A program made the position numbers and the translations under genes. Source: Cirrosporium novae-zelandiae (Eukaryota). From it: a DNA stretch of 64,000 nt. Positions 1 to 64,000 of this stretch are shown here, one piece after another. Position 1 is the stretch's first letter. Each line of letters begins with the position of its first letter. The stretch spans positions 372,001-436,000 of the forward strand of contig JAPETS010000014.1 in assembly GCA_026023565.1 (NCBI GenBank). The letters run 5' to 3'. The notes beneath the pieces were generated by a model. That model was given only the letters and a program-made list of their open reading frames with translations. It was not told the DNA's origin and did not search any database.

Positions 1-609
1 CGCACTCATGGAAATCTGTTCGTCGATTTCCATCCTCGCCACGGCATCGAGACAGCTCTTTGCTTTTGCCAGAGATAACGGGTTGCCGTATCCCAATATC
101 TTTGCCTATGTTCGTACTTCCCATTTTTCATCATCATTATCATACCTCCCAAACTAACCACCCCCCTCCCTCTACAGATCCTCCCCGGCTGGGACATTCC
201 CATAAACGCAATCATGGTATCCTTTATGGTCTCAGTCCTCCTCTCCTTGATCAACATTGGCTCCACAGCCGCCTTCAACGCTGTGGCGTCCCTCTGCTGC
301 TGTGCGCTCTTCACGTCGTACTGGTTCTCCATCTCGTGCATAGTGTGGCGCCGTCTCACAGGCGCTTACCTCCCGCCCGCTCGATGGTCCCTCGGGAAAT
401 GGGGCCTCCCCCTGAACATCTTTAGCGTCCTCTGGCTGACATTCGCAACCATATTTTTGTTTTTCCCGACGTACAAGAATCCTACGGCCGAGAGCATGAA
501 TTGGGCTATAGTCATCTTCTCTGGGGTTATCGGAATCGCGTTGATTCTGTACTGGTTCCGGGGGAGACATGTTTATCAAGGTCCGGTGGTTTTGGTCAAG
601 AGGGAGTAG
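1..609 (+). CDS. APC-superfamily amino-acid permease (GABA/choline transporter-like), 3' part; intron 110-177
   Basis: Frame from nt 2 reads ...TASRQLFAFARDNGLPY, then a GTTCGT..CTAAC..TACAG intron, then ILPGWDIPINAIMVS...WSLGKWGLPLN...MNWAIVIFSGV...YQGP. These motifs are typical of fungal GABA/choline permeases. Truncated at the window start. Confidence 0.85.
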
Positions 610-3583
610 GGGATGGAAAAGACTGTACATGTGCAAGCAAATATATCAAAAGAAGCAAAGAGAGCAGAAATGTCAAAATGTTCAAAAGGTGAAAAAAAGG
701 GCGAAAAATGTTAAAATGTCAATGGCTTTTAGGATGTTATGATGATATATATAATCCAAATGTCGTTTATACATATGTATATATGTGTATATAATAATAC
801 AGTGCAGTACAGTAAATTATTCGTATAGAATAATGTATGGGTATATATAACTAGGGTGCCGGTACCACTTACCTACCTTCTTTCCATGCTAGAATCAACC
901 AATCACATAGCTAAACTTACATACCTGCCTACGGACGGAATCCACCCACCTTCCTTCTCGGATTCTAGATAGAAAATAAAAAATGGGGAATAGAAAAATG
1001 AAAAAATAACCCAAACGAATCAATAAAACAAGGCTCTCTCTCCCCTTCCCCCTTCCCTTCTCCTCTCCCTCTCTCTCTCACTCTTACTCGCATTCAAATT
1101 CATATTTATATACCCAAAATTTGATTTAATCTAACCTAAATATTTTAAAAAGTAGACCTTAAAGCAAGAAGTATGGAGGGGAGGGGGGGGAGAGAGAGAG
1201 GGGGAGGGAGGAATAGGGAGAAAATGCACGTCCTCCCCCCCCCCCCCTCCCTAAATCCCAAATAAATAGGAAATAAGTAAATAAATAAAGGTCAATCTAT
1301 CTACATACCTACCTACCTACCTACATACTTACCCACAGACAGAGAGGATTCACCTACCTTCCTTCTCGCGCCCCTAAATGAGAAATAAAAAAATAGAAAG
1401 CAAAAAATAAAAAAATAAAAAAATAAAAATAACGATCGAATCAATAAACCTAAGACTCCCCTCCCCTTTCCCTCCTCTATCCCTCCCTCCCTCCCTTCCC
1501 TATTACAACCCAGCCAGGTTATATATTATGTGTTACACATTATACATTATATATCATAATCATAATCATAATCCTAATCCTAACACTGCATACATATCCA
1601 ATATCCCTTTGTCCTTTATCCTTTTAGCTTAGTTAGATAAAGAAAGGAAAAGGAAAAGAAAAAGGAAAGGGGAATGAATATTCAATAAGTTTGATTTGGG
1701 TTTTTTTTTTTTTTTGTTTTTTTTTGGCCCCTCCGGGGGGGGGGGGGAAGGGAAAGGGAAAGGGGATAGGTAGGAATATGAACTTAAAGGAATACCTTGG
1801 AAATAGGCTTTAAAGCAGGAAGCATGAAAGAAGTTTCCCTCTTCCTCTTTCCCTTCCTCTTTACCCTCCCGACCCCAAGGTTATTTTTATTTTTTTCCGA
1901 GTTTCGGGGGAAGGTGATGCGTTGTTTTGATTTTTTGATTCTTGAGTTTTCTGGGATATGGGAAATTTTTGGTGGGAGATGCGGAGGGAGGATGGAAGGG
2001 GGGGAGATGGAAAAGAGGTGGAGAGAGATGAAGAGGTAGGTAGGTAGGTAGGTGGAAAAGGCCAAAACATCTACATCTCCATCTCCACCTCTACTACATT
2101 CCAAATCCCAAATCCCAACCTCAAATATACACCCAAGTACACCTACACCTACACCTACACCTACACCTACCCCTCTACAAGAAAACCCCCCCCCCCCCAA
2201 AAAAAAACACCACCACCACCACCACCACCACAAGTTTCAATATATGTTCGTTAGTTAGTTAGATTGGATAAATAGATTGATTTTGGACACAGCTAATAGC
2301 AATAATTAGCAATTAGCAAAATAACTACCTATTGTAAATGTACCTAGGTAGCTAAAACCCATATTCAAACTTCCAAGGATCCCCCCACATCTCAGTTTCC
2401 TTTCTCTCTCTTCCTTTTGTTTTTTTTTTCATCTTGCCTTTCAAACTCGTAGGACAAGTCAACCAGTCAAGATTCAAGAAGAACAAGTCAAGAAGAGAAA
2501 GAATCCCTATCCCCCCAACCCATCCACCCAATCTCTCTCCAGAATTAAAAAAAGGGTAAAAATCGTACATACACAAAAACGGCCAAGTTAAAAAAAGGGG
2601 TCCGGGGGCATAAAAAAAAAGGAGGAAAACCATATATAACTAAAGTTTTAGACATAAACCAAGAAGGTGTAAACGAGATATGTATGTTGGTTATCCAGTT
2701 GTGGTTTTTTGATAAAAACGAATGAGAAACCGACGTACTAGTAAGTATCGAACATGGACATGATTATAACATGACATGCTGACGACTGACGCCGTTGCCA
2801 ATCATGGCAGTTCAAAAAACCAAAAAAAGACATACATCTTCGTTTTAGGTAAGCCCAGCCAACCCCCTCTCCCATTTCCAGCCAGTCCAGTCCATCCAGG
2901 ATTCCGGTTATGCTATGCACTCCTTTTTGTTTCCAGCCTGTGTGCCTGCCCGCATGCCCATGTTTGCTTGTTCCAGCCCAAGTTTGGTGACTCCGATGTT
3001 TTTACCTCCAAACCAATGAGCACCAAAATCCCGCTTGGGGAAAAATCAACACCATGAAGATTTCCCGAGGTATCTCTCAAAAACACAACACACGAAGCTT
3101 AACGCAATGTAAAATAGGACAGCCACCCACAATAACCCTCCAAATCCAGAGTCGAAGGAAAGAAAAAATAAAAAGAAAGTTGGTGTTCATATCGTTACAG
3201 TCGTTTCAAAACACAAAAAAAGATGACAGTCCAGGATTATATGCCACAGACTTGCAGACTTCGATGTGCTTGCTCGCTTCGCTAAAATGACGGAGTGGAA
3301 CGACAGCTTTCGCTGTTGGTGAATTATTTCGTAAAGGTCGTAATTTAGAAAGCGAAAGGCACAAAGCTCGTTCCGCGACATTCGATTCGGGGGTATCGTA
3401 TGCATGCATGGGCCAAAACATTCTGAGCCCGGGCTGCCGAAAAGACAATAAAATTAAAGAATGGGTTTCCGATCAAATGTTAGTGAGAGACGGTCGGAGT
3501 TATTGTTTGTTTAGTTGTTGTAAAGAACAAAGGAGACGTAAAAGAATGTTCAAGTTGGATGCCCATGAGGCTTATGAGCGCAA

Positions 3584-6286
3584 TTATTTCGACGTGGGCT
3601 GTCCTTGTTTCACATTGGGGGGGTTGACTTCGGCCAGTGGAGCACCTGAATGTCGACGTTGATTTTTTTCTGGTGTGGTTGATTCTATACTCATTTTTTT
3701 CGATTCCACCGATGTTCTAGGTGGCAGCTCAAGTAACTTGGCACTTCCTGCACTAATTTTTCGTGCGTGCCCTCGTTTCCCTTTGCCATAATCAATGCTC
3801 GTTGCACGGTGGACCCATCCACCCTCCGGAGTAGGGCTTGGAGTTTCTGGAGAGTCAGGAGAATCACCTCCTGTTGATTCGAGTTGTGGAGCGGGAGGGC
3901 TTGAACCATCGCCAGATTCGACCATGTTCAATAGCCCTTCGACCGATTTAACTCGAGCCGTATGTTTGACAAGTGTAGGTTTTCGTTCGATTGATACGTG
4001 CCAACTGGTGCCGGCAGCATCAGGGTCGGTACGCGGTATCATATCATCTTCTGCTTCCGAATTCTCATGAGAAAGGAGATTGCTACTTGCTCGTTTGGTG
4101 TCCGTAGCATGTTCAGGAGCGTTCCACTGGTCCGGTCCTGGTGTCAGCCGTCTGAAGTAGTCGTCGTCAAGAACGTTGTCAGAGTCTTGTCCATCCGACA
4201 TACGCTTCAGACGTTGCAAGGAACCTGCACTTGACCGAAGGGCTTGAGCCGAGGAGAGAGAGCTTCGCTTCATTGGTCTACCAGATAGCCAAGATCCTTC
4301 CGAATCCACAGATGCAAGTGATTGCGACAGCAAAGCAGGATCTGGTGTTTCAACCGATCGATGCCTACTAGCACTTCCAGACATTGGATCCTGGAAAGGA
4401 TCCCTTGAGCCGAGCGGTTGGTCGATGCTCATATTGTCTGCTAGACTAGAGCTATTTCGTTCTATGCGGTAATCGGGATTCATCGGGATTGGGATCGGAA
4501 CTGCTTCGGGAGATTGCATCCTCGAATCAGGAGGAGACAGAGGAAGCTCTGGTAGATCTTCTCGGAATTTCGAAAGTGTTCGACGAGGGGCATTTGACAC
4601 GGTGCGGTAATTGACACCTGTCAAGTGAGCAGGAAGAGGTTGTCCTTTCACCGAATCTCTAGGCGTGGTATTCTGGAACTCTGGAGTAAACCTTTGGTCA
4701 CGAGTCGTGCGCTTGTTCTTTCGAGACGATCGCCTGAAGAACGAGGCCCATCGAGTAGGTTTGAAACTGTTTTCAGACCCCCTCTTGCTTCCGCTTCCAA
4801 CGCTATCGAGTTCCGAATGTTCTGGGATGTCGGGGGTATCATCACGTGCTGAATTAAAGATGTGGGGGATATTAGACATTTGAGGCTGTGTCGGTGGCGG
4901 GGTGGGTGGTGAAAAGGTTGACGGGATCGAAGGTACAGGTTGAACGGGCTCCATAGGCTGTTCCTCGATGATTGGTTCCGGCAATTCTGCTCTTGAAGGG
5001 CCAGTGGCCATTGAATTGTCGGTAAAAGGATCATCAGAAATTGACTGTCCTCTTTCCGAGTCTTTACGTGACGAGGTTGGCGACTCCATTCTCACATCTT
5101 CCCTCTCTCTCTGATTATAGAATGCCCGACCAGCTTTCGAAGGAGAAGGAGCATCGAGATCAGGGCCAGTCGAACGTTGAACCATCTCAGATCCACTAGC
5201 CAGTCCCGCTTCAGCTTCTTCACGACGCTGTTTGTCTGCTCTTCTCTGTAGTTTCTCGTGCAACCTTTCCTGATCTGACCGTCTCTTTCTCTCTCTTCGT
5301 CGTCTGTCCCGATCCATAATCTCACGTAAACTCTCGGTATCCATTTCCTCTGCAAGGTCATCTATTCGCTTGCTTTCTTTGATGGTGCTTTGCGTGTACA
5401 TGGGCCGTTTATCCCTCCTGACTGAACTCCTAGAGGGCTCTGCACTTCTTGGGGGAACATATCGAGGATTCTCCGTATACTTTATCGTCGGACACGGTGC
5501 CAAAATATCGAGAGTGCTGACCTTAAAACCAAGGCCTTCCGACAGGCCAGATGCAGAGGAATGCATCGACTCATCTGGCGGAGGCAGCGATATGTCGGAT
5601 GTGGGTTGATCCATCTCTGTTCGGAATTTCCTGCTTGCTCGTCGAAAGATCCTACTACCTGATCGTTTTGGCTGTGGGGTATATCGACATAGTGCTTTTA
5701 TTTCCTGCTCCCGGGCATAGTCCTCTGCCTTCCTCTTGCTCGATTTCCGACGCGGCAACATCTGTTCCGGAGATGATCGCTTGGCACGCAATGATGGTGG
5801 TCGTGGAAGAGCAGTGAAATTTTCGGGTCCAATGCTCGATTGCGAGGCAGCGGCGTTTTGATAGGAGGTTGAATTGTTTGCACGTCCATAGTACTGATAG
5901 GTTTGTCTTCGCACAGGAGCATTGTCAGCGAGTCTTGCAGAATTTGAAGGATATGGGACCGTTTGCGTCCCTGAACCCAGAATTCTTCCACTTTCGGATG
6001 GTGCGACTTCGGGTCCTTGGGATATCGTCCGAGCTTTGAATTTTCGATAATCTTGCCTTTCCTTTCGCAATTTCTTTGGCTCGCTATGCCGTAAAGTTGA
6101 GGTATTAATAGCGTGTTCTTGCCGGACCGGATTCCGGCTAGAGAGGGGAACCGTAGAGACCAGACGAGGCGCCTGAGGGCCGATGGATGATCCCGACATC
6201 TTTTCAAAAGACCGTTGCGCCTGTTTCTCATTAAAATTATCAGATTTAGTCTTTTTCTTCTTGCGACCGAATGGCCACGGTGCCAT
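3584..6286 (-). CDS. Conserved-looking fungal hypothetical protein, ~900 aa, Ser/Pro/Arg-rich with a charged coiled-coil
   Basis: Single long ORF with likely start MAPWPFGRKK at 6286. Short conserved-looking islands: RIDDLAEEMD..REIMDRDRRRRERKR, LSQSLASVDSEGSWLSG, HARKISAGSAKLL. No recognisable catalytic domain. Confidence 0.75.
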   Translation of the reverse strand: MAPWPFGRKKKKTKSDNFNEKQAQRSFEKMSGSSIGPQAPRLVSTVPLSSRNPVRQEHAINTSTLRHSEPKKLRKERQDYRKFKARTISQGPEVAPSESGRILGSGTQTVPYPSNSARLADNAPVRRQTYQYYGRANNSTSYQNAAASQSSIGPENFTALPRPPSLRAKRSSPEQMLPRRKSSKRKAEDYAREQEIKALCRYTPQPKRSGSRIFRRASRKFRTEMDQPTSDISLPPPDESMHSSASGLSEGLGFKVSTLDILAPCPTIKYTENPRYVPPRSAEPSRSSVRRDKRPMYTQSTIKESKRIDDLAEEMDTESLREIMDRDRRRRERKRRSDQERLHEKLQRRADKQRREEAEAGLASGSEMVQRSTGPDLDAPSPSKAGRAFYNQREREDVRMESPTSSRKDSERGQSISDDPFTDNSMATGPSRAELPEPIIEEQPMEPVQPVPSIPSTFSPPTPPPTQPQMSNIPHIFNSARDDTPDIPEHSELDSVGSGSKRGSENSFKPTRWASFFRRSSRKNKRTTRDQRFTPEFQNTTPRDSVKGQPLPAHLTGVNYRTVSNAPRRTLSKFREDLPELPLSPPDSRMQSPEAVPIPIPMNPDYRIERNSSSLADNMSIDQPLGSRDPFQDPMSGSASRHRSVETPDPALLSQSLASVDSEGSWLSGRPMKRSSLSSAQALRSSAGSLQRLKRMSDGQDSDNVLDDDYFRRLTPGPDQWNAPEHATDTKRASSNLLSHENSEAEDDMIPRTDPDAAGTSWHVSIERKPTLVKHTARVKSVEGLLNMVESGDGSSPPAPQLESTGGDSPDSPETPSPTPEGGWVHRATSIDYGKGKRGHARKISAGSAKLLELPPRTSVESKKMSIESTTPEKNQRRHSGAPLAEVNPPNVKQGQPTSK

Positions 6287-7836
6287 ATCTTCTCCGGGAA
6301 AGCTTCTGGCCAGCTTCACTCCTCCGCAGGCCAGCCGCTGTTGGCGGCGCCAGCACAGAAGGGTCGACACTGTGGCGGTTTACTACTGAATTGATAGTTG
6401 TTGATGCATGGAATTTGATACAGGAAATTCAACAGCGGCTATTAGGAATGTGAAGAGAAGATGTGAAGGAAAAGCGCGTTTGCGAATAATGGTGGTGGCG
6501 TGCTCAGTAAAAGGTCTTGAACTTTGGATCCCGACCAAAGTGGAAGCAACGGCCCGGCGTGCTCGTTTAATTTCTGGCGGCTTGCTTTTGGCTTTGGTAA
6601 GGTAATATTACCGGGGTATGGTACTGGGTCACAGCCTGGGTGGCTCAGTGGGCTCACTTTGGTTTTGAAACCTCTTTGGAGCTGCAAAAGATTGTGGTGC
6701 TGTTGGAAGTGTTTGACAGCAACGTGTCACGGACGCGATTGAAGACTTGGAATGGCCAGCGCGTGTGTGTATGTGGGTGGGTACGAAGATAAAAAGGAAG
6801 ACCCAGTTGAGATGGGATAAAAAGCACAAAGGCTAAGAATTGAAGGGGGTTTTTTTTCTCTTTGGTTTACAAAATCCGAGTCTTTGTTGCGACTGGACTG
6901 ACAAGCAAGTATGGTAAATTGCATTTATTACAAGAAAACTGGGATGCAAGGGCACAGGTCCATGTATTGGTAGTAAGGAGTTGAATTGGTCGTGATGGTA
7001 GTAGTGGTGGTGGCGTGGCGGGCATGGAGGACACGGGAGGTTTTGAAAAACCAGTTAAGAGTATGGCCAAATTCGATGGTGATGGGGGGATGGGGGGGGG
7101 GTGGATAATGGCTTAGTTTGGTAATTGAAATTTCTAGCTTGGATAAAGTGGGGTATAGATATTATGCTGTTCACTATTCGTCAACCTATGCCTGTATTTA
7201 TTTTTATTCATTTTGTTTTTTTTTTGTTTTGAAGTTGGGGGGGGGATTTTATTTCATCGAGGGGTTAAGAAGAGAGAGGCACGAGGAAGAATAAAGATGG
7301 AATGAATCATCAAGGGTCCTCCCTCGGGTTAGAAAATATATGAGGGACTAACTATAAGGAGGTAGAGGGCGGAAAAGGAAGGAGGGGGAGGGAGTCAAAG
7401 TACTTAGTCAGGGATGAATAACTGAGAATGTCTTTGATGTTCTGAAATACCTTGAATGCCTGAATGCCTGAATTCCTGAATAGCTGAATGCCTGAATACC
7501 GAGGTAGATATGTTCCCTCGTCGCTATCTCTTGCTGAGACTGGTAAATGATAAATAAATAAATAAAATTAAAAAAATAAAAACAAAATAAAATTAAAAAA
7601 AAACAAAGCTGGGAATTTCCAAGAATGGATTTCTACAGGTCAAGGAAAGCGGGTCATGTTGTTGGTAGCAGTGGTATTGTGGTAAAGTGCTTGCAGAGGT
7701 GCTACTCAAGTAATGGAAAAGCACAGTATCCCAGTTGACCATTGCTGAAAGCCTCTGAACAGCCTCCAAGAAGCCATTGGAGAGGGTCATAAGAGCTAAG
7801 GAGGAAGCCAATTACTGTCGAAAGTAAATGCCTAGG

Positions 7837-7899
7837 ATTTCTGGCATTTCTGGCATTTCTGGCATTTCTGGCATTTCTGGCATTTCTAACATTTCTAGC
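7837..7899. repeat. 9-bp tandem repeat (ATTTCTGGC)x5 plus two degenerate copies
   Basis: Directly visible in the sequence. Confidence 0.9.
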
Positions 7900-9980
7900 G
7901 TCATTGGCTCCAACCTAGGTCCAGCACACCCGGTCAAACGAAAGCCAGACGATAGAACTCAAATACCCTGAGTTTTTTCTCACTTTGAGAGAGGGCTTAA
8001 TATTTGGCTCAGCCTCGGTTTAATCATCTGAACCTTTGCTGCAGCAATGACGGTCATGATGAGACCGCTTATGATGAATAAGAGAAGACTGTATACAAGG
8101 TTACTATGATCTACTTCCCCGCCATTCTTTGCCATTACTGCTGTTGTTGTTCCTGCAGAATTGGTCATGTATGTCTCACATGGTTGGTGGTGGACATGGT
8201 GGGCTGAGCATTGCTTCTCTGGCTCTGTTTAATAACCTGAAATCAATAAAAGATTAAGTAAGAAAAGAAGACAAAAAAGGGTAATTTTTTTGGTAGATGA
8301 AATGATTACTAGTACTGTACTGTATGTACTGTATGTACTGTATATAATACTTGCCTAGGTAATGCTGCTGGGGGGATGAAAAGTGTGAGCAAAAAAGGAT
8401 CCAACCCAAGGCGTGCTCAGTTATTCTGCATATGTACTACCCAACTTCCACAACTTGCATCACGACAATTAGTGTAAAGTGGCACTTGGTGGGTAAGGGG
8501 AAAGCCATGTGGCAATTGGTAAGAGAAGGAAAGGAAATGTAACCGCTAGTAACCGCTATGTTGGAAGATTAAGGTGTTTCCTTCTTCAAAATTCAATCCA
8601 CCACTGAGCTGAGAGAGCCTGACAGAGCCTGGCAGAGCCTGACATCAATAGACAAAATACAAGAACTCTTCTGTCTTCACCGCACAAGTCAATCTTTTCG
8701 GTCTGACCAGCTGACCGATAATCCCTATATCATCCAAGATGACGGTCCATCTCAAGCCTTGAGCCACTCAACTCCACCACCAATGGAACTTCTTAAGATT
8801 TAAGTTGCAACACACACACAAAAAAACGTTAAGCATGCCTTACATAGTGTACGGCTTCTTCGGTTGCCATCTGCGGGGATTTGGTGTTTGTACTTTGAGG
8901 TCTCAGCCCTAAGTGGACTACTGAGACTGGTGGCATTTCTCACTAGGATATGGTGGATAATATCAACAGGTCCCATGCATCTTTTGTGATCCCATAAGCA
9001 GCAATATTACTCGAGTAACCTTGGTGAAAGACAAATGGTTATTCCATGAAATTCATTCATCTTTCAATTTCTTCTAACCGCCACCATCCTTATAGGCAGA
9101 AAAAATCCTCGAATATGCAGCTTCAGCCAAGGATGGGAAAGCCAACTGTTGATAAATAGCGGTTCTTTAAAAAGACCCTGGCAAGGGTCTGGCAGGCATG
9201 GTAAAACATCGCCGATTCTCCATCTCAAGCTTATCATTAATTCAATCTGCTCAATCTATCATGGCCTCGGTAATATCTCAAGGTCCTCAAAGTTTATCCA
9301 TAGATATTCGAGACCGGGTCTATTCATAAATGAAAAAGGCGAAAATGCACAACCTCTCTCACGCTTCTGCATCAAGGTTCACCATCCACCGTCGACGCCT
9401 ACATAAGTACCAATGAGATAATGAATGCCATTTCCCTCTGCCGTCGATAGTTTATTTTTATAATTACAGCATTGTTTATTAGACAGACCATCAGCCTCCA
9501 GGTCTTTTCAACCAGTCAGCCCCTATTAGATCTTCGCGACGACCCGACCCTATCCTATCCTTTCCATGAAATTTCCCCGAATGGTGAAGAAGCGCTTCCA
9601 CTTAAGTAGATACCCGGAAGGAAGCCGCCGACCGAGATTAGAAGCAACCCATGGGGAATTTTTGATTGTTTGGTTGAAAATGTACTCTAGACAAGGGATA
9701 GTTATACGTGGTTATACATACATGACTACTGCGTACTGTACAGTAGTATTATCAATAAATCACGCAGGATGAAACAAACTCCACAATACACGTAGTAGAG
9801 AAAAAGTAAGGAAAAGTAAAAAAAGTAAAAAAAGTAAAAAAATAAAATCAGACCAAGAAACAGACAGGTCTTGTCCGAACTCGCAATTCCCCAAAGGGCC
9901 AATGACGGGATGATGTGGATGATGTGCCGAAAATGAGCGGCTAACCTTGATAGGAAATTTGTTAGCCAAGGCTCTCCAAT

Positions 9981-9987
9981 TGTTTAC
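9981..9987 (+). promoter_or_regulatory. Putative forkhead-binding site TGTTTAC upstream of NUF2
   Basis: Exact forkhead core ~110 bp before the ATG of a mitotic gene. The motif is short and could be chance. Confidence 0.3.
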
Positions 9988-10098
9988 ATATCATCATCTT
10001 ATCGCAATTCATTTTGAACCCTGAGGAAGTCTTTAGCATCCAACAACGTCGCATTCATCCCTATCAAGTAATAACATTAAACTACCTATATTCCAACC

Positions 10099-11632
10099 AT
10101 GGCCTATGACTCGCGAACGAGTTCCCAGTTCCGAGGAAATCAGAATCGGAACAAGAAGAAGCAGGAAGAGGACAGCGATGCTTTCATGCGCCTAGTAAGT
10201 CTTCTCTCATCCTTAACCTCACCTCCCTTCTCGCCAATAAAACTAACCAGACCTTCTTCTCCCCTCCAGCCCGACAAGGAAATCGCAGGATGCATCAGCG
10301 ACATTGGCGTGCCCTTTACGCCCGCCGACCTCCTCAAACCCAGCCCTCAGCAAATCCAACTCGTTTTCGAATGGTTCGCCGAGCTCCTCATGAATACGAC
10401 ACGTGAGACGGTTGAGCCCGCAATGCGAGCCGCCGCCGACGACATATGCGGCGACTTTGCCGACATCATCCCCAATGACACGCGCAACCTGATGGGGTTC
10501 TACACCAACCTGCGAAAGCTACTGATGGAGTGCGGGATCCACGACTTTTCGTTCAATGACCTCACAAAGCCTACCCACGATCGCCTGGTCAAGGTCTTCT
10601 CATACATCATCAACTTTGTCCGGTTCCGCGAGTCGCAAACCGCAACCATTGACGAGCACTTTAACAAGACGGAAAAAACCAAAGCCCGCATCGAAACCCT
10701 ATACGTCGAGAACCAAGATATGGAGCAAAGCCTGTCGGAGATGAAACGGACGCGCAAGTCGATGGAAATCCAAGTCAAAGAAAAAATGAAACGAAACGAT
10801 GAGCTGAAATCCCGACTGCTCGAGCTCCGCAAGGGCCAGGAGCGTGTAGCCGAACGCCTCGAGCGAGTCCGGGCAGAGAAAAGCCGATCCCAGGCGGTCC
10901 TGGAGGAAAAAACAGAAAACCTAGTCAAAAACCGCCAGGAGAGCGAGAAGCTCCGCCCTTATGTCCTCCAGAGCCCCGCAGCGCTGCAGTCCTCCCTCGC
11001 CGAGCTCTCCGACAGCCTCACACGCGACAAATCCCGCATCGAGCAACTAGAACGCCGAACGCGCGCTCTACAAACCTCTACCGACACCTTCAACGTCGTC
11101 TCCAATGACGTCTCCTCAGCCTCCAAACTCCTCGACGAAATCTCCACCGAGCTGCAGCGGGAAGAAGAAGAAGGGATCAATGCTGCCAAGAATAGAGACG
11201 CGCTGTCGGAGCGCGGGAACAATGTCCGGGAGGTCCAGAGGACTGAAGCCCTGCTGCAGCGCCAGCTCAATCGGTGGAACGACCGCATCGAATCGCTAAG
11301 GAAGAGCAGCGAGGAGAAAGCTCAGGCGGCCAAGGAACGCATGGAGGAGCTGAGAGGTGTCCATAGAAAGCTCACAGAAGAGCGTGCAGACAAGGGAAAG
11401 GATATGGAAAGGAGGAGGGTGCGCATCGAACAGACGGAGAAAAAGGTAACAATGAATTTATTCATTTCTCATCCCCCAACCTCTAATCCTCTCCCCTTAC
11501 TAACAACTTGTCTCGTAGATGGCCGATCTAAAAGAAAACATCGAAAACGAAGTCCACAGCGCCCACGACGAATATCTGAAAATGGAATCCCATATCAAGC
11601 TTTATATTACAGAAATGGAACAATCGATTTGA
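10099..11632 (+). CDS. NUF2: Kinetochore protein Nuf2 (NDC80 complex); exons 10099-10194, 10270-11445, 11519-11632
   Basis: [52 protein letters not shown] followed by a long coiled coil. The last exon ends [19 protein letters not shown]. Introns are canonical. Confidence 0.93.
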
Positions 11633-12476
11633 ATTGACCCTCTCTCTTCATCTCCTCCTTCAACAGTCAACGGCTAGCAAGTAAATTAATAAGCAAACGA
11701 GCGAACGACAATGCCGGAATTCTCCAAAGCTTTAAAGAATCCCAATCCCAAGAACGGGATGAATGAACTCATGAACTCATGAATTAGGTATGTAGATGCC
11801 CCCCCCCCCCTTCCCACTTCCCTCCCTACCTACCCAACTAACCAAATTAACCAAGAAGATCACACACCCACTATCCACCACCCATTATCCAACTTATCCA
11901 TTCATTCTAGAAAATAATAGAAACCAGGAGGGGGGACTCACTCGTGCGTCTTGATCTATTTTTTTTGGGTGGGGGTAGGGGGATTGTATATTGGATATCG
12001 GGACTATGGAATATTGGAATATTGGGAGTTGTGTGGATATGGGTATGGGTATGATGGCGTATGATGGATATTAGGACTTATGGATAACAGGGGGGGGAGG
12101 GGGGCGTATGAGGCAAGCACAAACCACAAACCACAAGATATAGGACGGAATAAATAGGACATGAATGTGAACGATGATGATACCCAATATACCAATATTC
12201 AAGACTTTTTTTTGGCCTTGATATCTCTTTTATAGAAGAAAAAAAAAAGGGGGGGGGGGTGGTATTGGCATGACTTGACTTGACTTATAATGATGGGTCG
12301 ATGAATGTATAAATAAAACCATATATGCCTTACACACTCTATCCATTCATGCATTCACGCATATATGTTTGCTACCATTTACCTACCCCTCTACCATACC
12401 CCCTATCCCCCATAAGAATAATAAGAATAATAATAACAAAAACCGTTAGAGTCTAAAACCCTATGTATGCATCGTT

Positions 12477-15083
12477 TTATTCATCAAGAAATTTCACTAG
12501 TCTTTCCTTTTCTTGGGCTTCCGCGTCTCCTTCCTCACTTTCTTCGCTTTCTTCCTCTTCCCCTTCTTCTTCTTCTTCTTCACCCGTTTCCATTTCTTCC
12601 TCGCTCTCTTCTTCTTCCTCTCCAGACTCCGTTCCTTCATCCTCCCCTTCCTCATCCTCTTCTTCCTCCTCACTTTCCGCCAACCAATCATCCAACGTCT
12701 TCGTCCCCCCTCCAGTTCCAGCTCCATTATTTGATTTTTGCTGTGCCTGTTGCGCTCTAACCGCACTATCCAGCCTATCACTAGCAGAAATATCCTTCTT
12801 CTCACCATACTCGACCTCAACATCTCCCTCATCTCTTAGCTTTCTGTCTGGTTCTTCCCCTTTCTTTACCCAGTCCGGCACCGGTTCGTATCCTACGAGA
12901 CCACTCATGCCACCTTCGTTGCCCACGACTGCACTGCTGCTACCTATCAAAAAGTCTTTTCTGGATTCTGAGGGCGATGGGGTGTGAGGGACGGGTTTTG
13001 GTGCAAGGAGGAGGAGAGAGGCAAGTTGGGTGGAAGAGGCATTGGTGAGGAGTGCTCGATAGATGCGGGCACGGTCGCGGAGGTCATATGAGGTAGAGTA
13101 GTGGGATAGGAGTAAGATGTGCTGCCAGAGTAGGGGTATTGGGTGGACATTTTCCACAACAGGTTCTGCTGGGGCGAATGGGGATTGAGATCGCGGTCGT
13201 GAAGATGGCGAGTTTTCACCGTTTGGGCCTTCTTCCACTAGTTGGTCTTGTGATGGAGTTGCATCTTTCTGTTCTTCCTTTTTCTGATTCGTTCGATTCA
13301 AATAATGCACATATACTTTTGCCGCTAACAATACAATCTGCAACTTTGCTGTTTCGCTTTCGTCCGCAAAACCTTTTGCCAGAATTCTTAGAACATCAGG
13401 CGCAATATTATCTTCGCCACCCACACCTGCAAATTCACCAACCAGCCATATAATGGTGGCTCTGGCGTTTGCGTCTGTGATCCGATCGAGAGATTTGGCT
13501 AGTCGAACAACAGTCTTGGCGTGTGCTGGAGGGTCTTGTTGGATGAGATGACGAATTACCGTTAGAGCCTCCGAGACAAGAGCTCCCGATGGACTGGAGA
13601 CTTGGCTGAGGAGGAGCCGAAGACAGCGTTGAGTCATATGAGTGTCATTCTCCGCACAGCGGCCAATGGCACGAACGCTTTCGCGAGATAGATCAGTGTC
13701 ATGTGTGTTCTGAGAGAAATGTTCGAGCTCGTTGAGGATGAGACCTTTCGTGTGAGGTTGGCAGTGGGGAAAAATTAGAGTAAGAAGTTCGAGTTTGATA
13801 CGCCATATATGGGGAGAATCACTGGCACGCAAGAGAAAATGCGAATAATAACGAACAAACGGAATGGGGTTCATGAGTGCAACAATGACTATGTTGTGAA
13901 GGGCGAGGGAGGAGATGTCCGAAGAGGACCGGAGGAGGGCGATTAGAGGACCTATTATTGTCGACGAGAGGGCTAACGGTGGAGAGAGATATAGGTGGAG
14001 ACGGACGACAGAGAGGATGACAGCTGAATTTCGGGATTGAAGTAAAGGGAGAGAGGAATCTAGGAGAAGAGAAAGATCAGGATCCAGAAGAGGAATTTCT
14101 TCTTCATTCGAGTCTTGGTTTGAAACAGCCTCGCCATAGAAGTCTGCCGTCGTTGTAGTACCATTGCTTTTCTTCACGCGTTGGGTTCGTGGGGGAAAAC
14201 ATTTGCGGGAGTAGAAGAGCAAGAGCTTTAACGTTGCGATTTGACTCCATTCATCCATATCAACAAGTTTCTTTACTAGCGAGCGGTAGTGCTTATGAAT
14301 AAGATCAATACGGTCAGGACAGATTTCCAAAAATGCTGAGACGGCCGATCCAGCAACATAGTATTGTTTATCTCCAAGTAGGATTGATATGTATTCCAGC
14401 AGCTGGGAGAACGTCTTCGGATCCAGTCTATAGCACTTGGGTATTGCTAATGCAGCAGCCTTGCGAACAATAGGACTCATGTCCCCACATCCTCTTTTAA
14501 TCGCCAACGAAACAATTTGACTGATGACCGGCACTTGTATTCCTGACATGACCTTAAGTGCCATGGCACGAACTTGGGGGTTCTGGTCGTTCAATGCCTT
14601 TTGAATTGCATTAATCGAGAGGAGGGAAAGATCAGGGTCCGCTTCGGCATAATGGAGCAAGTATATATACACGAGCTTCTTGATTTCAATGTTGGGGCTT
14701 GCGACATTCTTGATGACAGCAGAGAATAGCGGTTGGCAGTTCTGGGACCTGTACATCATCTAAAGTTGCCCTCGCATTAGGATGCATATCCAGCATTCTA
14801 GAGAAGCTTGTCCCACCTACAGAGATTACTTTCCGTAGGCCCTCCAGTATCTCCCGATCATGACGACTATCTAAAAGCTTCTTCAACTCTGAAAAAGGAA
14901 CATTGCGGTTTGCGTTGCGGGTGCGGTAGCTTCGTCGTGATCCTGCAGATTGGGCGGCCTCCAAGGTTAGGTCGCGAGCTGTTGGGTAGACAGGTCAGCA
15001 TGTTATTATACCCGAATACTGTGAGAGAAACAGAAAGCAGGACCTTTTTCCAGCATAGACGATATGCTTGAGATGGACTCCAT
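12477..15083 (-). CDS. APL6: AP-3 adaptor complex beta subunit; introns ~14979-15043 and 14760-14820
   Basis: MESISSISSMLE|ARDLTLEAA, LLDSRHDREILEGLRKVIS, IKNVASPNIEIKKLVYIYL, DLSLLSINAIQKAL, SYDLRDRAR and an acidic C-terminal tail: beta-adaptin of AP-3. Confidence 0.92.
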
Positions 15084-15467
15084 CTTGCGGGGTTGCGAGT
15101 TTGTGAAGGTTCCATAGGAAAATAAATGTTTATACCTAAGGTAAGTTGAGCTGTCTCTGTGTTCTATGTGGTCTTTGTGGTCCTTGTGGTCCTCGGCTTT
15201 TGAAGGTTCCCCTCGGTCTGATGAACTGGAGGGTCCTAAGCCTGAACCCTGTACGGTGAACATGACTACTACTCTGGTCTAGATATGGGTTTGCTATTAA
15301 TCACAAAGAAATAAATATCCTAATAAAATCCGTCTAGTAAATTCCTAAAAGTCTTCTTCGAAATTGTACCTTCCCATTGAACCAAATACCATTTACAAAA
15401 AGTCCCACCTACTGGATTTGTATAAACTCGTCATTTCATTCTGCAGCACTTCTAACAATCTGGATAT

Positions 15468-16178
15468 ATGTCCTACCAGAGACCAAAAATTCTTCCCCTT
15501 CTCTCTCCCTCTGAATTATTCAACGTTATATTCAAACATGAATCCACTTGCACAAAGGTAATTGTTTGCAGCGACCGTGACACCTTTGCCCATGATCTGC
15601 TTGCTTCATTACAGACCCCAGAGCCACCAACAGTATCAGATAACCAGCAAGAACATCCGTCACAATCGGAAAATGCTCAGGAAACCTCCTCCCAAATATC
15701 ACAGGAGGAAATACGACATGGTTCATTTGTCCATCCATTACTCAAACCAACCCTCCGCCTCCTATCAGATTCAAGCAAAGTTCAGTTGGTCTTCTGTCCA
15801 ACAATACAACACCTCCGTGCCTATCTCTCATCTCTAGAGTACCTTCCTCCATCCTCATTACCAAACTCGTCAGAGCACACTTTCGATCTTCTCACCATCT
15901 TGAATCTTATCCAGCTACATCGAGATACATCCGATTTTTCGGCTCAAGGGTTTTCTAGAACGTTTGCATCAATCGTTGATGTTGCGGCGACGACAGGACT
16001 GGAAGTCTGGATTGTGGAATTTCAGAAACCTGGTGATAGGGAGACGCTAGTGAGCTGGGATGAGGAAGTACCTCTATTGAATGGAACGATGAGCTTTGGG
16101 GTGGACGATAGGACATGGGCGGGAAAGATGATAAAAATCCGTACAGTTGGGAGTAAGTGGTGTACAATTTGTGAGTAA
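15468..16178 (+). CDS. Hypothetical protein, 236 aa
   Basis: Intronless ATG-started ORF with globular-looking segments (LVFCPTIQHLRAYLS, LHRDTSDFSAQGFSRTFA, WDEEVPLLNG). Divergent from AP-3 beta. Confidence 0.7.
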   Translation: MSYQRPKILPLLSPSELFNVIFKHESTCTKVIVCSDRDTFAHDLLASLQTPEPPTVSDNQQEHPSQSENAQETSSQISQEEIRHGSFVHPLLKPTLRLLSDSSKVQLVFCPTIQHLRAYLSSLEYLPPSSLPNSSEHTFDLLTILNLIQLHRDTSDFSAQGFSRTFASIVDVAATTGLEVWIVEFQKPGDRETLVSWDEEVPLLNGTMSFGVDDRTWAGKMIKIRTVGSKWCTICE

Positions 16179-17578
16179 ATATATTATCCTGATAAGATAA
16201 TGGAAGGTCTGAATGAGAGCATAACCATAGCTCGATGAATCGAAGAGGGATGAACATAATTAAAAAGTGGGCGATTAGGCGATTTAAAGCTAATCTCAAT
16301 TATTTATATATTCAATCTACCTAGGTACCTATTTCAACGGGGATCCTAGATATCAGGAGACCATGGCATCATAATCTAAGCAAGGCTGAAGCCCTCAGTA
16401 TTGCAAGCACTATCTTATAGCATAGTCTTATCAAATACCATTTTTCAACTAATCAGGACCGATTTAGCTTGACTAGTGGGCTGGTGGCAGAAATATACAT
16501 TGTTTGTCATGCCCGTCCAGTAGAGTCATAATTTAACCCCAGTTAGATGGGGTGGTTATTGAAGGCACTTAGCAGACAATTAGCTATGTTCTGAGAATAC
16601 CCGGATTTTCTCGATATATGAAGGTGGCGACTTTAGTAAGATATAGCGGCAAGGCAACATTTTTTAGAATGTCTAGTGGTGAGTCGTTAGATGACACCAA
16701 AAGAAACCGGCAAATCATTTTAAGCGATGATGTGAATGGGGATAGCCTAGATATTGGATTTATTTGAAGCCAATGGAACGTAGTAGCAGGAGGGAACTTC
16801 GATGCGCTTCGATAAAACAAACCTTTCCCTGTAAAAGTACTGGTACAATAGGAACCGCTCTTAGGGAAATGTGAAATGTTAGTGGGGTATTTCTCTTAAG
16901 GGGTTACGAAAGTAGAGGAAGAAAATTCTCAATCCACCGTCTGAAAGGACTCTGCGAAATGATCTTCTCTCTATTATGAATTTGACCTACCTTGAATTGC
17001 CCCTCATCCAACAGGGCCAAATCGATCAAACCAATCCCCTTACTTATCCACTCGCATTATCACAATAAAAGACAGGCGGCTATAGCAAATGAATTCTCAA
17101 CACATGGCAATAGTGAAATTTCTGACATCAAAATATAGAGTTACGAGCAGCAGGCAGTAGTAATAGTAGTCATGGTAGTCGTAGTCATAGCGGGAAGCTT
17201 TCAAGGGGATAATTTCATGTCACGATAGGGAATGCTTAGTCAATGTACTAGTACGCAATAGTGGAAAGAATTTTAGGTATTAGAAAGCATGTTTTGAAAA
17301 CTAGGACAGTCTGGCTTAAAAAGCGCCGAGAAATTTGTATAACTGCGCGTCTTGTCTTGGGCATGGGTCATAAAAGTAGAGACCACAAAAAATAGAAGCA
17401 CCTCATAGACCCAGACATTCATGTTCAAGACAGAAACAACCTATCCAGACTCGACGTAGAACTGATAATGAATAACCGACTAAATCTTGTTGAAGAAGGC
17501 TGATTGCAAAAGGTGGCGCTCATTATGAAAAAAGTGAAGGACAAAGGTGTATGAGTTAGTATCGTTGTATAAAGACCC

Positions 17579-19803
17579 TTACCAGCGACGACTGTTTATG
17601 AGTCAGTATGATTTATCGATATTAGATAACATAAACTTACCTATATGCACTTGTAGCTTTTGCAGAACCACGTTTTGCTTTGTGTGGAGAGTCGGATGGA
17701 GAGCGGTTAGAATCCTCATAAGGCCTCTTGCGTAGATTCGTAGTCTCATAATCATGGGAACCACCATGATCAGGGCTATATGAATTATGGTCCCTATTGG
17801 AAGCCTTGAGTTGATCATTGTGGTGTTTAGACTCACAGGATGCAGATACATCAACAAGATCACCAGAATAGGTCGATGGAGGAGGGGGGGGTGGAGGGGG
17901 TGGTGGAGGTACCATGCCAAAATCATTAGCTTGGTGGGAGGGCCTCCTGGTTTGCCCAGCTCCGAATCCTCTGCGTCGTTTTCTACCGCCAGATACATTG
18001 CTACTACAATTATAGTCTCGTTCTCGATAATGGTTTACCGGCGACCCATGTTCAGAGTTTGGACACGTTGCAGAGACAGAGCGGTCCCTAGATATAGGAC
18101 TTCTGCTCCGTGACCTGGCTATTGAAATTTGCTCCCCTGAACTTCCTGTCGAAGATGTCCTATATGGTCTGGCTGGCGCATGAACAGGCTTTGCATGCCC
18201 ACTCACACCAAGTGCAGCTAATTTCGCTTCAGTCTCAGCGGAAAGTTGTGCCTCTACATCCTCGGTATGTTGAGGCACTGGCATTATGTTTCCTTGAGGC
18301 GTGCATATTCCGCCGGTTCTGTCCATTTCGCTCGTTTCGCTGGTCCCGTTTAGATGTTCCGAATGCTGCTTCATAGGTTGTGGTTCGGATAGCAAGCTGG
18401 CTTGTGCCGATCCAACTGTCGCAGGCGAGGCGCTATCATCGGATTCTTCTCTGTATTCACCCTCCTCGCTACCAGCAGAGATTTCTCCATCATACCCTAC
18501 ATGATCATGTTGGGTATCATCTTTGTGGATAGCTAGGATTTCAGATAGCGAGATGACAGGACAGTCCTGTGGGATTTTGAGGAAGATAGGATCGTCTTCG
18601 AAATCTACCCAATCATTTGTGGCACTAACATGGGTTTCCAACTTTACAAGATCTTCGGACTGGAGATATTTTGAGAAAGACTTGTCGTTGTCAGCCTGAG
18701 AAGGAACACCCAAATTCTCCACACCATGGAAAGTGGAAGACAGGGGTCGGGCGACTTGAATAGGAAGCTGGCGTACTAAAATAATTTAGCAAAATAAATT
18801 CAAATGATTAGTCACATAATGACTTACTGAGGAAATCTGTTTCGGTTCGAAAATCCGTAAAATTTAACTGTGCTATTTCACCTATTTCTAACTCCAGCGC
18901 CTCTATTAAGACACGTTGGTCAAAGGAGGATCGGCTTAGGTTGAAACTATTGTTCCGACTGGCCTTTTGTGATGGTGCGTGAAAGCCGTTCTGGGCTGAT
19001 GGGGAATGACTATATGATCCTTGACGTGAGCCATACCCAGCAGTGGTGGTCTGGATCTGCGTCATCTGGTAAGGGGGGGCTTGGGAGTACGACTGAGCAT
19101 GGTTTTGATGTTGATTTAGAAAGCAAAGCTCATTTTGTGGTGGGTTTAGCGGATAGGATACATTAGGTGCTGGGGAGGAATTGGGACCATAAGGTGGAAA
19201 GAAGTTTTGTTGGTAGCAATGGTTTTGCCTGTATGGCGTCATCGACTGTTGCTGCCAATACTTCCTTGAAGAGCCAGCGTTGGTTGATAATTCCCATGAG
19301 TCCTGGCTTTGAGCATAGTAAGGTGGGACCGGAGGTGATGGTTGAGTTCCATCGTATGGACCATATTGTTGACTATATTGCTGTCCGTACTGAGGACTAT
19401 GGCTTGTAACTATTGGTGGTCCCGTTTTCTGACGTTTTGAGGGCCGCTTTTGCATGGCTCCGCTGGTAGATGAGATTAGGGTAATGAATGGAATCAAGTT
19501 ATTAATTTGGACTTACGCTGGATTAACTCGTTTAGGCTCAAGACACTCTTGTGCCCAGTGACCTACTACTCCGCAGTTGAAGCATGTCCTGTTGTTCATA
19601 GAACTCATAGTAATGCTAAGAGGAAAACGACGTGAATGCTGCTGTGGCTGGTGCTGATATTGTTGAAAGTCATTTGTCCTCAGATGTCCATGTGCTGGGT
19701 AATAAGGTGTGGAGTCTTGGTTAGGTTCAGGTGGATCGTAACAAGGAATGAGTTGACCAGAGGACACTTCAGGCTTTGGAGGAAGATTGGTGGGAGAATC
19801 CAT
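17579..19803 (-). CDS. CCHC zinc-knuckle protein, otherwise low-complexity; introns 19463-19516, 18776-18827, 17592-17640
   Basis: RTCFNCGVVGHWAQEC matches CX2CX4HX4C. Three ORFs join through canonical introns and end ...SAYSRRW*. Confidence 0.75.
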
Positions 19804-20581
19804 TTTTGCGGTAACAGTGTTGTTCAGGATCAAGACTATGGACCACCTTGTTGAATAAATACAAGATATAGCAGAATAGCGCTGTCAAGCAAGTCCTAGA
19901 AAAGGATACAGCGAATTATAGTAGCTATTCACTCGTCCAACAAGCATGAAAAAAGAGGCCCAATAGGTTTGAGTGTGAGAAGGAATATTGTTAAAAAGTG
20001 ATGGAAATTTAGTGGGAACTACCTCAAGACATTGACGGGGCATAAGTACGGGGAGTTCTGCAAATAAGGAAGGGTTGAATCTAGATACAGAGTCCCTTTT
20101 GTTTGAGTACTTTTCTATTATGAACAAATGATAAAGCCATGAGCAGCAAACAAGGTAGACAGAAGTTTTAAGAATTAATACGAGCCGAAGGCATAGGTAC
20201 GCTGTGAAAAAGATGGCAAGACTTAATAATTAGCAGTTGATCCAGAGCTCAGGTTGAGATTTAGAGTCTGCACGTGATCTAGCCGAGTGAAAGAGTCCGA
20301 TCTCCGTTAGCCGGCTGGGGAACAGCTTACCCTCCCCCTGTAGGTAGATAATATTTGTATTATAAAGGAGAAGGATTTCCCACAACGCGCTCAGTGATGC
20401 GCTGTGATTAAACAGAAAGGTGCGAATATGGCCGCACGATCATAAATAATCATGAGAATCAGACGACCTCCAAACTTCATCTCCTTGCCTTTCGAGCCAA
20501 CCTTGCTTGATCGGTGCTTCTTTTTCTTTCCCCTCAACCCACAGTCTCTACTGTAGGTTGGGAGCACACCGAATTTTCGCA

Positions 20582-21667
20582 ATGCCCGGCCTTCCAGGTA
20601 AGATTTCTAATTGCAGATACCTTATTTCTGGAATGAATGCTTACCGTTGTATAGCCTCTGTGGACCTTGACGAATGCATCGAACGTCTATACAAAAAGGA
20701 ACTTTTGGCTGACTCCGTGATCGAAGCAATATGTGCCAAAACCAAGGAGCTTTTAATGAAGGAAAGCAATGTTGTGCATATAGCAGCACCTGTCACGGTG
20801 GTTGGCGACATTCATGGACAATTCTTTGATATGATAGAAATCTTTAAAATAGGAGGGTTTTGTCCGAACACAAACTATCTCTTTCTTGGTGGGTGGCGCT
20901 TGGCTGCGGTCTGGCGGATGGCAAGTCTCGTGGACCACTACTAATAAGGGTCTGTAGGTGATTATGTCGACCGCGGGCTTTTCAGCGTCGAAACCATCTC
21001 GTTACTTGTCTGCTTAAAACTACGATACCCTGAACGAGTCCATCTTATTCGTGGTAATCATGAATCTCGTGGAGTTACACAATCTTACGGATTTTACACC
21101 GAGTGCGCTCGAAAATACGGAAATGCCAACGTATGGCACTACTTTACTGACATGTTCGATTTCCTTACCCTCAGTGTGGTAATTAACGATCAAATATTCT
21201 GTGTTCATGGTGGACTTTCACCCTCAATACACTCTATAGATCAGATAAAGATCATAGACCGCTTCAGAGAGATACCCCACGAAGGCCCAATGGCCGATCT
21301 GGTTTGGTCTGACCCAGATCCAGAAAGAGATGAGTTCTCGCTCTCTCCGCGAGGCGCGGGCTACACTTTCGGTGGACAGGTGGTTAGGAAATTTTTGGAG
21401 ATTAACAACATGAACCATATTCTTCGAGCACATCAGCTCTGTCAAGAAGGATACCAGGTCTTGTATGAAGATAGGCTGAGCACCGTTTGGAGTGCTCCTA
21501 ACTACTGCTATCGATGCGGGAATTTGGCAAGTGTTCTCGAGGTCAATGATGCTGGGGAAAGATTCTTCAACATTTTCGATGCCGCCCCAGAAAACGATAT
21601 CCATCGCCAGGAACAACAACAGCAAGGTAAAGATGGAACAGGGGTTGTGGTGGAATATTTCCTGTAA
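20582..21667 (+). CDS. PPG1: PP2A-like Ser/Thr protein phosphatase Ppg1; introns ~20598-20654 and 20889-20957
   Basis: [29 protein letters not shown] and C-terminal YFL. The N-terminus [17 protein letters not shown] and HQLCQEGY fit the Ppg1 subfamily. Confidence 0.9.
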
Positions 21668-21902
21668 ACTGTGCAAATAGCACATGTATTTTACTGTCTT
21701 TTGATGGAAGGATGTGAGGGAGCGGCGGCGTTTGCTTCTATCGAAAACAGGGTATCGAAGTTATATGAAAGCTACCTGTCTTGATCATGTATAACATGCA
21801 TTCGTGGATCACCTGGATGTGGTCGTCGATAGGGAACGCCTTGAGACGAAAGCAGATAGTTAGCCTGGAAAGTAAATGGCAAGGCTCATAACCACAAAAT
21901 TC

Positions 21903-23114
21903 CTATTCCCAATCCTTTTTGATATCGAACGACCACTCGAATTTCAGATGCGTGACATCATCATCATCAATGAACTTGGAGACAGCATTGTAGTGACCGC
22001 GAGCCATCATACCGCTAGGAGCTTCGTCTTGAGCAACTAAAGTGTCCTTTGATTAGTATGCCACGGTCACAGGGCTAGTGTGGGTATCGTACACTTCTTC
22101 TCGTAATTCCGCTTCTCGGTAGTATTTGGTGGGTATGATCCCTGAGACTCGCTGTCAGCAAAAATCTATATTAAGATATTTGGGCTCGAGTACTCACAAT
22201 CATCTCCTCGTCCTTTCCTACTGGAATACCCTTTCGCTTTAAGATTTGCAAATACTTCAAGCCACTCAGAACTTCATGCTGGACTTTGAACACAGCCTTC
22301 ATGCGGAATCTAGCCCCTTCTTTGATCGTGAATGGCTTGCTTTTGAGAGACTCGGCAGAACCTGGCGAAGTCAGATCAACCACAATGTCTGGTCGTCCTT
22401 CGACTTCAAGGGCAAGGGATTCAATGATGCAGCGTCGGGGGTCGTTTGGGTCGGAAATAGAATCGCCACCAGCAAGACCTAGAGAGGCCTTCCAGCGGTT
22501 GAGGGATTCATCGTTTTGGTCTATGGAAAGCCAGATAGTTAGTAAAGCAAATGCAATGCAGATAAGATTATTGATGTAGAGGATGATTGGCAACCAGTAG
22601 TTTGCAGTATCGCAACAACTGATGATTGGAATTGATTGTAGGGTAAAGGGCTTCCTGATTGACAGATCCAAACAGCCAATGCCTTTCATTACTTCAGGAT
22701 GATATCATATATATTTCACGCGAAAACATATCAAAGTTGAAATCAGTCCTTGTCAATGAGGTACAAGGAAGCTTTTACTGTATGTGTTTTGCCACTAGAA
22801 GATAGTTGAGGTGAAGATAAGATTGGAAAAGGCGCACAGATGAGCATTGACGATTAGCGTGTCAAAAAGCTGTCATCGATCTCAATGTCAATGGAGCCAG
22901 CTCCAATGGAACGATGAAGGTATTACCATCTTCAACACTTCGTATGAGGCGAATAAATGCCATAGTTGACCAGATAAGAGCTTCCAACAGGTACACATGG
23001 TCTTCAGAAAGCACACTTACCAAGTTTCTGATATTCCTCCACGGTTTTCTTCTCACCGACCTTGAACCCTTCGGTCTTCGAAGGAGTCAGATCATCATCA
23101 GCATTGCTAGCCAT
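21903..23114 (-). CDS. RDI1: Rho GDP-dissociation inhibitor; introns 22521-23020, ~22143-22197, ~22038-22093
   Basis: EGFKVGEKKTVEEYQKL|DQNDESLNRWKASLGL, FTIKEG, VLSGLKY, EAPSGMMARGHY, FEWSFDIKKDWE*. Confidence 0.93.
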
Positions 23115-23702
23115 AATTATGATGTTTTGTGCAAGAGAATTGGAGGGTTGCTGTTAACTTCGCGGGGATTGATGAATAGATCTAGAAAGGCGGTGGTGGA
23201 TTAAAGTCAGGGAGGAAGATCGATCATCGAGGGGAACTACTAGACTATCGGCGGGGGCTTACTCCCGTTAGGGTGCTCGGCCTGTGGCTGCGCCAGCGAC
23301 ACAAAGGTCCCTGTTCACACCAAAGCTACGTGGATTTCCCCTGCCCAGAGCCATGATCAGCGACGTCACAAGCATCTTTATTTGTTGACATGGCAATCAC
23401 AACTGTGATCTACACAATAAGATAAGCAGTCTTTGATGCGAATTGTTTGGAATACCGAAATTACTCGACTACAACAACCCGCTGTATCAGAGATCTAGCC
23501 GCTTTAGACCAAAGATCCAACTGGTTCACTCTCCAATACTTGGAAGACCAACCGAACTAAAATGGTTTCAAACAAGTTGACGGAGGGGAATATAACCTTT
23601 GAAAGCATCATAATTGATTTTGGGTATCTAAAGTTCTTACTATACCTCATTCTGAAGGCATCAAGTCCCCCTAGCTAATAACCTTTGCCTATGAATCGCC
23701 CG

Positions 23703-25520
23703 CTATAGCTTTCCGCCATTTCCCTCCTTCCACTCTTCCACAAGGTCACCATAGTCTTCCGGTCCATATGCCGAGAAAATTTCCTCGAACCAACCTGACT
23801 TTCTCCTCGTATTCATCCCTAGATCACCCAGCAACATGTCCAGATATGGCAAAGCATCGAATACGAAATCTGGGAACCGCGCTCCAAATCCTCCAGGATA
23901 CCGCCACCTTCCGAACTGGGAATATAGCTGCGTTTTCCAACGTACGGTATCTTCGTCGCCGGGAGGCTTGCTTAGTTTGCCGTCAAAGTAGGCAGTGATC
24001 CAGAGAGCCTGAATTTGTGCACAAAGAGACGTTGTGATACTGGAAACTGCACCTGCAAAGGCAATATCTCGGTCGGGGATGCGTGAAGGGGGCACCATAA
24101 AGTGGTATAGTCGATATGGCTGGTTTGGCGCGGCAGGAGCAGTAGGATCCGTCTTACTACCTGGAAGAGGTTTATATTTCGGATTTGAAGGTGGTTGAGC
24201 CTTGAGACGTGGAAAACGGGTCAAAATCTCATCATCAGCACGAGATTCGAGGTCCTTGTCTGATGTTTCGGAATAATGTGGAAGGCCTAAAACAGCGTCC
24301 GTGACTGGAGGTAGGAAAGTCATAGGAGGATGGTGTTTCCAGCCGGTAGAACAAACGAGAGCATCAGCGGGGAGGGACAAGCCGTTCGACAGATTGACAG
24401 TTCGTGGGGCAAGAGACTCCACATCTGCAATGTGAACCTTGATTTTGCCATCACGAACAAGACCTAGGAAATCGGTGGGATAATTGAGAATGCTGAGACC
24501 GCTTCCAGTCCAGAATGCGTCAGACCACGGTTTGAGCTTCTTCGTCCCCGGGTGCTTGTCGTAGCCCATGAGGCTGAGAACATCACCACCCAGGATTTTC
24601 CAAAAGCGATCGACGATCCAACGACCGACTGTAGTACCATGAAAAAATCGCCTAATGAGTCCATAGCCATCGGCATCGCCCCAGATGCAAGGACTAAACC
24701 ATGTAAGGAATCTCGTGTGTACAAGTTTTTCTAGCCAGAGCCTAAGGGGGGTAACATATGGCGGAGCCATCCAACAAGGTCCGTGGCCGGATTCTCTAAC
24801 AATGAGATCAACGGATATGTTTTCTGTTGCGTACGCATAAGCATCATCCCATGCAGACTTGGTACCACCAAGTACAGCAACACGTCTGGCTGTCTTGAGT
24901 GTGTCTGCATGCCCTAGAAAGTCTCGGCAGTGGAAGAAGGGTGCATCGAATTTGCCCTTCCCCTTGAAATCGGGCAGGAAAGGTTCCGAGGCCAGACCCG
25001 TGGCAACAATCAACTTCTGTGTCATGATTTGAGTCTTGCTGTTTTCGTCACACATTTTAATGGTTAAAAGCCATCCACCATCATGTTTCTTTTCTACTGT
25101 CTCGACTTTGGATTGGAAACGAATGCGCGGGAGAACTCCAAATTTCTCCGCATAATCTGTGAGATACTGGTGGAGAATATTTCCCGGAATGTGCTGACCA
25201 GGTTTGACGCCATAAGTGGCTTCATCCATGGGAAAATCACTATACTCGTAAGTCCCGACCATGTTATTGGACTTGACTCCAGGGTAGAGACGATGTTCCG
25301 CCCAAACACCCCCGAGAGTTGGGGCAGCCTCGAGGACAACGACATTGGCCGAGGGATTTGTCTGAAGGTAGGTCTTTGCAGAGGCCAATCCGTACCAGCC
25401 TGTAATATAGGGATTAGGCAAGTCAGTTGTTCTGGAAGGTGACAAAGGCTGAAGAACAAAGGTTGAAGATGAAAGGAAGAACTCACCAGTCCCGATTACG
25501 ATTAGGTCGACTTTCTCCAT
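23703..25520 (-). CDS. Flavin-containing monooxygenase (FMO-like); intron 25400-25486
   Basis: Splicing restores VIGTGWYGL (FAD GxGxxG). Also LGGVW, FFHCRDF (FxGxxxHxxxF-like), LGGTKSAWD (NADPH site) and CSTGW. Confidence 0.88.
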   Translation of the reverse strand: MEKVDLIVIGTGEFFLSSSTFVLQPLSPSRTTDLPNPYITGWYGLASAKTYLQTNPSANVVVLEAAPTLGGVWAEHRLYPGVKSNNMVGTYEYSDFPMDEATYGVKPGQHIPGNILHQYLTDYAEKFGVLPRIRFQSKVETVEKKHDGGWLLTIKMCDENSKTQIMTQKLIVATGLASEPFLPDFKGKGKFDAPFFHCRDFLGHADTLKTARRVAVLGGTKSAWDDAYAYATENISVDLIVRESGHGPCWMAPPYVTPLRLWLEKLVHTRFLTWFSPCIWGDADGYGLIRRFFHGTTVGRWIVDRFWKILGGDVLSLMGYDKHPGTKKLKPWSDAFWTGSGLSILNYPTDFLGLVRDGKIKVHIADVESLAPRTVNLSNGLSLPADALVCSTGWKHHPPMTFLPPVTDAVLGLPHYSETSDKDLESRADDEILTRFPRLKAQPPSNPKYKPLPGSKTDPTAPAAPNQPYRLYHFMVPPSRIPDRDIAFAGAVSSITTSLCAQIQALWITAYFDGKLSKPPGDEDTVRWKTQLYSQFGRWRYPGGFGARFPDFVFDALPYLDMLLGDLGMNTRRKSGWFEEIFSAYGPEDYGDLVEEWKEGNGGKL

Positions 25521-25720
25521 GTTGAAGATAAGGTGAAATTACTTATAGCCGATGTAGGACCGAGACCCTAGCTTATCAGATGAATTAGAGTAGGCAGGGG
25601 AATATTATGCACTGACAGGCGAACTGAGATTCAAAGACAGGAGTTGGTTCCCTGGGGAAGAGAAAAGGGACTGTGGTCGCCATGATGATTTTGAATGTCC
25701 CTCGGTGTCCCCTTTGGTAT

Positions 25721-25760
25721 CTCTTGGTGTCTCCTGGTGTCTCCTGGTGTCTCCTGGTCT
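25721..25760. repeat. 10-bp tandem repeat (CTCCTGGTGT)x~4
   Basis: Directly visible upstream of the FMO gene. Confidence 0.85.
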
Positions 25761-27201
25761 ATCTCGGTCGTGCACATTGGAGGTAGGTTGCATATGCAGG
25801 CGTCTGCATATTTCCATGGGGGAAGCTCGACTAGGGATGGTTCAGGAACCCAAGGCAAGACGGTTCTCCAGACCAAGGAAAATAACTAGGTCGGTAAATT
25901 CAAGGTTTACGAATTTACAGATCGAATTTTATTTTAACCGCAGTTAACTACAATAGCATTCCTGATAATGCAGTGAAACACTGTTTATCTCTTGACATTT
26001 CATAATATAACGATACTACTGAAAGCATGTTCGATTCAAACTCTAAGGATAGTTACGTAGACTCCGTAAAGTTTGAATATTAAGCGAATATCAACCAAAG
26101 AATATCAAGAGATCATCAAGCCCAAATCAGATGAAATTTTCCTCTCGGATCTGAACGGGAAGATGAGCTCCACACACACTACTAACACTAGGGGGATTTG
26201 AAATCTTTACGTTATGGATACTGTGGTATGTTCAATTGAAATTCCTCTAATCAGATAATTAACTACTTGTTGTCCTTAGGTGGAAAGTACAGTACATTAC
26301 CGCTAAAGTACTGTACTGTACTGTACTTTACTTTCGACGTGGGGAAATGAACTAGAAATGTGATCCTTAGTTTTCAATCACAACTCATTTTGAAGACCTC
26401 CCCAAAGCTCTAAGGACAAATTAATTATAAATATATAAAAGTTGATTTGGTTTAAAGGCCTCCTTAAAATTACTTTCTGGGTTCGTGTTTGAGGTCTGGT
26501 TGCTTTCATTTCTACCTGTCAAAAGTACCGTGTATGATGATTTCTTCCCTAACTTTCGCCCGGCCATTTACCTAATTTGCGATATCGCCTATACTTTTAT
26601 AGGCCTAAACGTGGATTTCACCCGGATTTCTGACCTGGAAATGGTCCAGAACATCCAGGAACTTCTTTTCGGCTCCTGATGATCTCTACTAAACCAAGTC
26701 ATTGTTCCATGTCTTCCTCAGTTCCCCGAAACATTAGCTTTTAATCCCAACTTCTTTCTTCCTTGTCGACGTATTCCCTTGTTGATTCCCTTGCTGATAC
26801 TGATTTTTCGCTCATCAGCATTGGTCTGGAGTCTCTCCGAGAACAAATTCTCATGAACGACATGGGGTCCGTGTCGTAGCTCGGAGCACTTGGGTTGTGC
26901 ACATGAATGCTATCTTAACCATCACTCTGCATTGATCGCTCATGGCTGTTCCCTTTCCTACTTACCGTCATTCTATAGCACTAATTCGTTTCATCTCTCC
27001 TTATCCATGATATTGTCATCATGGCAGGATCTTTTAGTATCCGCGACGTTCATTTACATGCATAAAACTGCTTCTGATACCACTTTTTGACCTCTGTCTA
27101 CACTTGGTCTATTTCCTCTCTATGTTGGCCTCGGTTACTCCACTCCACTCCACTCCGCTCATTTTTAGATATAGAATTACTTTCCTTGGGTTGTTTTTGT
27201 G

Positions 27202-28831
27202 ATGAGCGACTTCACAGTTGAAGCCTTCACCCTCTTGGGTGTAGGCATCTGCATAATTTTCTTACGAACAGCAGCACGGTTAACCATGGTAGGCATCCGC
27301 AACTTTCACTTGGATGACTATATGATGCTCGTAGCATTGGTGAGAGAACCGATACCCTCCTAGCTACGTAAGGTGCACTCTAACCACTCTTAGGTGGTTT
27401 ACTCCCTTGAGACTGCATGTGCTTATTCAGTTGGTGCTATATATTTTGGGGTTGCGAACAATGGTATGACAGACGAGGAGCGTGCGAGTCTGGACCCGGA
27501 CTCCCATGAATATTACCTCCGGGTCGGAGGCTCGAAAGTACAATTAATCGGCTGGTCGTTATATACCTTACTTTTATGGACCTTGAAATTATGTATGAAC
27601 ACGTTCTATTCTCGACTAACGTGAGCTTCCCACTTGGCTTTCATGTTTGAAAACCACCCCCGCTGATACCAAGATTTAGGGATGGTCTGGACAACGTTGA
27701 CGTTCGAGTGAACATCGGTTATGTTTTCATTGGGGTTACTTACGTTGCAACTGTTCTCTCCATTCATTTGGGCTGCAGACCTTATCACAAGAATTGGCAA
27801 ATCAACCCTGATCCTGGGAGTATGCTTGAACATCCTCTTTCCCCACCCTATCCTTTCTTTTCACACGTGTGCATTTAATTTATGAAATATATAATTAATT
27901 AGTACCTTAGACTACTGCCAACCGGCTATCTCGAAAATCGACTGCTACGTCACCTTGTTCCTGAATGTTTTCACGGACCTATACCTCATGTCCATTCCAT
28001 TGCCTGTAAGCCCAAATCCTTTGCTAATAATTTCAGCCGGAAGACTTCAGGTCTAATTAAACGTGGATATTAGATCTTATGGAAATCACAAATGCCTCGG
28101 CGAAAGAAATATCTCCTCTTGGTCATGTTTAGTGGTGGTATATTTGTCACAATGGCCGGCTGCCTGCGCTGTGCGCTTATTCTAACCGTATGCCCTCATC
28201 ACCAATCCCATATTTCCAAACGACCAATTTACTAATCGACCCTCGTTTCCTCTAGAATCCAGTCACGGGTGCCGAAAAAGCCGGAAGCTGGGCGTGCCGC
28301 GAAACCTTCGTCGCCGTCGTCATCGGCAACGTGCCCATGATCTATCCCATGTTCCGACGATGGATGACACGCCTCGGAGCCACCTCCGTATTCTCAAGCT
28401 ACCTATCCGCATCGCGCGGGCACAAGCTTTCCGGCGACAGCCCCAGCACCCTTGTCGGCCAAAACGAATCAAGCAAAAACAACAGCTCGCGACAGAAGAA
28501 GAAGAAGTTCCGGCATCCGCTCTCGATTCCCATGACGGGCATGACGGGCTTGACCAGAACGGGCAGTGAGGAGATGATTGTTGTCGAGTCTACGATGACG
28601 GGAGAGACGATCGAGGAGGAGGGGAGGAAGAGCTCCCAAAAGGATGGAAGCTCCTCCTCTAGGAAGGAGAGCGACAGCATCAAGGACGGGATTCATGTTA
28701 GCAAGGAGGCTCAGGTTTCGGTTCGCAAACGATCGGATACCCCGCCCAGTGATGAGATGTATCATAATTATCCGTATACGCATGCGACGGGTCCAGGGTA
28801 CAATGTGCATATCGGGCAGAATAATACATAA
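27202..28831 (+). CDS. PTH11-like (rhodopsin-domain) integral membrane protein without CFEM; ~5 introns
   Basis: EAFTLLGVG..FLRTAARL..DDYMM, LLWTLKLCM..FYSRL, GCRPYHKNWQINPDPG, LNVFTDLYLMSIPLP, FSGGIFV, WACRETFVAVVIGNVPMIYP. Confidence 0.85.
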
Positions 28832-29472
28832 CATGGGAGTTCTTTGTGTGTGATATCTATCGCTCGCTTGATACATATAGTACGATGGATGAATGGAATG
28901 GTATTGGAGAAAAGAATATCAAGGAAATGTTAGCTAGCTAAGCTGCTTGTTCGATGGGTGGGTGCATGCCCCATCCATTAAATAATTTCTAGACTTATAT
29001 TAGGCCCTCTCTTTTTAATGTCTAGAAAAAATTTAATTGTATATATTATTTCAAAAGCAGAACGGTTCGATCCAGGTTATTGGTAGATATTAAGGCAGTT
29101 TCATAGTAAAGAGATCAGGGATGTAATTAATGATGAACGTGTAATGACTAAGGCGGAGTGAATTAAAGTCTATGTAACGCGCGCTACCAGGCACCAGCCA
29201 CCCGCCTCTATCACTGTAGCCATTTGTTCACTATCATCCTTTCCCCTGTTCATTCATCCCTTACTCAATTCATCTATTTGCGCTCATTCAACTATCGCTA
29301 TCTTGCAGTATTGTCGCGCGTTCAATGCTAGCTATCGCGTCGCGCTGCCTAAGGTTCCTAGTCGCTTCGTAGCTACCACCCCCTCGCGCTTTCTCCTTAG
29401 AATCGAATCAACAACTTCGCCTCGAGCACCCATTTATCTACGTCGCATTCAACAACTATATAATTCGCCATC

Positions 29473-31265
29473 ATGCCGCGTCCAACCGATCTGCCTGACA
29501 AACTTAATCCACTACTTCAACCAAAGAACACCCCTCAATGTGTGTTTTTCCACTGCTCAAAAGTACACTACTTCGTTTGCCACGTTGACTAACTTGCCGC
29601 TTAGATGGACTCCTTCTCGAACGTCGTCGCCTTGGTCAAACCCGTCTTACTGTCAAACCTGGACAAGTAGGAACATCAAATGCTACGAAACCGGAAAATC
29701 TTGGGGTTTTTGACTATGCGCACCTTCGCGCGCCACTCCCAAGGGATCTCAAAGGCTCTGAGATATTTCCCGTGAGCCAGAACATCCCCGAGTCCTATTT
29801 CCTAATGGTATGCTGTTTGCCATTTTAGATCCTTTACGTGAAAATTAGTTGGACATGAAATTGATAATTCTGGTTTATATAGAGACGCAGCAGTGATGGC
29901 TATATCAGTGCGACGGGCATGTTCAAAGCTGCCTTTCCTTGGGCCATGCAGGCCGAAGAGGAGGCTGAACGCGATTATGTGAAATCTCTTCCAACTACCA
30001 GTCAAGACGAAATTGCAGGCAACGTCTGGATTGCACCCGAGTCAGGTATCTTACATCTGTTCTTAAGGATATCTAAATAAGTCCATCGTCAAATGATGCT
30101 AATTTTCAATAGCTCTCAAGTTGGCGCAAGAATACGGTATTGAAACATGGATCAGGGCACTTCTCGATCCAGAACCCATTAGCAATAGTGCTGATAAGAA
30201 AACTATTTCTTCTCCCCCTAAATTCTCACGACCTTCGCCAGACTCCGCTTTAGACCTACCACCACCGAGTGCGAATCGAGGCAGCACTCCCACTATGGCT
30301 GCACGTCGTGGTCGTCCGCGGGGATCCTCCCCAATGAAGTCCTCGCCACGAAAACCCCGGCAAACAAAAGCTATGCGAGAAGCCAATTTGAGGGCAACAC
30401 AGGCAGCGAACGAGGCATTACAGTCTGCACTAGACAATGCTGCAGCATCTGTTGCGGATTCTGAGAGTGTAATCAGTGATTTTTTCAAGGAGGAGGCTGA
30501 GCCATCAAAAGAACAATTAGAAGGCAAGCCAAAGGAAAAGAAGTCGAGCAAGCGCGGTAGGAAAGCCAAGTCAAAAGTTATAGCAAAGGTCGAGGAAGAG
30601 GAACACTCTGAAGCTGAAGCTACTCAAGTACCTCCAGAGGCAATTGAAACGACTGAAACGATCGAAACAACTGAAGTGACCGAGGCGACCGAGGTTGTGA
30701 AAGGACAAGATGAAGTGGAAGATGAAGAACCGGAGAAGGTGGCCAAAGTCACTGTGGCTGTCGACAGTTCCGTTGATCTCAGGACGGAAACGGAAACCGA
30801 GACCACACAGGTCACTATTGAGGTGCCAGATAGCGCTCCCAATATGCCTACCCCCGAAGATACTAAGGCTATGATTGAGGAGGCCAAGAGGATGGTCGAG
30901 GAGGCAAGAGCTCTTGAAGCTGAAAAGCAACCTGAAAACAAGCCCGAAGTCCCAGTTGTGGATGGAGAACCAGCTAGTGAGACAAGCAAAGGACGGAAGA
31001 GAAAGGTAGAGGAGATTAGTAAAGGCGAAGAAGACGAAGTCGAGGATGTAGATGCAGAACTACCAGCACAACCAGTCAAGAAGGCCAGGGTACTAGAGGA
31101 AAGACTAAAAAGGGAAAGGGTCAGAAACAGAGCCTTGATTGGGGTTGCGTTCACATTTGCTGTTGGGTAAGTCATTATCTCCTGGGTTCTTTTTTTTTGG
31201 AAAACTTAGAACAAACAACTGACATGAAATAAATATTTAGGGCTGCTCTTCCCTATTTCTTCTAA
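29473..31265 (+). CDS. bqt4: APSES/KilA-N domain inner-nuclear-membrane protein, Bqt4-like; 4 introns
   Basis: [72 protein letters not shown], an acidic linker, and a C-terminal TM helix [20 protein letters not shown]. Confidence 0.8.
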
Positions 31266-32612
31266 TCTTACAAGCGACTTTAGTTCACTTAATGCGTGCT
31301 CCTATTATCTAATTCGCCATCACCTATGAAATTCCGCCGAACATTAGGATACTAATACCGCCCAGCCAATGACTTGGTCCGTATGCATATATACCCCACC
31401 GATCGAGACAAGAGTCGCATCTCAAACATACCAGTACGCTGGTTGGTCGCTGTTGGAATAATTTCAACCCACCGTTATTTGCATTTAATTCCTTCACCTC
31501 CATCCCATGTCCTATAATTAAGGTCACCCAATACCCATTCACTCTGGCGTTTTATTCTTCAAGTTCAGCAGCACGGCGGGGATCTAACTCGGTTATGTTT
31601 AGCTTATTTTTCTCTACCAATTACTTTGGGATAGTAGGTGGTCATCGTCTCCCTTTTTTTTTCCTTTCGTTTCCTTTTATGTTGGCTTTCCTCTTTGAAG
31701 GCTTGGCCTCTATGCTTTAGTATATTTCAAACTTTCGTTCTTTCGTGTTATTTTAGGCTTATGTTTTTGGGGTCGGGATATATTCAGGCTTCAGGACTCA
31801 GGGAGTGATGCTGGGTGGGTGGGCAGGAATCCTTTGATGTTCACACAAACGCGCACAAACACATCATCTTTTTTTACTAGGGATGAAGGTAGCGATGTTG
31901 CATATTCGGGCGATGAAGACGAAAGCATGAGGGTGAAAATGAGTGGTGATGGGATGAGAAGGCGGAAGTAGGTGGATGATATCACAAGCTCACAACAACA
32001 GTAACAAATAAAAATAAATTCAAACGGATGTATGAATGTGTATAATGTAGTAAGGAAAGGAGGCCTTTGGCTCGTGGTTAATTCTGACGTTGTCTTGTGT
32101 AAGATAGATTAACGATAGGTAGCTGTTAGTGGTGGGTATATATTTGCTGAGGTCTTCTTTTGTATGTGTACGAAAAAATAGTTGAGGTAAATCTGCGATG
32201 TATCTAGGTGAGGATAGGAAAGGTGGGGGAATCAAGGACGAAGGGCTAATGATTGAATATAATACAAATAAGTTATACATAACTTATATAAAGATGCTCG
32301 CTGGTATCGATTAAGGGTTAATTGTGGCATCGTCCATTAATATCAGATAGAGACTGCATGACCTTTCTTACTGAGGGGTCGAACCCTTGGTTCGAGTACT
32401 GTTGCTGCATATGATAGTTCAAGTTTATAAGCCTTTGCTGTGTTGGCCTCTGGCCTGATATGCACAAGTCAAGGAATAGAGATCGAGGATAGCTATAATC
32501 CATCTGGAGTAGAATGCCGTTACAGTCACTAGGACCGTACTGTACACGAGGGTTCCTGCCCTAATATGGTCTGTGCGCCACACCTTATCGAGGCCTCTGC
32601 TAAGCTCTGCTC

Positions 32613-32685
32613 CAGTGTTGTCGATGGACCAGACCGACCAGACCGACCCCCTTGGTCTGGTCGGTCTGGTCCATCGACAACACTG
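32613..32685. repeat. Perfect 32-bp inverted repeat with 9-nt loop
   Basis: CAGTGTTGTCGATGGACCAGACCGACCAGACC (32613-32644) / GACCCCCTT / exact reverse complement (32654-32685). Confidence 0.95.
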
Positions 32686-34390
32686 TTTATTACATATCCA
32701 TACATGAAGGGGTATGTAGATGTAGATGTGTTTGGGGGAGGAGGGGGGGATGGGGACGAGGCGAAGGGGGAGGGGGGGAACTTGTGTAACATACATGTAC
32801 AGTAGCGTTTGTGAATTGGTCGAGTCACTGCCCTATTATACTCTTAGACCCTCATGAACCGTAGACCTTAATTAAACCAATTAAACAAATGCCAAAATAT
32901 ATAAAAAGGAACAAAGCCTAAATGTATATCAAAAAAACGAAGTTGAAATATTGTAGTATAAAAAAAATTCTTTTATCTATTTAGTAAATTTATAAAGTTA
33001 TTCTTTAAGTGAGTGAGTAAGTGAGTGAGTGAGTACTTTGATAGATAGAGGAGCTAGGAAAGAAGAAGGGAGGTTAACAAATACGGTCCGTTATTGTTGA
33101 CCTCGTGGGTTAGGTTGGGTTAGGTGTTCTATGAATGAATGAACGAATGGATAGCTGAAGCTTCCTCTACAAAAAAACAAAAACATTGAATATTAGTCTA
33201 TCCAACAAACAATTAGTTTTTTTTTTGATTCTCTATCAATCTCTTTGATTTGGTTTTGACCATAACAACCACCCGTCACGAAGCAAATCCACTAATTTAT
33301 AACATACATACGAAGGAAGAATTCTCTTGAAGTTTTGGAAGTATTTCTTGGAAGAAGTAAAATATCCCCAAACCTATAAATCTAGGAATGTTGAGGTATT
33401 GAAATATTGAGTTATATCGAAAGGTTAAAAAGGTTAAAAGGTTATTACGGTAAAGAAGTAAGGTAAGGTAAGGTAACCTAGTATTACGTATATAGGTATA
33501 TAGGTATAATGCTCTGCATAACTTGAACAAGCAAAGACCCGAATTCCATGTCCATGTCCATGTCCATATACCATAATTAGACCAGAACAACACACGACAA
33601 CAACAACAGCAACCCAAACCCCGTTTCTAAATACCTAAATAAAATAACCATACCAGCATACTAGATACCACTATCAGATGGCAAGTAATACAAAAACACA
33701 AAAAAAAAAAACCCCTCCCTGATTCCCCCAACCCCATCTTCTTATAAAGAATCCTCACTACTACTCACTATGACGTGTCCCCCCCCCCCCGGGAATAGCT
33801 ATCTAACTATCTATCTATATAATTAGAGTAGAGTATAAGTAATTAGTTCTAGAATATTTAATATCTAATATTTCTAATTCACATTAATTAAATTAAAGGA
33901 TTTTTGCTTTGTAACTTGTACAGTACTTGGAGGCCTTGGTGGTTCATTATATAGAGATATAGATATATATATAGGGAATAGGGCATAGTCTAGAGCTTTA
34001 GATTTGGATTTTGTTGGTTAGTTTTGGTTTAGGTTAATAGGGTGGAATAGCTACTAAGGGTAAGCAATTTTGTGGGTTGTGTTTTGTTTTGTTTTTGGGA
34101 GTTAGTGGTTGGTTGGTTGTGGGCTGAGTTCCTTGTGCAATTTTTTTGGGGGGGGGTTGGCAGAGATTAAATGCGTGTGGGTGTGTTTATTTAAATGGGT
34201 TTGGGATTTGATTAATGGGGATGGGGGAATGGTGGGGTGGTGGAATGGGGTTGAGTTTGGTATAATGTATGTGTTTATGCATGAATTGTAGTAGCTAGGC
34301 TAACTAATTAACTAGTTAACCTTCCCAACTATATAAACGCAATAATATATTATAAGATGCACATCTTTCTCCCTCTCCTCTCCCTCTCTC

Positions 34391-36141
34391 TCAAACCGTC
34401 CCTGCTACCACCTCATTCTTGTCCCCAGTAGCATTAGTAGCAGAGACATCAACATGCGTCACACTAGGGGCCATTTTCTCATCAATGGAAGCGAGATCCC
34501 CCGGTAGGGCTCCTAGAGCACGTTCACCAAATAGCAAATCTATTTCCTCGAGGGATTTCCCTTTAGTTTCTTTGAACCAGAAGTAGATCAGCGGCATCGA
34601 AACAAAAATATTCCAGGCGACAAAAATAAAATAAAACTTCCAGGTGATTTTTCCCAAAGCAATTGGGGAGACCTCGTTCCAGAGGGTCGCGACGGCCCAG
34701 TTTCCAACCCCCGTGGCGAATGCATTGCCGCGGCCACGGATCTGCATGGGCATGACTTCGGCCATGTAGACCCAGGAGACGGGACCGTAGCTCCAGGAGT
34801 AGAGGACGGTGACGCAGAAGAGGAAGAAGACACCACCAATGGAGTAGCTGGTGCGGGTGCCATCTGTGTTTTGGGAATTTATAGCTGCTTCGCAGATCAG
34901 GGCGATGGAGATGGTGATCGTGCCGAACATGAGGGGCTTGCGGCGGCCGATTTTGTCGACAAACCAGATAATAAATATTAGGTTGGCGATGGGGCCTAGA
35001 CAGTTGTATATTCCAGCAACGAGGATGTCGCGGCCGCCCGTTATTCCGAGGGCTCTGTACATAATTGTCTAGGAAGGGGGTATTAGGTTTGCTTTTGGAC
35101 AAATAGGGGGGGATTAGGGTGAATGCTTACCTGATAGTAGCCGATAACGTTGATACCGGTCATCTGGGTACAAACTTGAACCATGGTTCCTTGCAGCAAA
35201 CGATTCCTCCACTGAGGAACCTTGAACATGATGAGCCATCCCGGAGCCGTGACGGACTTTTCGGCATTAATCGTGGTCTTGATCTCAAGGAATTGAGCCT
35301 GGATCTCATCTTCGTTATGCCCATTGTCCATGAGTCTGTGAAGCACCTTGAGCGCTTCCTCTTCGCGGTCGGTATCGATTAGATATCGTGGTGATTCAGG
35401 AAGGATGAATAACCCAAGTAGAAGGATTAGAGCTGGAAGAGCTTGGAAAGCTAGAGGGAATCTCCACTGGAAAGTCGACCAGTCGGGAGCATGCAAGGAG
35501 CCGTAGCCAACCCATGTGGAAACGATAAAGCCGACACCTATCATCTGTTGCGTAAGACCGACGATGAGACCACGAATTGCGGCTGTTAAAAATCAATATA
35601 TATTGAGGATATAATATTTGGAGCATGATTCACTCACGATGTGCCGTCTCTGCTTGGTACACAGGAACTGACCTTCTCGATATTAGTGAGGGAATAGAAA
35701 TATTGGGATAAAAACACCATACATGGATAGCAATCCAACAGCCCAGCCAGCAATGATACGGCCAGCAAGCATCATGCCAAGGTTCTGAGCAGCACCTTGT
35801 AGAATAGTCCCGATAACACTGATAGCAGCCCCCATTTGGATGGTTCTTTTTCGACCAAATCTATCCATTGTGAGACCTCCTTGTAAAGCACCTATGCAGG
35901 CACCACCCGAGAAGGTGGCATTGATAGCCCCAACAATGGCAGTCTCTGCATTGGTGTTGAAATAGTTTAGGAAGTTGGGTGAAGCAATAACATCGGTCAT
36001 GACACCGGAATCGTAACCAAACAGGAACGATCTGTTGTCAAAGTCAGGATCTTCTATATGAGAGCTTGATAAAAAATAATGGACGATTGCTCACCCTGTG
36101 GCTGCGAAGGTGGCCAACGCAATGTTGTAGGCTTTCCCCAT
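34391..36141 (-). CDS. MFS sugar porter; 4 introns
   Basis: SFLFGYDSGVMT, DRFGRK, VPVYQAE, WRFPLAFQ, PESPRYL, QMTGINVIGYY, DKIGRRK, GPVSWVYMAEV, ETKGKSLEEID. Confidence 0.92.
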
Positions 36142-36508
36142 GTTGATAGAATATAGGGCCAAACAACTAGGTCTACCCTACGGGATTCTGGTCGAGCAAT
36201 ATGGCGGGCTTCGATGAACGAACAAGGAGATAAAGAGGAGCCATGTTCCATCTTATAGTAAACAATATAGCCCAGGGTCACAGGTGTTCATCTAGTTGTT
36301 CCGTAGAGCAGGATTGACTAGTGTTAGTTACCGGTGGGAGTATACAACCTGACTCCGAACTTGATATGGTCTAGCCCCTGAATTTACGGGGGAGAGAAAG
36401 GGAAAAGGGTCTCAAATGCGGAGGAGAGGATTTAGTCCTTGGAGCTATCATGCAGTCATCAGTCTAGTAGGGGCTTCAATCATGTTTAGATACAAGCAAG
36501 GACTTGGG

Positions 36509-37202
36509 TTTAGCCGGGGAAATTTGTCCGTGGTTAGATTTCAACCCCTAGTTGAGTGATAGACCTGTCTGATAGATGAAAAGGATCTGACTATGAAAAT
36601 GAATACGAACAAATCAAGATGTGACATATCACATGGTTCGTAGTAGCGGTAGACGTCCCGACTTTCCATTATCTTGGTATGAATGATTGAAGTTGAAAGG
36701 CTGAGATATCATATCGTCCTAGACCGATTGAAAGAGGAGAGTCATGGTCCGTCTAAGCGCAAACGCCGTAAACGCCGACTGTGGACATTTCTAAACCAAA
36801 GTAAGAGAAAACAGCACTTTTACAGTAATTATAGTAATGGTCATGTGCATAGCAGAAATAATTGATTTAACATGACAAAAGAAGCGGTCTTGTGTCTCTA
36901 TTTTGTAGGTTGTGGAGCAGAAAGTGGTTGATTTTGGCTTCAAGCTTCTGGGGGTTTCGCCTAAGGGGCCCGCCCCCACAGGCAATGATGGAGAGGCGTG
37001 AGAGACATACCGGAATGGACTCTGACTGGGTCAACTAAGCAGTTACTAACAGGCTGTTTAACGGTTAAATATACATTGTAATAGATTAAAATGCAACAAT
37101 AGCTTTAAAATCCTCCAACAGCAATGCCCATTATTGATTGCTAGAACTCATTTGGATAATATTATAACCTACAAGTATAAACATGTGGTGGAGACGGCTA
37201 AT
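36509..37202. promoter_or_regulatory. Three XlnR/Xyr1-type CGGNTAAW motifs in the bidirectional promoter (36509-36516 minus, 37062-37069, 37195-37202)
   Basis: TTTAGCCG (= CGGCTAAA on minus), CGGTTAAA and CGGCTAAT. CreA-type SYGGRG sites are also present (e.g. GCGGAG near 36418). Confidence 0.5.
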
Positions 37203-37654
37203 AATGTCTGAGCCTTAGGCTCATCACCAGACAGCTTTCCATCCACACCATCGGTATCACTACCATCATACCACTATCTTCCTGCTCTCCACCAGATCCA
37301 CCTTTCTTGTCAATATTTTGGCTGTAAATGATGACAATAGCTGAAATATCTCACTACCAGTCATTTCAATCATACTCCAAAATACCAGGATGAGTTCGGT
37401 TCATGTCAGTCGAGCCCGGAGAAATTCCATCATCTACATCTATTTTTTAACATCTCTATCGAGTCATTGAGCTAGATCCTCTGAATTAGATTTACCAATT
37501 AAAATAGAACCTTGTATCACTTTGAAACCCTCAGCTGTTGGTACTAGAGGAAGACAGCACCTTTAAAGTCCATCCCACTTTCGTTCAATTGCTTTTTACA
37601 CGAACTACAGAACTTGATGTTTTGCTGGGTTACTAGCAACTTTAGAAATCTAAG

Positions 37655-40252
37655 ATGAAGTTTACAGAAGGAATGTGGAGAATCAAGGTAGCTTACCAAT
37701 TCCAATTGATGAGCTTCATCGGTTAACTTTGTCCGTGTTGTAGGAGGGGTTGAAGGTGGATTGGATGACCAATGTTGAGAGGCTCGAGGTTAATGGAAAG
37801 GAAGTCAATGTTCTCTTAAACAAGTATCAGAGGAATCGAGGAGATACTTTGAACTCTGGTATTTTTCTTCACATTGATATCCTTGATAATCCATTGACCC
37901 TTGTGCAGCGACCATCTCAGCTCAGATTACCTCCCCTGCTGATGATGTAATTGGAGTTCGATACTGTCATTGGTATGATAAGTCGAGACCCCAGGTTATA
38001 AAAGTGACACTGACCTAATAATCTGTATTAGGGACGGTGAATATGACAACGGTCCACACTTTGAATTGCAGACATCGAAACCAGAAGTTGGAATCTCGTT
38101 TCCTAAAGGAAAGAGTCTAGATTACCAGAGTGGAGATCTGAAGCTCTCTATGGTTACTACACCCAACGACTTGGCTGTCGAGTTTACAGCACCTAATGGT
38201 AAAGTTACTTCTCATTCATGGAGGTCAATTGGCTATATTTCGGATGGAACCACCGAAAAGACCAGATATGATGATGGACTTTTTATTGAACGTCAGGGCC
38301 ACATGCTTACTGCATTCGACTTGGGAGTTGGTGAAAAGATATATGGTCTCGGAGAACGATTTGGTCCTTTTGTTAAGAACGGACAAACCGTAGAAGTGTG
38401 GAATGAAGATGGTGGCACTTCATCTGAATTGGCTTATAAGAACATTCCCTTCTACATGAGCTCCAAGGGTTATGGGGTATTTATTAACAATCCTGGAAAA
38501 GTCTGTCTTGAGCTGCAGTCAGAACGAACCTCAAGAATCAATATTTCAATCGAAGGGGAGGAACTCGAGTACTTTATCATTTATGGTCCTACCCCAAAAG
38601 ATGTTCTCCGAAAATACACCGCACTGACAGGACGACCCTTTCTTCCTCCATCTTGGAGTTATAATTTATGGTTGACGACTTCCTTTACAACACAATATGA
38701 CGAGAAAACTGTAACTGGCTTTCTGGACGGCTTCAAGGAACGTGATATTCCTTTAGGCGTCTTTCACTTTGATTGTTTTTGGATGAAGAGTTATCAGGTA
38801 GGAGTGATACCGTATCCGCAACCTTGGATATACAACTGACTCCATTTCTTCTAGTGGTGTGACTTTGAATTTGACAAGGAAATGTTCCCAGACCCAGCAG
38901 GATACATCAAACGGCTCAAAGACAGGGGCTTACACATCAGCGTATGGATTAACCCCTACGTCGGTCAAGCATCACCTCTTTTCAAAGAAGGAAAAGAAAA
39001 AGGCTATTTCATCAAGACAAAAGATGGCAAAGTCTGGCAATGGGACTACTGGCAGTAAGACCCCATATTCCATTCTCCAAACCTCTACCCTCTACCCTCT
39101 ACCCTCTACCTACCCCTAACTCTCACTAAAAAATCCCTCAGAGCCGGCATGGCCGTCATCGACTTCACTAATCCTGCCGCCCGTAAATGGTTCGAAGCCC
39201 AACTATTCCGCCTCGCCTCCATGGGTGTAGACTCCTTCAAGACCGATTTCGGCGAGCGCATCCCCTACAAAAACATTGTCTATCACGACGGCTCAGACCC
39301 AGTCCGCATGCACAACTACTACAGCTACCTCTACAACAAATGCGTATGGGACCTCCTCACAACCACCGGCCTCGGCCAAGGCTGCCTCTTTGCACGAAGC
39401 GCCACGGTAGGCGGCCAAAAATTCCCCGTCCACTGGGGCGGCGACTGCGAAAGCACCTTTGAAGCGATGGCGGAATCCCTCCGGGGTGGCCTCAGCCTCG
39501 CCGTCAGCGGCTTCGGCTTCTGGGCCCACGACATTGGCGGCTTCGAAGGCACACCCCCACCAGCCCTCTACAAACGCTGGGTCCAATTCGGACTCCTATC
39601 CTCACACTCACGCCTACACGGCTCGGGCTCCTACCGCGTCCCCTGGCTCTACGGCGAAGACTGCAGCGCCGTGCTACGCGACTGCGCCAAGCGCAAAATC
39701 TCCCTAACCCCCTACCTCCTACAAGAAGCCCTCCAAGCCTCCCGCTTCGGTACACCCCTTATGCGTCCCCTCTTCCTCGAATTCCCAGAAGATCTCACCA
39801 CCTATACCATCGACACCCAATACATGTTGGGCCCGAACCTCCTCGTCGCTCCCGTCTTCACCGAGGAAGGAACCGTCACCTTCTACGTCCCCAACACCAC
39901 CACCAACGAAAAATGGACAAGCTGGTTCGACCACTCCAAAAAATATTTGCCCGGAAAATGGTACACCGAGACCCACAATTTCGATACCCTACCTCTGCTT
40001 ATCCGCCCTGGGAGCGTAATCGCTATCAACAATAAGCTCAAGGATCCACAGGATAACCCTGAGGATGGGTTGGAGGTTTTGGTTTCGGCGCCTCGGGCAG
40101 AGGGGAAGGAGGAGGTGTTGGAGATTGTGAATCCGAGGATGACGGGGGAGGTTTTGAAGGAAATTAGAATTACGAAGGGTACGAAGGAAGGGGAGGCGAT
40201 TGAGGTGGTGGGGGCGGACGAGAAGAAGGGGGTTAAGGTCACTATGGTATGA
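37655..40252 (+). CDS. GH31 alpha-xylosidase (YicI-like, no signal peptide); 5 introns
   Basis: MKFTEGMW start, YGLGERFG..KNGQ..WNEDGGTSSELAYKNIPFY, LWLTTSFTT.YDE, FHFDCFWM, catalytic FKTDFGERIP, HWGGDC, WAHDIGGFEG, SHSRLHGS. Confidence 0.92.
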
Positions 40253-40334
40253 TTCTATTTACAATAGCTACTTGTAGAGGTAGTATGGCATGACTGGATA
40301 GAATATATACGATGTTATTATACATGAATTAGTA

Positions 40335-40335
<1 letters not shown>

Positions 40336-40405
<70 letters not shown>

Positions 40406-40410
40406 CACCA
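40336..40410. repeat. (CTA)n microsatellite (~20 units) followed by (CCA)n
   Basis: Directly visible in the sequence. Confidence 0.95.
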
Positions 40411-41491
40411 CTCATGACTAAATAAACAAATAATAGACAACACCACCACCCCTCCAAATCCCAACCTCCATCTCAATCCCCCCTATATCTATACCCACCC
40501 CCTACCAATCCCCCCCCCCCCCAACCTTCATAAAGCTTGAGCGAAAACCGCTACACCACACTCCATCTTACCCAGATCTTTAATAAAGTGATTAATCACA
40601 CCTTTTTCGATAGATAAATAGATAAATGCTTTTATTTTATTTTTTACTCTTGTAAATGAAGATAAGAATAAAGATAAGATAAAAAAAACCCTTTGCTAGT
40701 TGAGTTGAGTTGATTGTTTAACACTACTTTTACCTTTACCTGTAACTCCAGAGCAAATTTCTAAACCTTTCTTTCTTTCTTACTCTACTTCTCTCGTTTC
40801 CCTCCCTCTATTCCCATTAGACCATCACCCCACCCAGACCCAGTTGTGGAAGAAGTTAACTAACTTACTACGCAAAGGGTACTGTAATATCTAACTCAAA
40901 TAAATCACTAGAGAGAGAGGGCTTTTGCTTCTCCATACAAATAGAATTATATAGACTATCGGAACCCCTTCCCTCTCATCTTATCTTATCTAGGAGATGG
41001 ATTGATTTTTTTTTTTTTTTATTATTATTATATGTTTGCTTGCTTGCTTGCTTGTTTTATTTATTCATTTTAAAATAGATTAGATTCTCCTTTTTAGACT
41101 GGAAAAATAATTAATAAATTCTTGAACTGGTCTTTTGTTCTATTCGTTAACTAATTACCCCCTCCCTTTTCTTTTTATTACTAAGTAATATATATATAGA
41201 CTATATAAGATCAAACCCTTACTATAATAGCCTTTTTTTTTTGATTATTAACGCTTTCAACTTTTTTTATTGGTAATGGGGGGTTTTTTTTAAGGGATAG
41301 GGGAAAGAGGATAAAGGATGGGGAGAAGGGTGATGGTGATGGTGGTATTATCTGCCCCTTCTATATCTTATTTCCATTATTTCATTTCATTGTAGTAGTA
41401 GTAGTAGTAGTTGTGGTAGTAGTGGTAGATACAAATCCAGATAACCACCTTACTTCCTTCTCCCTAGCTAAACATACAAGCCCCCCCTAGG

Positions 41492-43948
41492 CTAGGCCTC
41501 ACACTCATCATCATCATCCCCCTCATCCACCTCCTTATATTCCCCACTATCCCCATTATCCCCACTCCCACTACCATCATCCCCACCCTTCCACCCCCCA
41601 ACCATCCCCTCCGTAACCCCCCCATAAACAACCCACTCCCCGTAAGTGGGAAACTGATCTGCCCTTCTCCTTCCCGCATCATTAACACTCGAATTCCCAT
41701 ATCCATACCCACCCTCCCCATTATCCCCACCATCAAACCCAACCCCCCTCGCAACAACAAAAACCTCCAACCCCCCCACCTCTTCCAAATCCACAACTTC
41801 CCCATCACTGCCAGCCAATCTGACAGTCCAACTTAAATTTTCTTTGAGAAAGGGGAGGACGGAGGATGGGGGGAGGGTTTGTTGAAGTTGGGGTTGGGTT
41901 TGTTGGAGGAGGAAGTAGGTTAGGGGGAGGGTGCCGCGGGCTTGGAGTTGTGGGGTGGTGGATTGGGAGGTGGTATTGGGGGAGGGGGAAATGGGGAAGG
42001 AGGGGTTGAAAACTGTGTAGGTGCCGATGAAGGTGTTGGGGGTTAAGGAGAGGTCTATGGAGAAGGTTGTTGGGAGGGCGAATCTGGTAGAAGGAAATGG
42101 GTTAGTTTTGGTTTTGTTTGTGGGGGTGAGGATGAAGATGGGGTAGGTGTGAAACCCTTCTTCCTCTCCTTCCTCTTCTACTTCAATAAATACCCCACAA
42201 GCCAAACTCAAAAAAACAACAACATCAAAACCACACGTACTTATCAACCCTAATATTCACAGCCCACTGCAACGGCGCATTCAACGCATCAGCAACATTC
42301 ACACTCCTCCTCCTCTTCCTCCCAATCCTTTCACCCCGCTTCGTCGGCACGGTTACGGAGATGCTCCCGGTAGGGTTATAGAGGTTGTTGATGTTTGTCC
42401 GCACGGCTGCGGAGAGCTCGGTTGCGTTTGTGGTTGTCCAGTCTTGAATCTCGGGGTAGGTGTAGCCAAAGGTTTTTAGAGAGCGCACGGTGTTGGATGT
42501 GTGCATGCTGCCGGTGTCGGAGGAGTGGAAGGGGGTTAGGGCTATTGTTATGGGGGGTGGGTTAGTTGGGAGGTGGTAGGTGGGATGGCGGGAAAGGTGT
42601 GGGGAGGCATAGAGACGTACGGGTGTCAATGTCTTCAACGCCCTTTTTGGGATTGGTATATGTTCCGATTGGGTCGGCTTGAGGGGTGACGTATGAATCT
42701 GGATAGATGGCTTGCCAGATGGCAAAGAGTCGATCGACATTTCTATCAATAGTATTATTAATGCTGGTTTCAAATTTCCGAGGGCATGCGAATTGGAGAG
42801 GACAAACTCACACATGATGTAACCAGAAAATAGGATCGTAACTCGACCAGGGGATATAAGACATATGTCCTCCTTCCCCAACCAAGCCGTGAATCGCATT
42901 GTGCATATTTTCAAGGCTGTTGAACGATTGACTGTGGTTTGAACCGGTGTTTGAGAATGGAGCAAAGTTGTTTTGTTCAGCGATAAGCTCGTAGGTTAGG
43001 GTGTGAAGTCTGATGGCTGTTAGGAAAGGGACGGTATGAATTGGTGGGACGATTATGTGGTTCAACTCACTGCACACCGTTCGCCATGAGCTGTTGATTC
43101 GCAAGGTTTGGTTGGCTCTCCCCTGCTGAGTTCGGATAACGAACCGTATGATTGTATTTGATAAGCTACAAAGGTCAGCAAATCTGTCAAGAGGTAATTG
43201 ATGGTCGCTCGTTGCAATGTATAACCAGGTAAAACTCGGAGGCTGCTCACAGGGTCACCATTTGGAGCCATTGTCGGATCCACAGGGTGAAAATTATAAG
43301 CTACAAGTGGGTTGGTGATGGTTTGGGTGCCATTCGGCGTATTCACAGTAATCTGGGGTTGATTAACAGCATCTGGCATTGTTGGAGTATAGGCCCAATC
43401 CCAATATGGGACGCGAAAAGTGACCGCAGCTTGCTGGTATGTACTTCTTTGCGAATCTGGATATGTGTTGGCAATAGCCGTTGCGTAATTCCATAATATC
43501 TGTTCGTATAGAGCCATATAGGGTCGATGCCAAGGTGGAAAAAGAATAGAATCATGGGTGCAATATCCGTTGTTGTAAGAACCGCTTACGCCATCCCAGG
43601 AAATGAACGGGTATCCATGGATTCCTGCCAATATATTAGTGTACCCTTCGCTTCCAAGTGTTTGATTGCCTGAACCGTAGGATCCCATCCAAAGCCCCGA
43701 TTAGTCCATGACTTACCAGCAACTTGAAAATAAGAAAGTAGCTCTGACTGATCATCTTGCTGGAACTGTTGACTTGCAAGAATATAAAGATCAAAGGCTG
43801 GACCTGAATCGACAAAGGTTGAAAACTCGGTTCGCATCGGCCTTTCTCCTGTCCTATTATTGATCCCAGCCTGAACTCCTGTGATCGTGTAAGCTTCTAC
43901 GGCAGAGAAGATACAAAGAAAGTAGGTAAAGAGTGACAAGAAGGACAT
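41492..43948 (-). CDS. Secreted tyrosinase (type-3 copper) with C-terminal domain; introns 43625-43736, 43166-43250, 43010-43070, 42743-42811, 42542-42620, 42084-42240
   Basis: Signal peptide MSFLSLFTYFLCIFSAVEA; CuA IHGYP..YCTH..FPPWHRPY; RVPYWDWA; CuB LENMHNAIHGLVG..GHM..DPIFWLHHVNVDR; FGYTYPE. Confidence 0.9.
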
Positions 43949-45410
43949 GTTGAAGACTGTGAGATTAAAGCGATTGAAATTCTCACAGAGACTGTTGAGA
44001 GGATAAAGTAGAATGAAACAAAACAACAAGATGTGAAAGAAGGATGATGGAAATTGAAAGCATTTATTAAAAGGCTTCCCCGGATCGACAACAAGGTAAG
44101 TAATCCTAGCACAAAGCCGTAACTGGCATTTCATTTCGGATATCCTAATTGCGGACAGCGAAAACACAAACGCAGGGAGCCTTGGTGAGTTCGTTTAAAG
44201 TGTTCCTGAGGATGTTCGAGGTACTTTGAATGGCTGGAACCCAAGTTCGACAAACGGGATGGATCAAGGCAGGTCCCAAAAGGTGAAGCCTGGAAACCCT
44301 GGGAAGATTCCTTGGCCACAACTTGGCTTGCTGTCAATCAGGTGTCTCACCTAACCCACGTATTCAATTGATTCTCCGCGTGGGGATTTTGTATCCGCTG
44401 TCCTATCATCCGGATCGATGCGCTTTCGTCAGAGTTTGTAAAGCACCTAGGAGCAAGGCAAGGAATTCAGGGCCAAGAAACAAATGGAATTGCAGGTCCT
44501 GCAAAACTGTAAAGGGCAACCTGTGCAGCGTTTCAGCATGCTGTAGCAATACGAGCCCATGCAATCTAAATGCGAAAACTGATCAAGGAACCATTGATTT
44601 TATCATCGGGCGGTGAACACCGCACAGCGATCCCAAAAGACATTTCATTGATCGTCTTGTCATACTCGATAACTGATGCCGTCCTTCTCATTACCTGCCT
44701 CTCCTCGGGACAACCATGTAGCTCTTGCTAATTTCTATCCGTCTTCGGCATGTATCAAGTACCAAGGCTAGACACATTGCTTATTTGTGAACGAGGGAAT
44801 ACAAGATAAATGATAAATGGGAGGACTGGCGGACTCTAAATAGTTGGATTGGAACGCGTGGGTAGCGACATGATCCTTTCAGCAAATCCAAGAAGCTCCG
44901 CGCCAAGAAGGGGTGGGGCCTCAGTCAGGGAACACAGCGAACACCAAAAGCCTACAACCAGCAAGTCACGTTCAAAAAAGATCATATAAATAGAACTAAT
45001 TGCTACCACAGTGGTACAAAATACCGTCATGTCCATGAAGAATCCGGTCATCCTCGATTGCTCTCAACTATCCTCCGAGGACTTGCTGGGCGCAACTAGG
45101 TTAACTGAGGCGTGCATTAGCTAATTGGATCCAAAAGCCAATTCTCTATTGGTAATAACAAACTAATCTTTGTACAGTACACACTTCTTGACCCAAATCA
45201 TCTTGGTTCCAGAAATAATCATAAGAGTCCCGCGCTAGACATCAAGACCCCAAGCAATGCATCCCTCCGTTTTACGCGTTCCAGTTCCCAAATACTCCTT
45301 CCTCTTGGTCTAAAACCCCTGGCAGATATTACCACACAAGCCATAAAACCATATCTTCCTCCAAACGAAGCATACCCAACCTGGATGCACTGAAAGGCTA
45401 CTAGAAGACT

Positions 45411-47625
45411 TCATCCTGTCCAGATCGTCCATAGATACCAGAACCCTGCAATACAACCCATGCGCTTAGAGCTCCTTACAAATTCTTTCAACATAACACG
45501 CACCTTACCAGGCTTGTGGTTCACTATTGGCGCGCTAGCGTGTCCCATGCCTCGTGCTGTGCTTCTCCGTTCCATAATAGGTGACATTGGTGGAAGCCGT
45601 CCATTGTTTGGACTGTTTGGACTATTCGAACGTGTGCTGGGGTTTGCATTGGTGGCATACTGTATCAAGCCATATCCTCCCAGTTTGTGATTAGGACTGT
45701 CACTCCTTGGAGTCGACGTGCCTCTTGCACCACGTGTAACCAGCATATTACCAACAGAGGATTCATTAGAGTTTGTTGAAAGTGAAGTTGCACGTGCACG
45801 GGTGGTCCGAGAAGATTTGTTGACATTTCCATCTCCGGTCCCATTTGTGTTTGGTGAATTGGTAGAATAGAAGGCCGCATGTGCTTTTTCGTTCTCGGCA
45901 GATGATTTCAAAGAAGAATAGGCGGGTGGTATACTATAGTCATGAGGATTTGACAATGGCAATAGAGGATCAGTAGATTCATCCTCGTCTTCAACCGGAG
46001 GACCATTCGTCCCAAATCTGGTGGTCCACAAAGTGTGAACCACAAGAGCAAAGAGTGTAAAACCAAAGAATTGAGCATATCCTATAAAGATCGAAAGCTG
46101 GTCTGGCAAAAGGCACATTTGCGTTTGTAGAGTGCTAGCTGATCGAGATCCACCTATTGGATAGCCTTTATTATCAATAGGGTTCCATAAAGTAGCCATT
46201 TGAAAGCCAGGCTTTCTAACTCCCATTGCAAACGATATGCTTTTCACGGTTATTTCTCTTGGGGCACCCGTGAGTTCATTGTGCACGACTTCACAATAAT
46301 CGTGGTCATCTCCAGAGAACACGTGTTGGACGTTGCCTATTGCGTCAATCACACGGTTGGAGTTGGCAGGTGTAAGTACATTCTGATACCTATAACCTGC
46401 TTGGATAAGAATGGAGCGGCGAGATTCACGTAAAGAGGTGCAGGGGGTGTCGGGATCTCGATAAAGCGGAATATGGGTGAGAAGAATATTAGGAAGGTCT
46501 CCGACATCTGGATCAAAATTCTTTTCTGGTCTCACATCCCCCACATCATATATAACCGAGGAGAGAGGTTCCCTCTCCTTTTCCCCATTCATCAAACGCA
46601 ATTGTTGATCCAACATCCTCCGTTTCTTTACTTGAATAGAATCCAGAAAGGCTTCAGTCGGACCCCAAATTTGGCTCGAGTTCTCATCGTCTTTTAAGTT
46701 TCCAGTCGAGAAGTCCAATTGACCCTTGGCGGTCAGTGACGGAGAATCGATTGAAACGAATGTATGGTTCCCTATTACATCAACTCGGTTGCCATATCCA
46801 AACATTGCAGTAAATCTTTTCCGCACCGGTAATTGTATGTCATTTCCAAGGCCAAGATCATGATTCCCAGGTAAACTCGCGATAAGCTTACGACCAGGTT
46901 GTCCATTCCCTGGCTCCACCCCACCGTCATTCCAATGGTATGAAAAAATTTTATGGAATCGATCATACTCCTTCAGCCAGAATTTGGGTCCATACTTCCT
47001 CCATCTTTCTTCAGGACTCTCGCTGCTACCTGTAGACCATTCGCGACCTCCATCAAAAAGATCGCCTAGGAAAATTACGGTGTCTGGGTGTAATTGTTGT
47101 TGAAGTAGTTTGTACGATCGACGCAGGTAGAGGTCAGTATAAAAGACCGTTAGACTTGAAATGGGCCATGGCCGGCCAGGATATGTGTGCGGGTCGATTA
47201 ATTGGGGATCTGCGATAAATATGACATGGTGCGGTGTTGCGACTTCAGGCTGTCAACGTTCATCAGTCCAGTTCCAAGGATATTAAATTTCAAGCTTCAC
47301 ACACCCAGCTTTCCCATGCATTCCAGTTGCATGCTTCTATGCTCTTATCAAACACATGTCGCTCACCCCACCAGATTAAAACCATCCAAAGCAATGCCAA
47401 GATATTGGGTATATTCAGAAAAGTGTGGTAGTTCCATTTCCGCCGTGCAGCTTGAAATCTTTTGAATGAATGGCGAGGAAGCCTCGCAGAAGCTTCATTT
47501 AAAGCAGTTTGAAGTTTCGGTCGTATATGAAGATGAAAAGCCCTTTGTAAACGATCGGAAAAGGTTGGTGGTTCAAAGGATTGGTCTCGGAATGAGTTTC
47601 TGGTGGTAGGATAAAGGACTGTCAT
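45411..47625 (-). CDS. CDC1: Cdc1-family metallophosphoesterase (GPI remodelling / Mn homeostasis); intron 47250-47304
   Basis: CNWNAWESW|PE..FIADPQLIDPHTYPGRPW, FLGDLFDGGREW, LPGNHDLG, LLTHIPLYR, GYRYQNVL, FSGDDHDYCEVVH, EITVKSISFAMG. Confidence 0.9.
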
Positions 47626-48720
47626 GATCCAAAAGGAATTGGTATGAGTCTGGTACGCATCCTCGAATCTTAAAGGTTGACGATGAGAAATTCAGATCGA
47701 ATAGTTAGAAGTAGGAGAATACCAGTATTGCGTGTCTCTTAGCTGGTGTCTCTTAGCTGGCTCATGAGAGGTTAGTTAAGGAGATCCATCCATTAATAAG
47801 GTGGAGATGGATTAAGCTCCTATAAGCTGGGGTCAAAAACCCCTGTCATGGGTTCGAAAGGGATACCATGTTCAGCTTCAAAATTTCATACAATGTGATC
47901 AAGAACCAACACTTGTCAGGTTCTAAGCATCCAGGAATCTCCGGCTACTGTGGCATATATGGTGATATTTCAATGTAATTAATTAAAGTCCGTCAATTCT
48001 ATCCTATTTTATTCCACAGTAGTACGGATTAATAGTTGTTTCAAGGAAACAGGTCGATGGGCTAGTGTTTGCATAGTTTGTTTAGCTAAGAGACTATAAA
48101 TTAATCAAATATCTTAAAAGAAATGAACTAACCAACTCTTATTTCTACCTTTCATCCTTTCTACCTATCTATTGTTTGGCGTACGATATAGATTGTATCT
48201 TGCATATCATTGTATCTTATCCCTATCTCTATCCTATCTTATCCTATGCTTATACTCATACACCAACAAACCCATTAACCTTCGTTTTAACCAAGACCAT
48301 GAAGTATAAACAGATTTATACATAAAAATTTAGATAAGCATTTCTCCGCTTCGAATTTCATGCTTCCTTATTTTTTCCCTTAAGGTCGAGATTCTAGCCT
48401 AAATTAGTACAGCCATTCATTCGTTCATTTATACATTCATTCAGCGGGTAGGGGGAGAAGAAACAAGATAATAAAAGAAAAAAAAAATAGGATATAATAA
48501 GCAGTTGCTATTAACTAAATTGTTCCATGAATTATTCTCGAGTCACTCGTGTCTTATTTGTTTACCCTGTACAAGTATCCGTGTTCTCTTTACGCCCCGC
48601 TGGCTAGCCCACTACGTTCTTTGGCGCACGTAGAAGGCTTTGGTGCTCTGTATATAATAGTGCACCACCTTCATTTGAATCGAAAATTCATTACAGTCTC
48701 CACTACTATTAACAGATACT

Positions 48721-49640
48721 ATGAATCAAATCACAATACCTTTCGAAGCAACTTGTGAGCTCAGCCACTAGCTACGGCTGCCAAATCGGGAGGGACCACT
48801 GTCCTTGAAAGAACAGATATCGATGCTCCCTATACCCTTCCGGGGCAACCGTTGATACCACTTCAGTCATTTGAGATGATACAGCATCTACAGCAAGAGT
48901 TGCTGACTCTTAAGCTCAATAAGATGGCACCGCATCTCTGGCTTGTCGCAACGCAACGCAGCGACCTCACCACTTCATCATCAGATAGTCCGATGACGCA
49001 AAATCACTCTCACGGAAAATTCTAAGCTATACTTCGTCTGAATTGACGACCAAGTTTTCATCAAGCCGTTCACTGCTTTCTTGCTTTCGTATGTCATCTT
49101 GGTATATCCTTTTTGAGGAGATCACCAAGCTTTCGTTGCGACCTGCCGACCGAGAACTTCTGTTTAGGAGCGCTGTGGGGTATGTTAGGAGCTACTATCA
49201 CCTGATCAAGCACGATTCCGACTTCAAGATCGCTGTCGAAGACCACTTGGTTCCATCAGTGGCTTCGCTCGAGGACTTCTGCACGTTCATCAAAGGCTTT
49301 GCACGGCTCCCTGATTTATAAGTGTCGGCTCGCTATTACTTTGGAGACCTGTGGACTGATCTAGCTCAATTTCTGGGTGAAAGTTCTCCTGCACTAGTTC
49401 AGGTTTGAGGAAGTGGCCGGTCAATCCGATGCATACTTCTCTCACTTTTTCCAGCCATTTTCTTTCGCCTTTTTCACATTCAACATGATCCTGAGTGCCA
49501 TACAGGTGGACCTCGGTATAGAACAACTATAAGCTGTCGCGAACTCCTGGCAGGGATTCGGTGACACATCCTAGTGGTTTGCAGTGATCATAATTATCTG
49601 TGCGGTATTTTCTGAAAGTATTGTACTGGGGGTGTTAGTA
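48721..49640 (+). pseudogene. Disrupted DUF6601-like gene
   Basis: Across frames: LPGQPLI..ELLTLKLNKMAPHLWLVATQ / PLHHQIVR*RKITLTEN.KLYFV*IDDQVFIKP / RSAVGYVRSYYHLIKHDSDFKIA..LVP / L*VSARYYFGDL / AYFSHFFQPFLF..ILSAIQV..WFAV. Several in-frame stops and frameshifts. Family recognised from memory of these motifs. Confidence 0.7.
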
Positions 49641-50630
49641 ATGAGGGATGCAGTGTAACCGAGAAATTGTCATATCCCTATTTTTGACTAATTTTCTCGT
49701 TATAATCTGCTATCCCCCCTCTGAACAGTCTTCTGAACCGGAATTTCTACCAGGGTCTAGTCTGGGATGGAATGCTATGATGAAGTGGTACTTAGGACGA
49801 ATGACTGACTCGAGGCTGAGCCTCTGCAAATACCAATTACGCTCACCTTTCGTATCACTCGATATTTCTATCACAAATTATGGGATTTTGCAGGGGTATA
49901 CCTCCAATCAGCAAATCTAGACAGCCTATCTAAGGCTAAACCACATTTTACAAGATTATTCAAGGGATGAGATAGCAGGCCAAAGGCTCGGATAAAGAGC
50001 CACAACTAACGAATTTTCTCATATGGCGTATTCTTATCGTCTTATTGGACGGAACCCCTCTATCACCTTGCTAACTACGTACTATCCATACTCCAACCCT
50101 AATAATTGTATAAACATGGTTTAATATTTTTTAGAGAGGATGTTGAAGTCGGAAGTATTGTTGCTGCATAATGCCCTTCGAACTAAACCTATTTCATCTC
50201 AGCATTGACAACCACCAAGGTTAGTCAGCTTCACGAAGGATTATATAACTCTACCATAATTCCTCCTAATGGCGTTCCGTCCTGCGACCGCCAATACTTC
50301 CACGCCCTGTCAAAGAGAGGAGCCAACAGGACAAGGCCAGCTCAGCCTTTCTGTATCAGAAAAAGTAGATAGCAGGGGATGGGATAGAAAGCTTTACGCA
50401 AATGGGGTTATTATTCTCAGCTACTCCTCCATTCTCAAGGGCATGTAAGAAGCCTAAGTGGCTATCATGTATTCCTACCTTTTCATTGAGTCATTCTCAT
50501 CGGCGATCTAGCTGGAGATATACATGCCGAATTTCCCTAGCCTGCGACCGATGTGTTTCTCCTCTACAGATTATAGCACTCAATTTGTAGACACAGTTCG
50601 GCACGTCCTCTGATCTCTTCACTTACAATC

Positions 50631-53600
50631 ATGCTTGATGATATTCTCCTCGTTATCCACCATGCTTTACCATTCATCCTCCTAAGTATTGTTCTCCTTG
50701 CTCTTCGAACTGATATCCCGTCACTTTACAACTGGATAATCGTCGTCCTTGGTGCACTAGCAACATGGCTCTCCACTCCGACAAACACCCGTTGGGGAAT
50801 GACGATTCGCTTTGGGCTTCTATTTCTTGCTATTATTCTTTCTCCCTTGCAAAGATTTTTTTTCGGGTCGAAAGGCAGCAGTCATAACCAGAACGAGAAA
50901 TTCATTAATATTCTACACGATCCGCCGGATGCTGAATGCGAGTAAGAATAATGCTTCATTAGATAGACACGGCTACTGCAACATGACTGCTCCTGTCCTC
51001 ATTGACTATGAATGCTAATGAGATCTGCAGTATAGTCGCAGTTCATGGCTTGGGTTCCTCCGTTGAGACCACATGGAAGCATCCTGACTCAGGTAAGGTC
51101 TGGTTGAGAGACCTCCTCCATCAAGACCTCCCCAAGGCACGCATCATGACATTCCGGCACAATTCAAAGTGGAAGTCCGACGCACAAGTCAAGGACATAA
51201 TAGATTATGGAAAGCAACTTCTTAGTGCGGTGGAAGATGAGAGAGTCAAGGATGATGTACGAAACCCACCCCAAGACCATAAAATACTGCGATTCTGTAC
51301 CGAGTACTCTAGAAATGTGTTCATGTGCTGACTAGATTAATTACACAGGTGAAAGACAGGCCGATCGTGCTGATCGGACACAGTTTCGGCGGTTTGTTGA
51401 TCGAACAGGTATGGCACAAATTCCATTCTGACGATAGTCGTTTCTGGTCAGTCTAACTTCTGTCTTTGCAGGCACTCGTCATTGCGAAACGCCCTAGTCG
51501 TGACCGAGATATCGAGAAACAACACTCGAACCTCTTCAAGAGCCTCGCCGGCACGGTTTTCTTGGGCACTCCACATGCCGGGTCTGGATATACAGCGCTT
51601 GGGAAGCTTTATTGCCATCTCACATATTGGCGTGGGTCGAGCACCGTGCTACTAAGCGCAATCGATCCCGACTCGGACGCCACGCGGAACCTGGAGGATG
51701 AATTCTTGTCGGGCTACCCTGAATTACCGATGGCGGACTTCTATGAGGCATATCCTAATACGATTCTTGGTCAACGGGTGCTCGTAAGTAGTTCTATATA
51801 GATACGAATCACGCTCTCATTCTCCCAACCAGTGTCTGATCAAGAATTAGGTCGTCAAAAAGAAATCAGCAACGAGGGCGGGCTATATGTCCGAGTCCCT
51901 TGATACGGACCATTTTGGATTGAATAAGTATCGAGACCAGGATGATGCCAGTTATATCCGCGTCCGGAACGAGATGAACAGGATGCTGAAACTGAAAATG
52001 AGTATGTATTTCATCCACGTCTAATTATCTTTCTCGAAAAACTGACCAGCTATGTCATTTAGACGAAAACCAGAGAGAGACAGACGAAGAAGGTGTGTAG
52101 CTAGGGCCTCTATTCTCTAGATAGTTAATTGGTTGGTCCGTCTTGCTAATTCTGAAGAGGGGAAATATCTGGATGTACTTCGCCGGCTTGATTGGCTCGA
52201 CTTCGAGTCTACTAAGGAGGAGTACCGGGATAAGTTTATCGATGGGACTTGTGGGTGGATTGCGAAAGAGAAGCAGTTTGAGGAGTGGGATCTGAAGGAG
52301 AAAAATAAGGAAGAGAAAGGTGAGCGAAAGAAGGGAAGTGGGAAGAAGGAGAAAAAAGTCCTTTGGATTTTCGGAAAGCCTGGATCTGGAAAGACTTTCA
52401 TTGCACACGTGAGCAGGGTCATACTCGGAAACTATTGAGATCGAAGCACTAACATCTACCAGTACATATGCGAATATCTGAAGGACAAAGGTTTCTTGAT
52501 GTATTTCTTTTTCGACTCAAAGGGTGCTGAATCCAAGGAGCGTCAATCATTGGCAAAATTCTATCATACCATCCTCCGTCAGCTCCTTCAACTCCTACGA
52601 CATTCCAATCGCAAGCTAAAGACTGAGTGTTTTGAGATAGTACGCCAGAAGATCTTAACGGATGATCTGAACCAAGAAACCCTTCAGGAACTCTTACAGC
52701 AAGTCTTAACTAGGGTCGGCCCAACTTTCCTCGTTATCGATGCGCTTGACGAATGTAGGAAAGAAAACGACCCAGGTAAACTGCAAACCTGGTTAGCCAA
52801 TGAAAAGAAGCATCCAGGCCTCCGAACTCTCATAACAAGTCGCCCGGAACAGAGAATCACCGACGTAGCCGAGAATAGTCTTTTCATCCATCTCGAGCTC
52901 AATTCACTGGTAGCAAAGTCCAACAATGATATCAGGCTGTTTATTCAAGCTAGGTTGGTAAGCTCAAAAGATTTGCAAGGTGATGGACCGGAATGGAAGG
53001 AAGTGAAACAAAAGATTGAGCATAGGTTGATGGAAAGAGCTGATGTAAGTTTTAATCGGGCATTAACCTTTCGTCTACTCTCGTGCTGACCGGGTCAGGG
53101 AATGATTCTATACACAAGTCTAATGCTCCAAATTCTCGAAGACAAAGCCGGCGATTTCGAGGATTTAGTCGCAGAGTTAGAGCGGTTACCTCCGAACATC
53201 GGCAAGCTCTATGAGGATAGGCTGGGCCAGATAAAGAATGTAGATTTTGCCAAAAGAATTTTTCAATGGCTTGTTACTTGCAGGCGTCCACTGACTGTTG
53301 ATGCACTCAGGGGAGCCAACACCATCAACAAGACGATCCAACGTGAGAAGAGCTTCGAGTTACAGGGCAAAGATCTTCCACTGGGAATGGACCAAGATCG
53401 TTTTCGTCGATTCCTCCTCAAAGACTGCTTGCCATTGATAGAGATCTTGAAAGATGACACCGTGCGTCTTGTCCACACTACCGTCTCTCAATATCTCTTA
53501 GGCGAGAACATGGGAGAGGAAGACGCTTCATCCACTACAGGTCCTCCCCCCCGCTTTCACGTTCATCTCAAGCAGAGCCATGAGCAAATTGCACTTACCT

Positions 53601-56600
53601 GCTTGACGTATCTGCGCGTAGTCGTTGGCGATATTGACGCCTCCCACAACCGTAGTCTCTCGGGCAATCCCAATTTACGAGAATATGCGGTGCTTGAGTG
53701 GTCTGAACACAGCCAGAGATCCGAGGAAGAGATCATGGCGCAGCAGAAGAAAAGGAAAGTTCTCGTCTCGTTCTGCAAGGAATGGGCGTTTACAGCTTGG
53801 CTGGACGATCGTGCGCGCATGGATAATCGTTTCTGCGTGCACTTTTCGCTTGAAAGAACGAGTATTACTAATATTGGTACGGGCTGTCCCGCGAGGCGTT
53901 ACCCCACACCTCTTCATATTGCGGCCTACTTCAACCTATATCTCCTCAGCCGTAAGTTCTTGGACCAAGTAAACATCAGCGATGCAACGGAGAGCACTCC
54001 ACTGCATATTGCTGCTGGACTCGACCACGCAATTATTGTTCACGACCTGTTGAAAGCCGGGGCGCGGACCGACATGCAGGATTCAAATGGTTCCTTTGCT
54101 CTCCACAGGGCCGTACGGAGAGGTCATATTGGGGCCCTCAAGGAGCTAATAATTGGTAACGCTGATGTCAACGCGAAAGACAAGTACAAGTTCACTCCCT
54201 TACATGTTGCTTGTCAGCTTGGGTGGACAGAATGCGTAAAGATGCTACTCGATCATGGTGCCAAAGTGCCCACGGAGAGCGATGCGGTCGAGACGCCTTT
54301 GGGATTCGCCATTGCCAATGGACACTTTGGTGTGGTTCGTGTTCTTTTGAACGGAGACAAGTCTTTGATTTCATTTTGTGGCAAGCCATTGGTCCAAGCT
54401 GCTCGCAAAGGGAAATCTGACATGGTGAAGTTTCTCCTCGAAAACGGAGCGGATATCTCCCACACGGATTTTATGGGTCAAACAGCTTTACACAAAGCCT
54501 GCATTTCCGGGCATATGGACTTGGTTGAATATTTGCTCAACTACCCGAAGGTCACCGTCGATCCCGTTGACCAGTCGGAGCGAACGCCTCTGTATTTTGC
54601 GGCCGAGAGAGGATATCTCGACATCGTCAACTTGCTCATCAAACACGATGCGAATGTAAATTACCTAGATAGGCGTTGGGAAACTGCGATGTTTAAACCT
54701 GCTGGTAATGGGCACACGGCAGTGGTGAGTCGATTGCTAGATGTCGGTACTAACCCAACGAAACTGGATATGTGGGACCGGACTCCCCTGCGATTTGCCG
54801 CAATGAGAGGTCGAAAGGATATTGTCCGCATGCTACTTGAAAGAACTAAAATCGACCAAAACAAGCCTGACTGGATGGGGCGGCCTGTTCTTCATGCTGG
54901 GGCAGCATATCTACGCCAAGGCCAAGAGGAAGTCATTGATATACTCTTTGAACATGGTGCGCAGCCAGCCACCCAAGGATATGAAGGAGGCAGCGCCCTT
55001 CATGCTGCGATATCCCGTGAATCGGACCAACCACCTGTAACAAAAGATCTTGTGGAAAAGCTAATCCACTACGGGGTTCCTATAGATACTGTCGACGAAC
55101 ATGGGAAAACACCCCTTGCCTTAGCTGTCCAAAGTGAGAACCTCGAAGTCGTTGAGCATCTCCTTAAGTCTGGCGCTAGTCCAGGCAATACTGCTCTTCA
55201 CTGTGCCATCGAGACGGGTAATATTGTCGTTGTCAAGCTGCTCCTGTGCTACCAGTCCAATCTAGATTTGACAGAGCGAAACTTGTCGGGAGAGACTGCT
55301 CTTCATATAGCCGCGAAGGAAGGTGACGAAGCGATTCTTAAGGAACTTCTGAATGCTAAGATTGCTACAAGGCTTCTCGACATGGAAGGAATGACTGCCC
55401 TTATGAGAGCAGAGAAGCTAGAGAAAGAAGGCCTTGTGAGCTTGCTTCAAAATGCCGATCCTGCACCCGCTGGTGATTATGAGACTCGTGCAGCAAGTGG
55501 TTTGTGGGGTCGACGTGCGATTCACTGGGCGGCAGAAGACGGAAAAGACGTCAAGATATACATGACAGATGATGAAACCTTGAATTCTAAGGATGATGTT
55601 GGGAGAACTGCACTTCATTTGGCAACGCTCTTGGGGTGTTTAATGGTTGTCCAGCAGCTCCTCTCTGCCAAAGCAGACGTTGATCTTACAGAGGAGCTGG
55701 GCCAGACACCATTGCATTATGCAGCAGAAAATGGAAATATGGAAATCATGGAAGCCCTCATATCTGCAGAAGCGGACATTAACGCCCAAGATAAGTGGTT
55801 TCGATCCCCTCTACATCTCGCCGTGCAAAAAGGACATTCAGAAACTGCAAGCCGACTCATCTCTGCCGATGCTCAAATTCAAAGCGACTATCAGCAACAA
55901 ACGGTTTTCCACATCGCAGCTATGCACGGACATGAAAATATAATGTCTTCTCTACTAGAGAGCAATCCAATTCCCTTGAATGTCTACCAACAAGACCACG
56001 CCGGCAAAACAGCTTTGCATTACGCGTCCGAACACGGGAACACGGCTATAGTGACAGCCCTTCTTCCCTATTTTGAAGAATCTTCAATGATAGATATCAA
56101 GGACGATTTGAAACAGACGGCCCTTCATTTAGCATCCAAAAATGGCTATATTGACATCGTACGGCGTCTCATAAAGTCGGGGTCCATTGTATACCGAACT
56201 AGCGAAGACCGAGATATGGCACTCCATTTCGCCGCCGAGTCTGACCACCTTGAAACAGTTGCGGAGCTTCTCGATGCGCTTCCCGACCATGTTGAACGTT
56301 GTCTCAACAAGTGGGACGAGAAGCATCCGCAATGGCCAAGCGAAGAAGAAGGCTACGACCAAGCCTTCTTTGAAGCCCTCATTAACGTTGGTGCATTGGT
56401 ACAAAATCCAGAGACTAGAAAATGGCAAGTCAACCCCGAAGAATGGCTCCCCACCGCCAGACAAACCCTAAAATCCAAAATAATCTCAGACCTCCAAGGA
56501 TGGGACAAAAGCGAACACAGCATAGCGACAACCGCCATAAACCGAGCCGTAAAATCCGGCCACGTCTCCATCGTCAAATTCCTACTAAAGACAATCCCCG

Positions 56601-57136
56601 GAACCCCCCCAGAAACACCCGACTACTTCGGCTTCGATCCCCTCCAGCGCGCCGCCCATCTCGGCCTCACCGAAATCGCATCCCACCTCCTCGCCGCGGG
56701 CGCAACCATCAACGCCATCTCCGACAGCCAGCAAACGTGCCTCCACCTCGCTGCCACAAACGGCCACGCCGAAACCATCGATCTCCTCCTAGAAAACGGC
56801 GCCAACGCCGATCTAGCCCGCTACCGCGACGGGCGCACCGCGCTGCACCTGGCCGCAGAGAAAGGCCACACGGGTGCCGTGAAAGCTTTAATCCGAATGG
56901 CGTTCCTCAATGCGAGAGACGATCTCGATAAGACGCCGCTTCACCTGGCATGTGAGAATGGGGAGGAGGGAGTGGTGGATTTGCTGTTGGATGTGGATGC
57001 GGATGTTTTGGTTGGGGATGTGGAGCGCAAGACGCCGTTGGCGGTGGCGAGTGAGCGTGGGTTTGGGAGGATTCTGGAGAAGTTGGAGGTGGTGGCTACG
57101 AGGCAGAAGTTGCGGATGGCTGAGGTGGGAAAGTGA
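50631..57136 (+). CDS. Fungal NLR-like protein, ~1,986 aa: hydrophobic N-terminus + SesB-like alpha/beta hydrolase + NACHT + ~30 ankyrin repeats; exons 50631-50941, 51031-51256, 51349-51408, 51472-51783, 51851-52001, 52063-52092, 52158-52408, 52463-53044, 53099-57136
   Basis: Hydrolase motifs DIVAVHGLG, VWLRDLL, GHSFGG, FLGTPHAGS, DTDHFGLNKY. NACHT motifs GTCGWI, Walker A WIFGKPGSGKT, YFFF, Walker B FLVIDALDEC, LITSRPE, VRLVHTTV. Repeated TPLH/TALH ankyrin units. All introns are GT..AG and phases are consistent (5961 nt total). Confidence 0.88.
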
Positions 57137-59426
57137 ATGAGATATGTTTTTCCTTCTGACCAAAAGAGGTGACTAGGGTTCCTGAGTTAACCTAATATTG
57201 CATAATATTTTGGGCATGGTGCAGTGTGTAATTCAACAGAGAAGTACACTTATACCAGTGAGACTAATCACTAGTACTCTTGGGAATTGAACCCAACCTG
57301 GTATTTATGGCATCCGATAAACAGATCTCACCCCAAACGCTAACCTAGGAACTTCTCAAAAAAACGGGTTTTCCTCTTATCTTCTTCTTTCTTCCTCACT
57401 GTTAACGCCACAGCTCTACCCAAGTTATAATATCCTATAAATCCTAGCACTAGTCTACCCCACATCCTTTTATTTCGATTAGTTACCTAGGTACAGCAAG
57501 AGTGTTGGCTTCTTCTTCTCCTTCTTCCCTCACTCCCCTCTTCTCCACCCTTTTCTTTTCTCTCATCAACTTAAACACGATAATAAACCCGATAGAATAG
57601 AAAACGTATAAAATATAATCCAAAGCGATTGCGCACGCGACGCATACAGGTAGCCGTACGCAGCGTAGATGGGATAATAATAGATAAAAGGAGCAGAAGT
57701 GCTAACATCTACAATTTTTTTCTACTGTTAACGTTGTGGTAAGGTTATAGGTTATATAGGATATATATCCTAACACCCAACACTAGATATCCCACGTCCC
57801 ACATCCCTTTTCTCATTTCTTCTTAATTGATTAAGTGTAAGAGCGTTTATTCCCCTTTGCTCCCCCCCCCCCCCCCCCATTCCTTATTAACTTAACCCCG
57901 ATAGAATAAAATAAATAGATAGAATAGAAAACTCATAATCCAAGACCCATCATATGTAGCGTATATAGGATATGATAGGATATGATAGGATGCGTAGAAT
58001 AGATAACAGGAGCAAGGAACAGAAAAAAACAAAAAAAAGAAAGAAAAAAAAGAAAAAAAAAGCTTTAAGAAATCCTTTAAGAAAGTGCAAAGGAATACAA
58101 ACAAGTCTTAGACTAAGGTAGGTAAGTTTAGCACAAAACAGCAGCACAGTAGTAATTCTAGATTATATATAAACGGGAAAGGGGCAAGAAAGACATGAAT
58201 CATATTTTTCAAGTTTTAATATATTACCCAAGATTACCATAGATATTCAGAAAAAATCAAGAAATTATAAAACCGTATCATTTTCCCTATTTTTTTATAT
58301 TTTATATTTCATATTTTTTTTTTATCAAGAGACTTCTATAGGTCCTAGAAGTAAGGTAAAGGTAAGGTAAATGTTTATAGAAAGATAGGATAGGAGTGAG
58401 GGGAGTTGAGGAAGGGATTTTATATTTCACAACTTACCAATTAACCCACCTAGGTAACCGAACTAGCATGGTCTTAGTCCTAGATTACTTGTACTTTATG
58501 TAGTCTAAACGGTAAAACAAAAATAAGATAAGGACAAAAACATTAATCTTTTTTTTTTTTTTAGTAATTATATCTAATTAATTAGATAATTATGAAATTA
58601 ACTAAAACTTATATTCCACTTTAATTATCTTAACTATTATTATTAATTAACCTATATTCTATATTTCTCTTACAGTCTTCCCACGGAACACGTCCCCCCC
58701 AAAGAGAAATATATATATATATATATATGTATAGATACGTATAAGTTCTTACAAGGTACAATACAAATTAACAAATTAGCGTGTTAATAGATATATATTA
58801 AATGAACCTTTTTTAAGGTGGTGATTACAGACAACGAACTCAGCCCCCCCCCCCTCGAGGGATCTATATATATCTATATTTATATTTATACCTGTATAAA
58901 GTTGGAGATGGTGGGGGTGAGGGGGGAGGGGTTATGTGATGTGATGTGACATAATATCCTGATAGCTCGGTTATCTGTGACATTTTGATTATTTTTGTTT
59001 TAAAGAAATATACATGTATAATTAAAAGAGAGTGTTACAAGATAAAATTTTTGCAAGAGTTTTTGATGTTGTTTTTTGGGGACTCTACAGAGATGGGTTG
59101 TGTGGCTCACTAACTTTCTGTAGCTGGCTAACTACAGAGTCCCTCCATTATAGATGTTATTTACGACCTGTTTTATTAATTATTCAAGGACGTTGAAAAA
59201 TCACAACGATAAACAAACCATCCCAGTTATATTGAAATTACTACTAGTGGATCAGGTACTTTAGTAGTAGCACCGAACCTTTCTTTTGTAAACCACATCG
59301 CACCAGCATAATTGCCCTAAACTTACTTACTTTTCTTGATTCTGAAAATAATCAAGTACTCAATTGAACTCCTTTGACCTGATTGAATCTCCAGAATCAT
59401 AAACATAAGCATCAAGAACCCTACCC

Positions 59427-61330
59427 CTACTCCGGCTCGTCGTGATATTCTATCTCTTTTGCAGGTCTGCAGCAAGGCCCATTTTGGGGGCATTCATCTC
59501 CGCAGTCAAGGAGGCACGCATCAGGAATGCTACGTTCGCTTGCTGCGCGATTGACACTCCCATTTGGGTTTGTAAACCGTTTGTGGCCTGTTGATGATCC
59601 ATTTCCACTCGAATCCGAATGATCATGAGTGCTATCAAGACAGAACTCCGGTTGGATTGTAGAAGAATGTATACCATATTCATGAAGGCAACGTCGTATG
59701 GCGTGGGCAAGTTCCATATACCTTGCAGCACCTGCATGCTTAAAGTCGAAGCTAACTTGAACATGCAAAGACGCTACTAGTTTACTGTCGCTAAGTTGCC
59801 AAACATGAAGATGATGGCAGCCTACTACGCCGTCAAGTTCTGAGATGTCGTCAGAGATGTCACTGACACTGATATGTTCTGGTGTTGCTTGAAGTAAGAT
59901 CCGGGAGGCTGCAAGGCAAAGCGGTATAGCCGAAGCCAAAATAACGCAAGTAATGATCAAGGAAATTAGAGGATCAGCATAGAATCTCCATGAATATGAA
60001 GTAAGCCAGATGAATAGTGCGGAACCGATTACACCAATATTACCTAGAGCATCTCCCATAACATGAAGAAATACTCCACGCATGTTAAGATCGTGCGAAT
60101 GTCCATGTCCGGCTCCAGGTTTCTTGGCTTTTGTATGATGGTGTCCTATGTGCCAAGAATCATGTCGTTTGTGGCCATTTCCATCCTGGCCGTGGTTTGG
60201 TTCACCTAGAAATTGGGTTGTATCATCCTCCGTGCCATTGAGAGGTGGTAAGATATCGTCCGGGGTACCATTATCATCAATAGCTTCTTCGGATTCAGAT
60301 TCATTTCGTGATGGAATATCTTCCATTTTGCTGGCTGCAATAATTTCATTCCGGAAGCTTGCTGGATGCACAGATATACTGTCAACTCCGGCGAAGCCAC
60401 GTTGCCTGGAGGTACTTCCATGACGTCGATGGGCTATTTGGCTTCGATGGCTACCCCGTCTAGTTTTGGTTCCAGAATGCGATGTCCTTCTGGTCACAGT
60501 ACTATCGTTTTCATCACTTGAAGTAAAGCCTGCAGAGCGGGCCCTGTTATGAGCATCCAATGTCGTTGTTAAATCATTGATCATTGGGCCAGTAGATGGC
60601 CATCCAGCCACAGTACTTTGAGGAAGGATATCGGTGACGTTCTCGCCCTCATCCAACACAACAGCCGCCTCTTGATCAGGGATATCATGGTATCGTCCCT
60701 CCTCAGCAATGTAAATTTCATCTTCCTGATGAGAATGTTCTCCTTCGGATGGGCCATGACTATGATCATGAAAAAGCAAAAGACCAACAAGATTTGAAGC
60801 AAGACCGAAGCAACCGACAACAAGAACAATCATGGGATTCTTAATTTCCTGTGGTTCGACAAAGCGTTGTATGGCATCTAAGAAGATGGAGAGGCATAAT
60901 GCGACTAGGAAAACACCGTTGAACAGAGCTCCAAGAGTCTCGGCGCGTTGCCACTGTACATGGTCAATGAGGTCACCCTAGAAAAGGACTGGCTTTGCCT
61001 TACTCCATATGTATATCTTGCGGAAACGGTTCCTTTCTGGGCGACTTTTACAGCCCAAAGGCCGACAAGCAAGGATATGACATCGTTTAACTAATTGTTA
61101 TGTTCAGCCTTGCATTATTGAGAGAAATTGATTTTCTTGAATCGTACCATATGAAAGGAATCGGCAACGAGGGCAAGAGAGTGAACAGCATATCCTAGAA
61201 ATCAAATGAATTAGCATTAGAAAAGATCCATCGATAAACAGGGGTATTTACCACAGGAGATCTCAATTAGGAAAAAGACGGAGTCGATAGCGAGCAATGT
61301 AATCATGCGTGTAGACTTGGACATCCCCAT
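59427..61330 (-). CDS. ZRC1: CDF-family vacuolar zinc transporter (Zrc1/Cot1-like); 3 introns
   Basis: MGMSKSTRM..IDSVFFLIE, HSLALVADSFHMLND, YTYGWQRAETLGALFN, His-rich loop, DLNMRGVFLHVMGDALGNIGV, HHLHVWQL, GIHSSTIQPE. Confidence 0.92.
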
Positions 61331-62189
61331 ACTGAAGGTGGGGTGGCGCCGTGGGCGCCTTTCCTGGAATGAAGAATCAAGTAATTGTTCAAAGACAGGA
61401 TGGTATTGATTGATTAAATGAATACCCTAAAGTGTTTGATGGAAGAAAGTCAAGAAGTTCAGAGTGGAGTGTATGGATATCGCATTTAGATAGGAGAATT
61501 GTTCAGTCTTTGGCTTTGGCTTTGGCTAAAAAGCTCCAAGTCTTATGTCATCGGCAATACTGTATCCGTCTTTAGATTCCTGGGGACAATAATGAAAGTT
61601 GATATTCTTGTTGGTTCACTTATTAGAAATTAAAATGATAAAAGCCTATAAAATTCAGTCTCATTTTACACAAGGACATATTCTTTGAAATTCTAAAAAA
61701 AAATTTGTAGGACATTTTGTGTCTTAAAAAAAGATACGCTAGTACACAATATGGTTTTACAAGTACACGTAAGATTACGTGTGGCTGCCTAAGGCGCTGA
61801 TATGGACTCTATTATTTCGCCCTCTTATCTAACACATTTAGAGAATTAGTAGGTTTTGAAGGTGGCAAGATGTATCAATTGGAGACAGGGAGGCCTTTAA
61901 GCAACATAAATGAGAAATATATATGTCTCGGATATGACCTGGAACATCTAGTTGTGTGTGATATGGAGAGGTTGAAAATTAACTTTGTATAATTGCTCCA
62001 TTTATCATTTACATGGTAAGCAGCCTTTCGTTTTAAAAGTATTTCCCCCTATTAAATGCCAACAGAACCCCCTTCTCTCTCTACCCCTGAATACTCTCTA
62101 TTCCCATATTCCCCTTCAAGATATCAAGCGTCAAGGATGATTTAATCTCCTATCCCGTTGTAAACCATACTGTCATTCTTTTAATCGTC

Positions 62190-62943
62190 TCAACTCGCAT
62201 CAACTATGATAATCAATACTTCGATTGTGATTATGACCTTCTTCATCATTAGCGTCAAGTCTATCGTTGAAACACTTTCTGGGACAAACTGCCAATGCCA
62301 GCAAAATCCCGACAGCAAGCATGTCCCAACCACCTGCAAGTACTTTCCCACGAACAATGGCATTCTGCTGTCTCAAAAATCGGACACCCCCGAGAAATGC
62401 GATTATGATTGCTGCACATTGACATAGAGCTGCAAGTGGAATCCCCAAAGTGTATAGATCCAAGGGTAGGTTAGGAATGAGGTCAAGTTCCATACGGAAG
62501 AGTTGAGCGATGAAGACTCCGGCCATGGCTAATGTGAGCGACGTATGAAGGTAAGCTAAGTAAATCCTTTCTAGGGCTGAGCAATTATAAACGTTAGACT
62601 CTGCAGGTAGATGAGAACAAGACGGATCGAATGTAGTAAATCAATCACTCATGGGCTGGAACATACCAAAGTGATCACGGCTTGCTTCTTGTGTGACAGT
62701 AACAGATATTTGATCTCCCCAGAATCTCTTTATCTTAGGCAAGAAACCCGAATATTCCTTTTGGGGTTGAAATAGACTCCTATCTGGTGTTTCAAGGCAC
62801 TCTGCAGAGTGCCGATCCGCTATTACAACAGGCGGGAGTATAACAAGTTTAAAGACATCTTGCGAAATATTTTCTTCATGGCCAATCTTGACTAGAGCTA
62901 TCTGAGGTCCTGAGAAGTTGGACTCAGCAGACGTTGAATCCAT
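62190..62943 (-). CDS. DUF202-domain membrane protein; introns 62577-62666 and 62238-62289
   Basis: SRDHF|ALERIYLAYLHTSL..MAGVFIAQLFR..LGIPLA..RFLRQQNAIVRGK: the DUF202 'RDHxAxERTxLA' signature. Confidence 0.8.
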
Positions 62944-63547
62944 GAATTGCCGTTCTAACCTTCAAGCCAGATGTAAAGGAAGAATAATATAGAAGGGCTA
63001 GTTGAAAGTAAATGCGTAGGATGGGTGGACACCTCTCAAAGAATAAGCTAAAGAAAATATAAGGACGAGAGTTCTAGGGGAATAGAATTGTTTTGGATAA
63101 ATAGAACGGCTGATACCTTTTTCATAAAGCTACCCACTAGGTAATATTGTGTAGACACCTTTGGATGTATATACACCCAAGGAACGAAATAACCTACGGA
63201 TAAGCCCTCAAGACTTTAATCACTAAAGAGGTATTTCAACGGAGCCACAGACCTTCAGGACATTGCCGACTTTTATCCTCGTATCCGGACCATGATCGAA
63301 GACTAACCCTAGTACGTGAACTAATTGGTATTCATTCCTAGACTAAAAGATGCTTAACCAATTCTCAAATGAGTAGCTTCAAAGGACCCTGACGCTTTAG
63401 AAATATGAATGCTGTCAGCATCCATAATATTGGTATCGGAAACCCAGGTTCAATAGAATAAGAATAAGCATGCCCGCTATCCTCAAGCCCACCAGAAAAC
63501 TAATTCATGGCCAATACAGTTACCCTGTATCCAATACCCTTCGAGCT

Positions 63548-64000
63548 CTATGAGGGTGGTAGGGTACTACTCAATCGCTTCGCTTTATCAGTCGCGTCCT
63601 TTTCCACTTGTTCTCTCTTTTCCTGCTCCTTTACTTCTCTGACTTTCGCAAGGACTACCTCCCTGAATATAGCACCTCTTGCTAACTTGCTAAGGCTTCT
63701 CTTCTCTCTTGTTTTAACCTGTGGTTCTTCGCTTGTGGCTATCCCCTTGCCATCATCTACATGATGAGCCGCAATTGCTTGACCAGCCGCTTCTTGTGCG
63801 TTGGCAGGGACATCGCCTTCGCCTGGGACGTCCTCTTCATCGTCTTCCTGCATTTTCAGAGCTTCGATTCGATTGGCGAGCTTAACCATTTCAATCCCAC
63901 GTCTGAGACGTGCTTTGGCGATGTAAGAGCGAATTTCGGGCAAGAGGTCGTGGTCTGATGCCGTCTTGCCGGTGAGCCAGACGTGTTTCATTGCCTCTTC
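63548..64000 (-). CDS. cmkA: Ca2+/calmodulin-dependent protein kinase, C-terminal regulatory part (truncated at window end)
   Basis: EEAMKHVWLTGKTASDHDLLPEIR..KARLRRGIEMVKLANRIEALKMQE and SLSKLARGAIFREVVLAKVRE match the tail of fungal CmkA/CMK1. The kinase domain lies outside the window. Confidence 0.8.
   Translation of the reverse strand, partial: EEAMKHVWLTGKTASDHDLLPEIRSYIAKARLRRGIEMVKLANRIEALKMQEDDEEDVPGEGDVPANAQEAAGQAIAAHHVDDGKGIATSEEPQVKTREKRSLSKLARGAIFREVVLAKVREVKEQEKREQVEKDATDKAKRLSSTLPPS

Follow-up and report, generated by a model that had tools for sequence, protein, structure and literature searches.

An NLR gene of Cirrosporium novae-zelandiae with a conserved, most likely membrane-embedded three-helix domain in front of its SesB-like hydrolase

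NOD-like receptors (NLRs) are generally regarded as soluble cytosolic receptors, and we know of no target identified for the SesB-like lipase effectors of fungi. The closest described systems include the fungal sesB-like/NACHT/ANK receptors (Dyrka et al., 2014, PMC4986451; Wojciechowski et al., 2022, PMC9815663). The former survey relates the sesB-like domain to human SERAC1 and ties the shuffling of repeats to recognition in some fungal NLRs. SERAC1 itself is described as having a transmembrane (TM) segment at residues 32-54 and a lipase domain at residues 396-540 (PMC6687635). Among anthozoan NLRs, a description exists of proteins with three to four N-terminal transmembrane domains, termed putative membrane-bound NLR by the authors (Yuen et al., PMC3879445). 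The word "transmembrane" occurs nowhere in the main texts of three surveys of fungal NLRs (PMC4986451, PMC9815663 and PMC12258605, the last on Sordariales).

Here we describe a gene in a 64,000-nt stretch of C. novae-zelandiae DNA (the window) that encodes an NLR with a conserved N-terminal three-helix domain, most likely membrane-embedded, in front of a SesB-like hydrolase, a reading that we favor with some confidence. The SesB-like hydrolase-NACHT-ANK architecture is already known; this protein departs from it in the conserved three-helix domain at its N-terminus.

Gene structure and domain order

The gene model was rebuilt from the sequence (Table 1). Its eight introns, all GT..AG and 54-92 nt long with CTAAC/CTGAC-like branch sites, leave a coding sequence of 5,961 nt with a single, terminal stop, and the translation is letter-identical to P0001, which is publicly annotated as a hypothetical protein from a MAG of C. 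novae-zelandiae. Exon 1 ends in ...LHDPPDAEC plus GA, followed by GTAAGA, intron 1 being a phase-2 intron inside an Asp codon; the first base of exon 2, a T, completes this codon, and the frame reads onward into IVAVHGLG. An earlier, sequence-only reading had proposed an eight-intron gene of ~1,986 aa with exactly this junction, the order TM-like segment, SesB-like hydrolase, NACHT and ANK, and an intact GHSFGG elbow with a candidate catalytic His in DTDH. The gene, the junction and the domain order are borne out by the rebuilt model and by Pfam, AlphaFold2 (AF2) and hydrophobicity scans, and both motifs are present and conserved. Judged from its sequence, the locus is an intact NLR gene of the tripartite fungal type SesB-like hydrolase-NACHT-ANK, the full predicted order being three hydrophobic helices, a short tether, a DUF676/SesB-like hydrolase, NACHT and ~27 ankyrin repeats.

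Table 1. Coordinates of the NLR gene and of the features of its product (nucleotides numbered from the first letter of the window)
Feature	Residues	Nucleotides	Strand	Basis or remark
Whole CDS	1,986 aa + stop	50631-57136	+	Nine exons; frames, GT..AG introns
Exons		50631-50941, 51031-51256, 51349-51408, 51472-51783, 51851-52001, 52063-52092, 52158-52408, 52463-53044, 53099-57136	+	
Conserved N-terminal hydrophobic domain (N-domain)	1-85	50631-50885	+	Kyte-Doolittle, AF2 helices, alignments, profile search, charge pattern
H1	2-24	50634-50702	+	K/R-rich loop after H1
H2	31-48	50721-50774	+	Neutral loop after H2
H3	54-77	50790-50861	+	Contains invariant S71-P72
Tether, then hydrolase lead motif FINILHDPPDAEC	86-90 (tether)	50886-50941	+	Shares exon and frame with the hydrophobic domain
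SesB-like/DUF676 alpha/beta hydrolase	92-335	50904-51946	+	Exons 1-5; Pfam, AF2, VIA-align, conservation
VHGLG	108			Hydrolase
GHSFGG nucleophile elbow	189-194	51376-51393	+	Ser191 = 51382-51384; on 60-nt micro-exon
GTPH	231			Hydrolase
Candidate acid residue	Glu291 or Asp323	51745-51747 (Glu291)	+	
DTDH	321-324	51902-51913	+	His324 = 51911-51913
Long charged linker helix, hydrolase to NACHT	336-373	51947-52186	+	AF2 helix; includes 30-nt micro-exon 6 (52063-52092)
NACHT NTPase module	NPHP3_N 393-574; NACHT 431-601	52244-52924	+	Pfam
Walker A, GKPGSGKT	436	52373-52396	+	
Walker B, LVIDALDE	537	52730-52753	+	
Ankyrin-repeat region, ~27 repeats	908-1962	53897-57061	+	Pfam, self-built repeat profile

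Pfam DUF676 matches P0001 with 27.0 bits (cutoff 20.3), and the AF2 model of the hydrolase (pLDDT 93.2) shows a predicted alpha/beta-hydrolase fold. Foldseek matches of this model are lipases, with E-values down to 4e-9, and the best structural matches in VIA-align are lipases or phospholipases, namely PlaB (Z 23.1, rmsd 2.6 over 221 residues) and BlEst2 (Z 21). PGAP1 (PF07819) is not among the Pfam matches of P0001 at E<=0.01 and is precomputed only for the more distant relatives P0022-P0024 and P0026; GPIID_WHD gives a weak match (19.2 bits, cutoff 27). In a 21-sequence alignment the columns of Ser191 and His324 are conserved, and of the two candidate acid residues Glu291, the last residue of strand 286-291, is kept in at least 90% of sequences and Asp323 in 70-90%. 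The elbow is missing from four homologue models only because their annotation skips the micro-exon. The putative catalytic Ser/His motifs are intact in the predicted protein, and the window hydrolase has in common with sesB-like domains DIVxVHGL, GHSxGG, FLGTPHxGS and DH..xxKF, which we take to be motifs of that group.

The linker helix that follows is rich in charge (17 of 38 residues), and inclusion of exon 6 in it is favored because homologues keep the same spacing. Pfam then places NPHP3_N (E 5.8e-30, 105.1 bits, cutoff 24.8) and NACHT (E 2e-12, 47.7 bits, cutoff 26.7), and in the ankyrin region Ank_2 (E 4.2e-164) and Ank (E 7.4e-146). A repeat profile built from 17 clear repeats recovers 27 stretches, some of them weak, with a poor match at ~aa 1232-1309 and 1404-1475 and a weak one at ~aa 1702-1825, and the ~30 ankyrins counted earlier were slightly too many but a fair estimate. 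Tandem Repeats Finder returned no rows for this region, which has no highly similar DNA repeats and so lacks the repeat-shuffling signature set out in the account of repeats by Dyrka et al. (2014, PMC4986451).

Conservation and spread of the N-terminal domain

Alignments mark the N-terminal ~80 aa as a conserved domain rather than a hydrophobic leader that arose by chance. Twenty-five other sequences match it over an alignment in which, among the 26 together, P72 is invariant while N34, L63 and S71 are kept in at least 90%. The domain occurs in nine of 29 other related NLRs, from Cytospora, Sclerotinia, Aspergillus, Lasiodiplodia, Ilyonectria, two Trichoderma, Fusarium and Gaeumannomyces; 16 of the 29 show no trace of it. 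An exhaustive profile search over 1.84 billion representatives yielded 24 clusters at E<=1e-3, 19 of them at E<=1e-10. It replaced queries of a word index with exon 1 alone and with the aligned N-domains, in which chance matches took up most of the room and which yielded one and five proteins. Of the 20 matches new to the profile search, 17 are exon-1 ORFs that start at a Met, cover the three helices, enter the hydrolase lead motif and end in E at the same intron position. No Pfam family covers the domain when exon 1 and the whole protein are searched, the sole match within aa 1-103 being DUF5455 at 17.2 bits (cutoff 25). The description of this N-terminal segment as atypical thus stands, given the relatives without it and the missing Pfam family, but it is no lone addition in one gene: as delimited by sequence matches, the domain marks out a small clade whose members come from at least five classes of Pezizomycotina and include Fusarium avenaceum, Sclerotinia trifoliorum, Cytospora mali and Aspergillus brasiliensis.

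The same alignments bear on whether the hydrophobic frame belongs to the protein at all. The true start could lie downstream, at Met57 (50799) or in exon 2, in which case the upstream hydrophobic frame would be an untranslated leader; there is indeed a second in-frame ATG at 50799, and the public homologue models P0007 and P0011 come without the N-domain. However, the frame is open from 50577 with 50631 as its first ATG, and the protein alignment with the 25 sequences, which stem from independent assemblies and gene callers, extends over residues 1-56. P0007, moreover, begins exactly at the Met of a conserved "MSP" motif, as would be expected of a truncated model more than of a natural variant. 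We regard an annotation artefact of this kind as highly improbable.

Compared with the window protein, P0005, P0006 and P0009 are 36-37% identical in the N-domain and 51-57% in the hydrolase, but only 24-28% in NACHT, and their ANK alignments are short or reach 23-26%; the corresponding values for P0002-P0004 are 39-43%, 56-59%, 37-40% and, over >1,000 residues of ANK, 47-49%. These identities indicate that the N-domain and the hydrolase move as one module, which is found on two different NACHT-ANK backbones. The hydrolase lead motif is present in every N-domain match long enough to judge, and no other effector partner was seen; P0055 is a candidate for a protein made up of N-domain and hydrolase alone.

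Membrane association and possible modes of action

Kyte-Doolittle 19-aa windows exceed 1.6 over aa 1-33, 29-47 and 55-79, and AF2 places helices at 2-24, 31-48, 54-70 and 73-77; the two to three hydrophobic helices first noticed in the initial ~80 aa are here taken as three. Beyond the N-terminus, such windows start only at 185-186, in the buried strand preceding the nucleophile, and at 1478-1480 of the 1,986 aa. A crude insertion sum, with approximate Hessa-type values, gives -0.33 for the best 21-mer of H1 and 1.63 and 1.09 for the best 17-mers of H2 and H3, the lowest 17-mer within aa 86-1986 being 2.89; simple as both scans are, H1-H3 are the most hydrophobic segments of the protein on either scale. 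When run over 17-aa windows at a threshold of 1.0, the crude sum, which is too coarse to decide on H2 and H3, picks out one segment or more in 17 of 28 family sequences scanned but none in P0001. With a 23-aa AF2 helix and a Kyte-Doolittle mean of up to 2.57, H1 is long enough to span the bilayer; H2 and H3, short (17-18 aa) and with positive sums, may not span it independently. The helix cores are uncharged, D3, D4, R54, R60 and R75 lying at or near AF2 helix ends, whereas the hydrolase helices carry 1-5 charged residues per 9-15 aa, and the predicted three-helix unit is without a polar outer face.

In 27 aligned members the domain has an acidic N-tail, a K/R-rich loop 1 and post-H3 stretch, and a neutral loop 2, which fits the positive-inside rule for an N-out, C-in arrangement. 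From this charge distribution we infer a topology in which the N-terminus would lie outside and everything from the hydrolase onward would be cytosolic. H1, with its acidic N-flank and Arg/Lys-rich C-flank, would act as an uncleaved N-out signal anchor, and H2 and H3, with their small-residue faces and the Ser-Pro, as a transmembrane pair or re-entrant hairpin that would bring the chain back to the cytosolic side. A signal peptide was also considered for H1 and rejected on inference, the N-flank being acidic rather than basic and the hydrophobic core in P0001 21 aa long.

The shortness of H2 and H3 would also suit a monotopic or lipid-interface module, whose helices would not cross a bilayer but enter a single leaflet, or the monolayer of a lipid droplet, as a hairpin knotted at Ser-Pro, or else would cover the active site of the lipase as a hydrophobic lid or funnel substrate into it. 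The invariant Ser-Pro midway along the third hydrophobic stretch and the constant partnership with the same hydrolase are consistent with such a module, and BlEst2, a close structural match, is a lipase solved with and without its propeptide, which we take as a lead only. H1, however, at 21-23 strongly hydrophobic residues, is sufficient for a membrane span, the charge pattern suits a three-pass topology, and a tether between H3 and hydrolase that varies from ~15 to ~60 aa across homologues is hard to square with a precisely docked lid. We consider a monotopic module unlikely.

The AF2 models invite another explanation. The N-terminal helices reach a pLDDT of ~90 when modelled with the hydrolase (pTM of the whole model 0.86), compared with ~80 and a pTM of 0.51 alone, and this gain could reflect AF2 packing them onto the hydrolase, lid-like or sequestered, in a joint model that is compact by its own scores. 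The helices might be a latent membrane-attack element, sequestered on the hydrolase and the linker helix, freed after NACHT oligomerisation and inserted as a pore or lesion with the hydrolase as an accessory, comparable to the N-terminal helix of HeLo/HELL, MLKL and plant CC domains. HeLo-type effectors of fungi are established to act through N-terminal helices that target membranes (PMC10197012, PMC5485727), and the conserved polar or special residues R26, S31, N34, W46 and S71-P72 suggest more than a passive anchor. On the other hand, three hydrophobic helices with uncharged cores, starting at residue 2, would on general grounds be expected to be captured co-translationally by the targeting machinery, and neither exon 1 nor the whole protein has a HeLo, HeLo-like or MLKL match in Pfam at E<=0.01. 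HeLo-type helices are, furthermore, single and amphipathic, which counts against a latent element here, and we judge it rather improbable. Fold searches with the N-domain alone gave generic three-helix bundles (best Z 8.3, within noise for helical models), and an ESM Atlas look-up of aa 1-90 gave no usable match.

We return to a constitutive anchor as the preferred reading, under which the clade would probably be a small group of membrane-anchored SesB-like NLRs in Pezizomycotina. The ~15-residue tether of the window protein would keep the hydrolase at the bilayer surface, with NACHT and ANK in the cytosol. From established NLR behavior, the ankyrin repeats would sense a ligand, NACHT-driven oligomerisation would follow, and the membrane-tethered hydrolase domains would cluster; the clustered hydrolases could then attack membrane lipid in cis, the outcome being either a damaged membrane, as in regulated cell death, or a lipid signal. 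A more speculative extension, to which we give little credence, is that the N-domains, three helices per protomer, gather on a NACHT ring assembly into a membrane channel or lipid-scrambling lesion, lined or gated by the invariant S71-P72 together with conserved Arg, Asn and Trp at helix ends. The tethered phospholipase-like domain would widen or feed on this lesion, making the receptor a single-chain, constitutively membrane-resident fungal "resistosome".

If membrane anchoring is correct, it would be the first direct indication of the site of action of a SesB-like effector, namely at the membrane and in cis, and would provide a fungal counterpart to the putative membrane-bound anthozoan NLRs. 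It would also add to the catalogues of NLR surveys a new, unannotated N-terminal domain family that is currently invisible to Pfam.

Comparison with known systems

The window protein shares with the fungal sesB-like/NACHT/ANK receptors, as characterized in the domain descriptions of Dyrka et al. (2014, PMC4986451) and Wojciechowski et al. (2022, PMC9815663), the tripartite order, the GxSxG elbow, Walker A and B and C-terminal ankyrins, and the shuffling of effectors between NOD backbones described there is seen here as well. It differs from the known sesB-like NLRs in the extra conserved three-helix hydrophobic domain of ~80 aa before the hydrolase. The best structural match to the predicted hydrolase, PlaB of Legionella pneumophila (PDB 6zti/6zth; model range 102-352), is a bacterial protein with 17% identity, no membrane helices and no NOD, and a common fold does not imply a common substrate. 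The pore-forming HeLo and HeLo-like effector domains resemble the window protein in that a fungal NLR, or a component downstream of it, carries at its N-terminus an element prone to insert across membranes (PMC10197012). Their element is one latent amphipathic helix in a helical bundle, whereas here three constitutively hydrophobic helices are followed by an enzyme.

Two systems come closer in their relation to the membrane, both compared by description. The anthozoan NLRs of Nematostella and Acropora likewise have a multi-helix N-terminal membrane region before NACHT, but they belong to another kingdom, carry other repeats and, in the architectures described, have no hydrolase between the membrane region and NACHT (Yuen et al., PMC3879445); on this comparison the two groups would probably be independent inventions. 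SERAC1 is membrane-anchored, has a serine-lipase domain related to sesB-like and acts on membrane phospholipid. It differs in that its single TM segment lies ~340 residues from the lipase domain, its described domain structure includes neither NACHT nor ankyrins, and it works at ER-mitochondria contacts as a metabolic enzyme, not as a receptor (PMC6687635). By analogy, the anthozoan TM-NLRs and human SERAC1 are each a partial precedent for the receptor proposed here.

Gene model, domains and surroundings

Nine exons assembled from the plus-strand ORFs at 50577-57136 and from the DNA itself (see table) give a CDS of 5,961 nt with its sole stop at the end. All eight introns are GT..AG, 54-92 nt long, with CTAAC/CTGAC branch-site-like motifs. 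The 1,986-aa translation agrees letter for letter with P0001, the gene's protein in the public annotation ('MAG: hypothetical protein M1834_001621 [Cirrosporium novae-zelandiae]', from an ascomycete of the Xylobotryomycetes). The coordinates, intron count and protein length of the sequence-only reading were right, as was the junction LHDPPDAEC|DIVAVHGLG that it placed at the exon 1-2 splice. The gene and its architecture (N-terminal hydrophobic domain, SesB-like hydrolase, NACHT, ankyrin repeats) are almost certainly real. A TAG immediately before 50577 closes the exon 1 frame, whose first ATG is at 50631 and whose only other one is at 50799 (Met57); a mis-annotated start appears highly improbable. 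The 30-nt exon 6 could be skipped in frame if 52001 were joined to 52158; homologue spacing in a 21-sequence alignment favours keeping it.

Features of the NLR gene, its protein and its immediate neighbours
Feature	Position	Strand	Evidence
Exon 1	50631-50941	+	ORFs and DNA
Exon 2	51031-51256	+	ORFs and DNA
Exon 3	51349-51408	+	ORFs and DNA
Exon 4	51472-51783	+	ORFs and DNA
Exon 5	51851-52001	+	ORFs and DNA
Exon 6	52063-52092	+	ORFs and DNA
Exon 7	52158-52408	+	ORFs and DNA
Exon 8	52463-53044	+	ORFs and DNA
Exon 9	53099-57136	+	ORFs and DNA
DUF676 (putative serine esterase)	aa 105-240	+	Pfam, 27.0 bits (cutoff 20.3)
NPHP3_N	aa 393-574	+	Pfam, E 5.8e-30
NACHT	aa 431-601	+	Pfam, E 2e-12
Ankyrin families	about aa 930-1960	+	Pfam, Ank_2 E 4e-164
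VHGLG	aa 108	+	Motif scan
GHSFGG (Ser191)	aa 189	+	Motif scan; on 60-nt micro-exon
GTPH	aa 231	+	Motif scan
DTDH (His324)	aa 321	+	Motif scan
Walker A GKPGSGKT	aa 436	+	Motif scan
Walker B LVIDALDE	aa 537	+	Motif scan
DUF6601-like ORF, upstream	48989-49318	+	Pfam, E 1.1e-13
Cation-efflux (CDF) transporter, downstream	59430-60977	-	Pfam scan

The P0001 hydrolase, with its conserved motifs and lipase-like modelled fold, is predicted to be an intact serine hydrolase that resembles lipases and belongs to the DUF676/SesB-like group. Ser191 (HS.GG), GTPH and His324 (dH) are conserved columns in the 21-sequence alignment of hydrolase domains from related NLRs, in which the candidate triad acids Glu291 and Asp323 are kept in at least 90% and in 70-90% of members, respectively. 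The AlphaFold2 model of aa 1-376, built from an alignment of 37 rows, has its strands and helices in alpha/beta-hydrolase order (mean pLDDT 93.2, pTM 0.86). The top Foldseek matches in the PDB were lipases (BlEst2, E 4e-9; monoglyceride lipases; Pseudomonas lipases), and the leading VIA-align match was PlaB, a Legionella phospholipase (Z 23.1, rmsd 2.6 over 221 residues, model 102-352), ahead of BlEst2 (Z 21) and lipase B of Candida antarctica (Z 18-19). Precisely the stretch encoded by the GHSFGG micro-exon is missing from the homologues P0004, P0007, P0008 and P0010 in the alignment; most likely the annotation skipped this exon, rather than the enzymes being inactive. A repeat profile made from 17 clear repeats found 27 ankyrin stretches at aa 908-1962; no DNA-level tandem repeats were found in this region, and the repeats have thus diverged.

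Fourteen long ORFs of the window were scanned against Pfam. The neighbours look like ordinary genes, those further away being Nuf2, adaptin, a flavin monooxygenase, a GH31 glycosidase, a tyrosinase and a metallophosphoesterase, and none of these ORFs looked like a second NLR, HET or HeLo gene. The DUF6601-like coding (48759-49321, +) is split over the overlapping frames 48759-49025 and 48989-49321, which may reflect an intron or a frameshift. A 931-aa open frame (3587-6379, -) had no Pfam match at E<=0.001. GC content falls to 0.355 at 58001-60000, between the NLR and transporter genes, vs 0.42-0.51 elsewhere.

A conserved N-terminal hydrophobic domain

No Pfam family covers aa 1-100 in the whole-protein scan, and exon 1 alone gave only a sub-threshold match to DUF5455. 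Kyte-Doolittle 19-aa windows exceed 1.6 at aa 1-33 (peak 2.57), 29-47 and 55-79, and otherwise only at starts 185-186 (the buried strand before the nucleophile) and 1478-1480. AlphaFold2 placed helices at 2-24 (H1), 31-48 (H2), 54-70 and 73-77 (together H3) both in aa 1-376 and in exon 1 alone (pLDDT 75.9, pTM 0.51). Confidence in these helices rises when the hydrolase is in the construct, and it is mainly this that keeps two alternatives alive: a latent HeLo-like membrane-attack element, which we consider improbable, and a monotopic or lid-like module working at the lipid interface, which also seems rather unlikely. The helix cores are uncharged, D3, D4, R54, R60 and R75 all lying at or near helix ends, and a three-helix unit devoid of a polar outer face would point to a lipid environment. 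Crude insertion sums on a Hessa-type scale were -0.33 for H1 (21-mer) and 1.63 and 1.09 for H2 and H3 (17-mers), with no window in the remaining 1,900 residues doing better than 2.89. By sequence, H1 is a convincing candidate membrane span and H2 and H3 are marginal by themselves; we think it probable that the domain is embedded in the membrane.

The sequence-only reading had called this anchor atypical. Searching proteins of comparable length with aa 1-420 returned 30, P0001 and 29 others, and nothing like the domain occurs in 16 of the 29; the anchor is not, however, unique to this genome, because nine others share the pattern (Cytospora mali, Sclerotinia trifoliorum, Aspergillus brasiliensis, Lasiodiplodia mahajangana, Ilyonectria robusta, Trichoderma asperellum, T. 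aethiopicum, Fusarium avenaceum and Gaeumannomyces avenae). P0007 (Trichoderma pleuroticola) begins at the conserved 'MSP' Met, within helix 3, and its gene model looks cut short at the N-terminus, and P0011 (Gaeumannomyces hyphopodioides) is entirely without the domain. Shorter hydrophobic N-termini, in which parts of the pattern can still be made out, are found in two more distant SesB-like NLRs, P0013 (Trichoglossum hirsutum MAG; YYLPF...AFSP) and P0020 (Cylindrodendrum hubeiense; RNAF...), and reduced forms with one or two helices seem to belong to the family. The consensus is ..Y.PF.VL....LS.R....S.RNF..V..GA...W...P..S.WG..IS..L..LA..MSPL; across 26 sequences P72 never varies, and at least 90% keep N34, L63 and S71.

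When the first 85 residues were made into a profile and searched for in 1.84 billion cluster representatives, 24 proteins matched at E<=1e-3 (19 at E<=1e-10), namely four full-length NLRs encountered before and 20 new ones. Seventeen of the latter are short ORFs running from Met through three helices and a variable linker to the hydrolase lead motif NP.PI..LHDP.DA.V; they finish with Glu and a stop, the outcome expected when a phase-2 intron inside the Asp codon is read through. Exon 1 of the window behaves likewise (AEC-E-stop ORF end; GA|GTAAGA splice site). Named sources of the fragments are Rosellinia necatrix and Annulohypoxylon stygium. P0046 runs on into the hydrolase, P0049 looks spurious and P0050 is weak. 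The shared pattern, which serves here as the best stand-in for transcripts, links the hydrophobic region and the hydrolase in one exon and frame across independent assemblies. These NLRs form a small Pezizomycotina clade of wide, scattered distribution whose N-terminal domain is unannotated. P0055 (A. stygium, 321 aa, 117-kb contig) ends after the domain and hydrolase, with no NACHT; it may be a free-standing SesB-like lipase with a membrane anchor, or else its annotation is truncated.

Identity to P0001 differs by module. In P0002-P0004 it is 39-43% in the N-terminal domain, 56-59% in the hydrolase, 37-40% in NACHT and 47-49% in the ankyrin region over more than 1,000 residues; in P0005, P0006 and P0009 it is 36-37%, 51-57% and 24-28%, with ankyrin alignments only short or at 23-26%. 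The N-terminal domain and hydrolase are thus found as a pair on two distinct NACHT-ankyrin backbones, which would tie the domain functionally to the enzyme, not the sensor. Effector swapping of such a kind has been described for fungal NLRs (Dyrka et al., PMC4986451).

Predicted topology and a possible mode of action

Across 27 aligned members the short N-tail is acidic and the H2-H3 loop nearly uncharged, while the post-H1 loop (R26, position 29, R33) and the post-H3 stretch are rich in Lys and Arg. By the positive-inside rule, this charge pattern would fit an N-terminus outside, loop 1 inside, loop 2 outside and the C-terminus inside. Such a topology would leave hydrolase, NACHT and ankyrin repeats cytosolic, matching the requirement of an ATP-dependent NLR. 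In P0001 the tether from H3 to the first hydrolase strand is only about 15 residues long; in other members it reaches up to about 60.

We propose that H1 would insert as an N-out signal anchor, followed by H2 and H3 as a transmembrane pair or hairpin, so placing the receptor at rest on the cytosolic face of the membrane. Once the ankyrin repeats bind a ligand, NACHT could oligomerise, and the clustered hydrolase domains might act on the neighbouring bilayer, causing cell death or releasing a lipid signal. The steps downstream of embedding are less likely than the embedding itself; the gene, the embedding and these steps taken together are a reading we somewhat favour.

Comparison with known systems

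The sequence-only reading was accurate overall, and the gene model, domains and conserved N-terminal domain are real. The closest family is that of the sesB-like/NACHT/ANK fungal NLRs, whose testable features P0001 shares: a NACHT with both Walker motifs, C-terminal ankyrin repeats, and a predicted alpha/beta-hydrolase fold with nucleophile elbow and conserved His. The word 'transmembrane' is absent from the main texts of three surveys of fungal NLR N-termini (PMC4986451, PMC9815663, PMC12258605), and in the text of a 2026 Podospora paper it occurs once, as a legend abbreviation for NLR-like proteins of other lineages (PMC13449251). Among the top-ranked matches of full-text literature searches we found no description of a fungal architecture joining a TM domain, SesB-like hydrolase and NACHT.

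Partial precedents come from elsewhere. In another kingdom, anthozoan NLRs carry three to four TM domains at the N-terminus and were presented by their authors as the first putative membrane-bound NLRs (PMC3879445), and bacterial NACHT proteins with TM domains have been reported (bioRxiv 10.1101/2022.07.19.500537). For the anchored lipase itself, the partial precedent is human SERAC1, which is anchored by a TM segment and whose lipase domain was related to sesB-like by Dyrka et al. (PMC4986451, PMC6687635). The clade of P0001 offers a concrete lead on the site of action of SesB-like effectors and, judged by sequence, is likely a fungal case of a membrane-resident NLR.
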